From Candidatus Fraserbacteria bacterium (GTDB taxonomy: Bacteria; Bipolaricaulota; Bipolaricaulia; RBG-16-55-9): 64,000 nt of DNA. The position numbers and the translations under genes are program-made. This document shows, in pieces, positions 1 through 64,000 of the stretch (positions are counted from its first letter, which is position 1; each line of letters starts with the position of its first letter). Where the stretch lies: the NCBI GenBank assembly GCA_037443265.1, contig JBBIOR010000003.1:1-64000 (forward strand), in the 5' to 3' direction. The notes beneath the pieces were generated by a model that was not told the DNA's origin, did not search any database, and saw only the letters and a list, made by a program, of their open reading frames with translations.

Positions 1-633
1 ACGCATTGAAAGCGCTCAGGGAGGCATGATAAAAAGCACATGGCGAACGAAACAGGGAAAGAAGTTCAGGGAACTCCTGAGACCGGACGTCGCAATAGAG
101 CCGCTTCGAATCACGGATCTCAAGGATAGCGATAAGATTCTCAAGAAATATGCTGAGATTTTGGATGCCTTCGTGAGCATAGATTGCAGATGCTTGTGGG
201 GAGTCTGGAGGTTAATGGGAAGATTATCAACACGCCCGGATTTAAACGAGAGTATCTCTTAAAAGCTAAACGAGGCAAACTCGTTGAGGATGAGGACTTC
301 CAGAGAGTGTTTCAGCACCTTCAGCAAGTCCAGGATACTCCTCTTGCTCGAGGTTTCGAACGACTATCCGCATTATTGACCGACGAGGTCATTCAGGAGT
401 TGACTGCCAAACTCCAGCAAGAGCTGTATCCTTTAAGCCCTGGAGTCGTAGCAGCCGATTCTTCATGTGGCGCAACCTGTGTGGCCACTGGGGTAGTGAC
501 GATCATTGGATAGTTGGCGAGCCTGGTCGGAATCTACTTTTGTGGAGCATCTGTAGCGTGCGTAGTGGTTGGTTTGATAGGGTTTACGGCTTCCTCAGCT
601 GGGGTGATACTTTGGGCTGGGACATGGCTCTAA
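1..633 (+). pseudogene. Disrupted gene entering from upstream of the window, with a Cys-rich hydrophobic C-terminus (bacteriocin-precursor-like)
   Basis: Frame 2 is open from the window start (ORF 26..262). Coding appears to shift to frame 1 near 180 (ORF 184..513). An in-frame TAG at 511-513 is followed by 39 more hydrophobic codons (LASLVGIYFCGASVACVVVGLIGFTASSAGVILWAGTWL) to TAA 631-633. Confidence 0.5.
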
Positions 634-648
634 TGACCACCTAGGAGG

Positions 649-966
649 ATGTACAAGGGGATGGACAATCTGGAGTTTTCTCCCTACTTCAGTGTAGGGT
701 TAGGGTTAGTGGGTGCCATGGGGGCTCTAGTTATCCTACTCCTCAACTGGCATAAGATGGTAGCTTGGATGATCACCCCAACTGTTGGTAGATATGCGGG
801 GTATCTCTTCTTCCTGATTTACTATTTAATCTTGGTTTCACAGACACTATTCATTTACAAGAACTTCCCCAACCTGAGACTGTGGTTCGTAGCCACAGCT
901 ATGCTGCTGCTTATAGGATTTCTGATCAAAGCTCGCCGTTATCATCGTGAGATGAGCAGAAAGTAA
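649..966 (+). CDS. Small multi-pass membrane protein (possible immunity protein); start may be ATG 661
   Basis: About 3 hydrophobic segments, basic C-terminus, AGGAGG at 643-648. Confidence 0.6.
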   Translation: MYKGMDNLEFSPYFSVGLGLVGAMGALVILLLNWHKMVAWMITPTVGRYAGYLFFLIYYLILVSQTLFIYKNFPNLRLWFVATAMLLLIGFLIKARRYHREMSRK

Positions 967-972
967 GACGCC

Positions 973-1473
973 ATGGCACTAGACGTAGAAGCCGTCCAAG
1001 CCTTCCTCCAGTCGCCTTTAGGAGGGTACGTCATCTTAGGGTTCGGCTTTTTGGTCCCCGGCACTCTGGCGGTGATTGCAGCCGTCTTGCAAAATGCTCT
1101 GGCTTTTGCGAACGCTTTTCTGGCTACGTTACTAGTGGCTTTCATTGGCTTTTCTGCTAATCACCGGCTCGTAGCAGGCTTTCTCATCTTCATTGCCTTG
1201 TCAGATCTGCTGGTCTTTGTAGGTCGGCACTTCAGATTCGCGATCCAAAAGGGCCATATAGTAAAGTTTGATCTTGCGGACTCTCATAAGCGCAGCCTTC
1301 AGCATACTGGGTCGTCCTCTACGATGAACGGCAGTTTAAGCCAATCCCTGCAAGAACTCGTGAATATTCCGTCCCAAACTCTCAAGGTCATACCCGCCTT
1401 CGAGCACGGCGAACGTGGGAAGCTCCAGTTGGGCGATCTTCCTCCCAATCAGACGATAACAGCCGGAGCTTAA
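973..1473 (+). CDS. Hypothetical membrane protein; 3' end runs antisense into the HDAC gene
   Basis: Three hydrophobic segments in the first ~85 aa; the tail overlaps 1336..1473 of the opposite-strand gene and may not be genuine. Confidence 0.5.
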   Translation: MALDVEAVQAFLQSPLGGYVILGFGFLVPGTLAVIAAVLQNALAFANAFLATLLVAFIGFSANHRLVAGFLIFIALSDLLVFVGRHFRFAIQKGHIVKFDLADSHKRSLQHTGSSSTMNGSLSQSLQELVNIPSQTLKVIPAFEHGERGKLQLGDLPPNQTITAGA

Positions 1474-2154
1474 GCCCAGCGAGGCCAAGGGATCTCTCTC
1501 GTAAGTGTCAAAGCCCGCGGAGATGGCGATCTGTTCAATGCTCTCGCGATTGACCTCGCTAAGCGCCCGATCCAGGGTGCTCAGATATCGCTCATCGCCG
1601 CAGTGGAACGGCAGGGGATAGTTGTAGCAGTTCTGCTCAGAGCGCAGACCCGTCCCCGGATAATTGGGCGAGCTGTGCAGCGAGATGAAGATCGCTTGAG
1701 GGTCACCCAAGAAGATCTCTTGTGTGCCGTCGCCGTGATGGCCGTCGATGTCCACGATGAGCGTTCTTTTGTGAGAAGCCCGCACGGCCACGGCTATGTT
1801 ATTCAAATAGCAGAAGCCAGCGGCGCGATTGCGCCCGGCGTGATGTCCCGGCGGACGCATGAGTGAGAAGCCTCTCAGCTGCATGGCCAAGATGGCCGCC
1901 CCAGCGGCCAGACAAGCGTACTCGTAAATATTGGGATAGCGCGGGCAGTCGGGATCGTAGAATTGAAGATCCTTTACGCGCTTAAGATGCTCTGGGGTGT
2001 GCACTCTTAAGAGATCTGGCTCAGAGGCCGGGGAGGGCCTTATGAACTCGTATTTGTCTTGCAAAAATTGATAGGCCCGGCGGAGGCGCTCGGGGCTTTC
2101 GGGATGGCCCGGAGCTGAAAATTCTAAACAGCGCTCGTCATAGATGATCTTCAT
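1336..2154 (-). CDS. Histone deacetylase/AcuC-family Zn-dependent deacetylase
   Basis: HPESPERL, RPPGHHA, GFCYLNN, DIDGHHGDGTQ, SAGFD and LEGGY motifs. Confidence 0.93.
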   Translation of the reverse strand: MKIIYDERCLEFSAPGHPESPERLRRAYQFLQDKYEFIRPSPASEPDLLRVHTPEHLKRVKDLQFYDPDCPRYPNIYEYACLAAGAAILAMQLRGFSLMRPPGHHAGRNRAAGFCYLNNIAVAVRASHKRTLIVDIDGHHGDGTQEIFLGDPQAIFISLHSSPNYPGTGLRSEQNCYNYPLPFHCGDERYLSTLDRALSEVNRESIEQIAISAGFDTYERDPLASLGLSSGCYRLIGRKIAQLELPTFAVLEGGYDLESLGRNIHEFLQGLA

Positions 2155-2741
2155 CGGGAGAGAAGCTCCAGCGCCCGCCGGATGAGTTCTTCTGTGGGTA
2201 GTTCTCCGTAGGTGCTCTTGGCCTGCTCGATGGCCTGGCGGGCCTCGCGTTCGCCGAAGCCCAACGAACGCGTCAGCGCCCGCAAGGCTGTCTCCTCTCT
2301 CTGGGAGTAGACGGGGGAGGGCTTACCGCTCAGCGGGATCTGAGCGATCTTGTCTTTCAGTTCGAGGATCAGGCGCTCCGCCGTCTTTCTGCCAATGCCC
2401 TTGATGGCCCTAAGATCCTCCACGCGCGCGCTCAAGATCGCCTCCTGCAGGCGGGCCGGAGTCGTGGAGGAGAGAATCCCAATCGCGACTTTAGGTCCCA
2501 CACCCGTGACGCTCAAAAGCAGCTCGAAGACCTCGCGTTCCTCGGGTGTGCTAAAGCCGTAAAGCGCCAGTCCGTCCTGAGCCATGTGCAGGTACGTGAA
2601 GAGTTTCACGGGCCCTGTGCGATTGGAAAATTCCGCGCGCGTGAGGCGCGACGTGTAGACCCGATAGCCGATGCCCCCGACGTCGATCACGAAGTACTCG
2701 TCTCGATTCTCAACGATCAGCCCTTCGAGATGATGGATCAC
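2151..2741 (-). CDS. ruvA: Holliday junction branch migration protein RuvA (GTG start at 2741)
   Basis: IDVGGIGY, LYGF, GVGPKVA and GIGRKTAERLILELKDK HhH motifs. Confidence 0.95.
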   Translation of the reverse strand: MIHHLEGLIVENRDEYFVIDVGGIGYRVYTSRLTRAEFSNRTGPVKLFTYLHMAQDGLALYGFSTPEEREVFELLLSVTGVGPKVAIGILSSTTPARLQEAILSARVEDLRAIKGIGRKTAERLILELKDKIAQIPLSGKPSPVYSQREETALRALTRSLGFGEREARQAIEQAKSTYGELPTEELIRRALELLSR

Positions 2742-2830
2742 GCTACTCAGTGTACGCGTAGGCTCACAGAGCAAGCAAGTCTCTAGCTCATGGTGTATAA
2801 TGCAGCGAGAAAGAGCAGGAGGTTGAGCGC

Positions 2831-4384
2831 ATGGAGCGCAAGCTGCTCCTCTGGCTGGCTGTGGGAGTCGTAATCTTAGTGGGGGTGATCCTCACCCAGG
2901 GTTTCTTCTATTCTAAGACGGCTCCCGGCTCGGGTCCACCTCAGGAGTCGCAGTCTACGCTAGAGCAAGAGCGCGAGCGCTTTTTAAATCGCCTCTGGGA
3001 GGCCTATGAGAAGACCCGCGAAAACTTTTATCAGCCGGATCGTCTGGATCCAGAGAAGCTCCTTCAAGAGGCGATTCGCGGCATGATCCAGGGACTGGAT
3101 GATCCCTTCAGCCGCTTCAACACCCCAGAGGAGTACGAGCGGTTTTCGACGCCCTTGCAAGGCGTCTACGAGGGCATTGGGGCGTACATTGGCGTAAGAG
3201 GCGGGGAGGTCACGATCATCTCGCCGATTCGAGGAGGACCGGCAGAGCGGATGGGCGTGCGGGCCGGAGACGTCGTCCTTGAGATCGACGGGGAGAGCAC
3301 GCAGGGCTTTTCAGATGATGCCGCGGCGCAGAGGCTGAGAGGCCCCAAGGGCACCCAGGTGAAGATCAAGGTGCGCCACAGCGATGGGAGCGTGGAAGAG
3401 ATCACCATCACGCGTGAAAGGATCGAGATCCCCTCCGTTGAGTACAAGCTGCTTACCCCCTCGATCGCGTACATTCGCATCAACAGTTTCAGCGACACCT
3501 TGCTCCGCCAATTGAGCAAGGCACTGGAAGAGCTTCAGAAAGGATCGCGCTCCATAGAGGGCCTCGTCCTAGATCTTCGAGGCAACGGAGGAGGGTATCT
3601 CCATGTCGCCAAGCAGGTGGGCAGCCTGTTCGTCGATCGAGACCGGACGCTTCTCATAGAGAGAAATCGCCGCGGCGAGGTGATCGATCGCAGTTCCGGC
3701 AACAGGTTAGACAACTGGCCGATTGCCGTCCTGGTGGATCAGGGGACGGCCAGCGCGGCGGAGATCTTGGCCGGAGCCATCCGCGACAATGACATGGGCG
3801 TCTTGATTGGGCGGAGGACCTTCGGCAAGGGAGTCATCCAGTCGACCTTCGAGCTGGAGGATGGTTCCAGGCTCATCTTGACCACGGCGGAGTATCTCAC
3901 GCCGGATGGGCACAGGGTGCAGGACGTGGGCCTCACTCCCGATATCGCCGTGGAAGACTGGTATGCCGCCCTCCAAGATGTGCGAAGGCAATTGCGCGGC
4001 CTTGAGCAAGCCCTGCCGTCGTTTGCCGCATCCACCCGCGCGGTCTTGCAGCAGCTGAGCCAGCTGCTCGATCGGGTGGAAGAGCAAGCCAATCAAGATG
4101 AGTATGAGGTTGCGCTTCAGGCCGTGGGGGAGTTTCGGGCGCGCCTTAAGAGTGATCCCCGACAGCTGCTCCAGGAAGCCGGGGCCGGAGAGGATGATCC
4201 GGAGCTCGTGTTGATCCCGCCTCTGATCGAGAAGCTGGTTGAGCAGACCGAACCTCTGCTGGCCCAGCTTATGGCTCGTATGGAGCGCAACGACATCGCG
4301 ACGGCCGTAGAGTGGCTGCAATCGCCTTCCATCAAAGGCCAGCTCTGTCCCTGCCAGATCACACTCCCTTCGATGGGGAAATAG
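2831..4384 (+). CDS. ctpA: Carboxyl-terminal processing protease (S41, PDZ)
   Basis: N-terminal TM, LDDPFS, GIGA PDZ, LDLRGNGGG, TASAAEI, TFGKG. Confidence 0.92.
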   Translation: MERKLLLWLAVGVVILVGVILTQGFFYSKTAPGSGPPQESQSTLEQERERFLNRLWEAYEKTRENFYQPDRLDPEKLLQEAIRGMIQGLDDPFSRFNTPEEYERFSTPLQGVYEGIGAYIGVRGGEVTIISPIRGGPAERMGVRAGDVVLEIDGESTQGFSDDAAAQRLRGPKGTQVKIKVRHSDGSVEEITITRERIEIPSVEYKLLTPSIAYIRINSFSDTLLRQLSKALEELQKGSRSIEGLVLDLRGNGGGYLHVAKQVGSLFVDRDRTLLIERNRRGEVIDRSSGNRLDNWPIAVLVDQGTASAAEILAGAIRDNDMGVLIGRRTFGKGVIQSTFELEDGSRLILTTAEYLTPDGHRVQDVGLTPDIAVEDWYAALQDVRRQLRGLEQALPSFAASTRAVLQQLSQLLDRVEEQANQDEYEVALQAVGEFRARLKSDPRQLLQEAGAGEDDPELVLIPPLIEKLVEQTEPLLAQLMARMERNDIATAVEWLQSPSIKGQLCPCQITLPSMGK

Positions 4385-4388
4385 CTCC

Positions 4389-5417
4389 ATGCCGGATGGA
4401 AGTCTCAATGTCGCCGTGATCGGCGCGGGGAGCTGGGGCACAGCCCTAGCCCGACTGCTCGCGCGCCGAGGGCATCGGGTGACGCTTTGGGCGCGCGATC
4501 CCCATCTGGCCCAACAGATCGAGGAAAAGCGCGAGAACTTGCGATACTTGCCGGGTGTGACGCTTCCGCAGGAGCACTTTTCTGTGAGTGCTCGCCTCAA
4601 AGATCTGGACGCGCGCGATGCGTATTTTGTCGCCGTACCCTCGTTCGTCTGCCGAGATCTGGCGCGACGCTTACATGAAGCGCTGGCGGAGCGGGTCAAG
4701 CAAGCCCTTTGGGTGAGCCTGACGAAGGGCATCGAATACGACGAATCGAGTAAGAGTCTGCGCACGATGTCTCAGGTGCTCTCGGAAGAGCTGTGCCATG
4801 CGAGGATCTTTGCGCTCTCTGGCCCGAGCTTCGCCGAGGAAGTGGCGCGGGATTTTCCGACGACCGTGGTGCTGGCGGGCCGGGATTTGGCTCTGGCCGG
4901 AAGTCTCCAGCGGGCTCTTATGACGGAGCGCTTTCGCATCTACACGAGCGATGATCTTTTGGGAGTGGAGCTGGGCGGGGCTCTCAAGAACGTGATCGCC
5001 ATAGCGGCAGGCATCTCTGACGGCTTGGGCTATGGGGACAACGCCAAGGGAGCGCTCATTGCCCGAGGGCTGGTGGAGATGACCCGCTTGGGTGTGGCGT
5101 TGGGCGCTCGCAAGGAGACGTTTTTCGGCTTGGCAGGCTTGGGAGATCTCGTAGTCACCTGCATGTCAAAGAAGAGCCGCAATCGCCTGGTGGGCGAGCG
5201 GATTGGCCGAGGAGAGACGCTCCAAGAGATTCTGGCTGGCATGGGGATGGTAGCCGAGGGAGTCTACGCCGTGCGGGCCATTTATAGCTTCGCGCGCGTG
5301 CGAGGGATTGAGCTGCCCATCACCCAAGCCGTCTGGGAAGTGCTCTATGAGGGCGCCAGCCCTCTGGAAAAGCTTTCGGAGCTGATGACCCGCGAGCCCA
5401 AACGCGAGGAGATTTAA
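4389..5417 (+). CDS. gpsA: NAD(P)H-dependent glycerol-3-phosphate dehydrogenase
   Basis: GAGSWGTALA, LSGPSFA, GGALKNVIAIAAG, GLGDL..TC..SRN. Confidence 0.96.
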   Translation: MPDGSLNVAVIGAGSWGTALARLLARRGHRVTLWARDPHLAQQIEEKRENLRYLPGVTLPQEHFSVSARLKDLDARDAYFVAVPSFVCRDLARRLHEALAERVKQALWVSLTKGIEYDESSKSLRTMSQVLSEELCHARIFALSGPSFAEEVARDFPTTVVLAGRDLALAGSLQRALMTERFRIYTSDDLLGVELGGALKNVIAIAAGISDGLGYGDNAKGALIARGLVEMTRLGVALGARKETFFGLAGLGDLVVTCMSKKSRNRLVGERIGRGETLQEILAGMGMVAEGVYAVRAIYSFARVRGIELPITQAVWEVLYEGASPLEKLSELMTREPKREEI

Positions 5418-6784
5418 TCTTCATCCGGCAGCAGAAGGACGATCGTCCGGACAAGATCCGGCGCGATCGCGCGGTCCAGGGCGCTGCCAAGGGTGAGGGC
5501 TTGAGGGTCCCAGCGTACTTCGCTGGAGCCGGCGGCCAGCTGGATGAGCAAGCGGAGCACCGGTCCGTTCTCTGCGCCCTCTGTGGGGTTGACTGCCGCA
5601 AAGCGTACCTCGCCATGGCCGTTGTCTATTCTGGCGGCGAGGAGTCTCCAGCCCTCCTGCGGCTCGATCCCCCTGAGAGTCATGGCGGCAGGGTTGAAGC
5701 GGAGTCCGCCGGAGCGGGCTTCGAGAGCGGCCAGGCCGCCGTCCGGCATCTGCTGCGCCAAGATGAGCATCTCTGACCCCTCTAGTTCAGCCAGCAGTGC
5801 TGGGCCTGCTTCGGCCAGGGGTCCACAGCCGCTCAGAAGGCCCATCAGCCCTATAATCAACAAGCTCCTCAGAGCCAGCCCACCCTTGATCCTTTTTCGC
5901 AGCAGGAGTAGGGTCATGCTGCCGAGGGCCCACATGCCGGCGAAGAAGGGCCCTAGGCTGGCCGGGCCGGAGGCACTGCCAACAAGCCCCAAAGAGATCT
6001 CAGCGATGCGCTGGGCATCGAGCTCTGTGAGCTGGCCGTCCTGATCGAGATCGCAGGTGAAGCGCTGCAGGCGGCTAAGAGAGATCAGATTAAGGGCGGC
6101 CCGCAGGCAGAGGCGGGCGTCGATCACGTTGATCTTTCCGTCTCCGTTGGCATCGCCTTTTTGGGGAGTGCAGGAATTGGGGGCTTTGGGCGTGCCATTG
6201 ACGAAATTTCCCTTGGCATCCTTGCCATTGCGGATGTTGCCATCGTTGGTGCACCAGTTGGCGTCGCTGTCGGGGGCAAGGGGATCGATGCGCTCCATGG
6301 TGGCGCGAGTATTCTTATCACCTGCGGGCCAGCCTCCACCGTCCTCAGTAGTTGCATCCCCATCATCGTTAACTGTGTCTATGATCGCTGCGGTGGCATC
6401 TTTCAAGAGGAGCTCCTCGCCTCCGTCTTCTAAAGCGCCCCTATAAATGCAAGCGGCAGCAATGTCGCTTACCGTGGCATCATCAGTTCTTTCCAACAGC
6501 AAGAACCCTCTAGCGGGGATGATGAGATCGCGGCAGTCCTTCAAGTTGAAGGTAAAACTGGGTGTGCCATCCGCCGCCTCCAGCTTCCAGCCAGCGAGGT
6601 TGATGGGCTGATGGGTCGTGTTATAGAGTTCCATCCACTCATCGTTGGGATCGGCTTGGGTGCCCATCCAGGCGACCTCATTGATCACCACCGAGGGAGT
6701 CTGAGTCAAGGCAGCTGCCGATGTCATCGGCTGAATCAACAGGAAGACCATACCCACAAGAGCCACCATGGCCTTCACCTCCAT
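5414..6784 (-). CDS. Secreted modular protein: lamin-tail domain, dockerin-like EF-hand pair, TM segment, internal lipobox, cohesin-like domain
   Basis: Signal peptide; VVINEVAWMG..DEWMELYN..GTP (LTD); GDANGDGKINVIDA and DLDQDGQLTELDA; LLLLRKRIK; LMGLLSGC; beta-rich C-terminus. Confidence 0.75.
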   Translation of the reverse strand: MEVKAMVALVGMVFLLIQPMTSAAALTQTPSVVINEVAWMGTQADPNDEWMELYNTTHQPINLAGWKLEAADGTPSFTFNLKDCRDLIIPARGFLLLERTDDATVSDIAAACIYRGALEDGGEELLLKDATAAIIDTVNDDGDATTEDGGGWPAGDKNTRATMERIDPLAPDSDANWCTNDGNIRNGKDAKGNFVNGTPKAPNSCTPQKGDANGDGKINVIDARLCLRAALNLISLSRLQRFTCDLDQDGQLTELDAQRIAEISLGLVGSASGPASLGPFFAGMWALGSMTLLLLRKRIKGGLALRSLLIIGLMGLLSGCGPLAEAGPALLAELEGSEMLILAQQMPDGGLAALEARSGGLRFNPAAMTLRGIEPQEGWRLLAARIDNGHGEVRFAAVNPTEGAENGPVLRLLIQLAAGSSEVRWDPQALTLGSALDRAIAPDLVRTIVLLLPDED

Positions 6785-6889
6785 AAACTCTTTTAATAAT
6801 ATAATATCGTTGCCCCTGAAGTCAAGAGGCGGGTTCGTTTGCTCCTCGCGCGCCAGAGGGCGTACAATGAGCCACGAGGTACGATCGGC

Positions 6890-7990
6890 ATGAATCTAAA
6901 GCGAACCCCTCTCTATGAGCTCCACCGCAAGCTCGGAGCCAAGATGGTCGAATTCGGCGGCTGGGAGATGCCCCTACAGTACACGAGCATCCTCGCAGAG
7001 CACCGCGCCGTCAGAGAGAGCGCGGGGATCTTCGACGTCAGCCACATGGGCCAGATCGAGATCCGCGGAGCCCAAGCCCTAGATCTCGTGCAATATCTCG
7101 TCCCCAACGACGTGGCTAAGCTCCAGGTCGACCAGGCCCTCTATACGCAGCTCTGTAATGAGCAAGGTGGCACCCTCGATGATCTCTTAGTCTATCGCCT
7201 TCCGGATCGATACTTTCTCGTGGTGAACGCCTCCACTACCGAGAAGGATTTTCGCTGGATTAAGAGACAAGCGGAGCGGTTTCCCCAAGTCGAAGTTCAG
7301 AATGCCAGCAGCTCCTACAGTCAGCTGGCCATCCAAGGGCCTAAGGCTGAGGAGACCCTACAACGCCACGTGGAGCTGGAGCTCTCCCGCATCCCGTATT
7401 TCTATTCCGCGGAAACAGAGCTCTATAAAAGACCCGTGCTCATCTCGCGCACTGGCTACACCGGCGAGGACGGATTTGAGATCTATGGCTCTCCTGAAGT
7501 CATCGTCCAGCTGTGGAAGGACCTCATCAAAGCGGATGTGCCCCCCATTGGCCTAGGGGCTCGGGATACACTCAGATTCGAAGTGGGATACCCACTCTAT
7601 GGCCACGAACTAGATGAGCAGACTACGCCTGTGGAAGCCGGGCTCGCTTGGACGGTGAAGGACAAGCCTGTGCCCTACATAGGCAAGGATGTGCTACTCA
7701 GACAGAAGCGGGGTGAGGGGGTTCGCAAGCGCCTGGTGGGTTTTCGCATGCGCGAGCCGGGCGTCCCACGCCCGGGATATCTGCTCCATCTCGCTGGGGA
7801 AGAAGCGGGCCATGTGACCAGCGGAATGAAATCTCCTACGCTGAGGGAATTTCTGGGCATGGGCTTTTTGAGGGTCGGTGAGTGCCCTCCCCTAGGCCAG
7901 GCGATCGCAGTGGAGATCCGCGGCCAGCGGAAGCCTGCTGAGATCATAAAACTCCCCTTCTATCGGGGATCGGTGCGCTCTCCGGCTTGA
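6890..7990 (+). CDS. gcvT: Glycine cleavage system aminomethyltransferase T
   Basis: LKRTPLY, FGGWEMP, FDVSHMG, SRTGYTGEDGFEI, GLGARDTLR. Confidence 0.96.
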   Translation: MNLKRTPLYELHRKLGAKMVEFGGWEMPLQYTSILAEHRAVRESAGIFDVSHMGQIEIRGAQALDLVQYLVPNDVAKLQVDQALYTQLCNEQGGTLDDLLVYRLPDRYFLVVNASTTEKDFRWIKRQAERFPQVEVQNASSSYSQLAIQGPKAEETLQRHVELELSRIPYFYSAETELYKRPVLISRTGYTGEDGFEIYGSPEVIVQLWKDLIKADVPPIGLGARDTLRFEVGYPLYGHELDEQTTPVEAGLAWTVKDKPVPYIGKDVLLRQKRGEGVRKRLVGFRMREPGVPRPGYLLHLAGEEAGHVTSGMKSPTLREFLGMGFLRVGECPPLGQAIAVEIRGQRKPAEIIKLPFYRGSVRSPA

Positions 7991-8057
7991 GTTGTCCTAG
8001 GCGCAGGGCTTGGCTTACAATCTCTTCTTAGGAACATAAAGACGCCAAGGAGGCACT

Positions 8058-9334
8058 ATGCGGACACGAAAAGCCATGGCTATTCTGTTCTGGTTCTTTT
8101 TGGCGCTTAGCTGGACTACATCGGCTTCGGCACAACCACCGCCTCTTCCAGCGGCTCAGCTGGTGGCTAGCTTCGAAGATCTCCTCGGACGGCAAGCGAT
8201 GCTGCTCCACAGCTTCGAGTCGCTTCTTGGGCCATTTAAGATCCCCCCGGTGGAGCTTCTTAAGGGCTATGAAGATCTGCTACACCGCCAGGTGAAGCTG
8301 CTCGAAAGCTATGAGGATCTCACGCAGCCATTCGCTTGCACTCCAGGCATGCCTCCGCATCTTCCCCTCGTGGCTAGCTTTGGAAAACTCCTCCACGGAC
8401 AAGTCAAGCTGCTTGTGAGCTTCGAAGCCCTCATCCAGCGTCATCCCATGCTGCCCATTGGGCTTGCCGAGCGCTTTGCGGGTCTTTTGGAACATCAAGC
8501 AGGTCTTCTGCAGAGCTTGGAGGGGCTGCTACGCTGCCTCTCTGAAGTCCACTCCTTGTCCCCCAGAATGCTCTTCCCGTTGCTGGGTGGCTTTGAGGCG
8601 TTGCTGCGCGCTCAGGCTGGACTGCTGGGGAGCTTCGAGGAGCTGATCCGTTCCGGAAGAGCTCCTCAAATGGGCGTTCTGCCCATGCTGCCCATGGGGC
8701 CGGATTTGCCTTCTCCAGAGCAGCTTCGGGACTTTGNNNNNNNNNNNNNNNNNNNNNNNNNNNNNNNNNNNNNNNNNNNNNNNNNNNNNNNNNNNNNNNN
8801 NNNNNNNNNNNNNNNNNNNNNNNNNNNNNNNNNNNNCCCATGCTGCCCATGGGGCCGGATTTGCCTTCTCCAGAGCAGCTTCGGGACTTTGCCTTCGGCA
8901 GTCAGCGGCGAGAGCTCCTCCCGGACCTCATAGCCTGGATCGAGCGCTTCAAACAGGAAGCCCTGAGGATGCGCACTCATGGTCAGTTCCTGGAGGCCCA
9001 GAGGCGGGAGGCGCAGCTGGCGGAGCTGCGCCGCTTCTTGTTGGAGCTACAAGGCGAGATCTTGAACCGCAGCCTCGTGGTGATGCCGCAGGTGGGCAGA
9101 TCAGGCCTGATTGCCGTGATGAATCAAGGCCCCTTTCAGATCCATATGGCCACGGTGCTCATCTATCGGGGATCACAAGTGGTCTTCCGCCAGAGCCTGC
9201 AGACTCTCGAGCCGGGCGCTTATCGCCTGCTGAGGGTGATCCTGCCGGAGCTGGCCACAACAGAAGTGCGGGTGGTGGCTACTGGCTTCGTGGAGTTCAT
9301 TACAAAGCTCATGCGGGCCACCATGGATCTTTAG
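8058..9334 (+). CDS. Secreted helical-repeat protein, split by an artefactual scaffold gap (373 aa once merged)
   Basis: Signal peptide; five SFExLLxxQxxLLxSFExLL-type repeats. 8682-8736 is duplicated at 8837-8891, and removing the gap plus one copy gives one ORF. Confidence 0.7.
8682..8891. other. Assembly gap (100 N) flanked by an exact 55-nt duplication
   Basis: 8682-8736 = 8837-8891; typical k-mer overlap artefact. Confidence 0.9.
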
Positions 9335-10323
9335 GCATGGAGCTCGATGATGTCCCCATCGCGGACCACGTGATCGCGCTCCACGCGCTGGCCGGGGAAC
9401 TCCGCTGAGCCCCAGATCCGGGCATATTGAAGTTTATGTGCTAGCTCGTGGTGGATCGCCTTCGCGACTTCTAACACGGTGCTCCCCTTAGGCAGCACAT
9501 ATGGGGCTTCTTTCGAGGGGGGCCGGCCGGGCTTCTTTGTATAGATACGCACGATCTCCAAGATCTGAAAGAGAGCGCGGCCCAGCTCCTCGAGCCCTTG
9601 ACGATGGTGTGCCGAAACGGCCACGAGCCCATACTCTTCACCATAGAGCTCTTGCAGCCTCTGGAAGGCCTCTAGCCCGGAGGGAGCGTCCAGTTTTGTG
9701 CCTATGAGAAGGGCTCTCTTCCTCAGCCCAGGGCCGGAAGAGTCGCTCGATGGCCAGCCCTGCGTACCCACAAGATGAATGCGTGTTTTTGCTAGGATCT
9801 CCAGCGCCTCTATGACGTCCGAAGCGGGGTCGGGCTGGCTGAGATCCGTCGTGAGAGCCACCGCATCCGCCTGGCGGATGAGAGTGAAGACCCAGGGCTC
9901 CGTGAACTGCGAAAGCGGCGGAAGATCAATCAGCTGAATTTGAACATCTTCAAACGGCATCATGCCCACGGTCGGGCGGAAGGTCGAGAACGGATAGTCG
10001 GCAATCTCGGGCTGGGCGTTGGTGACCGTAGCCAGCAGGGTCGATTTGCCGCTGTTAGGAAGTCCGGCGAGGGCAATCTGACCCGCGCCCTCTTTGTCGA
10101 TGTGCTCCCAGGTCTGGGCCCGAGTGGCTTTGGGTTTCTTCTGGGCCTCTTGCTGGAGCTTGCTCAGGCGCTTTTTGAGATCCACCCGCAGCCGCTCGGT
10201 CCCCTTGTGCTTGGGAACGAGCCTCAGCATGTCATTGAGGGCCTGGATCTTCTCCTCCACGGTCGAGGCCCGTCGGTAGCGTTGCTCCGCTTCGAGATAC
10301 TCCGGTGTGAGATTCGCAGGCAT
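9331..10323 (-). CDS. DRG/OBG-family GTPase with C-terminal TGS domain
   Basis: MPANLTPEY, PKHKGTE, GLPNSGKSTL, YPFST, DLPP, TKLD, YTKKPG..ARIWG. Confidence 0.9.
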   Translation of the reverse strand: MPANLTPEYLEAEQRYRRASTVEEKIQALNDMLRLVPKHKGTERLRVDLKKRLSKLQQEAQKKPKATRAQTWEHIDKEGAGQIALAGLPNSGKSTLLATVTNAQPEIADYPFSTFRPTVGMMPFEDVQIQLIDLPPLSQFTEPWVFTLIRQADAVALTTDLSQPDPASDVIEALEILAKTRIHLVGTQGWPSSDSSGPGLRKRALLIGTKLDAPSGLEAFQRLQELYGEEYGLVAVSAHHRQGLEELGRALFQILEIVRIYTKKPGRPPSKEAPYVLPKGSTVLEVAKAIHHELAHKLQYARIWGSAEFPGQRVERDHVVRDGDIIELHA

Positions 10324-10413
10324 AGGGTCTTTTTATCATAGCTCCTCTGAAAACCGAGATCAACCGCATTGGGTGTGAGGCGCTTATCTCTGTATAATAG
10401 AGAACTCGAGAGG

Positions 10414-11865
10414 ATGGACATGGGTGAGATCGAGCTTAGAAAGATTAGCGAGCACATCTGGGAGATCCCCCAGGAGGGGGGGATGTGGGTGCCTGCGCGT
10501 GTCTTTGCGAGCGAACAGCTCCTGGAGAAGATCAAACAAGACGCCACCCTTCAACAGCTCAAGAACGCGGCCCATCTTCCAGGCATTCACAAGTACGCCA
10601 TCGCCCTGCCCGACGCCCACCAGGGCTACGGCTTCCCGGTGGGCGGAGTGGCCGCCCTCGATGCGGAGGAGGGCGTCATCTCGCCCGGGGCCATCGGATA
10701 TGATATCAACTGTGGTGTTAGAATATGTAAGACAAACTTGGAATATAATGACTTCAAAGGCAGAGAGCAGCAGCTCGTCGATGTGCTCTTCGCTCAAATT
10801 CCAACGGGCATCGGCAAGGGGAGCCTCGTGGGCAGACTCTCGGAGCGGGAGTTGGATGAGGTGGCCCGTCTAGGCGTGAAGTGGGCCGTCCAGAAAGGCT
10901 ATGGTGTGGAAGAAGATCTGGCCCATTGTGAAGATGAGGGCTTCCGGCCCGGGGCCGATCCCTCGTGTGTCTCGGCCGAGGCCAAAGCGCGCGGCCGAGA
11001 ACAGCTAGGCTCTTTGGGCTCCGGCAATCATTTTTTGGAAGTCCAGAGGGTCTCTGAGATCTTCCATGAGGAGATCGCCCAAAGATACGGGCTCTTTAAA
11101 GATCAGATCGTCCTCATGATTCATTGTGGGTCGCGCGGCTATGGGCACCAGATCTGCACAGATTATCTAAGAAGAGTAGGGCAGGAGCATCGGGCTTTCA
11201 TCGAGAGCTTGCCGGATCGTGAGCTAGCCTGCGCTCCGGCCAGAAGCGCCGCGGCCCAAGATTATTATAAGGCCATGAACTGCGCGATCAACTACGCCTG
11301 GTGCAATCGGCAGCTCATCATGCACCGCGCGCGGGAGTGCTTTGAAAAAATCTTCCGCACGAGCTGGCGGGAGCTTGGGATGCATCTCTTCTACGACGTG
11401 GCACACAACATCGGCAAAAAAGAGGTGCACAAGATCAACGGAGGGGAGCGCGAGGTCTACGTGCATCGCAAGGGGGCAACGCGGGCGTTTCCTGCGGGGC
11501 GGCCGGAACTACCCAGGGTCTATCAGGACGTAGGCCAGCCGGTGATCATCCCTGGCTCGATGGGCACAGGATCTTATGTGCTATGCGGCACGCAGACGGC
11601 GCTCGATCTCACCTTCGGCAGCACGGCCCACGGAGCGGGAAGAGTGCTTTCGCGGACGAAGGCCACGAAGCAATGGCGGGCGGACGAGATCGTGCGTCAG
11701 CTCAAAGAGCGCGGGATCTATGTGCGCGGCCAGAGCAAGGCGACCATCGCTGAGGAGGCCCCCGGAGCCTACAAAGACCTCGACGAAGTCGTGAGGGTCT
11801 CGCATGAAGTGGGCATCGGCATAAGAGTCGCCAAGATGGTCCCCGTCTGCAACATCAAGGGTTGA
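10414..11865 (+). CDS. rtcB: RNA-splicing/repair ligase RtcB
   Basis: PDAHQGYGFPVG, GYDINCG, GSGNHF, HCGSRG, HNIGK, HRKGAT, HGAGR, EEAPGAYK. Confidence 0.96.
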   Translation: MDMGEIELRKISEHIWEIPQEGGMWVPARVFASEQLLEKIKQDATLQQLKNAAHLPGIHKYAIALPDAHQGYGFPVGGVAALDAEEGVISPGAIGYDINCGVRICKTNLEYNDFKGREQQLVDVLFAQIPTGIGKGSLVGRLSERELDEVARLGVKWAVQKGYGVEEDLAHCEDEGFRPGADPSCVSAEAKARGREQLGSLGSGNHFLEVQRVSEIFHEEIAQRYGLFKDQIVLMIHCGSRGYGHQICTDYLRRVGQEHRAFIESLPDRELACAPARSAAAQDYYKAMNCAINYAWCNRQLIMHRARECFEKIFRTSWRELGMHLFYDVAHNIGKKEVHKINGGEREVYVHRKGATRAFPAGRPELPRVYQDVGQPVIIPGSMGTGSYVLCGTQTALDLTFGSTAHGAGRVLSRTKATKQWRADEIVRQLKERGIYVRGQSKATIAEEAPGAYKDLDEVVRVSHEVGIGIRVAKMVPVCNIKG

Positions 11866-11889
11866 CAGCCCACAGGAGAGGACCCATGG

Positions 11890-12471
11890 GTGAAATATAA
11901 GAGCTCAACTGCCATCATGGAGGAGCGGGTGCGTGAGTGGCTCCTCTGGCTGGGAGAAGACCCCAAGCGCGAGGGCCTGCGCGAGACCCCTGGACGTGTC
12001 GTGGAGCTCTATGAGGAACTCACGCAGGGCTATCGCGTCAATTTGCAAGAGATTGTGGGAGATGCGATCTTCACGGTCGATTATGACTCGATGGTCGTCC
12101 TTAAGGACATTGAGTTCTACAGCTTGTGCGAGCACCACCTCGTCCCGTTCTTCGGCCATGTGCATGTGGGCTACATCCCCAAGGGTCGAGTGATGGGGGC
12201 GAGCAAGATCCCGCGTGTGGTGGACGCATTCGCCAAGAGATTGCAGCTCCAGGAGCGCATGACGGAGGAGATCGCCCGCTTCTTGGAAGGGGCGATCCAG
12301 CCCCTGGGTCTAGGCGTGGTCGTCGAGGGGATGCATCTTTGCCTGGCCATGCGCGGGGTGGAGAAGCGGGAGGCATGGATGGTCACCAGCGCCATGAAGG
12401 GATCGTTCCGGAAAGACGCCAAGACGCGGTCAGAATTTTTGCAGTTCATCGCTCCGCGCTTGGAGCGATGA
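11890..12471 (+). CDS. folE: GTP cyclohydrolase I
   Basis: REGLRETP, SLCEHHLVPF, RLQLQER, HLCLAMRG. Confidence 0.96.
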   Translation: MKYKSSTAIMEERVREWLLWLGEDPKREGLRETPGRVVELYEELTQGYRVNLQEIVGDAIFTVDYDSMVVLKDIEFYSLCEHHLVPFFGHVHVGYIPKGRVMGASKIPRVVDAFAKRLQLQERMTEEIARFLEGAIQPLGLGVVVEGMHLCLAMRGVEKREAWMVTSAMKGSFRKDAKTRSEFLQFIAPRLER

Positions 12472-12640
12472 CCTGCTCGGCCCGTTCCGTGGGCGAGGGC
12501 TAGCGACTCGTCCACGAGCAGGGGGAGGGAAACCAACGGCGTTGGTCATCCGGACCCGAAGGAGGCAGACGCAAAGCCATTGGAGGGCTGCCGCTTGGGC
12601 CGAGCAGGTCATCTATGACGTCTTCCATTTTTATAATCGC
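12461..12640 (-). ncRNA. Unassigned structured RNA (6S-like candidate)
   Basis: Perfect 17-bp closing stem 12467-12483/12597-12613, nested stems and a C(UUCG)G loop on the minus strand, consensus promoter upstream. Confidence 0.55.
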
Positions 12641-12646
12641 GCAATG

Positions 12647-12676
12647 ATTATATCATAGGATATTCTGTCTTGTCAA
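12647..12676 (-). promoter_or_regulatory. Sigma70-type promoter with no downstream CDS
   Basis: TTGACA (12676-12671), 18 nt, then TGn-TATAAT (12652-12647). Confidence 0.75.
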
Positions 12677-12685
12677 GGGGTGGAG

Positions 12686-13573
12686 TCAGTGTTCATATCC
12701 GCGATCTTCCAGCTTGCAAACTCTTCCGTTCTCTTCGATCCAGACGCCCTTTGGAACGACCTCCCCAATGATCGTGAACCGAGTGGCCCTCGTGGCCTCT
12801 TTGAGGCGTGGCGGCGGGATCGTGAAGAGTAGCTCGAAGTCCTCGCCGGTGTAGAGCGCTATCTCCCGGAGTTCTTGCGGGCTTTGGGCGAGTTCATTCG
12901 CTTCAGGGCGAAGGGGTAGATCGCGATAGCGTACGCGAAAGCCCACATGGCTCGCCTCAGCCAGCTGATACAATGAGCGCGCCAGCCCATCGCTGATGTC
13001 CATCATGCTCGTGGCATAGGGAGCCAAGGCGAACCCTTCCGCCACCCGGGGGACGAACTCAAATAGCTCGTTGGCTCGCTTAAGCTCTCCCCGCTCGAAG
13101 AGCTTCAAGGCCACGGCTGTTGCTCCCAGTCCTCCGGTGATACCCACGAGATCTCCGGGCCGAGCGCCACTACGCCTGACGGGCCGGCGCGCCTCTCCCA
13201 GAGCGGAACTCACGAGCGTCAGCTCCGCATGGCGCGAGAGATCCCCGCCCACATAGGGGGCCTGCACACTCTGGCAGCAGTCGAGCGCACCTTGCAACAA
13301 TCCCTCCAGAAAACGGCGCTCAAACTCTGGAGCCCCCAAGGCCAAGACGACGCCCAGGGGCTTGGCCCCCATCGCGGCGATGTCGCTGAGCGTCACAGCC
13401 ACAGCCCGCCACCCGATCGCATGAGCGGTAGCGCCCTCGGGCAGATCCGCTCCTCTCCAGAGCATGTCCGTGGTCAGTACCAGCTGAGTCTTCCCTAAAG
13501 GGATGACAGCGCCATCATCCCCCACAGTGGGGAGTTTTTTGGCTAAAAATCTCAGAACTTGACGCTCTTTCAT
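12686..13573 (-). CDS. thiL: Thiamine-monophosphate kinase
   Basis: GDDGA, TTDML, SDIAAMGA, VGGDL, DISDGL, GEDFELLFT. Confidence 0.95.
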   Translation of the reverse strand: MKERQVLRFLAKKLPTVGDDGAVIPLGKTQLVLTTDMLWRGADLPEGATAHAIGWRAVAVTLSDIAAMGAKPLGVVLALGAPEFERRFLEGLLQGALDCCQSVQAPYVGGDLSRHAELTLVSSALGEARRPVRRSGARPGDLVGITGGLGATAVALKLFERGELKRANELFEFVPRVAEGFALAPYATSMMDISDGLARSLYQLAEASHVGFRVRYRDLPLRPEANELAQSPQELREIALYTGEDFELLFTIPPPRLKEATRATRFTIIGEVVPKGVWIEENGRVCKLEDRGYEH

Positions 13574-13631
13574 CGCCACTATCCTAGCAGACTCCCCTCC
13601 CTTAGGGAAAGACTAGAGGACCCGGGGGGAC

Positions 13632-13661
13632 TTGACAGGGCCCTATAGCGTGTGCTAACAT
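13632..13661 (+). promoter_or_regulatory. Sigma70 promoter of the riboswitch leader
   Basis: TTGACA, 18 nt, TG-C-TAACAT. Confidence 0.65.
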
Positions 13662-13676
13662 TACGCCCGTATCCGA

Positions 13677-13765
13677 ACCCGATAAAGGCAAACCCAGCGA
13701 AAGCTGGGAGCGCAAAGCCACAGGCCTAAAGGAAGGTTCCTATGGCAGCTGGGCTGCCGAAGGTG
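13677..13765 (+). promoter_or_regulatory. c-di-GMP-I (GEMM) riboswitch
   Basis: GGCAAACCCAGC-GAAA-GCTGGGAGCGCAAAGCCACAGGCCTAAA...ATGGCAGCTGGGCTGCCGAA matches the GEMM consensus (GNRA loop, CCTAA/ATGG receptor, GCAAAGCC, CCGA). Confidence 0.9.
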
Positions 13766-13870
13766 AGGGGCATTGTACATCGTCTGTAGATGGGCTAGGG
13801 TGTGTTATCCACGACGCACGGGCAGGGTCTTCTTCTCCCAACCTCCTTGCAGGCAGGAAACGCTTGGCCA

Positions 13871-13902
13871 GCTTGGGCGCTCTTTGGGTCTTCGGTCCTC
13901 CG
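13871..13902 (+). repeat. Dispersed 32-nt repeat, copy 1
   Basis: GCTTGGG(C/T)GCTCTTTGGGTCTTCGGTCCTCCG; 31/32 identical to 37434-37465. Confidence 0.85.
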
Positions 13903-13918
13903 AGCTCCCAGAGTTTTT

Positions 13919-13957
13919 CCCACGGGCCCACCTCCTTACATTCTCCGTGGGTTTTTT
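13919..13957 (+). terminator. Possible intrinsic terminator in the riboswitch leader
   Basis: CCCACGG/CCGTGGG stem followed by T6; long 19-nt loop. Confidence 0.4.
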
Positions 13958-14212
13958 GCTCAGGAGTCGGGGGGCTGCCCACTGGTCAAGCGCTCTTTCC
14001 TGCTTAAGGGGAGAGGGGAAAAGAGTGGAGGGACAAGCCGCAGGCCATGCTTGGGGTCTTATAAGATGCCTCTCGGAGGGCGCTCTTAGTGTGGCCTGCG
14101 GTCCTCTCTCTTAGCCTGCGCGCGCCAGCAGGGCCCGGCTGAGAGACGAACGGGACGGAGCGGAGGTGACGAGGCGAGGTCTAAAAAGGGGGCTGGGTAT
14201 GCCTGAAGGAGG

Positions 14213-14515
14213 TTGGCCATGGCTAGGTGGCTAGTGGGATCGTCTGCGTGGTTCATCTTTCTGTCTATGCTGGCCTCAATCGGACCCTGGGCTTTGGTTT
14301 CCGGCCAAGTCCCATCCACAATCCCAAGCGTTGTGGTGCGCCAAAACGGTCTCTCTTGGGAGGTCCGTCCCCTGGTGGGAAAAGAGTCTCCTTGGAATTT
14401 CTATGCCTACAGAGAATTTCGCAGCCACAACCCTCTCGTTCAAACCAATGGGAGCTTGATCTTTCTCTACTACTATGAAGCAGATCCAGCGGCCGGAGGG
14501 GGACTCTATCTCGTC
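14213..14515 (+). CDS. Secreted hypothetical protein, truncated by the scaffold gap at 14516-14615
   Basis: GAAGGAGG RBS, signal-peptide-like N-terminus, runs into Ns. Confidence 0.65.
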
Positions 14516-14635
14516 NNNNNNNNNNNNNNNNNNNNNNNNNNNNNNNNNNNNNNNNNNNNNNNNNNNNNNNNNNNNNNNNNNNNNNNNNNNNNNNNNNNNN
14601 NNNNNNNNNNNNNNNCCCTGCCGTAGAGCAGTGCG

Positions 14636-15079
14636 CTACTTGCGCTCGGCGCACGTGAGCGTAGAGATAGTGACGACTGGATCTAGACCCTTTGTGCTGA
14701 CTTCTCCCACAATCGTGTAGGGCATGGGCTTCGGGCAGCGAACGCGATAGCTGAAGGTCTTAGTGGTGCCGGCGGAGGGCTCGAGGATCACGCCCTTGAG
14801 GGTATCCTCTTGAGCGATCGTGAAGCCTGACCCGGCGTCTACTAGAGTGAGGCCGGGGAAGAGTTCTTTCACCAAGACGGCCGGCAAGGTCCGCTCGACC
14901 CGGATGGTAAGCCGCACGGTGAACGTCTCGCCTACGAAGACCTGGGCGGGCACCTCGCGCCAGACCTGGAGCACGGCCTTCCCCGGCAGAGGGGGTGGGA
15001 CCTTCGTATGCAGACAAGCGCTGATAAGAGCCATCGCCATCGAGCACAAGAGGACAAGCAGGACATATCTGAATTTCAT
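14636..15079 (-). CDS. Lipoprotein with Ig-like domain
   Basis: MKFRY..LISAC lipobox; V.VGETFTVRLTI beta pattern. Confidence 0.7.
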   Translation of the reverse strand: MKFRYVLLVLLCSMAMALISACLHTKVPPPLPGKAVLQVWREVPAQVFVGETFTVRLTIRVERTLPAVLVKELFPGLTLVDAGSGFTIAQEDTLKGVILEPSAGTTKTFSYRVRCPKPMPYTIVGEVSTKGLDPVVTISTLTCAERK

Positions 15080-15154
15080 AGCAAAGACGCAGACTCCTTT
15101 CTCGTGGCCCGCCTTCGGCCACTAAAATAGCAGAGTCTGGGCAGGATCTCAATC

Positions 15155-16144
15155 TCATGATATGGCCCATTCGACCGCCTCACGCGCGGCGCGGAGATTG
15201 GCCTCGGGTGTAGTGGTGAGGGTAACGCAGCCTGCGCCGATGATCACGCGCACCCCGCCCGTCTGCTCCAGGGCATCCCGCACTTGGGCCTGAACGTCTT
15301 CAGGCGTGCCGGTTAGCAGTGTATTTGACCGATGGAGTCCGCCGAGCACGGCTCCTCTGCGGAAGAGCCGCTGGCCTTCTGCCAGCGATGGTCTGGTCTC
15401 CCGATCGTGCCAGTTGACGACCTGCACGGGATAGAGGCTCACGAGCCCGAACATCGGGCTCGTGCCGTGCAGATGTAGCAGCAAGAGCTTGGCCCGACCG
15501 CGCACGCACTCTAGAATGGGAATATCGAACTCCACGCCGAACTCGCGATATTCCTCGTTGCTTAAGAGATCATGGCTGGCTAGCTGGGTGGCGAAGAAGA
15601 TCCCATCGGCGCCGCGCTCCAGGCACGCGATCGCGAAGCGCGCAGTCGTTTCAGTTATGGTGCGCAGGCCAGCCTTCAGATCATCAGGATACTTCCGCAG
15701 ATGCTCAAACACGAGCTCTCCCGAGAGCTGTTGGGCGCTCGTGAGCGGACTGAAGATCGTCTGCAAGACGTGGACATCCTCGCCCACGCCCTGGCGAATG
15801 AGCTCAAGAGCGCGAAGCTCGCGCCCGAAGACGCCTGCTGTTACCTCAAGAGCCGTTAAATGATGCCAGTCCTGGGGGCGTTGCACAGGGCGGAAGAGAT
15901 ACGCGCGGGTGCCCTCCGCGTTGTGGGCGGGCCGAAGCTTCGCGCCCCAGGCCTCGGCAGGGTAGCCGGAGGCGGGAGTCACTTTCACAAGATCGAAATT
16001 GAATCTCTTCTGGAACTCGATGGTGGCTTGAGCGAGGCCCTCGGCGGTCTGGTCTTTCATCGGAAAATGTCGCCAGAGGGCGATGGGGACACGATCGGGC
16101 TGCTCGCCTCGAATGGCTGCTTCCATGCGCTCGCGATGGGTCAT
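15155..16144 (-). CDS. Uroporphyrinogen decarboxylase (URO-D/MtaA-CmuA) family protein
   Basis: MTHRERM...PDRVP, QTIFSPLT, LHLHG, IIGAGC. Confidence 0.85.
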   Translation of the reverse strand: MTHRERMEAAIRGEQPDRVPIALWRHFPMKDQTAEGLAQATIEFQKRFNFDLVKVTPASGYPAEAWGAKLRPAHNAEGTRAYLFRPVQRPQDWHHLTALEVTAGVFGRELRALELIRQGVGEDVHVLQTIFSPLTSAQQLSGELVFEHLRKYPDDLKAGLRTITETTARFAIACLERGADGIFFATQLASHDLLSNEEYREFGVEFDIPILECVRGRAKLLLLHLHGTSPMFGLVSLYPVQVVNWHDRETRPSLAEGQRLFRRGAVLGGLHRSNTLLTGTPEDVQAQVRDALEQTGGVRVIIGAGCVTLTTTPEANLRAAREAVEWAIS

Positions 16145-16183
16145 GTGCTATCATCTCTAGTCTAATCAGACAAGGAGGTCCGG

Positions 16184-17471
16184 ATGCAACTTCCCAAAAT
16201 CTACCAAGAGATCGACCGTCGCAAGAGCGCTCATCTGAAGGATCTCAAAAAGCTGCTTCAGCAGCCGAGCGTCAGCCCCCAAAATATCGGCGTAGAAAGA
16301 TGCGCTCAACTTGTCGCTCAGTTTCTTAGGCGCCTGGGGTGTCAGAGCGTTCAGGTCGTGCCCACCCCAGGCCATCCCGTGGTCTACGGCCAATACCATG
16401 CAGGAGCGCCTAAGACGCTCATGGCCTATCTCATGTACGACACGCAGCCTTTTGATGAGCCCGGCTGGACACACGATCCCATGGGTGCAGAGCTTGTCCC
16501 TNNNNNNNNNNNNNNNNNNNNNNNNNNNNNNNNNNNNNNNNNNNNNNNNNNNNNNNNNNNNNNNNNNNNNNNNNNNNNNNNNNNNNNNNNNNNNNNNNNN
16601 NGCCTTTTGATGAGCCCGGCTGGACACACGATCCCATGGGTGCAGAGCTTGTCCCTATGAAGCTGCCGTCGGGCCAAGTGACGGCGCTCGTCAACCGCGG
16701 CGCCGTCAACAGCAAAGGCCCGTTGATGGCCTTCTTGCACGCCATCGAAGCGATGCGCGCCGTCGAGGGCGAGCTGCCCTCATGACGGACGAGACGGGAA
16801 ATCACATCACGATCGAGGGCTTTTATGATGATGTCTCAGAGCCTTCGCTCGAGGAGAAGGCACTCATCGAAAAACTCGTTGAGACGTTCGATGCTCGCCC
16901 CATCAAAGAGGTGAATAGAGTCTCGCGCTTCAGCGTGGACGAGAGTGATAAAGAAAAGCTGCTTCGGACGTATCTCTATGGGACGACGCTCAACATCGAT
17001 GGGATCTGGGGTGGTTACACGGGGCCTGGCTCGAAGACCGTTTTGCCTCATAAAGTGACTGTAAAGATGGACATACGCTTGGTTCCGCATCAGAAGCCGG
17101 AGAAGATGCTCAAGCTGGTGCGGGCTCATCTCGATGGGCACGGCTATCGAGATATTCAAATTCGGGCGATGGATGCCTACGGCTGGGCTCAGACGGATTT
17201 CAAAGCTCCTGTTGTCCAGTCTGTGATTCGAGCCTGTCGGGATCTCGGGCATGAGCCTGAGATTTGGCCCAGAATCGGCGGCAGCGCGCCGTTCTATCTC
17301 TTCACGGAAGTGCTGAAGATCCCCTTCACGATGGGGGTCTTGGGGCATGGCGGCCGGGCTCATAGCCCCGACGAGTACATCGTCTGGGAAGGCAACGGCA
17401 AAGTGGAAGGCTACGACGGAGCCGTCAAGTCCATCGTGGCGTTTTTGCATCATTGGGACAGGCAGCTTTAG
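16184..17471 (+). pseudogene. M20 peptidase/deacylase with an artefactual gap and an out-of-frame internal deletion near 16781
   Basis: QQPSVS, GHPVVYG, MYDTQP, RGAVNSKG, then ELPS* joined to MTDETG..IEGFYD..KTVLP..DIRLVP..AHSPDE. 16447-16501 is duplicated at 16602-16656. Confidence 0.7.
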
Positions 17472-19921
17472 GACTCCTTCGCTTCGACAGGCTGAGGGGC
17501 CACGCGGAGGATGAGCCTTTCGCCTTCTACGTCAACCTGCACAGAATCGCCCTCGGCCAGCTCGCCGCCCACGATGCGATTCGCCAGCTCGTTCTCCAGC
17601 TCTTCACGAATGACACGCACCAGTGGCCGAGCACCGTATAACGGGTCATAGCCCTTCTCGGCCAATAGTTCTTTCGCCTCGTCGGAGACCACCAGCTCGA
17701 TGTCCTGCTCCTCAAGCCGCCTGTGCAACTCCGCCAGCTTGAGATCGACGATCTGGCGAATGTGCTCTTGGGCCAGAGGCCGGAAGACGATGATCCCATC
17801 GAGTCTGTTGATGAACTCCGGTCGGAAGAACCTCCGCACTTCGTCGAGCACCTGGGCGCGCACCTGTTCAAAGGGCAGGGCTTTCTTGGCGGGACGCTGC
17901 TCGGCTTCCCCGTTGGCTGCGAACCCGATCCTATGATCGTGGCCGAAGTGTTCGCTGCCCAAATTGCTCGTCATCAGAATGAGCGTGTTCTTAAAATCCA
18001 CGGTGCGGCCCTGACCGTCCGTCAGCCGGCCTTCATCGAGCACCTGCAGGAGCGTGTTGAACACCTCACGATGAGCCTTCTCGATCTCATCGAAGAGAAT
18101 GACGCGATAGGGTCTTCGACGCACGGCCTCCGTGAGCTGGCCGCCTTCCTCATAGCCCACGTAGCCTGGCGGGGCTCCAATCAGCCGGGCGACAGAGTGC
18201 TTCTCCATGTACTCGCTCATATCGATTCTCAAGAGGGCATTCTCGTCGTTGAAGAGCACCCAGGCTAGCGCCTTGGAGAGCTCGGTCTTACCCACGCCCG
18301 TGGGCCCCAAGAACAAGAAGCTCCCGATGGGGCGCTTGGGGTCTTTGAGCCCCGCGCGCGCGCGCCGCACAGCAGCAGATATGGCCCGCACCGCCTCCTC
18401 TTGATCGACGACGCGCTGGTGCAGTTCCTCTTCCAGATGGGCGAGTTTTCGGCGCTCTTCCACAAACATTCTCTCGACAGGGATGCCCGTCCAGAGCGAG
18501 ACGACTTCCGCAATGTCTTCGGCCGTGACTTCCGTTCTCCGGCGCTTCTCCTCCCACTCCTTCTTTAGGCGCTCCCGTTCCGCTCGCAGCTGTTCGAGTT
18601 TCTCGTCCAGGCGAGTCCTTTCCCGTTGGGGGACCCCCTCCCGCTCTTCCTCTAGGGCGCGGATGCGGACATTAAGCTCTTCCAGCTGGGGCGCAAACGT
18701 CTTGTCGATCCGGATCTTCGAGGCCGCCTCGTCCATCAAATCTACGGCCTTATCGGGCAGGAAGCGATCTGTGATGTAGCGCTGCGCAAGAAGAGCGGCC
18801 GCTCTTAGGGCCTCGTCCGTGATCTTGAGCTGATGGTGCTGCTCAAATTTGGGCCGCAGCCCCTTTAAGATCTCCAGCGTCTCCTCCAGGGAGGGTTCTT
18901 CGATGAGGACTTTCTGGAAGCGGCGCTCCAGGGCCGGGTCCGTCTCGATGTACTCGCGATACTCGTCGAGCGTGGTGGCTCCTATGACTTGAAAAGTCCC
19001 GCGGGCCAGCGCGGGCTTTAAGATATTCGAAGCGTCGATGGCTCCCTCGGCTCCGCCTGCTCCTACGATCGTGTGGATCTCATCGATGAAGACGATGAAG
19101 CGCCCCTTGGCCGCTTCGATCTCGTTCATGGCTGCCTTCAAGCGCTCTTCGAACTCGCCTCTGAACTTCGAGCCCGCCACCATCGCGGCCAGATCCAACT
19201 GGATGATCTCTTTCTCCTTAAGGGTCTCGGGCACGTCTCCTTTGACGATCCGCTGGGCTAGGCCCTCGACGATGGCCGTCTTGCCCACACCGGGATCTCC
19301 GATGAGCACCGGGTTGTTCTTCTTCCGTCGAGAGAGAATCTGTGCCACACGTCGGATCTCCCGGCCTCGGCCTATGACGGGGTCGAGCTTGCCGGTGCGG
19401 GCCAGCTGCGTGAGATTGACGCTGTAGCGTTCTAGAATCTGGTAGCGGCTCTCGGCCTCACGATCTGTCACCCGCTGGGCGCCTCTGACTTTCTGGAGCG
19501 CGGCATAGATGGCCTCGGGGGTGAGCCCGTACTTGTCGAGCACGCGGCGAAGCTGGGCGTTCGTGTCGCGGCTGATGGCAATCAGAAGATGCTCCACGCC
19601 GATGAACTCGTCTCTCAAGCGCTCGGCTTCCATCTCCGCCGACTTGACTAAGCTATCGAGCCTGGGGGTGAGATAGATCTGTTGCCCCACGGTGGTCGAG
19701 ATCTGCGGCTTTCGCTCCAGCAGGATTTGAAGGTCTTTGAGCAAGCCGGGCAGAGGAAGGCCAATCTCTTGGAGGAGCTCGCGGCCCACGCCCTCCTTCT
19801 CAGCGAGGGCATAAAAAAGATGCTCCACATCGAGCTGATTGTGCTTGAATCTCTCAAGCAATTCCGCCGCATCGCGGAAGAGCTCTTGAGCCTTCTCCGT
19901 CATCTTATCGAAGCGAATCAT
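17468..19921 (-). CDS. clpC: ATP-dependent Clp protease ATP-binding subunit, ClpC-type
   Basis: Two AAA+ modules ([16 protein letters not shown]), short coiled-coil middle domain, RIGF ClpP-docking loop. Confidence 0.85.
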
Positions 19922-20028
19922 CTTCTATTTCTATTCTAGTCTAGTTCTAGCCCCTCGTTAGCAGTCTCATCTTGAGATTGCTAATCGGGATTATAGAGGC
20001 TGTTGGCCCTCCTGTCAAGGCTTCGGGC

Positions 20029-20508
20029 TTAGGGGGCCAGCGCGTAGCGGGCCCCGAGGCTCAGCTGGAAGACGAGCGTAGGAGCGCTCCCGCTCATGAG
20101 CAGCGCACCGCTGCCCTCCAAGATGAGGGTGATGGGAAGCTGCGGCGAAGGGTACTCCACGCCGGCTAGGCCCACCAAGCCGGGGATCACCTCGCCTACG
20201 GCATACAGAAAGAGCGCGCCTCCTCCCACAAAGGGCCTCCCTGTTAGACCGTTGAGCTCTACGCTGCCTGGGTAGAGCTTGGCCGCCAGCCTCCCCTCAA
20301 AATCCACCAGAGGCGCACTGAAGCCGGGAATGGCCGCCGCCGCCTCCAATCGCAGTTGATCCATCACGCCCACGGACGCCAAGCCAGCTAAGGGAACTTT
20401 CACGCCTATCTCAAGAGGGATGGCCGTGGCTGGATCTGAAAACCCCATCAGCAGTCCCATCCCAAGACCGGCCACGATGAATAGAGCGGCACACGCTTGC
20501 ACTCTCAT
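20029..20508 (-). CDS. Exported hypothetical protein, possibly a small beta-barrel
   Basis: Signal peptide; amphipathic strands (PFVGGG, AGVEY, QLSLGARY). Confidence 0.55.
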   Translation of the reverse strand: MRVQACAALFIVAGLGMGLLMGFSDPATAIPLEIGVKVPLAGLASVGVMDQLRLEAAAAIPGFSAPLVDFEGRLAAKLYPGSVELNGLTGRPFVGGGALFLYAVGEVIPGLVGLAGVEYPSPQLPITLILEGSGALLMSGSAPTLVFQLSLGARYALAP

Positions 20509-20584
20509 GCAGAATCCTCCTTGGCCTCTCGCGCATCACCCGCGCGATTATAATATTATGAGAAGAGCGAAGGCAAAACGGAGA

Positions 20585-21325
20585 TCAGCCGACTTGGGCG
20601 AGCAGTTCCTCCGGCACGTCGAAGTTGGCGAAGACTTCCTGGACGTCCTCTTGATCGTCCAGGCGCTCAATGAATTTTATGATTTTCTCAGCCTCATGGC
20701 CCGAGAGCGACACCGTCATCTTGGGCACGAGGGTGACTTGAGCGCGCTCGATCGTGATCCCGCTCTCCTCCAGGCCGCGCTTGACAGCGGAGAGCTTAGC
20801 GGGCGCACAGTAAATTTGAATCTCCTCTGGGCTCTCCTCCATGTCTTCGGCGCCCAAGTCGATGGCCTTCATCAGCAACTGCTCGCTCTCTTGGCCGGCA
20901 GCGGGCTTTACCGTGATCACTCCGCGCCGGTCGAAGAGCCAGGCCACCGAGCCTTGGAGGCTGCCTCCAAACTCCTCAAACGTCTTGCGGATCTGGGAGA
21001 CGGCTCGGTTCTTGTTGTCCGTGACCACGCGGACCATGACCGCCACGCCATAGGGCCCATAGCCCTCATAGATGATCTCTTCATACTGCATGCCGGGCAG
21101 TTCGCCGGTGGCGCGCTTGATCGCCCGCTCTATGTTCTCCTTGGGCATATTCGCCGCGCGGGCCCTCTCAATCACGTCGGCCAAAGTCGCGTTCTTTGCC
21201 GGATCAGGACCATTCCGGGCCGCAATGGTGATCTCCTTGGAGAGCTTCGAAAAGAGCTTCCCCTTGAGAGCGTCCTGTCTCTCCTTGCGATATTTGATAT
21301 TGGCCCATTTCGAATGGCCTGCCAT
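20585..21325 (-). CDS. yebC: YebC/PmpR family protein
   Basis: MAGHSKWANIK, YEGYGPYG, TDNKNR, DVQEVFANF. Confidence 0.96.
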   Translation of the reverse strand: MAGHSKWANIKYRKERQDALKGKLFSKLSKEITIAARNGPDPAKNATLADVIERARAANMPKENIERAIKRATGELPGMQYEEIIYEGYGPYGVAVMVRVVTDNKNRAVSQIRKTFEEFGGSLQGSVAWLFDRRGVITVKPAAGQESEQLLMKAIDLGAEDMEESPEEIQIYCAPAKLSAVKRGLEESGITIERAQVTLVPKMTVSLSGHEAEKIIKFIERLDDQEDVQEVFANFDVPEELLAQVG

Positions 21326-21394
21326 TTTGATCTCCTCCTCGAAGAGTTTAAAATATCCCGCTTACGGGTGCAAGCCCAGAAGGGGGGGGAATCG

Positions 21395-22690
21395 ATGCGC
21401 TCTTTCCAGGAGCAGTATACGGAGCCTGAGATCGTCCGCTTGGCGGAAGGGCTTCAGAAGAAGCCCCTAGAAGAGGCCCTCCAGATACTCGAGGGGTTGC
21501 CGGCTGAGGTGGCCGGGGAAGTCTTGCGGCACATGACGCCGGAGATCTCCTCTGAGCTACTGGCTCGTCTCGAGCGCCGGGAGGCCGTGGAGATTCTCGA
21601 AGAGATGGCTCCCGACTCCGCCGTGGACATCATGGAAGAGCTCCCCCAAGCGGAGCGGGAGGAGCTCCTGCGTGAGATGGAGCCTCCCGAAGCGAAGATT
21701 CTCGAGGAGCTGATCTCCTATCCGCCTGATACCGCTGGCGGCCTCATGTCTCCCCAAGTCGTGGCCCTCGTCCAAGATCTCACCGTGGAGGAGGCCATCG
21801 CCGTGCTGCGGCGGGCTGCCAGCGAGGCCGAGACGATCTACTACGCCTACGTCGTCGATCGCGAGCGAAGGCTCTTGGGTGTGCTCTCCATGCGCGATCT
21901 CATCATGAGCCACCCTAAAAAAACGATCGCAGAGATCATGCATCGCCAGGTCGTGGCCGTCACTGCCGACACCGATGCGGAAGAGGTCGCCAGCCTCTTC
22001 GATCGATATAACTTCCTGGCGCTGCCCGTGATCGATCGGGCGAATCACCTGTTGGGCATCGTCACCGTCGACGATGTCCTTGACGTGATCCGCCAGGAGA
22101 CGACCGAGGACATGCACCGGCTGGTGGGCCTACCTAAGGAGGAGAGCGTGCTCAGCCCGCTGAGGGCGGCTCTAAAGCGCCGTATCCCCTGGCTGTTGGT
22201 CAATCTCATCACGGCGTTCCTCACGGCGCTGGTGGTGGCCCCGTTTGCGGAGACGATCAGCGCCGTGGCCATTCTGGCCGCCTTCATGCCCGTGATCGCC
22301 GGCCACGGCGGGAACACCGGCACTCAAGTGACGACTCTGGTGGTGCGCGGCCTGGCTGTGGGCGAGGTCGCGCTGGGAGATCTATGGCGGATCGTGCGCA
22401 AAGAGCTTGCTTTCGGGCTCATTCACGGGGTGCTGGCCGGAGTCTTTACGGCCGCTTTGGCTCTTTTGCTCACGCAGAATCCGTGGCTGGCCTTGATCGT
22501 GTTTGTGGCCATGGTGGGCAACGTGCTCATTGCCGGCATCATGGGTAGCTTGATACCTTTGGCGTTAAAGCGGCTGGGGCAGGACCCGGCGCTGGCCAGC
22601 GCCATCTGGCTGACGACGTTTACGGACATCTGCGGCTTCTTGTTGCTCCTGGGCTTGGGGACTCTCCTCCTCGGCCGCATGATCCCATGA
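21395..22690 (+). CDS. mgtE: Magnesium transporter MgtE
   Basis: YPPDTAGGLM, CBS pair, GGNTGTQ, DPALAS..TTFTD. Confidence 0.94.
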   Translation: MRSFQEQYTEPEIVRLAEGLQKKPLEEALQILEGLPAEVAGEVLRHMTPEISSELLARLERREAVEILEEMAPDSAVDIMEELPQAEREELLREMEPPEAKILEELISYPPDTAGGLMSPQVVALVQDLTVEEAIAVLRRAASEAETIYYAYVVDRERRLLGVLSMRDLIMSHPKKTIAEIMHRQVVAVTADTDAEEVASLFDRYNFLALPVIDRANHLLGIVTVDDVLDVIRQETTEDMHRLVGLPKEESVLSPLRAALKRRIPWLLVNLITAFLTALVVAPFAETISAVAILAAFMPVIAGHGGNTGTQVTTLVVRGLAVGEVALGDLWRIVRKELAFGLIHGVLAGVFTAALALLLTQNPWLALIVFVAMVGNVLIAGIMGSLIPLALKRLGQDPALASAIWLTTFTDICGFLLLLGLGTLLLGRMIP

Positions 22691-22708
22691 GAATCAAAGG
22701 GGGGAAGT

Positions 22709-23287
22709 ATGCTCAAGAACGATCGTTGGATTCGGGAGATGGCCCTCAAACACAAGATGATCGAGCCTTTTGTCGAGAGGCAGATCAGCCAGGGGGTGAT
22801 CTCTTATGGGCTCTCCAGCTATGGCTACGACATCCGCGTGGCCGATGAGTTTAAGATCTTCAGCAGCGTCAACACCCGCTTGATCGCCGAGGGCAAGCCC
22901 ATCGTTGTAGATCCTAAGAACTTCGATCCCGGCTCCTTCGTCGATCACAAAGGGGAGTTTTGCATCATCCCGCCCAGTTCCTTCGCCCTGGGCCGCTCCG
23001 TGGAATATTTCAGAATTCCGCGCAACGTGCTGGCACTGTGTCTGGGCAAGAGCACATACGCGCGTTGCGGCATCATCGTGAACATAACTCCCGCAGAGCC
23101 GGAGTGGGAGGGGCAGCTTGTCATCGAGATCTCTAACACTTCCCCCTTGCCCGCCAAGCTCTATGCCAATGAAGGCATCGCGCAGATGATCTTCCTTGAG
23201 GCTCCGGAAGAGTGTGAGGTCTCCTACGCCGACAAGAAGGGCAAATATCAGAGGCAGATCGGGATCGTCACTTCCAAAGTGAGCTAG
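22709..23287 (+). CDS. dcd: dCTP deaminase
   Basis: [30 protein letters not shown]. Confidence 0.95.
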
Positions 23288-23360
23288 CGCTCCGCTTGGC
23301 GGCCTTCCGATTGCTGAGTATAATGGATGAACTACTCGCAGGGGGGAAAGGCGAGCTCAA

Positions 23361-23624
23361 ATGTACGACATCGTTACCACGTTGATCTTTTTGGCGCTGA
23401 TGGTGGCCATCTTCTATTTTCTACTCATTCGGCCCGAACGCAAGAGGCGCCAGCAGCACAAGGAACTCATCGAGAGCTTAAAACGGGGAGATAAAGTGAT
23501 CACCATGGGCGGCATCTGTGGGGTGATTAAAAAAGTTGACAGAGATCGAGTCTGGCTGGAGGTTGAAGACAACGTGACCCTCAAACTCGTCAAGGACAGC
23601 GTCATCGAAAGGGAGCAGGCATGA
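23361..23624 (+). CDS. yajC: Preprotein translocase subunit YajC
   Basis: FYFLLIRP, LKRGDKVIT.GGI. Confidence 0.95.
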   Translation: MYDIVTTLIFLALMVAIFYFLLIRPERKRRQQHKELIESLKRGDKVITMGGICGVIKKVDRDRVWLEVEDNVTLKLVKDSVIEREQA

Positions 23625-24991
23625 GCCAAGAAGTCATGCGCTGGGTGCGCGTGGGCCTGATCGCGCTGGCGCTCGTCGGGTCTTTGATCGTGCTCTATTT
23701 TGAAAAGCCCATCCTGGGGTTGGATCTGCGGGGTGGGGTGATGCTCCTGCTCCAGGCGGATCCGGCGGAGCTGAACAAGCTTCCTGCCGCGGAGCAGGCC
23801 CGAGCGGTCACTCAAGCGGTGGATACGATCCGATTTCGTGTGAACGCGACTGGCTTGGCTGAAACCGCCGTGACGCAGGCAGGGCCGGATCGCATCTGGG
23901 TGGAGATCCCTTGTCCGCCACTCCCTCCCTGCAGCCAGGCGGAGCAGGTTCGAGATCTGATCGAGCGGCGGGGGTTCTTGGAGTTGAAGAGAGTGATTCA
24001 GGCCGGGACCAGCCCCGATGAGGAGCTCTCCCCCAATCTCGACCAGGAAGTCGTGCGCGACCGGACGGGCATCCCGTATCTGGTGCCGGAGATCCCGCTT
24101 CTTACAGGCAACGCGATTGAAAGCGCTCGTGCCGCGCCGGCCCCCCTCGGAACCCCAGGGCCCTATGTGGTCGTCCTCACGTTCACAGACAAAGGAGCTC
24201 AAGACTTCGCCCGGATGCTCACCGATGGGACCCTCAAGGGAGGAGATCGACTGGCGATCATCCTCGATGATCGGGTGGAGAGCGCACCGACGATCACCGG
24301 GCCGGAGGAGCCCAATAGCATCATCACGGCTGCCCGTCAGGGGTGGCGGAACATCAAAGATGGCACCCAGATCACGGGCCTGCCCAGCCTGCCAGAAGCC
24401 TCCGATTTGGCCATTGTGTTGCGCTCGGGCAATTTGCCCGTCCCCGTCCGGACGATCTTTCAGGACGAGATCGGGCCCTCGCTGGGGGCGGATTCCATCC
24501 GTCAGGGGCTTACAGCCACCGTGCTGGCCGGCATCCTCGTGCTGCTTTTTATGCTCTTCTACTACCGCCTAGCGGGCCTCATCGCAGATCTCACGATCTT
24601 GCTCAATCTCTTGATGCTGGTGGCCGCGATGATGCTCCTCGACGCCACCTGGACGCTCCCCGGCATTGCGGGGCTTATTCTCACCATGGGCATGGGCCTA
24701 GACTCGAACGTCTTGATCTTCGAGCGCGTCCGAGAGGAACTACGCTCTGGAAAGACGGTGAGAGCGGCGATCGACTTCGGCTACGAGCGGGCGCTGCTCA
24801 CCATTGTCGACTCGCACGTGACTACGCTCATTACGGCTCTCATTCTCTTCACGTTTGGGACCGGCCCGATCAAGGGCTTTGCCACTACGCTCAGCGTAGG
24901 TCTCATCATCAATCTCTTTACGGCCCTGGTGGGCACGCGCACGGCCTTTGAGCTCATCAAGGAGCGCGAGCCGAGGAGGCTCAGCATATGA
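23621..24991 (+). CDS. secD: Protein translocase subunit SecD
   Basis: LGLDLRGG, LRSGNLP, IGPSLG, DSNVLIFERVREE. Confidence 0.96.
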   Translation: MSQEVMRWVRVGLIALALVGSLIVLYFEKPILGLDLRGGVMLLLQADPAELNKLPAAEQARAVTQAVDTIRFRVNATGLAETAVTQAGPDRIWVEIPCPPLPPCSQAEQVRDLIERRGFLELKRVIQAGTSPDEELSPNLDQEVVRDRTGIPYLVPEIPLLTGNAIESARAAPAPLGTPGPYVVVLTFTDKGAQDFARMLTDGTLKGGDRLAIILDDRVESAPTITGPEEPNSIITAARQGWRNIKDGTQITGLPSLPEASDLAIVLRSGNLPVPVRTIFQDEIGPSLGADSIRQGLTATVLAGILVLLFMLFYYRLAGLIADLTILLNLLMLVAAMMLLDATWTLPGIAGLILTMGMGLDSNVLIFERVREELRSGKTVRAAIDFGYERALLTIVDSHVTTLITALILFTFGTGPIKGFATTLSVGLIINLFTALVGTRTAFELIKEREPRRLSI

Positions 24992-26025
24992 AAAGATCTC
25001 CAGAGAAGGCCGCGAGCGATCACCAACCCCCTCGCTTTATCAGTCTGTTAAGGGACACGAAGATCGACTTCATGGGCAAGCGCTTCTTGGCTTTTGCCAT
25101 CTCAGGCGTACTCGTGCTTTTGGGGCTTTTTGCGGCCTATCAAGTCTTCGTTAGCGGAGGGGCCAATCTGGGCATCGAGTTCACCGGGGGCACAGCGGTC
25201 ACCCTCGAGTTTAAAGAACGTATCCCCTTGGAGGAGGCGCGGGCACTCCTCATCCAAAACGGCTTTGCCAACCCCCAGATCACAGACTCCCGCGAAGCCG
25301 GAAAGTTCCGGCTCATCATCCGCGTCAAAGAGGCCACCGTCGAAGGGGAGGCCGTCCTTCTCAGCGATCGGATCAAGCAGCTCTTCCAAGAGGGTTTCCC
25401 CAACAACGCGCCCCTGGCCGAAGGCTCCAGCAGTACCTCCATCGGACCGGCCATCGGGGAAGAACTACGCCAGAAGGCCATCTGGGCCATTCTTTACGCC
25501 TTGATCGGCATCGTCGTCTATATTTGGGTTCGCTTCGATTTCAAGTTCGGGATCGCAGCGACGATCGCCACGTTTCATGATGTGCTGGCCGTGTTGGGGC
25601 TCGTCTGGCTGAAGAACTTCCTCTGGCCGACGGAGATTACGCTGCTCATCATGACGGCTATCCTCACCATCGCGGGCTATTCGCTGACGGACACGGTCGT
25701 GGTCTTCGATCGGATCCGCGAGAATCTCAAAAAGCGCCAGCGGGCACCTCTGGAGCAGCTCCTCAATGACTCGATCAATCAAGTGCTGAGCCGGACGATC
25801 ATCACGTCGCTGACGACTCTTCTGGTCGTGGTGGCGATCTTCGTCTTGGGGGGGGAAGTACTGCGCGACTTCGCCTTTGCCCTGATGATCGGGATTCTCA
25901 CGGGAACCTACTCGTCTATTTTTGTGGCCAGCCCGCTCTTGCTCCTCTGGCGCGGCCGGCGGTGGGGGGGCAAGCTCCTCGGCCAGGCCGAAGCCATCAG
26001 GAAGCCTGCCAAGACTCGCTCCTAG
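24988..26025 (+). CDS. secF: Protein translocase subunit SecF
   Basis: LGIEFTGG, FHDV, GYSLTDTVVVFDRIRE, GTYSSIF. Confidence 0.96.
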   Translation: MKRSPEKAASDHQPPRFISLLRDTKIDFMGKRFLAFAISGVLVLLGLFAAYQVFVSGGANLGIEFTGGTAVTLEFKERIPLEEARALLIQNGFANPQITDSREAGKFRLIIRVKEATVEGEAVLLSDRIKQLFQEGFPNNAPLAEGSSSTSIGPAIGEELRQKAIWAILYALIGIVVYIWVRFDFKFGIAATIATFHDVLAVLGLVWLKNFLWPTEITLLIMTAILTIAGYSLTDTVVVFDRIRENLKKRQRAPLEQLLNDSINQVLSRTIITSLTTLLVVVAIFVLGGEVLRDFAFALMIGILTGTYSSIFVASPLLLLWRGRRWGGKLLGQAEAIRKPAKTRS

Positions 26026-26956
26026 AGAAGACCCACTTCAAGGCCAAGGCCCAGACGGCCTCCTCCGGATGGCGTGCTCCGCGCTTAATCTGAAGATCCT
26101 CCTGGTGCAGACGCTGGAGGAAGGCCCTGAGCTCTTGAGGGGTGAGGCGCTGGGCCGTCTTGATCCGCTTGGCCACCAGCCAGGGGTAGTCCCCGGTACG
26201 CTGGGCGATCTCGTGGGCCGAGAGGCCCTCCGCCATAAGAGAGCGCACTCGCAAGAGCGCTCGCACCTGCGAGGCCAAAAGGAAGAAGACCTTATTGGGC
26301 TCTGCCCCACGCTCCCATAGCGCCCTCAAGAGGCTAAGGGCCTCCAGGCGGCGCTCGATGAGGGCATCCAAGCACCTGAAGACGTCCCCTCCTCGATCGT
26401 GGAAGAGTATTCCATCCAGATCCGCGGGTGAGACCTCACCACGCCCCAAGTAAAGAGACAGCTTTTCCACTTCGCTCTCCAGGCGAAAGAGATCCTCCTC
26501 GACGCTTTCGAGTAGATGCCGCAGGCCCTGAGGGGAGAGCCTCAGCCCACGTTCCTCAAGCAGCTCATGGACCAGAGATGGGAGCTGGCGGCGGTCGGGA
26601 GGCGGATGGTCGTGGACCTCCCCCAGCCTCAAGACGAGCTGAGGGAGCTTGCCCCGTCTGTCCAGCCTCTCCCCTTCGAGGATGATGCACCGCTCTGGGG
26701 GCAGGGGTCGCTCCAAGTAGGGGAGGAGGGCTTCAGGATCGCGCAGCTTATCCACACGTTTCACATGGACGAGCACGTTCTCACGAAAGAGCGGCGAGCT
26801 TTGGAGCGACTCGACAAACTGCTCAATCGGGAGGGCTTCGCCGTCGAAGCGGGCCTCGATCCATGGCCTTTGGCTTTGGGCGCGCAGCTTGCGCTTCAGT
26901 TGCGCAATGGCGCGCTCTCGTAGCCATGCATCGCCGGTGAAGAGATAGAGGCTCAT
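25997..26956 (-). CDS. holA: DNA polymerase III subunit delta
   Basis: LYLFTGD, SPLF, ESEVEKL.LY, DLQIKRG. Confidence 0.85.
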   Translation of the reverse strand: MSLYLFTGDAWLRERAIAQLKRKLRAQSQRPWIEARFDGEALPIEQFVESLQSSPLFRENVLVHVKRVDKLRDPEALLPYLERPLPPERCIILEGERLDRRGKLPQLVLRLGEVHDHPPPDRRQLPSLVHELLEERGLRLSPQGLRHLLESVEEDLFRLESEVEKLSLYLGRGEVSPADLDGILFHDRGGDVFRCLDALIERRLEALSLLRALWERGAEPNKVFFLLASQVRALLRVRSLMAEGLSAHEIAQRTGDYPWLVAKRIKTAQRLTPQELRAFLQRLHQEDLQIKRGARHPEEAVWALALKWVFSRSESWQAS

Positions 26957-27024
26957 CCCAGCTCAGGGGGCATTATAGGGCCGCGGCCTGGAATGCCGCA
27001 AATAGACACGATACAATGGGAATC

Positions 27025-27094
27025 GAAGGGGCCGGGGCCTCGCCGTTTGACCTACGAATTCCCCTCTCACCACCGAAGGGGCCCCGGCCCCTTC
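27025..27094. repeat. ~16-bp inverted repeat with ~37-nt spacer downstream of the 27093..27449 gene
   Basis: GAAGGGGCCGGGGCC ... GGCCCCGGCCCCTTC. Confidence 0.6.
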
Positions 27095-27449
27095 ATTGGG
27101 TACCCTGAGCACTCTTGCCGTTGCCAAACAAGGCGTTCAAGAAGAAGATCAACCCCATCCCGATCGCCGTGCCCAGCACAATGCCCTCACCAAATCTCTC
27201 CTTGCCTGCAAACCGCTGCTGGGTGTACCCACAATGGATGCAGCGAAGGTACTCGTTCTCCTTCTCCGTCTTAAACGGCTCCAGTTTGGATTTGCAGATG
27301 GGACAGCTCTGGGGCTCCAAGATCTCCGAAGGGATCTTATCAATGCCCTTCTTGATCAAGGCCAGCTCGACCTCTTTGGCGTTCTCATACACCCAGAGCG
27401 GCACCTTGATCGTCTTGTAGGCCTCGACATCTTTTGCCATCGCGTTCAT
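27093..27449 (-). CDS. Small Zn-ribbon protein with C-terminal TM helix
   Basis: CPIC..CIHC, hydrophobic tail; own TTGACA/TATAAT promoter near 27515-27545. Confidence 0.7.
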   Translation of the reverse strand: MNAMAKDVEAYKTIKVPLWVYENAKEVELALIKKGIDKIPSEILEPQSCPICKSKLEPFKTEKENEYLRCIHCGYTQQRFAGKERFGEGIVLGTAIGMGLIFFLNALFGNGKSAQGTQ

Positions 27450-27570
27450 GGTCGACCTTCTACCTTGCCACTTGGTAGAAAATTAAGCATATATAACTTT
27501 AGCTTCTAAGTGGCATTATATACTCTTTCTACCCAGCTGTCAAGGGGGTCTCTCAGGGCGCGAAAGGGGG

Positions 27571-29055
27571 TTAGAAGCCCGCTTTCAGCTCTTGGAGGAA
27601 GCGTCGCACTTGACGGTGGTAGGAGTCGAAGGGATCATCGAAGATGAGGGAGCGCTTGGCCCCAACGGTGACCCCGTCCCACTCGATGAGATAGTCGCTT
27701 ATGGGCAGGGAGCGCAGCGCCTGGACGACTTGGGCGCGGGCCTGGCCTCGGGTCTCGGTGGGGCCCTCATGGAGGGCCTTTTCGATGTCGGAGTCCTCGA
27801 TCAAGTGGCGGACCTCACCGGCCTCCGCTAGGGCATAGTAGAGGCCCTGGTCGGGATTGATGTTATGATACTCGAGATCCAGACTATGGAGCATGGGGTC
27901 ATTCCAGTTGAGTCCTTCGGCTTGGCGATAGAGATCCAGCAGCCCTCTCTTGGCCACCCAATCCAGACGATCTACCAGGGTCATGGGGTTCCGCTCCAAG
28001 GCGTCGAGGGTGGCCTCCCACTCGTCTAGAATGAGATCCGTCTCCTCATCCCGGTCCCGGAAGCGTTGGGCGCTTTCCAGATAGTGCCGCTGGACGTCTA
28101 CGGCTCGGATGGTCCGGCCGTCTTCTAATCGAACGATCCAGCGCCAGGTGGGATCGCGCGAGATCTCCTTGAGGGTAGGGATAGGCCTGGCCAATTCTAA
28201 ATCTTGTGGGGAGGCGTGCTCTTCGATGGCGTCGAGCACGAGAGCCGTTGTGCCCACCTTCAGGAACGTGGCATACTCCGACATATTGGACTCCCCAAAG
28301 AGGATGTGGAGACGCGGAGCGTGCGAGGTGTCCTGGAAGCTGTCCCACTTGGGGTTGATCAGCGCCCGGCTGAAGCGGACGCGCCCGGAGGCGACATAGA
28401 GAATATGATCTGCCCGCTGGGAGAGCTGAAAATCTACGGTAGGGTCAGGCTCCACGCCGTAGATCTGATCGGTGAAGGCGTAATCGACCCGATGGCGGCT
28501 CAGAGCTCGGATCATGCGGCCGGGATCGCTGGTGAGTCGGTGTCCGCCTACCCGGCCTGCTCCGGCGAAGATCTGCCGCGTCACCAAGAAGGGAATAAGC
28601 GGGGCCAGATCCCTCCCATACGGGTGCGTTTCGGGATTGAGCGAGTAGTTCTCGTGGCACCCGAACGTATGGCCGCCGTAGTGATCGATGTTGTTGTTGT
28701 GGAAGCTGACCCGCTCTGTCCAATCTAGCTCTCGCAAGATTTGAAGGATGAGTCGCTGGCCCGCCTTCTCATAAGCCACTAGCTCCCGAAGGGAGCGGCA
28801 CTCGGGGGTGGCATATTCTAAGTGGCTGCCGACCACGTCGATGTAGAGGCGGCCGCCGTTGATCAAAAAACCTCCGGCCTCGGCGGGCTCGAAGAAGGCG
28901 TCGCGCGCATGTCTATCTATTAAGCCCCAGCGACGGCCGCGGAACGCTTGCTCTTTGACGCGCTCGACGACCTCCTCAGGGTCGCAGAGCGCGGAGTCGC
29001 GCACCAGACAGCCGAACTCCGTCTCGATGCCGACAATTCTGTTCAACAGAGTCAT
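27571..29055 (-). CDS. pafA: Pup/UBact-protein ligase PafA
   Basis: RIVGIETEFG, NGGRLYIDVVGSHLEYATPEC, GCHENY, SQRADH, LDWVAK, LDLEYH. Confidence 0.9.
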   Translation of the reverse strand: MTLLNRIVGIETEFGCLVRDSALCDPEEVVERVKEQAFRGRRWGLIDRHARDAFFEPAEAGGFLINGGRLYIDVVGSHLEYATPECRSLRELVAYEKAGQRLILQILRELDWTERVSFHNNNIDHYGGHTFGCHENYSLNPETHPYGRDLAPLIPFLVTRQIFAGAGRVGGHRLTSDPGRMIRALSRHRVDYAFTDQIYGVEPDPTVDFQLSQRADHILYVASGRVRFSRALINPKWDSFQDTSHAPRLHILFGESNMSEYATFLKVGTTALVLDAIEEHASPQDLELARPIPTLKEISRDPTWRWIVRLEDGRTIRAVDVQRHYLESAQRFRDRDEETDLILDEWEATLDALERNPMTLVDRLDWVAKRGLLDLYRQAEGLNWNDPMLHSLDLEYHNINPDQGLYYALAEAGEVRHLIEDSDIEKALHEGPTETRGQARAQVVQALRSLPISDYLIEWDGVTVGAKRSLIFDDPFDSYHRQVRRFLQELKAGF

Positions 29056-29060
29056 CCTTC

Positions 29061-29822
29061 TTATAGGAGGAAAGGTTCGAGTTCCTCCTGGTTTAAGAGT
29101 CGAAGCCTCCGTTCTCGAGAAGGATCGCGCTCCAGCACCGCAGCTTCTATCTCCATGCCTTCCTTGAGCGACTCTGTGAGGATTTGCTGGATCTGCTGGC
29201 GGGTCGGAAGCTTCTCTGCTCCCTCACCCTCCGCCTTAAGAGCCCACTGTCCGATGGCCCAGGCGGAGAGAGCCCTTTCGAGGCCCGCATCCAGCTTGAT
29301 GGTCTTGCGCTTGGTCTCTAAAAAAGCGCGCTCCATCTGCCGCTCGGCGAATTCTGTGCCGGCGATGGCTGCCTGCTGGCGATGGAGCATGAATTCCCCA
29401 TCATAGTTGAGCCTAAAGAACAGATCATCTTCCGGGCGATCGCCCACCTGAGCGAACAAGCCCTTCAGGACCAGGGGTGTGCGAAACGGATCGGCAAACG
29501 AGCGCTTGAGCACCGGGCTGATGGCAAAGCTTAGGACCCGTTGAATGGAGACGTCCTCGGGGCTGCGCTGATACCCTTCGGCGTGGGCGAAGTCCACGGC
29601 CAGTTGCCGGACGGCTTCCAAATCCGAAGGATTTCCTAAGCCCGCGAAGGCCAAGCGATCGTAGATCTCGAAGATCTTGCGCTGGGTACGCCGTGTGCTG
29701 AGCAGCAGGACCCCCACATCGCAGCTGATCCCGACCACCGGGCTGCCTCCGCGGAGGCGATCTTCGACGTAGTCGGCTTTCTGTCGGAGTGTCTGCTGCC
29801 AGTCGTAGGGCGTGTAGGCCAT
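29061..29822 (-). CDS. prcA: 20S proteasome alpha subunit
   Basis: QKADYV, RKIFEIYDR, YDGEF, EAAVLER. Confidence 0.9.
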   Translation of the reverse strand: MAYTPYDWQQTLRQKADYVEDRLRGGSPVVGISCDVGVLLLSTRRTQRKIFEIYDRLAFAGLGNPSDLEAVRQLAVDFAHAEGYQRSPEDVSIQRVLSFAISPVLKRSFADPFRTPLVLKGLFAQVGDRPEDDLFFRLNYDGEFMLHRQQAAIAGTEFAERQMERAFLETKRKTIKLDAGLERALSAWAIGQWALKAEGEGAEKLPTRQQIQQILTESLKEGMEIEAAVLERDPSRERRLRLLNQEELEPFLL

Positions 29823-29838
29823 ATTATATTATATTATA

Positions 29839-30636
29839 TTATTCTCGGCGGAGCTGGCGCTGGAGGCTCCGCAGCTTCTCTTCCGGGATGTCTATCACTC
29901 CTTGGGCGGTGATGGTCTTCGCCAGCGGGGGTGGCCCAATCAAGCCGGCCGTGGCCGGATCTAAGCTGGCCGCGATGTCCAGCAAGAGCAGCGATTCTTT
30001 GAGCACCTCCTCCAAAGGCATCTCATGGAAGGGCCCGCGGGTTCGGGCAATATACTCGAACGTGCCGCGGATCTTCTCCGCGCCCGAGCCGGCCGCTCCA
30101 TATTCTCGGCTCTCGAAGCGCGCGCCCAGCATGTCATAGAAGAAGATTCGTCCCTGAGTGGCCGTGCGATCATAGGCGCTCACGATGGGCAAAAATCCCC
30201 CCAAGCCCTGCAGCGCGCCGGGGAGGCTCTGAGCCAGCACTCGAGAGACTTCCGCGAGCTTTCCCTCTAGGCTCATCTCCTGAAGCTGGCTGCGGGCGTA
30301 GTATTTGAACGAGTGCCTCAGGAAACGGGCCGCTTCCGCCGCTGGAGCGTAGGAGCCGGCTACGGCAATGAGTGTGTAATCATCCAGTTTGAGGATCTTC
30401 TCGGCCTCGTCGTAGAGGATGCCCCCCGCTGAGGTGGCCCGCCGATCGGCCACGTTGAGGACTCCCTCGCTGAATTTGAGCGCGATGACGGTGGTGCCCC
30501 AAGCGGCTGAGGCCCTTTCCGCTTCCTGCCCCCAGGCGAGGGTCTGTCTTGCCAGCGGCAGAGGAATCCCCGCGCGCTGGAGCAGACGCGAGAAATCCCC
30601 CCAAGTCCCATCGTGTTCCGGGCCCATGGGGTTCAC
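29839..30636 (-). CDS. prcB: 20S proteasome beta subunit (propeptide, catalytic Thr at G|TT)
   Basis: AWGTTVIA, ADRRAT, LEGK, GSG, D.ATAG. Confidence 0.9.
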   Translation of the reverse strand: MNPMGPEHDGTWGDFSRLLQRAGIPLPLARQTLAWGQEAERASAAWGTTVIALKFSEGVLNVADRRATSAGGILYDEAEKILKLDDYTLIAVAGSYAPAAEAARFLRHSFKYYARSQLQEMSLEGKLAEVSRVLAQSLPGALQGLGGFLPIVSAYDRTATQGRIFFYDMLGARFESREYGAAGSGAEKIRGTFEYIARTRGPFHEMPLEEVLKESLLLLDIAASLDPATAGLIGPPPLAKTITAQGVIDIPEEKLRSLQRQLRRE

Positions 30637-30812
30637 TCTCCGCTGCGCTGGCGATAGCGACGGGCCTGTCTGGGGTCTACGCGCTTCATTCGCTCGAGCA
30701 GCTCGCGCGTGTTGGGCCTCTCCACCTCAGGCGCGCGCGGATGGCTCTCTTCGTCCTCATGGGGCTTCGTCCAGGGATCGTCCGTGACCGGCCGGGTCTT
30801 GCGCTCGGGCAT
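30633..30812 (-). CDS. ubact: Ubiquitin-like protein UBact (59 aa)
   Basis: GAGGAGGTGA RBS; MPERKT...ELLERMKRVDPRQARRYRQRSGE matches the UBact C-terminus; located between dop and prcB. Confidence 0.9.
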   Translation of the reverse strand: MPERKTRPVTDDPWTKPHEDEESHPRAPEVERPNTRELLERMKRVDPRQARRYRQRSGE

Positions 30813-30817
30813 TCCGT

Positions 30818-32320
30818 TCACCTCCTCAGGCGTCGTTCGGAGTCTGCCACCCATTGTATCAAGTCTTCCAGCGTCGCATCATAGGGGACCTCGAGCGTTC
30901 CGCCCACGAGATTCTTCAGGTCGAGCTCTACAGTTCTGTTCCGGTGAGTCACCATCACTCGGCTCCAGCTGGCGGATCGCACCTCGAAGCGCTGCACGCA
31001 CAGCCCGCGCAGGAAGGCTCGCGTATCCTGGGGTGCTCTTCGCATGGCCTCCTCGATCTCCGCCTCGTGAGTCCAGCGTCGCAGGGCTCCTGCTCTTTCC
31101 AGCGCCCGGGAGAGTCCACGCTCCGGATCGAGATTGTGATATTCCAGTTCGAGGCTGCATAAGAGATCGAGATCGCCCTTCACCGGGGCCCCTTCGCTCT
31201 CAATGAAAGATTCCAAAAGTTCGCGCTTGGCCACCCAGTCGAGGCGGTCCTTGAGCCGCCGCGGATCGGCCTCAAGATCATCCAGCACGCTCTCCCACTC
31301 GCGAAGCACCCAGTCTGTCTCCTCATCCCGACCGGCGAAGAGCTCTTGGGCCGCCCGTAGATAGGCCCGTTGGATGTCGATGGCCGGAATCGTCCTGCCA
31401 GAGATCTGTTCGACCAGCCAGTGTCGATCTTGATCGTGAGAGATCTGCTTTATCGCCCGCACCGGATCCTTGAGTTCGACGGGTGGGCCGTAACCGGCTT
31501 CGAGAGTGGCCAGCACCAGAGCGGTCGTGCCCATCTTGAGAGCCGTGGCATACTCGCTCAAATTCGCATCTCCACAGATGACGTGCAGGCGACGCCACTT
31601 ATGGCGATCCGCGTGGGGCTCATCGCGGGTGTTGATGAGCGGCCTGTGATGGAGCGTATCTATGCCCAAGATCTCATCGAAAAAGTCCGCGCGCTGTGAG
31701 AGCTGATAGATGACCCGCTCTCCCGCGGCTTGCGGGTCGGTGCCTACCTTGCCGGCTCCGGCATAGAGAATACGCGTGACGAGAAAGGGCAGAATCCCGT
31801 TCACCAACTGCTCCAGGGGAATCACGCGCGGCACCAGATAATTCTCATGGCAGCCGTAGCTCATGCCGTGGTAGTCCGTGTTATTTTTATAGACGGACAC
31901 GGCCCGCCCCGTGCGCTGCTCATAGCGCTTGGCGCAGGCCCATACGATGCGCTCCCCGGCCCGATCCTGGGCGATGAGATCTTTCAAGCTGTGGCACTCC
32001 GGTGTGCTGTACTCTGGATGGCCGTGATCGTGATAGAGCCGAGCGCCGTTTGGGAGCACGCGATCCACGTGCTCTTCGTGAGCGGTGCGCGGCCTGGGAG
32101 CGTGAGAGATCCTTTCATAGCGATCGTCTTTGGGGTTGGTTCTTAGGCGAGGAGCGCGGAAGCCGCGCAGATCTTGCAAGGGGCTCTCGTCACGATAGTC
32201 CCAGCGAGGCCCCGCCGGAAGAAAACTCACAAGCGCTCGGGCCTCCGAAGTGAGATCCCCTATATCCACGCCCTCGATATACAGGCCGTATTCCGTCTCT
32301 AACCCGAGCAGGCGATCCAT
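30818..32320 (-). CDS. dop: Dop-type deamidase/deconjugase (PafA2 family)
   Basis: GLETEYG, NGARLYHDHGHPEYSTPEC, KNNTD, INTRDEPHAD, RRLHVICGDAN. Confidence 0.9.
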   Translation of the reverse strand: MDRLLGLETEYGLYIEGVDIGDLTSEARALVSFLPAGPRWDYRDESPLQDLRGFRAPRLRTNPKDDRYERISHAPRPRTAHEEHVDRVLPNGARLYHDHGHPEYSTPECHSLKDLIAQDRAGERIVWACAKRYEQRTGRAVSVYKNNTDYHGMSYGCHENYLVPRVIPLEQLVNGILPFLVTRILYAGAGKVGTDPQAAGERVIYQLSQRADFFDEILGIDTLHHRPLINTRDEPHADRHKWRRLHVICGDANLSEYATALKMGTTALVLATLEAGYGPPVELKDPVRAIKQISHDQDRHWLVEQISGRTIPAIDIQRAYLRAAQELFAGRDEETDWVLREWESVLDDLEADPRRLKDRLDWVAKRELLESFIESEGAPVKGDLDLLCSLELEYHNLDPERGLSRALERAGALRRWTHEAEIEEAMRRAPQDTRAFLRGLCVQRFEVRSASWSRVMVTHRNRTVELDLKNLVGGTLEVPYDATLEDLIQWVADSERRLRR

Positions 32321-32333
32321 GAGCGCAACGTCA

Positions 32334-34025
32334 TCATACCACGGAATCCGTGGAGAGTCTTCGGCTATCAGCCCGAATCGGACGGACCTCCACGACTTCC
32401 TCTGGGTCGTAGTCGATGAGTTTCAGCCAGTCTTCCAGATAGTCCGTCTTGGGGAATATCTCATTTTCTTTATATTCGAGTCGGATCGCCTCTTTCAGGT
32501 CTTGGGGGCGGATGCCCTCGTGCTTGCTAGCCCGCTCGATGCTGCGCTGGATCGCGAAATCTTTGGCGCGCTCTACGGCGGACATGATGAGCGCGCCGCT
32601 CACCAGATCGCTCCAGTAGAGCGTCTCGCGTCGGCCACTCTTTAGCACCACTTCCAGAAACGCCGTCTCAGGGCCACGGCGGAAGAGGTAGTCTGCGGCC
32701 TGCTCCACCAGCTCGTCGCGGGAGGCCTTCACATCCCCATCGTGCTCCCTTATCCAGTCGGGATCGAGGGGGATACGCTCGTTCAGATAGATTCTGAATA
32801 TATCCGCCGAGGCCCGGCGATCCGGCCGGCCGATCTTCACTTTTCTATCGATGCGCTCCGGTCTTAAGATGGCCGGATCGATGTAATCCGGGCGGTTGGA
32901 GGTGAGCATGACGATGACGTTCTCCAGACCCACCAGGCCATCCATCTCCGCGGCGAACTGAGGCACAACCGTGTTGGCAATGTTGAGATATCTTCCGCTG
33001 CTGCGCACGCGGAGCAAAGAGTCCGCTTCGTCGATGAACACAAACACGAGATGGCCCTCTTTGGCCCGCTCACGGGCCGCGGCGAAGATCTCGCGCACCA
33101 TGCGCTCGGTCTCGCCCAGCCACATGTTCAACAATTGCGGCCCGTTGATGAACATGAAATACTCGCGCACATCTTTGCCGACGCGCTCCCTATAGGCCTG
33201 CGTGAGATTATAGGCCGTGGCTTTGGCGATGAGCGTCTTGCCGCACCCCGGCGGTCCGTAAAGCAAGATACCCTTCAGCTGCTTCTTGTCAAATCTCTCA
33301 TAGAGCTCGGGATAGAGCAGCGGCCGCTCGATCGTGTCCCGAATGAGCCGGATCGCTTCCTCCTGGCCGCCGATCTGGTCCCAAGCGATCTCCGGAATCT
33401 TCTCCAAATAATAGCCCCGCACTTCGGACTTTTGGAAGTGTTCGAGCGCCACGCGCAACGAGGGCTCCAGGCGGACCTCATCTCCGGGCTTGAGGGTGAT
33501 CTTCTCCAGATCCGACGAGCGCAGGATGATCCGCCCCGCCAGATGCCCATCGCTCGAGACCCTCAGTCGCCCATCGGGCAGGATCTCTGAGACTTTGACA
33601 ATGGGACCCTCGGGGTGATAGCCCAGATCGCCAATGACCGTAAAAGCCTCATTGACCTTCACGCGGGTGCCGATCTTCAGAGCCTTGGGGTCGAGCTTGG
33701 GGTCCACGTTGCAGTAGTATTCCGCATCGCCTACGGCCAGATAGGCGATGCCCTCGGCTGGAGAGCCCAGATACGTGCCGATGCGGTTCGCCGGAGCAGT
33801 GAGTTTTCTATAGACCTCTTCAAATTGGGCGATGGCCTGTCGGGCCTCTTGTAGCTGCTGTTCATCGACCCCAAGCTGATAATCCAGAAGCTCTAGTAGC
33901 TCTAGGCGGGGATCGCTCTGGGACGTACGCGCGAGGATCTCAGCTAAGAGGGCGCGGGCCCGGATCTGGGTCTCGAATCTCTTCGGCTCAAACGATCCCT
34001 CGTGGGGCTGCTTGCGCCCGGCCAT
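32334..34025 (-). CDS. arc: Proteasome-associated AAA ATPase ARC/Mpa
   Basis: Coiled coil plus OB domains, GPPGCGKT, WLGETER, FIDEAD, DPAILRPERID, KENE..P. Confidence 0.92.
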   Translation of the reverse strand: MAGRKQPHEGSFEPKRFETQIRARALLAEILARTSQSDPRLELLELLDYQLGVDEQQLQEARQAIAQFEEVYRKLTAPANRIGTYLGSPAEGIAYLAVGDAEYYCNVDPKLDPKALKIGTRVKVNEAFTVIGDLGYHPEGPIVKVSEILPDGRLRVSSDGHLAGRIILRSSDLEKITLKPGDEVRLEPSLRVALEHFQKSEVRGYYLEKIPEIAWDQIGGQEEAIRLIRDTIERPLLYPELYERFDKKQLKGILLYGPPGCGKTLIAKATAYNLTQAYRERVGKDVREYFMFINGPQLLNMWLGETERMVREIFAAARERAKEGHLVFVFIDEADSLLRVRSSGRYLNIANTVVPQFAAEMDGLVGLENVIVMLTSNRPDYIDPAILRPERIDRKVKIGRPDRRASADIFRIYLNERIPLDPDWIREHDGDVKASRDELVEQAADYLFRRGPETAFLEVVLKSGRRETLYWSDLVSGALIMSAVERAKDFAIQRSIERASKHEGIRPQDLKEAIRLEYKENEIFPKTDYLEDWLKLIDYDPEEVVEVRPIRADSRRLSTDSVV

Positions 34026-34143
34026 GGTCTCACCTCGAGACTTAACGTTAACGCGAATCCTGCGGGGATGCAAGGGTCACGTGGGATTCGCTTAGGTGAC
34101 CCTACCGCTTGCTGTGTGTCTCCGTTCGAGATAAAAAGGAGCC

Positions 34144-35430
34144 ATGGCGCTTCAAAGAGGCTGGATTCTTCTGCTGGTGCTCATGGCGTGGACCCCGGTC
34201 CCTGCGCAGGGAGTGTGGGCGTGGGAGTCCGTCCGGGCGCAGCTGGCACAGAGCCTTCCCCTCATCGGCGTGGATCGAGTCCATCAGCAGTTGGGCATCA
34301 CGGGCTCCGGTGTGGATGTCCTTATCATCGATGACTGGACGATCAACGAGGAGGGCCTTGTCCATGGGCAAGCGGTGGCTGAAGCGGTGAGGGCGGTCGC
34401 CCCAGGGGCTCGACTCTCGTTTTGCAAGCTGGACTTTTCAACCACGAAAGAAGGGGATCTCACAAGGTGTTTGACGCAGATGTTGAGAGAGCGCCCGATT
34501 CGCGTGGTCAATCTGAGCTTCGCTGTGGGAGAGAATCTCTTCCGTCAGCCGTGCGCCTGGGTGGATGACGCGTTGGCTCGGGCCATCCGGCAGCTCTCTC
34601 GCCTGGGCGTCATCTTTGTGGCGGCGGCCGGCAACGACGGGATGAAGGGTGCTCTGCGCTACCCGGCGTGTCTGCCTGAAGTGATCTCTGTAGGGGCGAC
34701 GTATGATCTGGCGGGTCCGGTCGAGTTTGACACAGATCAAGTCTTCTGTCGGGATCAGGCGGCTGTGGATCAAGTGGCGTGTTACTCGAACGTCGCGGAT
34801 TATTTGTCTCTGGTGGCACCGGGGACCGTGATCAGCACGCCTTCCGCCCGCAACTTTGGAGGTACCTCGGCTGCCGCTCCCCTCGTGAGTGGCATAATTG
34901 CCCTCCTGCTCGAGGCAGATCCATGGCTCTCGGAGCGGCAAATCCTCAGTAAACTCCGAAGCACCGCAGCCAGAGCGTTCGACCCGGCGACGGATGAAGT
35001 CTATCCTCGAGTGGACGCCTATCGAGCGGTTCGCGCGGCCATCTCGGGCACTTCACGTGAGAGAGTGACGCGATTCGACGCCAACGGCAACGGCGTGCTC
35101 GATGACTCTGAGTTCTTCGCCGCCGTGGACGAGTGGATTGCCCATCAAATCAGCGATGAACTCTTCTTTAGGGTAATGGATGCCTGGGCTACGCAGAGAC
35201 GGCTTCTGGCCGTGGCAGATCGTACGGAGCCTTCGGAGTTAGCAAGGGCTGAAAGGATTCAGCTCTTTGATCTTCAAGGAACGCCCATTGCCCAGCTGCC
35301 GGGAACGGCGTGGCAGGCACTTCGTCGCTCCTTGCCCACGTTGGCCAACGGGATCTACGTTTACGTGGCGGAGTTCTCGCAGGAGGGACGCAGGACCCAA
35401 AAGATGGGCAAGCTCGTGATTCTGAAATGA
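34144..35430 (+). CDS. Secreted subtilisin-like S8 protease with EF-hand and T9SS-like C-terminal domain
   Basis: Triad IIDD / VHGQAV / GTSAAAP, AAAGN; DANGNGVLDDSE; LANGIYVY...GKLVILK. Confidence 0.85.
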   Translation: MALQRGWILLLVLMAWTPVPAQGVWAWESVRAQLAQSLPLIGVDRVHQQLGITGSGVDVLIIDDWTINEEGLVHGQAVAEAVRAVAPGARLSFCKLDFSTTKEGDLTRCLTQMLRERPIRVVNLSFAVGENLFRQPCAWVDDALARAIRQLSRLGVIFVAAAGNDGMKGALRYPACLPEVISVGATYDLAGPVEFDTDQVFCRDQAAVDQVACYSNVADYLSLVAPGTVISTPSARNFGGTSAAAPLVSGIIALLLEADPWLSERQILSKLRSTAARAFDPATDEVYPRVDAYRAVRAAISGTSRERVTRFDANGNGVLDDSEFFAAVDEWIAHQISDELFFRVMDAWATQRRLLAVADRTEPSELARAERIQLFDLQGTPIAQLPGTAWQALRRSLPTLANGIYVYVAEFSQEGRRTQKMGKLVILK

Positions 35431-35434
35431 ACCC

Positions 35435-35510
<76 letters not shown>

Positions 35511-35598
35511 AAGCTCTTTAATACTACCCTGTCCTAGCCCCCAGGTCAAGCAGCAGTCCTTGTGCTCACGCGCCAGGTCCACTACAATAGCTCAAGAG

Positions 35599-36294
35599 AT
35601 GAAGAAGGAACTGGAAGCCCTCTTAGCTCTTCAAGCGCAAGACAAACGCCTTAGGACTTTGCAGGACCAACTCCAGCGACTCTTCGAACAGCGCCAGCAG
35701 CTGCAAGCCACTCTGGACGCAGAAGAGCAGATCTTAGCCGAAGAGCGGAGGCGATTGGCTGAGCTCCAACGCCTCAGCTGGGAGAAGACAGCGGAAGTCG
35801 ATGATCTGGATGTCCAGATTCGCAAATACGAGCACCAGCTGGAGGAAGGCCTCCTCAGCTTCAAGGAGATGGAGGCGCTGCGCGAGAAAGTCCAGCACAG
35901 CCGTCAGCGCATGGAGCAGCTGGAAGAGGAGGCCATTCCGCTCTTAGAACGAGTCGAGCAGGAGAGGGCCAAGATGGCCGAGCGCGAGGCGGCCTTTGCC
36001 CAGTGGAAGAGCCGCATGGCCGAGGAAGTCGCCGAAGTGAATCAGCAGTCGGAAGAGCAGCGTCGGAAGATCGAGGAGGAGCAAGCCAAGCGCCGGGAGC
36101 TGGCCCAGCACGTCGATGCGGCCCTTCTGGAGCGCTACGAGCGTCTCCGTGCCGAATATGAAGACCCCCTGGTCGCTGTGCGCGACGGGCGCTGCAACGG
36201 TTGCAAGCTTAACTTGAGCGAGACCACCATCGAGCGCGTCCGCGAGGGGTTAGACCTCGTGACCTGCGAGAACTGCTTGCGCATTCTATATTAG
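35599..36294 (+). CDS. Coiled-coil plus C4 zinc ribbon protein (DUF164 type)
   Basis: L..LQAQD, long coiled coil, CNGC..CENCLRILY. Confidence 0.9.
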   Translation: MKKELEALLALQAQDKRLRTLQDQLQRLFEQRQQLQATLDAEEQILAEERRRLAELQRLSWEKTAEVDDLDVQIRKYEHQLEEGLLSFKEMEALREKVQHSRQRMEQLEEEAIPLLERVEQERAKMAEREAAFAQWKSRMAEEVAEVNQQSEEQRRKIEEEQAKRRELAQHVDAALLERYERLRAEYEDPLVAVRDGRCNGCKLNLSETTIERVREGLDLVTCENCLRILY

Positions 36295-36307
36295 TAGCTC
36301 TCAGCCT

Positions 36308-37060
36308 GTGATGTCCCGTAGGGCATTCTGGGTCATTGGGGGAATGATCTGCTTCGGGCTCTTTAAGGGTCTGGCAGCCGAAGAGCCTCCGCTCCCCCAG
36401 CCGATAGGGGAGCTCAACGACTACGCGGGCATCCTGGGACAAGAGAGCCGCCAGCAACTCCAACGCAGCATCGATGAGCTGAAGACCCAAGGCGTGAAGG
36501 TGTTTTTGCTGATCACTCTTCTTGATCCCTTCAGCGATCCTGCGCAGCTGGCAGAGAGGATCTGGCAGGCGTGGAAGCTTGCGCCTGAGCGAACGATCCT
36601 CATCGTGTTCGTGAGGGAGGCAGACCAGTGGGCTCTCTGGTGGAAGCTCACGCCGGATCTGGCCTCACAGTTGGACTACTCCTCCACTGGGGAGTATCGG
36701 AGCTCTCTGGAGCGGCTCCTCAAAGAGCGGCGGGTGGGACAGGCTGTTGTGCATTCCATTGAGTCGCTGCGAGGGTGGTTTGCCCCTCCCAAAGCGTCTG
36801 AGGAACTTCCGCCCAGAGCGGGTCCTTCTGCGGGCTCTCCGCTCTTCTGGTACCTGCTGGCAGGAGCAGGCGGAGTGGGGATGATTGCAGGCTTGATCTG
36901 GTTCGCTCTCGTCTGGCTCTGCCCCGAGTGCGGGGGGAGGCTGAGCCGGCGTTCTGCCTGGGCTTTCGGGCCCGGCCGTTGGGCTCGTAGCCGGAGGCGC
37001 GAGCGGGTATACTATTGTGCGCGATGTGGGTATCTCCGCATCCGACGGGGAGAGAGGTAG
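36308..37060 (+). CDS. TPM-domain membrane protein with C-terminal Zn ribbon
   Basis: LNDYAGIL, TM helix, CPECG..CARCG. Confidence 0.75.
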   Translation: MMSRRAFWVIGGMICFGLFKGLAAEEPPLPQPIGELNDYAGILGQESRQQLQRSIDELKTQGVKVFLLITLLDPFSDPAQLAERIWQAWKLAPERTILIVFVREADQWALWWKLTPDLASQLDYSSTGEYRSSLERLLKERRVGQAVVHSIESLRGWFAPPKASEELPPRAGPSAGSPLFWYLLAGAGGVGMIAGLIWFALVWLCPECGGRLSRRSAWAFGPGRWARSRRRERVYYCARCGYLRIRRGER

Positions 37061-37406
37061 AGGGCCGCGGAAGCGTCAAAGCTTCTGAGGAAAGTCCGGG
37101 CTCCACAGGGCAGGCCGCTCGGTGAGAAGCCGAGAGGGAGCGATCCCTGGGTAAGGCCACAGAGACCAGACCGCCGACGTGTACTTCAGCCGACAGGCCC
37201 GAAGCGCACAGGCAAGGGTGAAAGGGTGGGGTAAGAGCCCACCGCCGGTCCTCGCGAGAGGGCCGTGGCTGGCAGCCCCCCGGCCGGAGCAAGGCCAAAT
37301 AGGCAGGCGCTTGAGGGTGGCCCGCCCGAGCCTGTGGGTAGGCCGCTCAGATAGATGGCCCTCGCCCTTCATCAGGGAACAGAACCCGGCTTACGCCTCT
37401 CTCCCC
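37047..37406 (+). ncRNA. rnpB: RNase P RNA (type A, lacking P18)
   Basis: P1 GGGGAGAGAGG/CCTCTCTCCCC; GAGGAAAGTCCGGGCTCC; GGGTGAAAGGGTGGGGTAAGAGCCCACC; GAGCAAGGCCAAATAG; ACAGAACCCGGCTTAC. Confidence 0.96.
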
Positions 37407-37433
37407 GGCTTTGCTTTTCTGCCTGACAGCAAC

Positions 37434-37465
37434 GCTTGGGTGCTCTTTGGGTCTTCGGTCCTCCG
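37434..37465 (+). repeat. Dispersed 32-nt repeat, copy 2
   Basis: 31/32 identical to 13871-13902. Confidence 0.85.
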
Positions 37466-37572
37466 GAGCCCTGACTCCCATGCTGTGGCTCCTTGGCCCC
37501 TGCCTGCCGCGTCCCGACGAGCATCCTAGCACAAAGCGACGGAGGGGACAAATGCCCTCTCTTAAGTTCGGC

Positions 37573-37600
37573 TTGCATCCAGAGCGGGAAGTGCTATAAT
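37573..37600 (+). promoter_or_regulatory. ssrA promoter
   Basis: TTGCAT, 16 nt, TG-C-TATAAT. Confidence 0.7.
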
Positions 37601-37965
37601 AGCCTTGCGTTCTTTGACAATTGGGGGTGAATGGATTCGACGGGGATGCCGAAGGGCAGGCCGCAGGTGGAGTTGGCCGCTCACTCCTTAATCAGGCGGC
37701 AAAGCACGATAAGTGCCAACGAATTTGCTTACGCTGCTCCTTCGCTAAACTAACGAAGGAGCCGTTCGCTTGAGCTTCCGCCTGCAGGGCTCAGGACGAA
37801 CGTCGATGATGCGGGCTGGCTCTACTCTGCGCCCTCCGGAGTGGAGTGACACCTAGAGGGCTCGGACGCCCAGATCCTGTCTCGTGGGAGCTTAGCGTCT
37901 CAAAACAGAGCACGAGACTATGCCTGTAGAAGCCGATCGGAGGCATCTCCGGACGCGGGTTCGAT

Positions 37966-38541
37966 CAACTGCGTTATGGCAGTAAGGGTCGTCAAGGCGT
38001 TATCTCAAGCTGAGGCAGCCTATTTAGCTGGGCTTGTGGACGGCGAAGGTACTATCACCTTGACCCACATACATAAAGGAGCTAATAGGCAGCTGTCGGT
38101 TTCCATAGCCAACGCACAAGCTCTAGAGCTACTTCAGCAAATCGCGCCGTACCTCCGAACCTACAAGAGGTTACGCGCTGAGCTGGTGATAGAAAGATAC
38201 AAAGCCTTGACGCCTAGAAACGGCAAATACTCCCCCGAGCTTCTGGCTGAACGGGAGAGATTCATAGCAGCTGTCCTTGCCATAACTCCGAAGGTCGCCC
38301 TGGGCAGTAATGCTCAGGTGAACACGGGGCTCACATCGGCGAAACCTGCTTGCCCACAAGGCAATGGCAACGCCGAGGGGTCGGAAGAGGGCTAACCTCA
38401 GGCCGGCCCTGTAGAGACTTATAGGCCCGCCGAAGCTCAAGCTGGGTGGGTACTAGGAGCACGTCAACGTGCTAAGACGCCCCGCATCCCAGGAGGGATG
38501 AAGGCATAGTCCAGCCCAGTCCGAAAGGATTGGAACCGCTG
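37966..38541 (+). mobile_element. Group I intron (subgroup IA) in the tmRNA T-loop
   Basis: Preceded by U and ends in G. P1 CGAU/GUCG; P2 38299-38318; P3 CGGGGC/GCCCCG; P4 TCGGCG/CGCCGA; R GTAGAGACTTATA; P7.1/P7.2; P8 CATCCC/GGGATG; S AAGGCATAGTCC; P9 CCAGTCC-GAAA-GGATTGG. Confidence 0.93.
37976..38395 (+). CDS. Intron-encoded single-motif LAGLIDADG homing endonuclease, probably internally deleted
   Basis: AYLAGLVDGEGTI motif; ALELLQQIAPYL..YK..RA. Confidence 0.8.
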   Translation: MAVRVVKALSQAEAAYLAGLVDGEGTITLTHIHKGANRQLSVSIANAQALELLQQIAPYLRTYKRLRAELVIERYKALTPRNGKYSPELLAERERFIAAVLAITPKVALGSNAQVNTGLTSAKPACPQGNGNAEGSEEG

Positions 38542-38585
38542 TCCCGCCACCTCCACCAGATGTCGGACGTGAGAAGGATACTGCG

Positions 38586-39944
38586 ATGAAGACACTGAGT
38601 TGGGTTCCCATACTAGCTGTGGGATTTACTTTGGTCTTAAGCACTGCCCATCTCAGTCAGAGTCAAACCTCCCCAGGACCCATACATCTTCTCAGTGTCA
38701 AGGCCAGCATCAATCCCATCACCAAAGATTATTTGATCAGTCACATTCAGCGTGCCCAACAGGAGGGGGCCTCTCTGGTGATCATCCAGCTGGATACGCC
38801 CGGAGGACTCGTCTCCTCTACCAAAGACATCGTGGATGCCATTCTCAATGCGAGGGTGCCCATTGTAGTCTGGGTCGGTCCGGCGGGTGCCTGGGCGGCC
38901 TCCGCCGGGACGTTCATCACGATGTCGGCCCATGTGGCCGCGATGGCCCGCGGAGCCACCATCGGAGCGGCCCACCCTGTAAATATTGACGGCTCAGCCC
39001 CCAGCAAGGAGCGCCCCCCAGGGGAGCAGAGCAAAGACCAGCAAGAGCCCTCACAGGGGAGCGGAGATGCCGTCACGGAGAAGGTGACGAATTTTACGGC
39101 CGAGTGGGCGCGGGAGATCGCCAAAGTCCGTGGCCGCGATCCCGACTGGGCCGAACAAGCTGTCCGCTCCAGTGTGACCGCTGGCTGGGAAGAGGCTCTC
39201 AATAAGAAGATCATCGATCTGGTGGCGGACAGCAGGGAAGAACTCCTTGAAAAGCTCAACGGCTATGCGCTCCAGGATGGCCGGACGCTCACCACCGAGG
39301 GCTTGCCTGTCTTGAACATGCCCATGAGCTGGCGCGAGCAGCTCCTCAACTATCTGGCCGATCCCAATCTCGTGTATATTCTTCTGCTCATTGGGATCTA
39401 TGGCCTCATCTATGAGTTTTTGAGCCCCACGATCGGGCTCGGGTTCATCATCGGAGGCATCTCACTTCTTCTGGCGTTCTTGGGATTACAAGTCCTCCCC
39501 GTCAATCTTGTGGGGCTGGCCCTCATCTTCTTTGGCGTCCTGCTCATGATCCTAGATATCTTCACGCCGACTCACGGCATCCTGACGACCGGGGGAGTCG
39601 TTTCGCTCTTAGTGGGCTCCTTCACGCTCTTTGAGATTCCCGATCCCGCATGGCAGCTGTCGGTCTGGAACATTCTGGTGACGGTGGGGGCGGTGACGGG
39701 GCTCTTCCTCTTCTTCCTCAGCAAGGGGCTCTTGGCCCAGAGGCGCGTGCCGGTCACAGGCCTGGAGGGCATGATTGGGGCCCTAGGGATCGTCAAGGAT
39801 GATTTGAACCCCAAAGGCCGGGTGCTGGTCAAGGGCGAGTACTGGTGGGCTCTTCCTGTGGACGGTCAGCCCATTTCTTCCGGAGCAGAAGTCATCGTCG
39901 AGCGGGTGGAGAACGGACGACTGCTCGTGCGCCGGCGCTCGTAG
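38586..39944 (+). CDS. nfeD: NfeD-family membrane serine protease
   Basis: LDTPGGLV, AASAG, IGAAHPV, TM bundle, P.GRVLVKGEYW OB fold. Confidence 0.92.
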   Translation: MKTLSWVPILAVGFTLVLSTAHLSQSQTSPGPIHLLSVKASINPITKDYLISHIQRAQQEGASLVIIQLDTPGGLVSSTKDIVDAILNARVPIVVWVGPAGAWAASAGTFITMSAHVAAMARGATIGAAHPVNIDGSAPSKERPPGEQSKDQQEPSQGSGDAVTEKVTNFTAEWAREIAKVRGRDPDWAEQAVRSSVTAGWEEALNKKIIDLVADSREELLEKLNGYALQDGRTLTTEGLPVLNMPMSWREQLLNYLADPNLVYILLLIGIYGLIYEFLSPTIGLGFIIGGISLLLAFLGLQVLPVNLVGLALIFFGVLLMILDIFTPTHGILTTGGVVSLLVGSFTLFEIPDPAWQLSVWNILVTVGAVTGLFLFFLSKGLLAQRRVPVTGLEGMIGALGIVKDDLNPKGRVLVKGEYWWALPVDGQPISSGAEVIVERVENGRLLVRRRS

Positions 39945-39948
39945 GGCT

Positions 39949-41085
39949 CTACGCTTCAGCGACTCTTTCGGGTCGGATCTCTTCTGGGGCTACGAGCAGG
40001 GCGCGCTCGCTCTGCCGGTCAAAGAGCTGCACTTTCTCGGCGTTGACCACCAGGGGCAGCTCCTCTCCCACAGAGATCTCCAGGCCGGGGTTGAGTCTGG
40101 CCACAAGCTCAAAGCTGCCCAGATTGCCATAGACGATCAGCTCTGAGCCCAGGGGCTCAATGACCCTAACCGTCAGGGTGAGGCGAGGGGAGGGCTTGGC
40201 ATCAGGTGGCTGTGCCTGAAGGTGCTCAGGTCGGATGCCCACGATGACCGCGCGCCCGATGTGATCGGAGAGTTGAGCCGCCCGCTCGGAGGGGATCTCA
40301 ATCTGAAAGCCCTCGCCTTCGGCCCGTAGGCCGCGGTCGTCCTCGACGAGTCTGGCCTCTAAGAAATTCATCGCTGGGCTGCCGATGAAGCCGGCCACGA
40401 ACACATTGGCCGGATGATCATAGAGCCTCTGAGGGGTATCGACCTGCTGGAGCACGCCGTGATGGAGCACGGCCACCCGCTGGCCGAGCGTCATGGCCTC
40501 GACTTGATCATGGGTGACGTAGATGGTAGTGGTCTTGAGCTTCCGGTGGAGCTCTTGCAGTTCCGCGCGCATGTGCACGCGCAATTTGGCATCGAGATTG
40601 GAGAGCGGCTCGTCAAATAGAAAGACTTTGGGCTCGCGGACTATGGCTCGTCCGACGGCCACCCTCTGCCTCTGGCCTCCGGAGAGCTCCTTCGGCTTGT
40701 TCTGTAATTTATCCGCGATTCCCAGTAGCTCCGCGGCTCTTCTGACCCGCCGATCAATCTCCCGACGGGGCACGCCTCGAAGCCTGAGCCCGAAGGCGAT
40801 GTTGTCATAGACGTTCATGTGGGGATAGAGGGCATAATTCTGGAAGACCATCGCGATATCTCGATCCTTGGGGGCTACGTCGTTCACGAGCGTGCCGTCA
40901 ATCCAGATCTCGCCGGAGGTGACCTCTTCCAGGCCGGCGACCATGCGCAAGATGGTGGTCTTGCCGCAGCCGGAGGGCCCCACGAGCACAATAAGCTCTC
41001 CATCTTCGATCTCAAGACTGACGCGATCGACAGCCAAAAGATCCCCGAAGCGCTTGGTGACGTCCTTGAGCACAACCTTGGCCAT
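39949..41085 (-). CDS. Carbohydrate ABC transporter ATP-binding protein (MsmK/UgpC type)
   Basis: [40 protein letters not shown]. Confidence 0.95.
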
Positions 41086-41110
41086 GGCTCCTCCAGAGCA
41101 ATATATGCGT

Positions 41111-42982
41111 TTAGCCCCATTCCGTCAAGAGGACCCTCGCCAGGACGAAGCCGCCTCCGGCGGCCCAGGCTTGAGGCCTACAAGCCCCTTCATAGGGGAT
41201 GGGGCCTCTCCCCGCCTGCCGAGGGAAGCCGGCGAAGAGCTCCGGAAGCTGCCCATGGAACGCGCTGGCCGCCTCCAATAAGCCCTCGGCGATCCTTCGG
41301 GCCTCCCTGCGGAAGCCCCACTTAAGGAGCCCCAGCAGGATCAAGGCGTTGTCATGCGGCCAGATGCTGCCGTTATGATAGCTCTTGGGATCGTAGGCCA
41401 GGCAAGAGGTGGACATCGTCCGGACCCCATAGCCGCTGAAGAGCTCCGGGGAGAGCAACCTCTGCACCACGGAGGCGATCTTCTCCTCGGCGATGATGCC
41501 CGTCAGCAGCCCGTGACCCGGGTTGGAGGTGATCGCATCCACGGGCTCCGGTCCCTGGGGCCCTCTGGCCAAGGCCAGAGCGAAATAGCCCTCTTCCTTA
41601 AGCCAGAAGGCTTGATTGAACCGGCGCTTAAGCCTGGTGGCTTCCCGCTCGAGCCGCTCGGCTTCCCTTTCGTCTCCCAGCCGCCTCTTCAGCCGGGCCC
41701 CCTCCACGAGTGCCGCATAGGCGTACCCCTGGACCTCTACTAGGGCTACGGGTCGGCCGCAGATCGGGCGACCGTCTTGGAAGCAGATGGCATCGCGGGA
41801 GTCCTTCCAACCCTGATTCTCCAGGCCCCCTTCGGCTCTTCTCTGATAGTAGATGAAGCCCTCCCCTTCGCGCAGCGTCCGCTCTATCCAGCCTAAGGCC
41901 AAAGCCAGCTTCTGCTCCATGAGCTTAAGGAAGGCCCAATCGCCGGACTCTTTTAAGTATTGCCCGAGGAGGAAGACGAACAGGGGGGTGGTATCGACGC
42001 TGCCGTAGTAGGGATCGAAGGGGACTCTTCCCAGGTTGGCCAGCTCGCCCACCCTAAGCTCATGGGGGATCTTGCCCGCTTCGGCGTCGCGGGTGGGATC
42101 GTCCTGGGTGGCTTGCAGCCGGCCCAAGATCGCCAGAGTTCCGCGGGCCAGTTCCGGCAGGAAGGGCAGGATCTCCAGGGCCGTGATGAGGCTATCGCGG
42201 CCAAAGAGGGCCACAAACCAGGGCCGGCCCGCGGAAGCGATCGGCCCCGGCTTGAAGTGCCACATCAGCGATTCCAAATCCCGCCGGGCCTGCTCGATCA
42301 GCTGGGCCAGCCGGGGCTCTCTTACGGGCGGCAGCCGCCAGGGGAGCGGCTCTGGGTCCTGCTCCTCTTGGAGGAGCTCGAGGGTTTTCACTGGGCGGCG
42401 CGGCTCAAACTCGACTGTGGCCTCGAGGAGCAACGGCAACCTCTCCCCCGGCTCAAGGGCCATCGGCAAGACGAGACAGCAGCCCCTTTCGTCGCCTTGG
42501 ATGCGCAGGCCGGGACTAAAGCGGAGCCGGACCTCGCGCCGGATGCCGTCTTGCCCCTCATAACGGAAGAGGAGACCCCCCTCGAGCCTCTCCTGGGTGA
42601 TCACCCGCCTTAGAGGCTCTATCCCCCGCACTTCGAAGACGTCCTCGAAGGAAGCCCCAAGTTCCACCTCCAACTCGTCCGAAAGCGGTCGCCCAGCGCG
42701 ATTCTCCACGAGCAGAGAGACCCTCAGCTCACGCGCTCCAAGGGCCAGCTCCTTGCGTAAAAAGAGCCCACCGTCGGGGGATGCCACCCCCTCGTAGACG
42801 AGCTTGCCCTCTTCCGGCCGTCTGCTCACTATGACTATCGGGTGATGGCGCAGGCGCACCCGCAGGATGAACAGAACGCGGGTGTCCCAGAAGTAGAGTC
42901 CGCTGCCAGAAGAGCTCGTCCCGTCCAGATCACCCTGGGGGGTGAAGACGGCAAAGAGGCTGCCACGCTGGAGGCTATCCAT
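41111..42982 (-). CDS. Amylo-alpha-1,6-glucosidase (glycogen-debranching-like) hydrolase
   Basis: [54 protein letters not shown]. Confidence 0.9.
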
Positions 42983-43997
42983 CGGGGCTTCGGGTGCTTT
43001 GGCGTACGATCAGCTGGGTGGGCAGGACGCTGCGGATGGGCTCGGAGTCGGGAGACTCCACCTGCCCGATGAGGGCCCGGGCCGCCTCCTGCCCGATCTG
43101 GAAGATGGGCTGGCGGACTGTGGTCAGGGGCGGGTCGAAGTACTGTGCCCATGGGACATCGTCGAAGCCTATTATTGAGGCTTCTCGTCCGACCTCGAGC
43201 CCCAGCTGCTTGAGCGCACAGCTGGCCCCAAAGGCCTGCAGGTCGCTGGCGGCCAGCAGGCCGAAGTCGCTCCCTGCCCGCTTGAGGATCTCTTGGGCTG
43301 AGGCAAAGCCCGCTTCGACCGTGAACGGGCCGTAGACGATCCCGGCCGGGGAAAGGCCCGCCTCCTTAAGGGCCCGCCGGAAGCCCTGCTCGCGGCTCTG
43401 CGAGACCCAGTGCTCCTGGGGCCCATTCACCAGGAAGATCTCCTCATGGCCCAGCTCAATAAGATACTTCGTGGCTTGATAGGCTCCGCTCTCGTTGTCC
43501 GAATCGACGAAGCTGACCGAGGGTGCCTTGGGGTCTTGGCCCACCAGAGCGAAGGGGATCCCGGCCTCCTTAAGCCAGAGGACCCGCTCGTCGCCTACCC
43601 GCACATCCAGCACGAGTAGCCCATCGACGGCCCCGTAGAGCAGCCCGTGGTACACCTCGGAGGAGGAGCGCTCCTCACTAGTAGTGGAGAGGATCAGGCG
43701 ATAGCTGCGCCTATTGGCATATTCTCCCATGCCGCGGATCAGCTCCGCAAAGTACGGCGAAGAGAAGAGATAATCGGCCGTATGGGGGATGATCACGCCC
43801 AGGTTGTTCGTCTTCTTGAGGCTCAGCGAGCGGGCCAGCGCGTGCGGAGTGAAGCCATAGCGCTCGATGATCTGTTGGATTCGGCGGCGGGTCTGCTCGT
43901 TCACGTCCCTTTTGCCGTTGAGCACCCGCGAGACGGTGGCCGTGGATACCCCGGCTAACTCCGCGATCTCCACAATCGTCAGCCTCTGCATGTGCAT
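42975..43997 (-). CDS. LacI-family transcriptional regulator
   Basis: TIVEIAELAGVSTATVSRVLN, GFDD, PLTTVRQP. Confidence 0.95.
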   Translation of the reverse strand: MHMQRLTIVEIAELAGVSTATVSRVLNGKRDVNEQTRRRIQQIIERYGFTPHALARSLSLKKTNNLGVIIPHTADYLFSSPYFAELIRGMGEYANRRSYRLILSTTSEERSSSEVYHGLLYGAVDGLLVLDVRVGDERVLWLKEAGIPFALVGQDPKAPSVSFVDSDNESGAYQATKYLIELGHEEIFLVNGPQEHWVSQSREQGFRRALKEAGLSPAGIVYGPFTVEAGFASAQEILKRAGSDFGLLAASDLQAFGASCALKQLGLEVGREASIIGFDDVPWAQYFDPPLTTVRQPIFQIGQEAARALIGQVESPDSEPIRSVLPTQLIVRQSTRSPDG

Positions 43998-44056
43998 GAG
44001 CCCCCTGTGGAAGCGATTACGATTGGGGCGTATTATAGAGCCCTTGATTCCCTCCT

Positions 44057-46207
44057 TCAACCCGCCAGCGGAAGCTCTCGGCTCTCAGAGGGCTCCAGCA
44101 CGATCTCCCCCTCCGAAAGCTCCACGATGAGGGGTCCGGGCCCTTCCAGATGGGAGAGGCCTAGCAAAAGAGTCAACCCGCTCCTCCTCAGGCTCAAAGA
44201 GAGCTGGTGAGTTCCGATTCTAAGTCCTTCAAGGCCCATATGGGTCCACGACGGCGGTAGCTGGGGGGCCAGCCGCAGGCGATCGGGATGCGCGCTCGGC
44301 CGAAGGCCCCACAGCCCCTCGATGAGCCCACGCACGAATATCGCGCCAGACCAGAGCTGCATCAGGTCTCCGCCGTCGGGGATGAGTTCTGAATAAGCCC
44401 CGAGCAGCCCCTGCCGGAGCGTCGCACTTATGTTGCGCAAGAGGCGCAGGCCCATCTCCACTCTTCCGTAGTTGAACTCCGCGAGGGCCAAAATTCCGGT
44501 GGGCAGAGTCCAGACCCGCTCATCCCCTCCTCGGGTGTGCACTAAGCCCCACGGGCTGAGCCACTCTTGCTCGATGCGAGCGAGCGCCCGCCGGCCCTTC
44601 TCCGGGTCCGCGATGCCTACCTCCATGGGCACGGCCACCGTCCAATGGCCCGAAAGCCGCGGCGTATTATCTATTAAAAGCGAGTCGGCAAAGAGCCCTT
44701 CCTCTTCGAGCCACCAGTCGCGGCCCAGGCCCGCTCGCAGCCGCTGGGCCAGCTCTTGAGCCCGGGCGATCTCTTGGGGCGGGCGAGCTAAGGCCTCGGC
44801 CATCTCAGCTAGATCCAAGAGGGCTCGATAGAGATAGCAGGTGACGTCCAACTTCTCCGGGCCCATGCCCGCTCGCTCGACCATCCCCTCCCCCTCGGGA
44901 TAGAGATCCCCATCGGCGTCCCAAAGCCCCAGCAAGAACTCGAAGATCCCCTGCTGCAAGAGGGGATAGATCTCTTCGAGAAAGGTGCGATCTTTGCTCC
45001 AGCGGAAGTACTCGAAGCAGGCCATCACAAACTGGGCCGTCTCGTTGGCGTTGCCTGGATGGACGATCCAGCCGCCGGTGGAGATCTCATGAGGCACGCG
45101 TCCGCGCTGCTGCCGGACGAAGCGGGCCAGAAGGAGCAGGGCGTCGCGGGCCTCCGGCCACAGCCCCACGGCCATAAGACCCGGCACGGAATAACAGAGA
45201 TCGTTCCCGAAGAGCTGGACGTACTCGGGAACTCCGGCAAATAAATATCTTCCCAGGGTGGGGGGATGGGCGACGAGCGCTTTCAGATTGGCCTTGGCGC
45301 ACCAGAAGGCCTCTGGCCAGAGGCCTTCGGAAGAGTGGAATTGTACTCCGCCGAAGACGTATTCCTCGAAGGTCTTGCGCCTTGCGGCGAGGCGCTCTTC
45401 GGCCACAGGCAGAAGGGCGGAGAAGCCTTCTGCGGCGGACTCCGAGGCGCCCTCATGGGCGGCCAGGATGAGGAAGCGCAGGGTCTTTGTCCCATGCGAC
45501 TCCAGTGTGAGGTCATATTCGAGCGTGCCCAGAGCTTCCTCGATGTGGGCGCGCTGCGGCAGAAGCTCGGCTCCGGCAGCTAGGCCGAAGCGCTCGCGCG
45601 TGCTGCCCAGCGGGTGGGCCAACAAGAGCCCCTCTCGTAAGAGCAGCTCGTCTTTGCCGTCGGGCAGCTGCGAGCGCCACGCCGGCCTAAGATCTACAGC
45701 CAGCCGCCAGCGCAGCGTAAGCCTCCTGGGCCGCGGGCTCAGGTTCTCTAGCATGATCTTCAAAAAGAGTGCGGGCTCTTCTTCGAAGACGGCCTCCTCT
45801 TTGGTGATGCGAAGAGCGCGCCGCTCGAACTGCCACCTGGCCCGCAGGAAGTCGTGCTCAAACGAGAGCGCGTCGAGAAGCGCCCAGACTTCCTGATCCT
45901 CCTCGACCTCAAAGGAGAAGCCGTCCAGGAACTTGAGGGGATGGGCCCAGACGCCTCCCATCTCCCCCGGGATGTGCCAGCCGATAGGCGAAGAATCTCC
46001 GCCCATCTCGGCGACTTCATAAAGCTTGGGCCCCCCTAGGAAGAAGAGGGTCTTCGGATCGCTCATCCTTTCCCAGTGGAGCCGTCCGAGCGACAGCCTC
46101 TGCGTCAGGTGCCTTTGTTCTGGCTGCGAGAGGGAGCCTCCTTTGCGAGACATCCAGGCGGCCGCGGCCGTCAGGCCCAGCCCATATAGAAAATTTCGAC
46201 GAGTCAT
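44057..46207 (-). CDS. Tat-exported glycogen-debranching-like (alpha/alpha)6 glycoside hydrolase
   Basis: MTRRNFLYGLG twin-Arg signal; GEMGGVW, AGVPEY..FGND, GRVPHE, GMVE..GMG.EKLD. Confidence 0.75.
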   Translation of the reverse strand: MTRRNFLYGLGLTAAAAWMSRKGGSLSQPEQRHLTQRLSLGRLHWERMSDPKTLFFLGGPKLYEVAEMGGDSSPIGWHIPGEMGGVWAHPLKFLDGFSFEVEEDQEVWALLDALSFEHDFLRARWQFERRALRITKEEAVFEEEPALFLKIMLENLSPRPRRLTLRWRLAVDLRPAWRSQLPDGKDELLLREGLLLAHPLGSTRERFGLAAGAELLPQRAHIEEALGTLEYDLTLESHGTKTLRFLILAAHEGASESAAEGFSALLPVAEERLAARRKTFEEYVFGGVQFHSSEGLWPEAFWCAKANLKALVAHPPTLGRYLFAGVPEYVQLFGNDLCYSVPGLMAVGLWPEARDALLLLARFVRQQRGRVPHEISTGGWIVHPGNANETAQFVMACFEYFRWSKDRTFLEEIYPLLQQGIFEFLLGLWDADGDLYPEGEGMVERAGMGPEKLDVTCYLYRALLDLAEMAEALARPPQEIARAQELAQRLRAGLGRDWWLEEEGLFADSLLIDNTPRLSGHWTVAVPMEVGIADPEKGRRALARIEQEWLSPWGLVHTRGGDERVWTLPTGILALAEFNYGRVEMGLRLLRNISATLRQGLLGAYSELIPDGGDLMQLWSGAIFVRGLIEGLWGLRPSAHPDRLRLAPQLPPSWTHMGLEGLRIGTHQLSLSLRRSGLTLLLGLSHLEGPGPLIVELSEGEIVLEPSESRELPLAG

Positions 46208-46224
46208 CGCGCACAGCCTCCTCT

Positions 46225-47622
46225 TCAACCCCGGATACCGGTGAGTTTGATCCCCTCGATGAAGTAGCGCTGGAAGATGAGGAAGACGACCAGCACGGGG
46301 ATGGCGGCCATAACCGCCCCGGCCAAGATGAGATTCCAGTTGGTGCCGGCCTGCGCGCCGTAGTACTGCAAAAGATTCATCAGGCCTATGGGCAGGGTGA
46401 ACATCTCCTGACTGCGCAGCACGATCAGCGGCCAGAAGAGCTCGTTCCAGGCGCCGTGGAAGGTGAGGATCGCCAGAGCCCCGAAGGCCGGCAGCGACAA
46501 GGGCAAGACGATGCGGGCATAGATCTGGAAGGTGCTCGCCCCGTCTATGCGCGCTGCCTCTTCCAGCTCGCGCGGAATGGACTCGAAGAACTGCTTGAGC
46601 AGAAAGACGGCGGAGATGCCTACCAAGCCCGGCAGGAAGACCCCGGCGTAAGTGTTAATGAGCGTCTCGGTCCCAAAGAGTCGGGAGATGCCAAAGAGCC
46701 CATCGCGCAGCAAGAGGAAGTTGGAGATCATCGTCACCTGGCCGGGCACCATCATGGTGAAGATGGAGGACAAAAACAAGAGGTTGCGGCCGGGGAAGCG
46801 CAGGCGGGCCAGGGCATATCCGGCCAGGCTCGCCAGAGCCAGCGTCAGGATCACCCTGAGGGCGGCGAGGAAGAAGGAGTTGGTCACCCAGCGGGCGAAG
46901 AGGGGCTTATCCCCCGGACCGCGGTAGGCCGTCCAGACTCTTAGATAGTTCTCGAAGAGGTAGCCGAGCACCCCAGGGGTGATGTCCTGCCAGGTGAGGA
47001 CCGTCTCGGAGACGCGGGGGCTGATTAGAGCCGGCCAGAGGGTGGCCCCTGCCAGCTGCCAGCCGGCGGGGACTCGGACGGCCAGGCGGACGCGGTCGTG
47101 GAAGAGCCGCCCGGCGTGGCTGAGCCGGACCTCGTAGACGCGCTCCTGAATGCTGCTCCGCTCCTCCAGTAGGGCGACGGAGGCCTGGATGTCCGGCCGC
47201 GGATCGGTGGTCATGCCGGCGGCCGGGGGCAGGAGCATCACCGTGGGGGCTTCCTCTGGGGCGCGGTTGTTGGCAGCATAAGAGGCCGTGCGGAAGACGA
47301 GTGTGAAGCGCACGGTGCGGCCGGCGGAGAAGCCGCCCAGCCAGCCATCTCCACTGCCCTGGCGCCCCAGCTGCCAGGCCCCCACCCAGTTGTGCGGCCG
47401 GAACTTCTGGGGATAGAACTCCGGCGGCCAGGTGAGCGCGTCCTCGCGAAACGAGGAGAGGAAGGCATATAGTAGCGGGCCGATCATCACGAGCGCCAAG
47501 GCACTCAGCAGGGCGTATATGAGCAGCAGGCGTGTGCGTCGCCGCCTCCTCACCCAGGCCGCACTCACAAGATAGATCCGGCTACGGAAGGGCACCCCTA
47601 CCGGCTTCTCTCTGCTGCTCAT
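46225..47622 (-). CDS. Carbohydrate ABC permease (MalG type, large extracytoplasmic insertion)
   Basis: AGYALARLRF, ELEEAARIDGA, WNELFWP. Confidence 0.9.
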   Translation of the reverse strand: MSSREKPVGVPFRSRIYLVSAAWVRRRRRTRLLLIYALLSALALVMIGPLLYAFLSSFREDALTWPPEFYPQKFRPHNWVGAWQLGRQGSGDGWLGGFSAGRTVRFTLVFRTASYAANNRAPEEAPTVMLLPPAAGMTTDPRPDIQASVALLEERSSIQERVYEVRLSHAGRLFHDRVRLAVRVPAGWQLAGATLWPALISPRVSETVLTWQDITPGVLGYLFENYLRVWTAYRGPGDKPLFARWVTNSFFLAALRVILTLALASLAGYALARLRFPGRNLLFLSSIFTMMVPGQVTMISNFLLLRDGLFGISRLFGTETLINTYAGVFLPGLVGISAVFLLKQFFESIPRELEEAARIDGASTFQIYARIVLPLSLPAFGALAILTFHGAWNELFWPLIVLRSQEMFTLPIGLMNLLQYYGAQAGTNWNLILAGAVMAAIPVLVVFLIFQRYFIEGIKLTGIRG

Positions 47623-48713
47623 AACACGCCCTTCTCCGAGATACCGAATCGGCGCTGCAAGAGCACTACCGCCAGGGTGAGGAGCGCCAGGAAGAGGGCC
47701 GCGGCTGAGGCCATTCCTACCCGTGGCAGGCCCCCGCCCCCAAACATGTTCCAGTAGATGTAGTAAGCGAGCGTGATGATGCTGTCCAGGGGGGCCAGTC
47801 CGGCCAGCACGGCCACCTGATCGAACATCTGGAGGGTGCCAATCAGCCCCAGGGTGATCACCAGAAAGAGCACGGGTCGCAGGGCTGGTACGGTGACGTA
47901 CCAGAGCTTCTGCCAGGATCCGGCCCCGTCCAGCTCCGCCGCTTCGTAGAGCTCCTTGGGGACGTCCTGCAGGCCGGCGAGGAAGATGACCATGAACGTT
48001 GGAATCGTCGTCCAGATGTTGAGAGCCATGATCGACCAGAGGGGCAGGGGCACACCCAAGAACGTCCGCTCGGTGCTCACCCAAGCGATCTCCATAGGCG
48101 GCACCGCCCGCGGCCTAAGCACCCCCAGCTGGTGGAGCCCTATGGTCACCAAGGCTGCCCCCAGCAGGCTGGTGAGCAGCAGGAGGGGATCGAAGAACCG
48201 AGTCGGCGCCTTCCAGCGCCACCGCTCCCAAAGAAGCTGGAGGAGGTGCAAGAGGGCGACCGCACCCGCAAAGACGAGCAGATAGAGAGCATATTGCTGC
48301 AGCGCCGTAAGCAGGAAGTTGGCCACCCCGCGCCGATGGACCAACCAGGCGAAGATCAGCGTAACCACGACGCTGGAGCTTATGCTGGGCACGTAGTAGC
48401 CAGCGCGGAAAAGCGTGATCCCGCGCAGCTTCTGATTGACCACCACGGCCAAAAGCAGCGCCAGAATCGTCTGGACGCTCGTGACTATGGCGGAGAATAC
48501 AAGCGTGTGGGAGAGGGCCAGCAGGAAGCGGCTGTCTTCGAGGAGGTGGTTGAAGTTCTTTAGCCCCACCCAGCTGGGGGGCTTGAAGAGATCATATTCG
48601 GTGAAGCTGAAGTATACGGCGCGGATGAAGGCGTATCCGAAGGCCACAACCAAGGTCCAAAGCAGGGGCAGCAGGAACAGGAAGGCCCAGCCCAGCTCCT
48701 CGCGGGTGCGCAT
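47619..48713 (-). CDS. Carbohydrate ABC permease (MalF type)
   Basis: WVGLKNF, LAGLQDVPKELYEAAELDGA. Confidence 0.9.
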   Translation of the reverse strand: MRTREELGWAFLFLLPLLWTLVVAFGYAFIRAVYFSFTEYDLFKPPSWVGLKNFNHLLEDSRFLLALSHTLVFSAIVTSVQTILALLLAVVVNQKLRGITLFRAGYYVPSISSSVVVTLIFAWLVHRRGVANFLLTALQQYALYLLVFAGAVALLHLLQLLWERWRWKAPTRFFDPLLLLTSLLGAALVTIGLHQLGVLRPRAVPPMEIAWVSTERTFLGVPLPLWSIMALNIWTTIPTFMVIFLAGLQDVPKELYEAAELDGAGSWQKLWYVTVPALRPVLFLVITLGLIGTLQMFDQVAVLAGLAPLDSIITLAYYIYWNMFGGGGLPRVGMASAAALFLALLTLAVVLLQRRFGISEKGVL

Positions 48714-48782
48714 GCAAAGAGTGTAAGAGCAGAGGAGCCGGCGGACAAGCCGGCCCCCCACTCCTTCTCCTCTTCTTGATCT

Positions 48783-50105
48783 TTACGTGCCGGGACAGAC
48801 GCCTCTTGGGACGAGCCCCTTATCGACCAGGAGCTTGTTGAGGTTTAAGGCGGCCTCCTCCATGGCCGCTCGGACGGTGGCCTCCTTGTTGAAGATCTTC
48901 GTCAGGGCGGCGCCCAGGGTGTCGAGGTAGGCCGGCCCACCGACCGCGCCGAAGGTGAAGGGGCGTGTGCCCGGCTGGCCGGTGGCCTCAAAGACCACGC
49001 GCGCGCCCGCTTGGAAGGGGTTCTGCGGGTTGGCCAGGGGAGATTTGGGATCGGCCAGAAGCTCCTTGCGCGGCGGGATGGCCAGCCGCTCCAGCACGAA
49101 GAGATTGGCCTCCTTGCTCACCAGGGCCTCGACCACCTGGAAGGCCGTCTGAGCTCGCGCTGAGGGTAAGCCTGCGGGGATGCCGTAGCCTACGGTGAAG
49201 AGGTAGTTGGCCCTCTTGCCGTCTGGGGTCAGCGGCAGGAAGGCCGCGCCGAAGTCGAGGGTGGGGTTCTCGTTGAGGATGGGGCCGAGCATCCAGCCGC
49301 CCTCGTTGACGATGAAGCCCTTCTCGGCCGTGAAGGCCGCCCCCGGCCAGCCGGCTCCCACGTCCGCCGAGGTCTTGCCAAAGCCAAAGCGATTAGGGAT
49401 GCTGAAGAACTCAGCTGCCGTGATGGCTTCCTCCGTCGCGAAGGGGGCGCAGAGCCCGAGCATGAAGGGCATCCCATTCGCGAAGGCAAAAGGCAGGAAT
49501 CTTACCGGGTCCGGGTTGAGGTTGATCGCGGCCGTGCCTGCAGGGGCGGCTCGATTTACTGCCTGCGCCTTCTGCAAGAAGTCGAACCAGGTGTCGGTGT
49601 TGCTGGGGAAAGCCACGCCGGCTCGCCGGAAGGCATCCTTGTTGTACCAGATCACTAAGCTGTTGAAGTCCTTGGCGATGGCATAAATTTGCCCATCGAA
49701 TTCGAAGGCGTCCACCAGGGGCTCCAGCCATTTATCCCGCAAGTTCGGCCCTAGGTCCGTGGACCGCGCGATGAAGTCGTTAAGAGACTGGAGCCTTCCG
49801 GTCGCTGCCACCTCCGGAGCCCAGAAGACATCGATGTAGTAGATGTCCGCCAGAGCTGCTCCTCCGGCCGCCAGATCATTTAGGACCCGCTGGCGCATGT
49901 CCACGGCCTCGGGCTGCCAGACGACGTTCACACCTGCAGGCAGCTTGCCTATCCGCTGTAGCTCCGTAAGAAGCGCCTGCACTACGGGGGTGTCCCCGCT
50001 GAAGCCGACCAGGGTGATGCTCGTGGGCTGCTGGCTAGAAGAGGCGGTGCCCAGCCCCAATACCAGAAGCCCGGCCAGTCCCAAGATGAGCCACTTCCTG
50101 TACAT
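48783..50105 (-). CDS. Carbohydrate ABC solute-binding protein
   Basis: Signal peptide, DGQIYAI, WYNKDAF, GGWM. Confidence 0.9.
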   Translation of the reverse strand: MYRKWLILGLAGLLVLGLGTASSSQQPTSITLVGFSGDTPVVQALLTELQRIGKLPAGVNVVWQPEAVDMRQRVLNDLAAGGAALADIYYIDVFWAPEVAATGRLQSLNDFIARSTDLGPNLRDKWLEPLVDAFEFDGQIYAIAKDFNSLVIWYNKDAFRRAGVAFPSNTDTWFDFLQKAQAVNRAAPAGTAAINLNPDPVRFLPFAFANGMPFMLGLCAPFATEEAITAAEFFSIPNRFGFGKTSADVGAGWPGAAFTAEKGFIVNEGGWMLGPILNENPTLDFGAAFLPLTPDGKRANYLFTVGYGIPAGLPSARAQTAFQVVEALVSKEANLFVLERLAIPPRKELLADPKSPLANPQNPFQAGARVVFEATGQPGTRPFTFGAVGGPAYLDTLGAALTKIFNKEATVRAAMEEAALNLNKLLVDKGLVPRGVCPGT

Positions 50106-50186
50106 TTTTGTACCTCCTTCGGTTCAATCGATTTGTGGGCGAGAAGGGAGCTTGTGAGGCTGGAGGTTCACTCATCCATCCCCTTT

Positions 50187-50200
50187 CGTAATCGATTACG
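50187..50200. promoter_or_regulatory. LacI-type operator (perfect palindrome)
   Basis: CGTAATCGATTACG; related sites at 44008-44021, ~50122-50134 and 51221-51234. Confidence 0.7.
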
Positions 50201-50229
50201 GAGTAAGCTAGCATAAAAGGCCTCTTCTG

Positions 50230-51195
50230 TCAAGATGAGCGAAGAAGCCTCAAGCGCTGCGCGGCCTCCTCGGGCGGGACGGAATTGACATAGAAGCCCG
50301 TGCCCCACTCCAGCCCTGCCAGCTGGCCCAGACGGGGCAAGATCTCAAAGTGCCAGTGATAGCTGTACTCCAGCGTGGGAGCGGGCTTCTTGCGCCCGGA
50401 GGGCGGCAACGGCGCCGTATGGAGATAGTAATTGTACGCTGTGGAGCGGAGCGCGTGGGCGAGTCGAGCCAGGGTGCGTGGGAGCAGGCAGGCCAGCGAG
50501 CTGAGCTCTTCCGCAGAGATCATGAGAAAGTCATGGGCGTGTCTTCGGGGCAAGACCCAGCACTCAAAAGGGACGCGCGCGGCATAGGGGGACCAGACGA
50601 GAAAGTATCCATCCACATCGATGACGCGCTCTTTGAGGGCCAGTTCGCGCTCGATCATCTCGCAATAGGGGCAGCGGCGCCGCGGGCGATAGGATCGCTC
50701 AGCCATTTGAAGCTCTTCTCGGATCAGAGGAGGGATGAGTGGGAATCCCACGAGCTGGGCGTGGGGGTGGGCGCGCGTCGCTCCGGCAGCTCGGCCGTAG
50801 TTCTTAAAGAGGGCCAGATAGCGCCAACGCCCCTGCTGGGCGAGGGCCTCCAGGCGCGTCTTGTACGCAGATATCACTTGCTGGACGTGATCTTGGGGTA
50901 GAGCGGGAAGGTCCTTCCCATGGGCTGGGGTCTCGATGATGAGCTCATGGGCGTCGCTGATGGGGTATTTATTGGGGATGGCGCGGATCTGCCAGCTGGG
51001 GCTGTTGGGCGGACCCTCCCGGAGGGCCCATGTCTCCGCCGGGGTCTCCTTCTCATGGCCCGGGCAGAAGGGGCAGTCCTCTTCGCTTAAGAGAGGCTCG
51101 TGGGCGGGCCAATCCGAGGGGCGAGCTCCCCGGCCGTGGACTATCAACACCCGGCGCCGTGTGAACGTGTCTACGCGGACCTCCAACATCTCCAT
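50230..51195 (-). CDS. galT: Galactose-1-phosphate uridylyltransferase-like (GalT)
   Basis: CPFCPG, PNKYP, HELIIETP, HPHAQ, YHWHFEI. Confidence 0.88.
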   Translation of the reverse strand: MEMLEVRVDTFTRRRVLIVHGRGARPSDWPAHEPLLSEEDCPFCPGHEKETPAETWALREGPPNSPSWQIRAIPNKYPISDAHELIIETPAHGKDLPALPQDHVQQVISAYKTRLEALAQQGRWRYLALFKNYGRAAGATRAHPHAQLVGFPLIPPLIREELQMAERSYRPRRRCPYCEMIERELALKERVIDVDGYFLVWSPYAARVPFECWVLPRRHAHDFLMISAEELSSLACLLPRTLARLAHALRSTAYNYYLHTAPLPPSGRKKPAPTLEYSYHWHFEILPRLGQLAGLEWGTGFYVNSVPPEEAAQRLRLLRSS

Positions 51196-51206
51196 AGCTC
51201 AAGCTC

Positions 51207-51236
51207 TTGACAACCCACTCTTAAATCGATTATACT
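51207..51236 (+). promoter_or_regulatory. Promoter of the alpha-glucoside ABC operon overlapping an operator-like site
   Basis: TTGACA-18-TATACT with an AATCGATTA core. Confidence 0.6.
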
Positions 51237-51453
51237 GCTCTTGCCGTAATGTGCTACTGCCAAGATCACCCAGCGCAAGACACAAAGGAGGCGAGAATCG
51301 GTGCAAATAAGCTGTACACCTTCAAGGCCACCTGCCCGCTTGACCTACCGTTATGATCTTCTCTCTTGCCAGCCAAAGATCCCTAGCCTCATAGGGGGTG
51401 GGAGATGAAATCAAGTCCATCGCTAAATATATAATAATACAGGAGGGATAAAA

Positions 51454-52776
51454 ATGTTCAAGCGGAGTTTACTGTTCCTGCTCATTGCGGCCATGACGGT
51501 AGGCGCGTTGTTCTTGTTCACATCTTCGAATGCGGTGACGGCTGCCCAGGGAGGGCAGGTCGAGATCGTCGTTGTCTGGTCCGGCGGGGAGCTGGATGCC
51601 TTCAATCAAGTCATCGCCCGCTTTGAGCAGAATACGGGCATAGACGCAGTGGTAAACAGTGCTGGCAGGGATCTGCCCTCGGTGCTGGTCAGCCGGGTGG
51701 CGGCGGGCAATCCACCCGACGTGGCCGCCCTGCCCAACCCGGGGCAGATGGCGGAGTTCGTCCGCCAGGGTGCGCTCGTGGCGCTCGACCCGGCGATCGT
51801 GGCGGATCACCCCAAGGCCTTTGTGGATCTGGGCTCCGTGGACGGGACGCTCTACGGTGTCTTCCTCTCCGCGGATCTTAAGAGCCTGGTGTGGTACAAC
51901 ACGAAGCAATTGGGTCCTAATGCGGGCCTTCCAAGCTGGGATCAGCTGATGGCCTTCACGGAAGGGCTGGCCGCCCGTGGCCAGACCGCCTGGTGCATCG
52001 GCTTGGAGAGCGGAGCAGCCTCTGGGTGGCCCGGCACGGACTGGGTCGAGGACATTATGCTGCGGACCGCCGGGCCTGAGGCCTACGACCAGTGGGTCAA
52101 CCACGACATCCCCTGGACGGACGCGCGGGTGAAGTACGCCTTCGAGCTCTTCGGCCAGATCGCCCGCAACCCAAAGTTCGTGCTGGGCGGACCACAGGGA
52201 GCCTTGAGCACCAACTTCGGCGAATCGCCCAATGGGCTCTTCACCAGCCCGCCGGGCTGCTATCTTCACCGCCAAGCGACCTTCATTCAGAGCTTCATTC
52301 TGAGCGCCAACCCTGGGTTGCAGCCGAGGGTGGACTTCAACATCTTCCTCTTCCCGCCCATCGACCCGCAGTTCGGCAATCCCTTGCTGGGCGCTGGAGA
52401 CTTAATTAGCGTCTTTCGCAACACCCCTCAGGCCCGAGAGCTCATTAAGTTCTTGGCCTCTGCCGAAGCCCAAGAGATCTGGGTCGGCACGCTCAAGAAG
52501 CTACCGATTAACACCCGAGTCAACGTCTCCGTCTTGGCGAACCCGATCGCCGAACGGGCCGCCCAGCTGCTCTTTACGGCAGCAGCCTTCCGCTTCGACG
52601 GATCTGATCTGATGCCCGCAGCGGTGGGCTCCGGCGAGTTCTGGACGGCGGTGCTCGACTACGTCGGCGGCGCGGACGTCTGCAGCGTCCTAAGGCGCCT
52701 GGAGGCCGCAGCCGACAGAGCGTACACCCGCGGCGCAGCGACCAACAACGTGGTGGAGCCGGGGGCCTGCCCATAA
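51454..52776 (+). CDS. Alpha-glucoside ABC solute-binding protein (AglE-like)
   Basis: KSLVWYN, WCIGLESGAASGWPGTDWVED, FRFDGSDLMP. Confidence 0.9.
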   Translation: MFKRSLLFLLIAAMTVGALFLFTSSNAVTAAQGGQVEIVVVWSGGELDAFNQVIARFEQNTGIDAVVNSAGRDLPSVLVSRVAAGNPPDVAALPNPGQMAEFVRQGALVALDPAIVADHPKAFVDLGSVDGTLYGVFLSADLKSLVWYNTKQLGPNAGLPSWDQLMAFTEGLAARGQTAWCIGLESGAASGWPGTDWVEDIMLRTAGPEAYDQWVNHDIPWTDARVKYAFELFGQIARNPKFVLGGPQGALSTNFGESPNGLFTSPPGCYLHRQATFIQSFILSANPGLQPRVDFNIFLFPPIDPQFGNPLLGAGDLISVFRNTPQARELIKFLASAEAQEIWVGTLKKLPINTRVNVSVLANPIAERAAQLLFTAAAFRFDGSDLMPAAVGSGEFWTAVLDYVGGADVCSVLRRLEAAADRAYTRGAATNNVVEPGACP

Positions 52777-52801
52777 CGCGAGGCTCTCACCCATCAAAGA
52801 C

Positions 52802-52839
52802 GAGGAAGGAGTGGGGTACGGCTTGCCCACTCCTTCCTC
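52802..52839 (+). other. Intercistronic 14-bp stem-loop
   Basis: GAGGAAGGAGTGGG / CCCACTCCTTCCTC. Confidence 0.75.
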
Positions 52840-52869
52840 TCTTGATAGATAGAAAGAGAGCGATTCGCG

Positions 52870-53751
52870 ATGAAGACCCGCGGGCTCATCCCCTGGCTGT
52901 ATATCGCTCCTGCCCTGCTCATCTTGAGCTTCTATCTGGTGTATCCGGCGATTGAGACCCTCTATAATAGCTTTTTTAAGTTAAGCAGCTTGCGAGCTCC
53001 AGGCCAGTTCGTCGGACTGGAAAACTATGTTCGCATCTTCCTCCAGCAGGATACTCTTATAGCTTTGCGCAACAACGCCCTCTGGTTCCTCATTGTCACG
53101 GCTGTGGCTGTCGGCTTGGGATTGCTGCTGGCCGTGCTCCTCGATCGGGTGCGCTATGAGTCCTTCGCCAAATCTCTAATATTCATGCCCATGGCCATCT
53201 CATTTGTGGGGGCCGGGGTCATCTGGAAATTCGTCTATGCCTTTCGTCCCGAGATCTATCCCCAAATTGGCGTTTTAAACGCGGCCCGCGTGGCTTGGGG
53301 CTCCGATCCCATCGCGTGGCTCACCCAGAGCCCCTGGATCAACAATCTGGCCCTGATGGCCGTCTTCATCTGGATCTGGACGGGCTATTGCCTGGTCATT
53401 CTTTCCGCCGCCTATAAGGGCATCGATCGGGATCTTTTGGATGCCGCCCGCACAGATGGGGCCAACGAGTGGCAGGTCTTCTGGCATGTCATTCTGCCTA
53501 CCCTGCGCTCCACCATCGTGGTGGTGGCCACCACCATGACCGTCTTCACTCTAAAGGTCTTCGACATCGTCTACGTGATGACGAACGGGAATTTTGGCAC
53601 GGAGGTGCTGGCCAACGCCATGTACAAAGAGATGTATCTCTTTCAGAGATACGGCTTTGCCAGCGCCATCGCCGTGGTCATCTTTCTGGCCGTGCTGCCG
53701 TTCATCGTGATCAACATTCGCAGATTTCTGGAGCAGGAGGCCGTGCGATGA
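52870..53751 (+). CDS. Alpha-glucoside ABC permease (AglF-like)
   Basis: FVGLENY, PMAISFVGAG, DAARTDGA. Confidence 0.92.
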   Translation: MKTRGLIPWLYIAPALLILSFYLVYPAIETLYNSFFKLSSLRAPGQFVGLENYVRIFLQQDTLIALRNNALWFLIVTAVAVGLGLLLAVLLDRVRYESFAKSLIFMPMAISFVGAGVIWKFVYAFRPEIYPQIGVLNAARVAWGSDPIAWLTQSPWINNLALMAVFIWIWTGYCLVILSAAYKGIDRDLLDAARTDGANEWQVFWHVILPTLRSTIVVVATTMTVFTLKVFDIVYVMTNGNFGTEVLANAMYKEMYLFQRYGFASAIAVVIFLAVLPFIVINIRRFLEQEAVR

Positions 53752-54614
53752 GCGCCTACGGAAGGCTGAGGAAGTGCATGGGCAGAATCCCCTTGCATGT
53801 GACGGTGCTTCTCATTGTGGCTCTCTGGCTCATCCCCACCTTGGGGCTCTTGGTGACGTCGTTCCGGCCCTACCCTGAGATCTTAAGTTCCGGCTGGTGG
53901 AATGTGCTTCTGCACCCAGCGGAGTGGACGAAGTTCACCGCCCAAAACTATCTAGAGGTGCTGACCAAGCAGGGACTGGATCGCTCCTTTGTGAACAGTC
54001 TCATCATCACCATCCCGTCGACCTTGATCCCCTTAAGCATCGCGGCCTTTGCGGCGTATGCCTTCGCCTGGATGACCTTCCCTGGGCGGCAGCTATTGCT
54101 CATCCTCGTGATTGCTCTCATCGTCATTCCGCTACAGATGACGTTCATCCCCATTTTGAGGGTCTACAACTGGATGGGATTATCCGGATCATTCTTGGGA
54201 CTGTGGCTGGCCCATGCAGGCTACGGCCTGCCCCTGATGATCTATCTTCTGCGCAATTTCTTAGGGGCCTTGCCCAAAGAGCTCTTCGAGTCGGCCTTCA
54301 TCGACGGGGCCTCGTATTGGACGGCCTTCTGGAGGATCGCGCTCCCTTTAAGCGTGCCTGCCTTGGCCTCCATCGTGATCTTCCAGTTCTTGTGGGTGTG
54401 GAATGACCTCTTGGTAGCCCTCATCTACGTCGGAGGAAAGCAAGACGTGGCCCCGATCACCTGGCAGCTGGCCCAACTGGTGGGCTCCCGCGGACAGGAC
54501 TGGCACCTGCTCACGGCAGGCGCGTTCATCTCTATGATCCTGCCGGTGAGCGTCTTCTTCGCGCTGCAGCGTCACTTCGTGCGCGGCCTCTTGGCCGGCT
54601 CCATCAAAGGGTAG
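53748..54614 (+). CDS. Alpha-glucoside ABC permease (AglG-like)
   Basis: AAYAFAWM.FPG, ESAFIDGA, QFLWVWNDL. Confidence 0.92.
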   Translation: MSAYGRLRKCMGRIPLHVTVLLIVALWLIPTLGLLVTSFRPYPEILSSGWWNVLLHPAEWTKFTAQNYLEVLTKQGLDRSFVNSLIITIPSTLIPLSIAAFAAYAFAWMTFPGRQLLLILVIALIVIPLQMTFIPILRVYNWMGLSGSFLGLWLAHAGYGLPLMIYLLRNFLGALPKELFESAFIDGASYWTAFWRIALPLSVPALASIVIFQFLWVWNDLLVALIYVGGKQDVAPITWQLAQLVGSRGQDWHLLTAGAFISMILPVSVFFALQRHFVRGLLAGSIKG

Positions 54615-54676
54615 AAGTTGCAAAGCACATTCGGTTCTGTGACAATCCTGTGACGGGAAGAGGTGGGTAGAACGCG

Positions 54677-55792
54677 ATGGCTCAACTTTCAGAGTTGGCC
54701 GCCTGGCTTGTGCCACTGGGCCTCTTCTTCGCCATGCTTGTGGCTGGATATCTTGTGCGGGCCGTGCTCTATCGTGGGCTCATGGGTTGGGCCCAAAGAA
54801 GCGCCACGCCGCTGGATGACCTTATCATCGAGATCACCAAGCTGCCTTCGCTCTTGTGGCTTCTCCTCCTCGCAGCGCTGATCACCCTGCCGATGGTGGA
54901 AATCCCTGCAGGGCTCAGAGAGTTGATCGATAAGCTTCTGGTGGCTCTTTTGATTTTGTCTTTGACTTTGGTGGCCGCGCGTCTTCTGGTGGCCTTTATT
55001 CAGCGCTTTTTGAAAGCTCTCCCTGCAGAAAAAGCTCTGCCCATGACGGGCCTGACCCAGACCCTCACGCAACTCGCCGTGATCCTCATGGGCGTGCTCA
55101 TCATCTTAAGCACCTTGGGCATCAATATTACGCCTTTGCTTACGGCTTTGGGCATTGGAGGCCTGGCCGTAGCTTTAGCTCTGCAAGACACTCTCTCCAA
55201 TCTCTTTGCCGGGTTGCATATCTTGCTGGCGCGGCAGATCCAGCCCGGCCAGCGCATCAAGCTCGACTCCGGTGAGGAGGGCTATGTCGCCGACATCGGA
55301 TGGAGAAACACCACGCTGCGCGCTCCTCCAAATCATCTGATCATCATCCCTAACGCCAGGCTGGCTCAAAGCATCGTCACGAACTACAATCTACCCGATG
55401 ACCCTGTCAACATCGTCATCCCCGTGGGGGTCAGCTACGACTCCGATCCCGAGCAGGTCGAGCGGGTCCTCAAAGATGAGGCCCTGAAGATGATTCGCGC
55501 CTTGCCCGGCTTCATAAGAGATTTTGAGCCCATTGTGCGCTTCCAATCGTTCGGAGATTTCTCGCTCAATTTTCTGGTGATCCTGAGAGTAGAGAACTTC
55601 GACGCGCAATTTGCCGTGTGGGGAGAGATTCACAAGCGGATCTTCAAACGGCTCAAACAGGAAGGGATTGAGATCCCCTTCCCGGTCCGGACCATCTATC
55701 TCAGGGACCAGCAGGCCGTGCACCTCAACCCTAAGCGGAGCCCCAAGGATAAGCCTCCAAAGAGCCTGGGCACTCTGTATCATAATAAATAA
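54677..55792 (+). CDS. mscS: Small-conductance mechanosensitive channel
   Basis: LGIGGLAVALALQDTLSN, IPN, GVSYDSD, GIEIPFP. Confidence 0.93.
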   Translation: MAQLSELAAWLVPLGLFFAMLVAGYLVRAVLYRGLMGWAQRSATPLDDLIIEITKLPSLLWLLLLAALITLPMVEIPAGLRELIDKLLVALLILSLTLVAARLLVAFIQRFLKALPAEKALPMTGLTQTLTQLAVILMGVLIILSTLGINITPLLTALGIGGLAVALALQDTLSNLFAGLHILLARQIQPGQRIKLDSGEEGYVADIGWRNTTLRAPPNHLIIIPNARLAQSIVTNYNLPDDPVNIVIPVGVSYDSDPEQVERVLKDEALKMIRALPGFIRDFEPIVRFQSFGDFSLNFLVILRVENFDAQFAVWGEIHKRIFKRLKQEGIEIPFPVRTIYLRDQQAVHLNPKRSPKDKPPKSLGTLYHNK

Positions 55793-55823
55793 ATAAGGAG
55801 TAAGGGAGGAAGATGGCTCGTCC

Positions 55824-57080
55824 ATGCAAGCGCAAGTGAACGCTATTAGAAGGCTTTCAGATTACGAAGGGATCGTTGACCCCGAGATCTTGGATGAGGC
55901 AGCCCGGCTGGGGAAACGCCTCCAGGGTCTGACCGTCACCCACATCAACTCCACCCGCCAAGGAGGCGGAGTGGCTGAGCTTCTCAGTAGCCTCATCCCG
56001 CTCTTCAACGACCTGGGACTGAAGACCAGCTGGCAGGTCATCGAAGGCCCCTCGGAGTTTTTCAAGGTGACCAAGATGTTTCATAATGCGCTTCAAGGCT
56101 TGCCGGCGCATGTCACTTCCGAGATGTTTGAGCTGTATCGGCGCGTCACCCAAGAGAACGCCCGGCGGCTGGACCTGTCGGCGGATGTGGTCTTCGTGCA
56201 TGACTATCAGCCATTAGCCCTGGTGGAGCAGCGGGCCAAAGATTCAATCTGGATCTGGCGCTGCCATGTGGATCTATCGCGCTCCATCCCCAAGGTCTGG
56301 CTGTCGCGCCCGGAGAAGAGCGTCTGGGAGATGCTCTCTCCCTATGTGGAGCAGTACGAGGGGGCCATCTTCTCCATGGCGGAGTTTGCGCAGAACCTTC
56401 CCATTCCGCAGCACATCATCCCGCCGGCGATCGACCCTCTAAGCGAGAAGAACTGCGCATTATCTTCTGAAGAGATCGAGCGCGTCTTATGTCAGCTGGG
56501 CATCCCGCGCGATCGGAAGGTCTTCTTGCAGGTATCCCGCTTCGATCGCTTCAAAGATCCCGTGGGGGTCATTCAAGCGTATCAGATCTTCAAGCGCCGG
56601 ACGCGGCTTCTGCAGAAGACGTGTCTGGTGCTGGCCGGGGGCGGGGCGGATGATGATCCCGAGGGGGCGGAAGTGCTCGCCGAAGTGAGAGCTCGGGCCG
56701 CCCGTGACCCCGATATCTTCATCCTCGAGCGCCCACCTACGTCTCATCACGAGATCAACGCCTTGCAACGGGGAGCGGATATCGTCCTTCAAAAATCGAT
56801 TCGAGAGGGCTTTGGGCTCGTCGTCGCAGAAGCTCTCTGGAAGAAGAAGCCTGTGGTGGCCTCGGCGGCGGGGGGCATCAAGCTCCAGATCCTCGATGGA
56901 CTGACCGGCTTGCTGGCCAACTCCGTCGAGGAGCTGGCCGATCGCTTGGAATATCTGCTGGAACACCCGAAAGTGGGCGAGCGCCTGGGCCAGACGGGAT
57001 ACAAGCATGTGAAGCAGAATTTTCTCATTCCGCGCCAGCTCAGGGATTATCTTCGGGTGCTCGCGGATCGCCTAACCTGA
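55824..57080 (+). CDS. treT: Trehalose glycosyltransferring synthase (GT4)
   Basis: HINSTRQGGGVAE, FHNALQG, WRCHVD, QVSRFDRFKD, EGFGLVVAEALWK. Confidence 0.88.
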   Translation: MQAQVNAIRRLSDYEGIVDPEILDEAARLGKRLQGLTVTHINSTRQGGGVAELLSSLIPLFNDLGLKTSWQVIEGPSEFFKVTKMFHNALQGLPAHVTSEMFELYRRVTQENARRLDLSADVVFVHDYQPLALVEQRAKDSIWIWRCHVDLSRSIPKVWLSRPEKSVWEMLSPYVEQYEGAIFSMAEFAQNLPIPQHIIPPAIDPLSEKNCALSSEEIERVLCQLGIPRDRKVFLQVSRFDRFKDPVGVIQAYQIFKRRTRLLQKTCLVLAGGGADDDPEGAEVLAEVRARAARDPDIFILERPPTSHHEINALQRGADIVLQKSIREGFGLVVAEALWKKKPVVASAAGGIKLQILDGLTGLLANSVEELADRLEYLLEHPKVGERLGQTGYKHVKQNFLIPRQLRDYLRVLADRLT

Positions 57081-57084
57081 GCTC

Positions 57085-58095
57085 CTACTTTCTTAGGGGA
57101 GCGGTCGATTGTCGCACGACCAGGGTCGTGTCCAGAATGATCCTGCGGGGTCTTTTGTTGGGCCGTTCGATCCTCTCGAAGAGGAGGCGGGCCGCTATAT
57201 CTCCCATCTGATAGGGTTGCTGGGCCACCACCGTCAGCTGAGGAGCAAAGGCCACCGCCCAATCGGGATCGTCGAAGCCCACTACCGAGATCTCTTCCGG
57301 GCACCTTCGGTCTTCATCCCTGAGGCGGTGCAGGAGGCCTAAGGTCATCAGGCTGTTGGTGCTGAAGATGGCTGAGACTCCTTGCTTTAGGAGCTTTCCG
57401 GCCGCTTGGTAACCGTCCTCGATCCGTAAGCCTCCCTCGGCCATCAGACCCTCCTCGAGGCTAATCTTGTGGTCTTTCAGGGCCTGCTCGTATCCGGCCA
57501 GACGGTCGGCGATGCTGCTGATCCTCGAGGGCCCCAAGAGGATGCCGATTCTACGATGGCCCAGCTCGATCAGATGTTGGGTCGCTAGATAGGCCCCGCG
57601 GATGTTATCGGAATAGACTTGATCCACCGGCAGATCCACGCGGCGATCGATGATCACCAAGGGGAGGCGCTGCTCCACGAGAGGGCGCAGGTTTCTTCCG
57701 CCCTCCCGCGTGGGGGCCACAATCAGCCCATCCATGCGCCTGGAGAAGAGCAGATCGAGATATTGGGCCTCTTCTTGGGGGTCCTCGTCCGTGCCGCAGA
57801 AGACGACGCTATAGCCCCGCTCGAACGCCTTGTCCTTGACGCCGCGGGCCACTTGAGGAAAGAAGGGATTGATGATATTTGAGATGAGCAGAGCAATAGA
57901 GTGGCTTCGGCCGATCCGCAGGCTGCGGCCCACGAAGTTGGGGCGGTAGCCCAACTGCTCGATGGCCCTGGCTACGCGTTGGCGCAGCTTTTCGCTGACA
58001 AAGCGGGTGCCGTTGATGACATGGGAGACTGTGGTCACTGAGACCTTGGCTTGCTTGGCCACATCCTTGATCGTGGGCGTGTGTGACCTTCGCAT
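57085..58095 (-). CDS. LacI-family transcriptional regulator
   Basis: TIKDVAKQAKVSVTTVSHVIN, NPFF, GFDD. Confidence 0.95.
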   Translation of the reverse strand: MRRSHTPTIKDVAKQAKVSVTTVSHVINGTRFVSEKLRQRVARAIEQLGYRPNFVGRSLRIGRSHSIALLISNIINPFFPQVARGVKDKAFERGYSVVFCGTDEDPQEEAQYLDLLFSRRMDGLIVAPTREGGRNLRPLVEQRLPLVIIDRRVDLPVDQVYSDNIRGAYLATQHLIELGHRRIGILLGPSRISSIADRLAGYEQALKDHKISLEEGLMAEGGLRIEDGYQAAGKLLKQGVSAIFSTNSLMTLGLLHRLRDEDRRCPEEISVVGFDDPDWAVAFAPQLTVVAQQPYQMGDIAARLLFERIERPNKRPRRIILDTTLVVRQSTAPLRK

Positions 58096-58154
58096 GGGCC
58101 CTATATTGTAGGTCGAAACCGCCCTCTCTGTCAAGGGAATCCTCAGAGAACCTC

Positions 58155-58220
58155 TTGACAAAGTCTGGGAACCGTTGTAGCATACGGGTGCTTAAGAAAT
58201 CGTTTGCGCAAACGTTTAAC
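58155..58220 (+). promoter_or_regulatory. pfkA operon promoter with tandem LacI-type operators
   Basis: TTGACA-17-TAGCAT, then GAAATCGTTTGC/GCAAACGTTTAAC (palindrome CGTTTGCGCAAACG at 58201-58214). Confidence 0.7.
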
Positions 58221-58308
58221 GGCCGGAAGATCTGGGGATTCCGATGGAGCCGTATCAAGTCCAGGTGGACCTCGGCGCCCTGATAAGAGCGGCGCTCCAG
58301 GAGAGGCC

Positions 58309-59298
58309 ATGAGACGCATTGGGATCGTGACCAGCGGTGGAGACTCTCCCGGGATGAACGCAGCGATCCGGGCCGTCACACGGCAGGGGATTATGCTTGG
58401 CCTGGAGGTCTGGGGCGTAAGACGTGGGCTCAAGGGGTTGATGGAGTGCGACTTGATTCCCTTAAGCTCACGGGAGGTGGGCGGCATCCTGCAGCGGGGC
58501 GGGACGATCTTGGGCACGGCCCGCGCAGAAGAATTCAAGACTCCCGCGGGCCAGAGGCGTGCCCTAGAGAGCCTTCAACAATATCGCCTGGATGGGCTCG
58601 TGATCATCGGTGGCGATGGATCGCTGCGCGCGGCTAAGGTGCTCGCCGAGCAGGGTGTTCCCACCATCGGCATCCCGGCCAGCATCGACAACGACATCTG
58701 GGGCACGGACATGGCCATCGGCGTGGACACGGCGCTCAACACCGTGACGGAAGCGATCAACAAACTCAGAGACACCGCCACGTCCCACGAGCGCACCTTC
58801 GTCATCGAGACCATGGGGCGCCACTGTGGCTATCTCGCTCTGATGGCCGGGTTGGCCGGAGGGGCCGAGGCGATCCTCATCCCGGAAGTGCCCTTGGATT
58901 TGAAGAGAGTCGTGCAGCAGGTGCTCAAGGGCTATCAAGCGGGCAAACGACACTCCTTCATCGTCGCCTCCGAGGGAATCCGTGATAAGCTTGCGCTTCG
59001 GCCGTTTCAATCTGTGGCCGAGCACATTGGGGCCTATCTCAGGGAGGAGACCGGGCTCGAGGTGCGGGTGACGGTCTTAGGGCACGTCCAGCGGGGCGGA
59101 GCTCCTACGGCGTTTGATCGGGTGCTGGCCACGCGCCTGGGTGCGGCCGCGATTGAGCACCTCAAGCAGGGTGAGAGCGGCACGATGATCGCCCTTCAGC
59201 GCGGCCAGATCGTAAGCGTCCCCTTGGCAGCGTGCCTCGACAAGGCGAAAGAGCTGGAGTTGAGTCTGCTTAAGCTCGCTCATACTCTAGCGGGGTAG
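58309..59298 (+). CDS. pfkA: ATP-dependent 6-phosphofructokinase
   Basis: TSGGDSPGMN, GGTILG, GGDGS, SIDND, MGRHCG, GHVQRGG. Confidence 0.96.
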   Translation: MRRIGIVTSGGDSPGMNAAIRAVTRQGIMLGLEVWGVRRGLKGLMECDLIPLSSREVGGILQRGGTILGTARAEEFKTPAGQRRALESLQQYRLDGLVIIGGDGSLRAAKVLAEQGVPTIGIPASIDNDIWGTDMAIGVDTALNTVTEAINKLRDTATSHERTFVIETMGRHCGYLALMAGLAGGAEAILIPEVPLDLKRVVQQVLKGYQAGKRHSFIVASEGIRDKLALRPFQSVAEHIGAYLREETGLEVRVTVLGHVQRGGAPTAFDRVLATRLGAAAIEHLKQGESGTMIALQRGQIVSVPLAACLDKAKELELSLLKLAHTLAG

Positions 59299-59321
59299 GG
59301 GTAAGAGAGGAGCACAGGGTC

Positions 59322-61365
<2,044 letters not shown>

Positions 61366-62211
61366 ATGAGCGAAGATCGCTGGCTCAATCTGGAGGGCCT
61401 GCGCGTCCATTATCTGGCCGCGGGCGAAAAGGGACCTCCGGTGGTGCTATTACACGGCGGCAGCGTCGACTGTGCCCGTCTTTCGTGGGGGCAGGCCATG
61501 GGGCCGCTGGCGCAGCGCTTTCGGGTGTATGCACCCGATTGGCCCGGCTACGGCCAGAGCGATGAGCCAAAGATTCAATATACAACGCAATATTTTGTGG
61601 GCTTTCTGGGGCGTCTTCTGGATGCCCTCTCTCTTGAGAGGGTCAGTCTAGTCGGGCTGTCCATGGGCGGAGCCATCTCGCTGAGCTTTGCGCTTCAATT
61701 TCCTGGCCGGGTCGAGAAGCTCGTCTTGGTGAACAGCTACGGCTTCCAAGATAAGGCCCCGTGGCACAAGCTCTCCTATATTCTCACGCGCTTATCGTTC
61801 CTGAGTGAGCCGCTCTTGAGGCTGCTGGTCAAAAGTCGCACTCTCGTGCAGTGGAGCCTGCGCTGGGTAGCCTCGAACCCCGAGGCCATCTCGGAGGAGT
61901 TGTTGAATGAGATTTATGAGCAGGCCCGCAAAGAGGGAATCCGGAAGGCTTTTGCCTGCTGGGCGAGGAGCGAGCTCTTTTGGGACGGCGTGCATACGAA
62001 CTTGACGGATCAACTCTCTCTTCTGAACGTGCCCACGCTGATCGTCCACGGCGGGCGGGATCGAATCGTGCCCGTTTGCTATGCCCGAAGGGCTCATGAG
62101 AGAATAAAAGATTCGCGATTGTACGTCTTTTCTGACGGCGGGCATTGGACTCCCCGGGAGAAGCCGGAGGAGTTCAATCAGCTCATCATGCAATTTCTGG
62201 CGGACTGCTGA
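61366..62211 (+). CDS. Alpha/beta hydrolase
   Basis: LLHGG, DWPGYGQS, GLSMGG, GGRD, GHW. Confidence 0.92.
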   Translation: MSEDRWLNLEGLRVHYLAAGEKGPPVVLLHGGSVDCARLSWGQAMGPLAQRFRVYAPDWPGYGQSDEPKIQYTTQYFVGFLGRLLDALSLERVSLVGLSMGGAISLSFALQFPGRVEKLVLVNSYGFQDKAPWHKLSYILTRLSFLSEPLLRLLVKSRTLVQWSLRWVASNPEAISEELLNEIYEQARKEGIRKAFACWARSELFWDGVHTNLTDQLSLLNVPTLIVHGGRDRIVPVCYARRAHERIKDSRLYVFSDGGHWTPREKPEEFNQLIMQFLADC

Positions 62212-62224
62212 GCGGCGCTCAGAC

Positions 62225-63118
62225 TCAGAGCACGAGGGCCGCAGCGCCCAGCAGTCCCACATCATCGCCAAGTCTCGTGAGACGAATAGGCGTCTCCCAG
62301 CGAGAATATTCTCGAAATGCCTGAAGCGTCTTCTCCTGCAATTGATTCCAAGACTGCATGACTCCGCCTCCCAGAAAGATCGCCTCGGGATCGAAAATTT
62401 CAGACAGATTGGCCAGTCCGATCCCCAGATAGAAGGCTGCCTCTTCTACGATCTTTTGGCTTGCGCGCTCTCCCTGAGCAGCGCGCTTGAAGACTTCTTC
62501 GGCTGAAGCATTCTGAAGATGCAAGCGCTCTCTGGCTCTACGGGCGATGGCCGTCCCCGAGCTTAGAGCCTCCCAGCAGCCCCGCTTGCCACACTGGCAC
62601 AAGGGGCCCTCAGACTGCAAGATCATGTGCCCCACTTCCCCGGCATTGCCACTTCGGCCACGATGGATCTTCTTGTCTATAACAATGCCGCCTCCTATGC
62701 CCGTGCTGATGGTCACATAGATGAGATGCTTAAGCTCTGGAGCCTCGAAGCGTGCAATACCCCAAGCGGCCGCGTTGGCATCATTGTCTACAACTACGGG
62801 GAGCGCGAGCACCCTCTTTAGCTCGTTAAGCAACGAAAAGCCCTGCCAGTGGGGCAGATTGGGTGCTCTCCCCACTACGCCCCGGCTTGTGTCCACAGTT
62901 CCGGCCAGTGCGCAGCCCACACCCAAAAGATCTTGCCATTTGACCCCTTGGGCAGTACAGCAGGCCCGCAGCTCTTGATTGAGCTTCACCAGCAGGACTT
63001 GTGGCTCCGGCGGCGTGGGCAACTCCCGACGCTCAAAGAGATTCCCTGGCCTATCGCAGAGTCCCAGGCGGGTGCGCGTGCTGCCGATATCTATTCCCAC
63101 CGCCAGCTCTTTGGGCAT
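62225..63118 (-). CDS. ROK-family sugar kinase (glucokinase-like)
   Basis: GIDIGST, NDANAAA, STGIGGG, GEVGH, CQCGKRGCWE. Confidence 0.92.
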   Translation of the reverse strand: MPKELAVGIDIGSTRTRLGLCDRPGNLFERRELPTPPEPQVLLVKLNQELRACCTAQGVKWQDLLGVGCALAGTVDTSRGVVGRAPNLPHWQGFSLLNELKRVLALPVVVDNDANAAAWGIARFEAPELKHLIYVTISTGIGGGIVIDKKIHRGRSGNAGEVGHMILQSEGPLCQCGKRGCWEALSSGTAIARRARERLHLQNASAEEVFKRAAQGERASQKIVEEAAFYLGIGLANLSEIFDPEAIFLGGGVMQSWNQLQEKTLQAFREYSRWETPIRLTRLGDDVGLLGAAALVL

Positions 63119-63120
63119 CT

Positions 63121-64000
63121 TCAGTGCTTGACCACGCAGAAGTCGAGCCCGCGAATCTCCAGCGGACGGCTGTTGTCGGGCGAGTGCACGATCATCCGGC
63201 CCTTCTCAAAGTATGGCAATGCTTTTTGATAGTGCTTAGGGGCTCCGGCCCGCTCGGCCATCCCCTGCTCCATGCCCAAGAGAACCCTGGTGCTGATCTG
63301 CGAGAGCACCGCTTCATTGACATCTTGAGGGTTCTGGGTGATGAGCACAAGCCCTAATCTATTCTTGCGCCCCTGCTTGGCGGCTGTGACAAACTTTTCG
63401 ACGATGAGGCGATCCTGCTGCGTCTTTTCTTGAGTGAGATAGCTATGGGCCTCGTCCACGGCTAATATGACGGGGTATTTTGCGAGGCGCCGGCCCCAAG
63501 GGGTCTCGATGGCTTTCGTCTTGGCATCGGCGATCATCGACATGACGGTGAGCACCACCACGCGCTCGCCCTCCGCACTCAAGTGATTGGTGGGAAAGAC
63601 GCTCACTCGATCTTCATCGAAGATGCTCTCATAAAGTTGCGTAATGGGGTTAGCGCCCTGGTCGAAGATGTGGGCAAATTGGGGGAGAAGCACCCGGCGG
63701 CGGATGGCTCCTAGCGTGGCCTCGTGAATGAAGCCGCTCTCCAGATAGGGCCGCATGCGCCCGTCGTCTTCGAGGAAGCGCTTGAAGGCCTTATAGCTCT
63801 TCTCTGTAGAGTCTCTAAAGAAATCTCGGATGAGCCGCTCCAGAGCTGCGTATTGGGCCTCGTTGAGTTCTCCTCCGGCGATGAGATACGGGAAGTCCCT
63901 CACAAGCTCAAAGGGAATGGTAAAGTCTGTGTGGGCATCGCAGCCGTGATAAGAACAGCCGGCTTCGACGGCCGAAAAGACCGTGAGCTTCTTGCCTACA
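63121..64000 (-). CDS. HerA/FtsK-like ATPase, 5'-truncated by the window edge
   Basis: VDEAHSY, KQGRK..LGL.LITQ.PQD..E.VLSQ; frame open to the window end. Confidence 0.8.
   Translation of the reverse strand, partial: VGKKLTVFSAVEAGCSYHGCDAHTDFTIPFELVRDFPYLIAGGELNEAQYAALERLIRDFFRDSTEKSYKAFKRFLEDDGRMRPYLESGFIHEATLGAIRRRVLLPQFAHIFDQGANPITQLYESIFDEDRVSVFPTNHLSAEGERVVVLTVMSMIADAKTKAIETPWGRRLAKYPVILAVDEAHSYLTQEKTQQDRLIVEKFVTAAKQGRKNRLGLVLITQNPQDVNEAVLSQISTRVLLGMEQGMAERAGAPKHYQKALPYFEKGRMIVHSPDNSRPLEIRGLDFCVVKH

Follow-up and report, generated by a model that had tools for sequence, protein, structure and literature searches.

A lineage-specific insertion facing folE in a Candidatus Fraserbacteria genome carries a near-ideal sigma-70 promoter and is a plausible source of an orphan, probably antisense, transcript

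The Correia and ERIC types are miniature inverted-repeat elements of bacteria, and RsaE and RoxS are C-rich regulators that pair with Shine-Dalgarno sequences. GadY, which lies over the 3′ region of gadX in E. coli, is described as a cis-encoded antisense RNA (PMC7373196, citing Opdyke et al. 2004). The account of 6S RNA in PMC8876501 is that of a rod in which two imperfect, bulged helical arms surround a largely open central bubble; by the same account, the helix beside the bubble must open for release, P2 amounts to about −9 kcal/mol in 6S-1, and free B. subtilis 6S-1 has a 3′-side hairpin. The flagellar switch of C. difficile, as reported in PMC5386303, comprises 154 bp with 21-bp repeats and lies downstream of its promoter, and Rho is reported to be implicated in the system (PMC7446863).

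Here we describe an element between the convergent genes folE and thiL of a Candidatus Fraserbacteria bacterium, located in a window of 64,000 nt (positions 1 to 64,000 of contig JBBIOR010000003.1). The genes are separated by an intergenic spacer of 214 nt, which contains a sigma-70-type promoter directed at folE and, behind it, a 113-nt interior closed by a perfect 17-bp inverted repeat, termed the clamp in the following (Table 1). The promoter and the clamp are real and exceptional, while the interior is unremarkable. With a probability of roughly 0.4, we tentatively read the element as the source of a young, promoter-driven non-coding transcript of ~175–195 nt that would be antisense to the 3′ end of folE.

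Table 1 Features of the folE–thiL junction, in coordinates of the window.
Feature	Coordinates	Strand	Evidence or remark
folE (GTP cyclohydrolase I)	11890..12471	+	Pfam PF01227, E 4.7e-71; sense gene under the predicted transcript
9-bp hairpin at the end of the folE coding sequence	12447..12470		−15.3 kcal/mol; abuts the 3′ arm of the clamp, 4-nt overlap
Closing helix, 3′ arm, 17 bp, perfect	12467..12483	−	spans the last folE codon and stop over 12467–12471
Lineage-specific insertion, folE stop to thiL stop	12472..12685		no counterpart in junction alignment with G001, G006, G003 and G007
Clamp-enclosed 113 nt	12484..12596	−	C-rich internal loop, apical arm 12533–12583 with cUUCGg loop, side hairpin 12488–12516
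Closing helix, 5′ arm, 17 bp, perfect	12597..12613	−	exact complementarity to 12467–12483
Predicted 5′ leader, 27 nt	12614..12640	−	start inferred from promoter geometry; mostly unpaired in the fold
Sigma-70-type promoter	12647..12676	−	−35 TTGACA 12676..12671, 18-nt spacer, extended −10 TGaTATAAT 12655..12647
thiL-like gene	12686..13579	−	AIRS and AIRS_C domains; same strand as the promoter, upstream

The spacer is of two-part composition, with a GC-rich section at 12472–12613 (67.6% GC) and an AT-rich promoter section at 12614–12685 (37.5% GC), in a genome of 1.69 Mb that has 59% GC and is 88% complete. Between 12440 and 12690 there is no terminator-like site, neither on the way from folE into the element nor from thiL into the promoter. 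The assembly is confirmed over 11900–13200 by a separately built contig of 6,273 nt from the same run, which spans this region with 0 differences; contigs from two further runs contain only short folE and thiL pieces from other organisms. Among public sequencing runs, DNA of the locus occurs in one DNA run, of a subsurface metagenome that is probably its source and has a read depth of about 15× here, and in no listed RNA run. The gene rtcB is located two genes from the element, and the sense unit is rtcB–folE.

An earlier sequence-only reading of this DNA had proposed a minus-strand promoter of the form TTGACA-18-TGnTATAAT, and this promoter is indeed present, matching the consensus at 12 of 12 positions and carrying the TG (12655..12654) ahead of TATAAT (12652..12647). 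Its −35 hexamer lies directly 3′ of the thiL stop codon and the promoter is aimed at folE. Perfect TTGACA-N16-19-TATAAT sites occur 14 times in the genome, compared with 0 for the reversed and two scrambled control patterns, and 15 times in each of three relatives, where the controls again give 0. Inspection of the sequences they precede shows tRNA genes, a 23S rRNA gene, leaders resembling riboswitches, operators of the heat-shock type and ORFs with GGAGG, which by the same kind of inspection is the usual Shine-Dalgarno motif in genes of this genome. Given 14 sites against 0 in the controls, consensus promoters are a genuine signal in this lineage. The TG is also found at only two of the 14 perfect sites, which places the promoter of the element among the top two of the genome, and it is very unlikely that a site with 12/12 positions plus TG arose by accident. 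The other TG-bearing perfect promoter, on contig C33, drives a GntR-like regulator, and its likeness to the one described here is limited to the promoter elements. The promoter almost certainly fires towards folE; from the arrangement of the hexamers, transcription would start at about 12640 (G) or 12637 (A), 7–10 nt past the −10. An ATG lies in the leader at 12628, and no Shine-Dalgarno motif precedes it.

The closing stem of 17 bp is exact, as had been claimed, with a calculated duplex energy of −37.2 kcal/mol, and it consists purely of Watson–Crick pairs with no G–U. The folE stop codon (12469–12471) falls within its left arm, in line with the noted overlap of the 3′ end of the predicted RNA with the end of the gene. 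Inverted repeats of at least 13 bp within 400 nt number 69 across the genome; only three of these reach 17 bp, and the two others are both found in one small repeat-filled contig. A perfect Watson–Crick repeat of this length fits a palindrome arising at the DNA level, from insertion ends or template switching, as well as it fits an RNA helix.

Folding of the 201-nt stretch gives z-scores of −3.9 (minus strand) and −3.8 (plus strand), equalled by 0 of 200 shuffles, and overall the plus strand is the more stable (−93.9 vs −85.7 kcal/mol). When the 113-nt interior is folded alone, the z-score is −0.63 on the minus strand, where 53 of 200 shuffles fold as well, and −1.32 on the plus strand (19 of 200). 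The interior is therefore at chance level, and the fold signal is essentially that of the clamp. What looks like an elaborate structure inside the clamp accordingly dissolves to shuffle level on both strands, although its individual parts are found where they had been placed, including the inner helices, the cUUCGg loop and the side hairpin at 12488–12516. The strand asymmetry noted earlier is also real: three G–U pairs in the main arm can form on the minus strand only, and one G–U pair of the side hairpin on the plus strand corresponds to A–C on the minus strand. The pairing thus gives a mixed picture of the strand, three pairs speaking for minus and one for plus. The interior counts 44 C vs 30 G and contains three CCUCC motifs, beginning at 12586, 12565 and 12528.

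Relative to the homologous sequences of genomes G001 and G006, the hairpin at the end of folE carries four lineage-specific differences (12453, 12462, 12466 and 12470), each of which turns a mismatch into a Watson–Crick pair of the hairpin. The protein end APRLER* is unchanged by them, and the stop codon goes from TAG to TGA. Either selection for local pairing or one template-switch event may account for the four changes. The clamp and the abutting 9-bp hairpin together would provide a very stable end structure for either RNA.

FolE was found in 20 of the 21 genomes searched, and the convergent folE–thiL arrangement is kept in four family members (G001, G006, G003 and G007). FolE identity to the present genome is 82% in G001 and 88% in G006, both of the sister genus. 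The convergent spacer measures 20 nt in G001 and essentially 0 nt in G003 and G007, while in G006 ~85 nt lie between the genes, unrelated in sequence and including a small hairpin and a T-run. As the spacers of the relatives, at 0–85 nt, contain no counterpart, the sequence at 12472–12685 is an insertion specific to the genus-level lineage. It is seen in one genome only and is best read as recent.

The search for homologues of a conserved RNA that had been suggested gave no significant match in 40 relatives or in 150 other genomes sampled from the phylum. In the 40 relatives, the best BLAST match of the element has E 3.5e-4 over 31 nt, and two matches that were inspected resemble ordinary coding sequence; a single-sequence covariance model gave nothing significant in the same set (best E 0.47). 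At 18 folE loci searched with filters off, the best value was E 0.12, with hairpin-only alignments, and the best result among the 150 phylum genomes was one partial match at E 0.069. As a positive control, a non-coding stretch of promoter plus leader on contig C7 was recovered in G001 (E 2.2e-23) and G006 (E 2.5e-6), so the search method can detect non-coding DNA at sister-genus distance. This C7 stretch was itself considered as an alternative 6S RNA and set aside, since its fold is not rod-like and no Rfam family matches it. As the sister genus does without the element, any RNA produced from it would be dispensable for the family.

Wider searches gave a similar picture. A metagenome scan with ThiL returned no closer kin, the closest relative being 47% identical, and the arm pair with a gap of 100–130 nt has 0 matches in a collection of genomes from 185,579 species. 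The 21-nt apical stretch has one match, in a Phycisphaerae MAG, which we read as a ribosome-binding site and start codon on the other strand. A pattern scan of viral contigs gave 0 matches; a phage collection yielded two matches of ~30 nt only (E 0.2–0.8) and a plasmid collection none. Many dispersed copies would have pointed to a MITE or REP element, and we find the element in a single copy in the 88%-complete genome, with no partial copies; its arm sequence, at up to 2 mismatches, occurs at four sites, two of which are the arms themselves.

The Rfam comparison that had been proposed with 6S and SRP RNA in mind finds no family at gathering score for the element in the window and none that is credible over 12380–12720. 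This latter region was searched locally with lax filters at E ≤ 10, and the matches to ceN44 (E 4.1) and mir-4677 (E 8.8) are at chance level. A match to the c-di-GMP-I-GGC riboswitch on the plus strand is also rejected: it scores 13 bits (E 1.8) against a gathering score of 59, both hairpin tips are missing and there is no terminator. Elsewhere in the window, Rfam models identify RNase P, tmRNA, a c-di-GMP-I-GGC riboswitch and one tRNA, and SRP RNA is found on another contig (61.8 bits). The 6S model RF00013 has no match at E ≤ 10 anywhere in this genome and none in the 40 relatives (41 genomes of the class); as it also fails on 7–9 of 14 control genomes, its silence here carries little weight. 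A bacterial Y RNA was considered because rtcB is two genes away; no TROVE/Ro60 domain was found in the genome, and the E ≤ 10 matches include no Y-RNA family. A CsrA sponge and an Hfq-dependent sRNA were likewise rejected, CsrA and Hfq not being found in this 88%-complete genome. The promoter had been said to have no CDS downstream, and we agree that there is no credible ORF: the small ORFs of 42 and 60 aa that can be drawn here belong to no Pfam family and have no homologue in a search of 5.8 billion proteins.

These observations are compatible with a simple mechanism. The recent insertion of ~214 bp would have brought a near-ideal sigma-70 promoter to face folE. The transcript would start near 12640 with a leader of 27 nt, followed by the 17-bp helix, which would enclose 113 nt that are rich in C and loosely folded, and would enter the last folE codons to reach at least the hairpin at 12447–12470, giving ~175–195 nt or more. 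With no intrinsic terminator at hand, its 3′ extent is probably set by Rho acting on C-rich untranslated RNA. Since folE has no terminator before the element, the folE mRNA would carry the exact complement, which would make the transcript cis-antisense by construction. The usual mark of a cis-antisense RNA, an opposite-strand promoter reading across a gene or its 3′ UTR, is found here in the form of a promoter that faces folE, a clamp arm and hairpin that overlap the gene, and no terminator between them. The likely effect would be on 3′-end processing or stability of the folE mRNA, exerted by an RNA duplex cleavable by RNase III, by converging polymerases that collide, or by the two together; the genome encodes both RNase III and Rho. 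Several observations count against an antisense RNA: no intrinsic terminator marks its 3′ end, the plus strand folds more stably, the interior is at shuffle level, no homologue was found in the genomes searched, the element is absent from the sister genus, and the perfect repeat and the four hairpin changes may also have arisen at the DNA level. The earlier suggestion of an undescribed sRNA, possibly antisense to folE, remains the simplest proposal for so strong an orphan promoter pointing at the folE 3′ end; it would account for the promoter, its orientation and the overlap, and needs no conservation.

Of the competing explanations, a relic insertion with no selected RNA function deserves the most attention, even if we consider it rather unlikely. 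The clamp would then be a DNA palindrome, formed from the decayed ends of a mobile insertion or by template switching, beside an AT-rich block with an orphan promoter, and would at most act as a barrier at the 3′ ends of the folE and thiL mRNAs or stabilise them. A perfect repeat with no G–U pairs, an interior at shuffle level on both strands, the absence of the element at the junctions of G001, G006, G003 and G007, the sharp step from 67.6% to 37.5% GC within a 59% GC genome and the lack of any other terminator-like site for folE and thiL in the spacer are all in keeping with such an origin. However, the exceptional 12/12-plus-TG promoter, with 0 counterparts in the control patterns, is left unexplained by it; the element occurs once, with neither partial copies nor a visible flanking direct duplication; its arm pair was not found in the 185,579-species collection, and nothing similar appeared in phages, plasmids or viral contigs; and the genome shows one tyrosine recombinase and no serine recombinase. 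The scarcity of recombinases weighs also on an invertible DNA switch, in which the 113-bp segment would flip between a C-rich, Rho-sensitive and a G-rich transcript and thereby gate antisense transcription into folE. Perfect 17-bp repeats that bracket a short segment immediately following a strong promoter, a geometry resembling the 154-bp C. difficile switch with its 21-bp repeats as reported in PMC5386303, together with an encoded Rho and an interior that looks DNA-level rather than RNA-level, would suit this model. Yet only one match to PF00589 (in a 297-aa frame) and none to PF00239 was found in the 88%-complete genome, comparable repeat pairs do not occur elsewhere in it, no surface or variable gene lies downstream, and one orientation only is seen, in assembled contigs, which cannot show minor variants. 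We regard the switch as highly improbable.

The remaining explanations concern the product of the promoter. A trans-acting sRNA after the model of RsaE and RoxS, with exposed C-rich CCUCC motifs that pair with the Shine-Dalgarno sequences of target mRNAs, is doubtful. Three CCUCC motifs in predicted loop or bubble positions (mean unpaired probability 0.44–0.64), a density of at least three that is reached by only 0.8% of 147-nt windows of the genome, and the strong promoter argue for it, but against 1,949 candidate translation-start regions, the best predicted pairings of two loops do not exceed those of shuffled loops and those of the third do so only slightly, Hfq and CsrA were not found in the 88%-complete genome, and neither homologues nor an RsaE-type Rfam match were detected. 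Still less probable is a very divergent 6S RNA or a lineage-restricted functional analogue, which would act as a decoy for sigma-70 polymerase through a closing stem, an open centre and an apical stem, built from a strong promoter and a clamp-closed open loop. The predicted size of ~175–195 nt, the very strong sigma-70 promoter, the lack of an ORF and a drawable fold with closing stem, internal loop, apical hairpin and 3′-side hairpin would fit, and as RF00013 has no match in this genome or in the 40 relatives, the 6S role is formally unfilled, within the limits of a model that passes over 7–9 of 14 controls. However, the divergent 6S RNA that the sequence-only reading had named as one option finds no support: even under lax filters and E ≤ 10, no model of the 6S type matches, the closing helix is an uninterrupted duplex of −37.2 kcal/mol, and the inner fold has a z-score of −0.63. 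A housekeeping RNA is expected to be shared among related bacteria, but the element is missing from the conserved junction of the sister genus and from elsewhere there, where the C7 stretch is recovered. A small protein as the product of the promoter is about as improbable as the switch. Both candidate ORFs, of 42 aa (12628..12500) and 60 aa (12612..12430), begin within 30 nt of the predicted transcription start, and in the longer one a weak GGAAG precedes the ATG by 9 nt and the N-terminal part includes a hydrophobic stretch. The start codon of this longer ORF would, however, be hidden within the 17-bp helix, no ribosome-binding motif accompanies the 42-aa ORF, neither ORF has a Pfam family or a homologue, and both are rich in proline, arginine and serine, as is typical of chance ORFs in GC-rich DNA.

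If the antisense transcript is real, the locus would be a compact case of the birth of a regulatory RNA gene through an insertion of ~200 bp. The insertion sets a near-ideal promoter and a palindrome at the 3′ end of a gene of the folate and queuosine-precursor pathway, which would thus possess an antisense RNA that the sister genus lacks. A 6S analogue, if true, would mean that a global transcription regulator was invented or replaced within one genus; no 6S RNA is recognisable across the class (41 genomes searched, with a model that misses 7–9 of 14 controls). Beyond this locus, canonical sigma-70 promoters provide a clean, usable signal in a little-studied, uncultivated lineage. The value of the element is mainly that of an orphan candidate for a metatranscriptome or heterologous promoter test.

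In comparison with the systems introduced above, the element resembles miniature inverted-repeat elements of the Correia and ERIC types in its size of ~150 bp, its terminal inverted repeats and its intergenic position beside a promoter-bearing stretch. In contrast to these, it is single-copy, has no visible target duplication, and its arm pair was not found in genomes of 185,579 species. With the C. difficile flagellar switch it has in common a short, repeat-flanked segment between a sigma-70-type promoter and a transcribed region, but it is seen in one orientation, no dedicated invertase was found, and only antisense folE lies downstream. The likeness to 6S RNA (RF00013 and related families) comprises predicted size, sigma-70 promoter and a drawable outline of stem, open middle and apical hairpin with a 3′-side hairpin; unlike 6S RNA, the element has no model match, a perfect closing helix, a chance-level interior and no counterpart in the sister genus. 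From antisense RNAs of the GadY type it differs in its 17-bp clamp around 113 nt, the lack of a terminator and its restriction to one genome, while it shares with them a promoter of its own on the opposite strand, the absence of an ORF, an RNase III encoded in the same genome and a sequence that is fully complementary to the 3′ end of the adjacent mRNA.

A promoter followed by a non-coding stretch on another contig of the genome under study (C7) is a candidate for a conserved leader or small RNA. Its promoter is perfect at all positions (TTGACA-17-TATAAT) and leads into approximately 130 nt without an open reading frame. The stretch is retained together with its promoter in both genomes of the sister genus (E = 2.2e-23 in G001 and 2.5e-6 in G006), and in G006 the downstream gene is different despite this conservation. 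A tandem 8-nt repeat within the stretch has an operator-like appearance. The stretch has no match in Rfam, and our search for a consensus fold yielded none that was convincing. The Rfam 6S RNA model RF00013 has no match at E ≤ 1 in any of 41 genomes of the class; 6S RNA in this class is either too divergent for the model or absent.

Coordinates of RNA features, repeats and promoters in the window and on other contigs of G000, the genome under study (contigs C1, C7, C14, C44; extracted locus L172), with counterparts in sister-genus loci L156 and L152.
Feature	Location	Strand	Score or identity	Counterparts
c-di-GMP-I-GGC riboswitch	window 13632-13762	+	76.4 bits	
RNase P RNA and tmRNA genes, adjacent	window 37049-37967	+	214.9 bits (RNase P RNA), 131.7 bits (tmRNA)	
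32-nt direct repeat	window 13871-13902 and 37434-37465		97% identity	
55-nt direct repeats	window 8682-8736 / 8837-8891 and 16447-16501 / 16602-16656		100% identity	
Perfect promoters with inverted repeat after	C1:31125-31153; C3 (window) 19990-20018; C14:8-36			
Promoter and non-coding stretch	C7:69086-69330 = L172:187-430, outside window			G001 L156:104-250; G006 L152:1501-1640
15-nt palindromic motif, many copies	C44:450-930	both orientations		

Within the window, the c-di-GMP-I-GGC riboswitch is encoded on the plus strand in divergent orientation to the thiL-like gene, and a TTGACA-18-TAACAT promoter with a TG element precedes it. One copy of the 32-nt repeat is located shortly past the riboswitch region and the other immediately past the RNase P RNA gene; the repeat may be a terminator or processing motif common to both sites. 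The 55-nt repeats are spaced by exactly 155 nt at two unrelated loci; that the distance is the same at both points to an artefact of assembly or scaffolding rather than to a biological feature. The window also contains a run of N near 14.5 kb. The small contig C44 is densely filled with its palindromic motif, a cluster that is possibly a repeat array or a mobile-element fragment.

Downstream of each of three perfect promoters in the genome under study there is an inverted repeat of 9 nt, its halves separated by a 9-nt gap, that resembles the CIRCE heat-shock operator.

Follow-up and report, generated by a model that had tools for sequence, protein, structure and literature searches.

The ssrA gene of a Candidatus Fraserbacteria bacterium contig (37623-38558, forward strand) is interrupted in its T-loop by a 576-nt insert (37966-38541), and this insert is a group I intron, as shown by its anatomy, homology and covariation. 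All coordinates refer to the window, the 64,000-nt stretch of DNA that was analysed. The best reading, with a probability of about 0.88, is a subgroup IA intron of the intron-form tmRNA lineage that self-splices to a functional tmRNA and carries the remnant of a decayed endonuclease.

The insert begins with C and lies between T-loop bases 6 and 7, with GGGTTCGAT before it and TCCCGCCACCTCCACCA after it. The original prediction that it follows a U and ends in G was confirmed by sequence reading (U37965 and G38541). The claim that the tRNA-like domain is complete only without 37966-38541 was correct to the base. Removal of the insert joins ...GGTTCGAT to TCCCGCC, and restores the T-arm, the acceptor stem and the CCA end. 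ARAGORN accepts only the spliced form; no tmRNA gene was called in the native genomic sequence, and a 360-nt tmRNA with the tag ANEFAYAAPSLN* was called after in-script deletion of 37966-38541. A tmRNA covariance model had been suggested as a check, and Rfam RF00023 indeed matches 37630-37967 with 131.7 bits (E 2.9e-51). The match stops in the T-loop and leaves the last 15 model positions unaligned. By sequence reading, the tag ending ...AAPSLN* is common to intronless relatives, such as G001 (ANELAYAAPSLN*). The features are listed in Table 1.

Table 1. Features of the interrupted ssrA gene and its intron in the window.
Feature	Position	Strand	Remarks
ssrA exon 1	37623..37965	+	Ends ...GCGGGTTCGAT; Rfam RF00023; ARAGORN on spliced form; contains the tmRNA 5' acceptor strand, tag frame, pseudoknots, T-arm 5' half and six T-loop bases (...GGGTTCGAT)
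Tag reading frame, GCC...TAA	37715..37753	+	Encodes ANEFAYAAPSLN*; positions 93-131 of spliced tmRNA (ARAGORN)
P1 5' strand, CGAU before and C after the splice site	37962..37966	+	U37965.G38294 wobble; sequence reading
Group I intron, 576 nt	37966..38541	+	-1 base U37965, omega G38541
Decayed LAGLIDADG homing-endonuclease ORF, 139 codons	37976..38395	+	Within P1 loop; tail runs on
P1 3' strand (internal guide), GGUCG	38293..38297	+	Directly before P2
P2 hairpin, CCUGGGCA-GUAA-UGCUCAGG	38299..38318	+	8/8 pairs covary in family
P3 5' strand, GGGGC	38326..38330	+	Pairs with 38479-38483; pseudoknot with P7
P4 (UCGGCG/CGCCGA), J4/5 AA, P5, P5a hairpin	38336..38376	+	Close-relative alignment, RNAalifold
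P6 (GGGUCGG/CCGGCCC) and P6a (GAGG/CCUC)	38378..38409	+	Close-relative and family alignments
R element, GTAGAGACTTATAG	38411	+	
P7 5' strand, G[A]GACU[U]AU, within R	38414..38422	+	Pairs with 38506-38512
P7.1 hairpin, CCCGCC...GGUGGG	38426..38450	+	5/6 pairs covary
P7.2 hairpin, AGCACG...CGUGCU	38458..38473	+	4/5 pairs covary
P3 3' strand, GCCCC	38479..38483	+	Pairs with GGGGC 38326-38330
P8 hairpin, CAUCCC-AGGA-GGGAUG	38485..38500	+	Close-relative alignment
P7 3' strand, AUAGUCC (S element)	38506..38512	+	S = AAGGCATAGTCC at 38501
P9 hairpin, CCAGUCC-GAAA-GGAUUGG	38516..38533	+	GAAA loop at 38523; 5/7 pairs covary
ssrA exon 2, TCCCGCCACCTCCACCA	38542..38558	+	Last T-loop base, T-stem 3' strand, acceptor 3' strand, CCA

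A promoter scan around the gene yielded, under its criteria, neither a sigma-70-type site nor a terminator after the CCA end. The sequence TGCTATAAT at 37592-37600, 22 nt 5' of the tmRNA start, was seen by eye and is given no weight. There is no genomic island at the ssrA of the window; an NfeD gene begins 28 nt past the CCA end, and the reading frames after the CCA end are comparable in the relatives.

The P1 helix with a U-G wobble had been predicted, and the pairing holds, with one correction: the guide is the GGTCG at 38293-38297. The stretch starting at 38293 is invariant in all seven relatives except for its first base, which is G in 6/7 and A in L017. Across the family, the guide pairs with the exon and the U.G pair of P1 (columns 9/39) is kept in 49/49 members, and the last intron position is the omega G in all 49 aligned members. 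The other GGTCG, at 37987-37991, was rejected as guide, as GGTCG is absent from that part of the alignment in every relative. With the guide at 38293-38297, the P1 loop is 326 nt long and contains an ORF, which had gone unmentioned in the original prediction. A loop of this length, together with the second identical GGTCG, could slow or misdirect P1 formation.

At columns 34/213, P3 has an A-U pair in G028, against G-C in the remaining six sequences of the close-relative alignment. In the 49-member family, the third P3 pair is GC in 30, AU in 12 and GU in 7 members, and P3 was recovered unprompted by RNAalifold. A P3 3' strand placed right after R (AGGCCC) was rejected; these bases covary with GGYRGG as P7.1, and the A-U swap of GGGGC/GCCCC in G028 also counters this placement. 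P7, the presumed guanosine-binding helix, is invariant at all of its seven pairs in 49/49 members. As the criterion for subgroup IA, Michel and Westhof in 1990 reportedly gave two additional hairpins, P7.1 and P7.2, located between P7 and the P3 3' strand. Both hairpins are present and covary, and the window intron belongs to subgroup IA by them, as had been proposed. The original prediction had also placed R, S, P7.1/P7.2 and the GAAA loop of P9 correctly. A review (PMC3984707) names P7.1/P7.2 among the features of group I classes.

The structure is supported by two alignments. Among the seven close relatives including the window, 99.2% of 511 cells pair, compared with 35-42% in slid controls, and 12 of the 74 pairs changed on both sides. 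The family set consists of 49 diverse ORF-less members with pairwise identities below 88%; here, 96.7% of 3375 cells pair (33-44% when slid), 33/69 pairs are compensatory, and the observed values were reached by none of 500 shuffles. The structure was hand-drawn from the same sequences, which inflates the contrast with the slid controls; this is mitigated by RNAalifold, which recovered P2, P3, P4, P5, P6, P7.1, P7.2, P8 and P9 unguided, and by the covariance model R1. R1 rests on 47 introns, all from other phyla and none from Bipolaricaulota, and its structure was computed by RNAalifold. It matches 38319-38541 over the full model length with 212.2 bits (E 2.4e-63), the sole match in the window and in the genome.

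A group I covariance model had been named beforehand as a check, the lack of a hit counting against the prediction. The outcome is divided: the family model R1 finds the intron, while Rfam RF00028 (group I), searched up to E 10, matches neither the window nor its own genome. At the same threshold, RF00028 gives no match in the loci of the five closest relatives either, including a 273-nt ORF-less form. When RF00028 was applied to eight undoubted family members, three were matched end to end (E 1.5e-5 to 2.4e-3; 26.9-34.3 bits, with the gathering score at 50) and five were missed. Thus, its miss in the window carries little weight. None of the 12 sequences in the RF00028 seed is bacterial, according to a preprint (10.1101/2020.01.27.920355). 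With the core helices present, the covariation and the R1 match, a group I intron in the T-loop of ssrA was the right reading.

The founding case of intron-form tmRNA is said to be that of Clostridium botulinum, described by Williams in 2002. The T-loop ssrA intron in the window is an already catalogued kind of element. Such introns had been called rare in the original prediction; their existence stands and their rarity is only relative, with 883 unique intron-form tmRNAs published from 21 phyla, mostly at the same T-loop subsite (PMC11915505, NAR Genom Bioinform 2025). The window shares with them the host gene, the subsite after the sixth T-loop base ("position 7" by the numbering of Figure 2 in PMC11915505), the -1 U and the omega G, as well as the R/S core and the GAAA loop of P9. 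The seed alignment tmRNA_intron.sto (Supplementary File S1 of PMC11915505) lists JAILZC010000303.1/2012-1382 and JACRHA010000082.1/11755-12383; these contigs carry the loci L071 (titled Bipolaricaulota) and L076 (titled Nitrospirae), respectively. The names Bipolaricaulota, Thiocapsa, Steroidobacter and Woeseia do not occur in the searched part of the supplement text of that paper, which names sequences by accession only.

Introns from Pseudomonadota, Nitrospirota, Planctomycetota and other phyla, such as those of Thiocapsa roseopersicina DSM 217 (L102) and Thiocapsa sp. KS1 (L065), have the same splice sites and helices as the window intron. The exon flanks common to those phyla and the window are GACG(C/G)GGGTTCGAT before and TCCC(G/C)CC after the intron, and R1, built from the introns of those phyla, scores the window at 212 bits. 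They differ from the window intron in size and content: of the 78 parsed family introns, 76 measure 261-306 nt and contain no internal ORF.

In the assembly, no ribosome-rescue system other than the tmRNA with SmpB is recognisable. A second intact ssrA, which the original prediction held would speak against it, was not found; only one ssrA lies above the cut-off in the assembly. As the assembly is 88% complete, another ssrA or an alternative rescue factor could lie in the missing part. The smpB gene is open and intact (191.9 bits). The only frames with an RF-1 domain are two long ones (347 and 419 aa); a short ArfB-like protein with this domain was not found in the assembly. Trans-translation in this organism appears, from its gene content, to depend on a working ribozyme.

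The ssrA gene might instead be an inactive pseudogene with a dead intron relic, ribosome rescue being carried out by something unassembled or unrecognised. This is improbable, even though the associated endonuclease gene has already decayed, the assembly is incomplete, and P5a is shorter in the window than in its relatives. At the 119 near-invariant columns (the same in at least 48/49 members), the window differs only at two, a bulged P7 base and one exon base, neither of which is a paired core position. The 99.2% pairing in the set of seven relatives includes the window itself. The tag frame, the acceptor stem and the T-arm are intact, the tag ends as in the intronless relatives, and the intact smpB likewise argues against a dead system.

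For a self-splicing intron, the following course is predicted from the sequence. The whole gene would be transcribed as a single precursor. The ribozyme core (38293-38541) would fold, and the guide GGUCG would pair with the exon CGAU, presenting the U37965.G38294 wobble. An external guanosine would attack after U37965, and the freed exon 1 would then attack after the omega G38541. Exon ligation would yield the 360-nt tmRNA with an intact T-arm and the G3.U acceptor pair.

The ORF in the P1 loop has a tail that reads through P1', P2, P3, P4-P5 and P6. The motif LAGLVDGEG is present. Against Pfam, the ORF scores 17.4 bits for LAGLIDADG_3 (cut-off 22.5) and 17.9 bits for LAGLIDADG_1 (cut-off 23.1), both below the cut-offs, while the intact full-length relative L010 reaches 26.8 bits for LAGLIDADG_3, above the cut-off. 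The intact endonuclease gene lies at 1681-2214 on the minus strand of L010, the locus of relative G012. In the protein alignment, the window copy has a gap of 38 residues at positions that each of the 21 other sequences occupies, and many of these residues are nearly invariant. The underlying DNA change is an in-frame deletion of 114 nt (38 codons) from the beta-sheet core. The GAGG upstream of the ATG, present in the relatives, is also lost in the window. A complete LAGLIDADG fold has an alpha-beta-beta-alpha-beta-beta-alpha core, and the window copy with its 38-residue gap does not contain it. Judged by its sequence, the ORF is a decayed remnant, not an enzyme. Homodimeric single-motif enzymes of the I-CreI/I-CvuI/I-MsoI type likewise have one LAGLIDADG motif near the N-terminus. 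The enzyme part of the intact relative is about 145 aa, and its sequence matches to the I-CvuI, I-MsoI and I-AniI chains are weak (E 0.04-0.11). The window copy differs from this type in the missing 38 core residues and in its scores below the Pfam cut-offs.

Some LAGLIDADG proteins act as maturases. It could be supposed that the intron does not self-splice and needs a helper, either the shortened LAGLIDADG protein acting like a maturase or a host factor. The ORF has stayed open over 139 codons despite the deletion, and in the PDB the full-length relative finds its best sequence match in an entry titled "mRNA maturase", with a weak E of 0.024. Such dependence is nevertheless very improbable: since 76/78 parsed family introns have no internal ORF, the ribozyme generally needs no intron-encoded protein. 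The relatives G022, G023 and G026 carry different, frame-destroying deletions in the endonuclease ORF, and the loss of the GAGG before the ATG in the window copy also argues against this dependence.

Six related genomes have the same architecture at the same base. The possibility that the insert was mis-joined into the ssrA of a metagenome is extremely improbable: the genome is a 44-contig metagenome bin and another contig of the same sample has an uninterrupted 18+18-nt T-arm junction, but that contig has flanks unlike those of the window and hence belongs to another organism; the architecture is shared by the six genomes, and a separately assembled Logan contig of 13,888 nt, which may derive from the source sample, spans 37400-38800 with zero differences. 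Among reads on the region, run X2 gave only 18-56-nt pieces matching conserved parts and run X3 gave none. A search of sequencing runs found no RNA run containing this DNA.

The relatives of the window intron form a decay series, from an intact endonuclease gene through an ORF-less intron to an intronless allele. The comparison with the ssrA of relatives had been proposed as a way to find intronless alleles, and such alleles exist (e.g., G001). The intron cores of the relatives are 77-82% identical to that of the window, and that of an ORF-less Bipolaricaulota relative is 79% identical; one of the relatives compared in this way belongs to the published seed alignment. The window is the only intron carrier among nine genomes of its family. 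Its T-stem (GCGGG/CCCGC) matches that of a carrier genus of another family, unlike the CCGGG/CCCGG T-stem of all six own-family relatives that were read. A T-arm like that of carriers from another family and unlike that of its own family is the pattern that exon co-conversion in homing would leave. An intact endonuclease would have cleaved the T-arm DNA of alleles without the intron, and the intron would have been copied into them. The in-frame deletion would have removed the DNA-binding sheet, leaving the window copy as an immobile passenger that must still splice. The endonuclease target and the manner in which the intron was acquired are matters that we infer.

The position of the endonuclease gene distinguishes the window and its relatives from the founding cases of intron-form tmRNA. 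Of the 23 founding cases in PMC11915505, 4 have the gene after P9 and 19 have it in the region of P7.1, while it lies in the P1 loop in the window and its relatives. In the other phyla, a homologous LAGLIDADG gene is found free-standing just downstream of the ssrA 3' end, not inside the intron, in 27/80 loci; these genes are 36-60% identical in the longest tblastn segment. The free-standing layout is also seen in the metagenome sample, in 45/80 loci.

Collaborative homing, the invasion of ORF-less group I introns by endonuclease genes, was described for phage protein-coding genes (PMC3984707). The likeness to this process lies in the free-standing gene beside an ORF-less intron in some hosts and its homologue inside the intron in others, the two states expected under that model. 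The host gene here is instead a bacterial tmRNA gene, and we can at most infer which way the gene moved and how specific the cleavage is. A broader history can be proposed tentatively, as a serious candidate that may well prove wrong. Pseudomonadota, Nitrospirota and other phyla would keep the LAGLIDADG gene free-standing, just downstream of an ssrA with an ORF-less intron. Its homologue in one order of Bipolaricaulota would have entered the P1 loop, which differs from the published locations in tmRNA introns. Every step of the homing cycle would be preserved in that order (an intact gene, deletions that arose independently four times, an intron without ORF, and alleles without the intron), and the window copy would be a cross-family acquisition.

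These findings leave the knowledge of tmRNA or group I introns unchanged. Standard annotation fails at this locus, as ARAGORN reports nothing and Rfam gives a tmRNA cut in the T-loop and no intron; thus, the ssrA of this genome would be taken for a truncated gene. Within the order, the decay of a homing endonuclease can be followed as a compact natural series. When the other phyla are set beside it, the same endonuclease family is found outside and inside the same intron, and this pair could be used as a bacterial test of the model of collaborative homing to a composite intron.

The tmRNA gene ssrA in the window is interrupted within the T-loop. Its first bases, GGGGGTGAATGGATTCGAC, were read as the tmRNA 5' end; exon 1 contains the tag frame and the pseudoknots and ends with ...GGACGCGGGTTCGAT at 37965, and the partner strand TCCCGCCACCTCCACCA first appears downstream of the insert. 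In the match to the Rfam tmRNA model, the final 15 positions (T-arm and acceptor) are unaligned. ARAGORN called no tmRNA in the native window sequence; once the 576 nt had been removed in a script, it identified a tmRNA of 360 nt that includes both tRNA-like domains and carries the tag ANEFAYAAPSLN*. The sequence reading and ARAGORN on the insert-free form agree exactly with the insert boundaries of the original prediction. RNase P RNA and ssrA are two adjoining stable-RNA genes. The related genome G012 has a frame of 449 aa after ssrA, similar to the NfeD-family gene in the window. Neither an island nor an integrase was found at the locus.

Features of the interrupted tmRNA gene and other RNA genes and elements in the window
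Feature	Position	Strand	Remarks
c-di-GMP-I-GGC riboswitch aptamer	13678-13762	+	76.4 bits against gathering score 59 (Rfam)
tRNA gene	35438-35510	-	67.2 bits (Rfam tRNA model)
RNase P RNA, class A	37049-37408	+	214.9 bits (Rfam); 214 nt upstream of ssrA
ssrA	37623-38558	+	
Rfam tmRNA model match	37630-37967		131.7 bits, E 2.9e-51
Insert (intron)	37966-38541		576 nt; first base C, last base G
LAGLIDADG ORF	37976-38395	+	139 codons, beginning 10 nt into the intron; carries LAGLVDGEG
Second GGTCG copy	37987-37991		22 nt within the intron
Internal guide GGTCG	38293-38297		directly before P2
R1 covariance model match	38319-38541		full model length; 212.2 bits, E 2.4e-63
ssrA partner strand	38542-38558		
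NfeD-family membrane protein gene	38586-39944	+	starts 28 nt past the ssrA CCA end

Searching 40 related genomes at the DNA level and then reading the loci gave three groups. Six genomes (G012, G022, G023, G026, G028, and G033), all from one genus of another family in the same order, carry an insert at the identical ssrA base. In G017, from a third family, an intron starts at the identical base and is interrupted by the contig end. The intronless alleles that the original prediction proposed to look for among relatives are present, with ssrA uninterrupted in 12 genomes.

A structure drawn by hand from seven sequences includes P1, P2, P3, P4, P5/P5a, P6/P6a, P7, P7.1, P7.2, P8, and P9. In this alignment 99.2% of 511 cells are paired, with two-sided changes in 12 of 74 pairs, and slid controls are paired in 35-42%. 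P7, which forms a pseudoknot with P3, was the one helix that RNAalifold, run without manual input, did not recover; those it did recover include the long-range P3. The structure was also examined in 49 ORF-less introns with less than 88% mutual identity, taken from 76 short ones. It is kept in 96.7% of 3375 cells, versus 33-44% for slid partners, and 33 of 69 pairs are compensatory (314 cells); none of 500 shuffles reached the observed values. All seven P7 pairs are invariant in this family. The window copy differs at only two of the 119 near-invariant columns, those shared by 48 or more of the 49 members: a bulged P7 base (38420) and one exon base. The helices, the covariation and the match to the family model R1 bear out a group I intron in the tmRNA T-loop.

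The U.G wobble proposed for P1 is found in 49/49 family introns. The 273-nt ORF-less intron of G033 showed the true internal guide to be the GGTCG that immediately precedes P2. The upstream copy was rejected as the guide, as none of the relatives has GGTCG in that stretch. This second copy, identical to the guide, is seen in the window only, and could form a decoy P1.

The original prediction suggested a search with group I covariance models. The generic Rfam model RF00028 was silent at E up to 10, both on the ssrA region and in the whole assembly. The model R1, built with an RNAalifold structure from 47 family introns with the Bipolaricaulota and Nitrospinota rows left out, gave a single match in the window and genome, ending at the last intron base. 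Among eight more distant family members, three had end-to-end RF00028 matches, with scores of 26.9-34.3 bits (E 1.5e-5 to 2.4e-3) that are all under its gathering score of 50, and the other five were missed; thus, its silence on the window reflects a sensitivity limit. None of the 12 RF00028 seed sequences is bacterial, according to a tmRNA database group preprint (10.1101/2020.01.27.920355).

A second intact ssrA, which with a silent window copy would have refuted the original prediction, was not found above the cut-off in the assembly (44 contigs totalling 1.69 Mb, 88% complete). The tmRNA model gave 15 matches at E <= 0.001, and the window ssrA alone exceeds the cut-off; the others score at most 33.9 bits and are tRNA-like in appearance. 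The assembly encodes smpB as an open frame of 152 aa (191.9 bits). The RF-1 domain search revealed two long frames only (347 and 419 aa) and no short ArfB-like factor in the assembly. The window and intronless members of its own family have the tag ending ...AAPSLN* in common. A splicing-competent intron is the best reading of these observations and of the intact ribozyme core. Splicing is judged here from sequence, as no public RNA run was found to contain this DNA.

In run X1, a separately assembled contig of 13,888 nt, possibly from the source sample and hence not independent, spans 37400-38800 with no differences. Record 3 of this run is another contig with an uninterrupted T-arm junction of 18 + 18 nt, matching 37948-37965 and 38542-38559. 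Its flanks are unrelated to the window, and it is therefore assigned to another organism; it is too short on either side to serve as a bridge. Such an uninterrupted T-arm, identical over 36 nt, would be expected to be the kind of site cut by an active endonuclease of this family.

The LAGLIDADG ORF starts in the P1 loop and continues across P1', P2, P3, and P4-P5 into P6. It stays under the Pfam cut-offs, with 17.4 bits for LAGLIDADG_3 (cut-off 22.5), and the 178-aa ORF of G012 (26.8 bits) and the corresponding ORF of G028 (26.6 bits) pass. DNA and protein alignments revealed an in-frame deletion of 114 nt (38 codons) in the window ORF. The deleted block occurs in every one of the 21 other aligned proteins, with many positions nearly invariant, and P0007, the intact protein nearest to the window ORF, can be aligned to it on either side of the gap (E 6e-61). 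The ATG is preceded by GAGG in G012 and G026, by GAGGG in G028, and by GCG in the window. The C-terminal half is deleted in G026, the N-terminal part including the motif in G022, and both in G023, and the entire ORF is gone in G033. The order thus displays the full cycle from an intact endonuclease gene to an intronless allele.

The phylum sample of 184 genomes contains seven with the intron core: the one that includes the window and six among the 14 from the carrier genus, which belongs to another family. It was seen in none of eight further genomes from the same family as the window, although incomplete genomes do not demonstrate absence. The intron could alternatively have been present anciently and then lost many times. 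The window tmRNA exon is 71-81% identical to six own-family relatives and 68-70% to the carrier genus, and the intron core is 77-82% identical to the carrier genus. The window T-arm, GCGGG TTCGAT T CCCGC, is that of the carrier genus; the own-family T-arms (6/6 inspected) are CCGGG...CCCGG, from which the window differs by a compensatory stem pair beside the insertion site. Target-site constraint is another possible source of this likeness. In a tree of 55 cores, the seven Bipolaricaulota introns and a Nitrospinota intron (locus L063) are united on a long branch (100/100) with internal branching unresolved. A horizontal acquisition of the window intron with exon co-conversion fits this distribution and these sequence comparisons.

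A pattern of the R and S elements yielded 118 stretches in a species-level genome collection. Among the 80 listed loci, 77 parse as GGGTTCGAT | intron | TCCC(G/C)CC...CCTCCAC, and the remaining three lack one flank. The listed records are titled Pseudomonadota (Steroidobacteraceae, Woeseiaceae, Burkholderiales, and two Thiocapsa records not marked MAG), Nitrospirae, Nitrospinota, Planctomycetia, Bacillota, and Bipolaricaulota, and intron-bearing alleles across phyla have GACG(C/G)GGGTTCGAT in common. Four loci (L057, L075, L105, and L110) end the intron with ...GCCG instead of ...GCTG, retaining the omega G. L063, titled uncultured Nitrospinota, has a P2 similar to that of the window and a 3' exon ...CCTCCACTTG without CCA.

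The endonuclease family is large, with E <= 0.001 for 1645 of 1773 candidate proteins. When the 80 listed species-level loci (118 in total) were searched by local tblastn, 30 proved to contain a homologue. Three of these have it upstream of R, which places it in the P1 loop; the record titles name Bipolaricaulota for two and Thermotogae for the third, whose tmRNA is of the carrier-genus type. The other 27 (within L044-L114) have it downstream of S, 26 on the intron strand and one opposite, several broken into pieces. Among 80 metagenome contigs encoding relatives (L155-L234), the gene follows S in 45; S was not found in 28 and R in six. In each of the 25 inspected after-S metagenome loci, S is separated from the gene by the whole 3' exon including CCA, which places the endonuclease gene outside ssrA, starting about 65-190 nt past the CCA end. 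On one contig, L231, the endonuclease match (901-1651) starts 34 nt past the 5' splice site and runs beyond both the S element and the 3' exon; it may consist of two pieces, one located in the P1 loop and the other downstream.

The first tmRNA T-loop intron, from 2002, was reportedly that of Clostridium botulinum. PMC11915505 (2025) traces tmRNA T-loop group I introns to 2002 (its reference 11) and catalogues 883 unique intron-form tmRNAs from 21 phyla, mostly at 'position 7'. Endonuclease genes are given there for 36 of the 883, and among the 23 founding cases four have the gene after P9 and 19 have it in the P7.1 region; the passages covered here note neither a P1-loop site nor genes outside ssrA. 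Its seed alignment contains the contig accessions of L071 (titled Bipolaricaulota) and L076 (titled Nitrospirae). The free-standing and in-intron endonucleases correspond to the pair of states in 'collaborative homing' and endonuclease-gene invasion, as outlined in the review PMC3984707: a free-standing enzyme accompanied by an ORF-less intron, and a composite intron.

The window ssrA intron belongs to this known kind of intron-form tmRNA; such introns being already catalogued, the window adds one more member. The additions are modest: the placement of the endonuclease in the P1 loop, its decay series, and the contrast with the free-standing homologues of other phyla.
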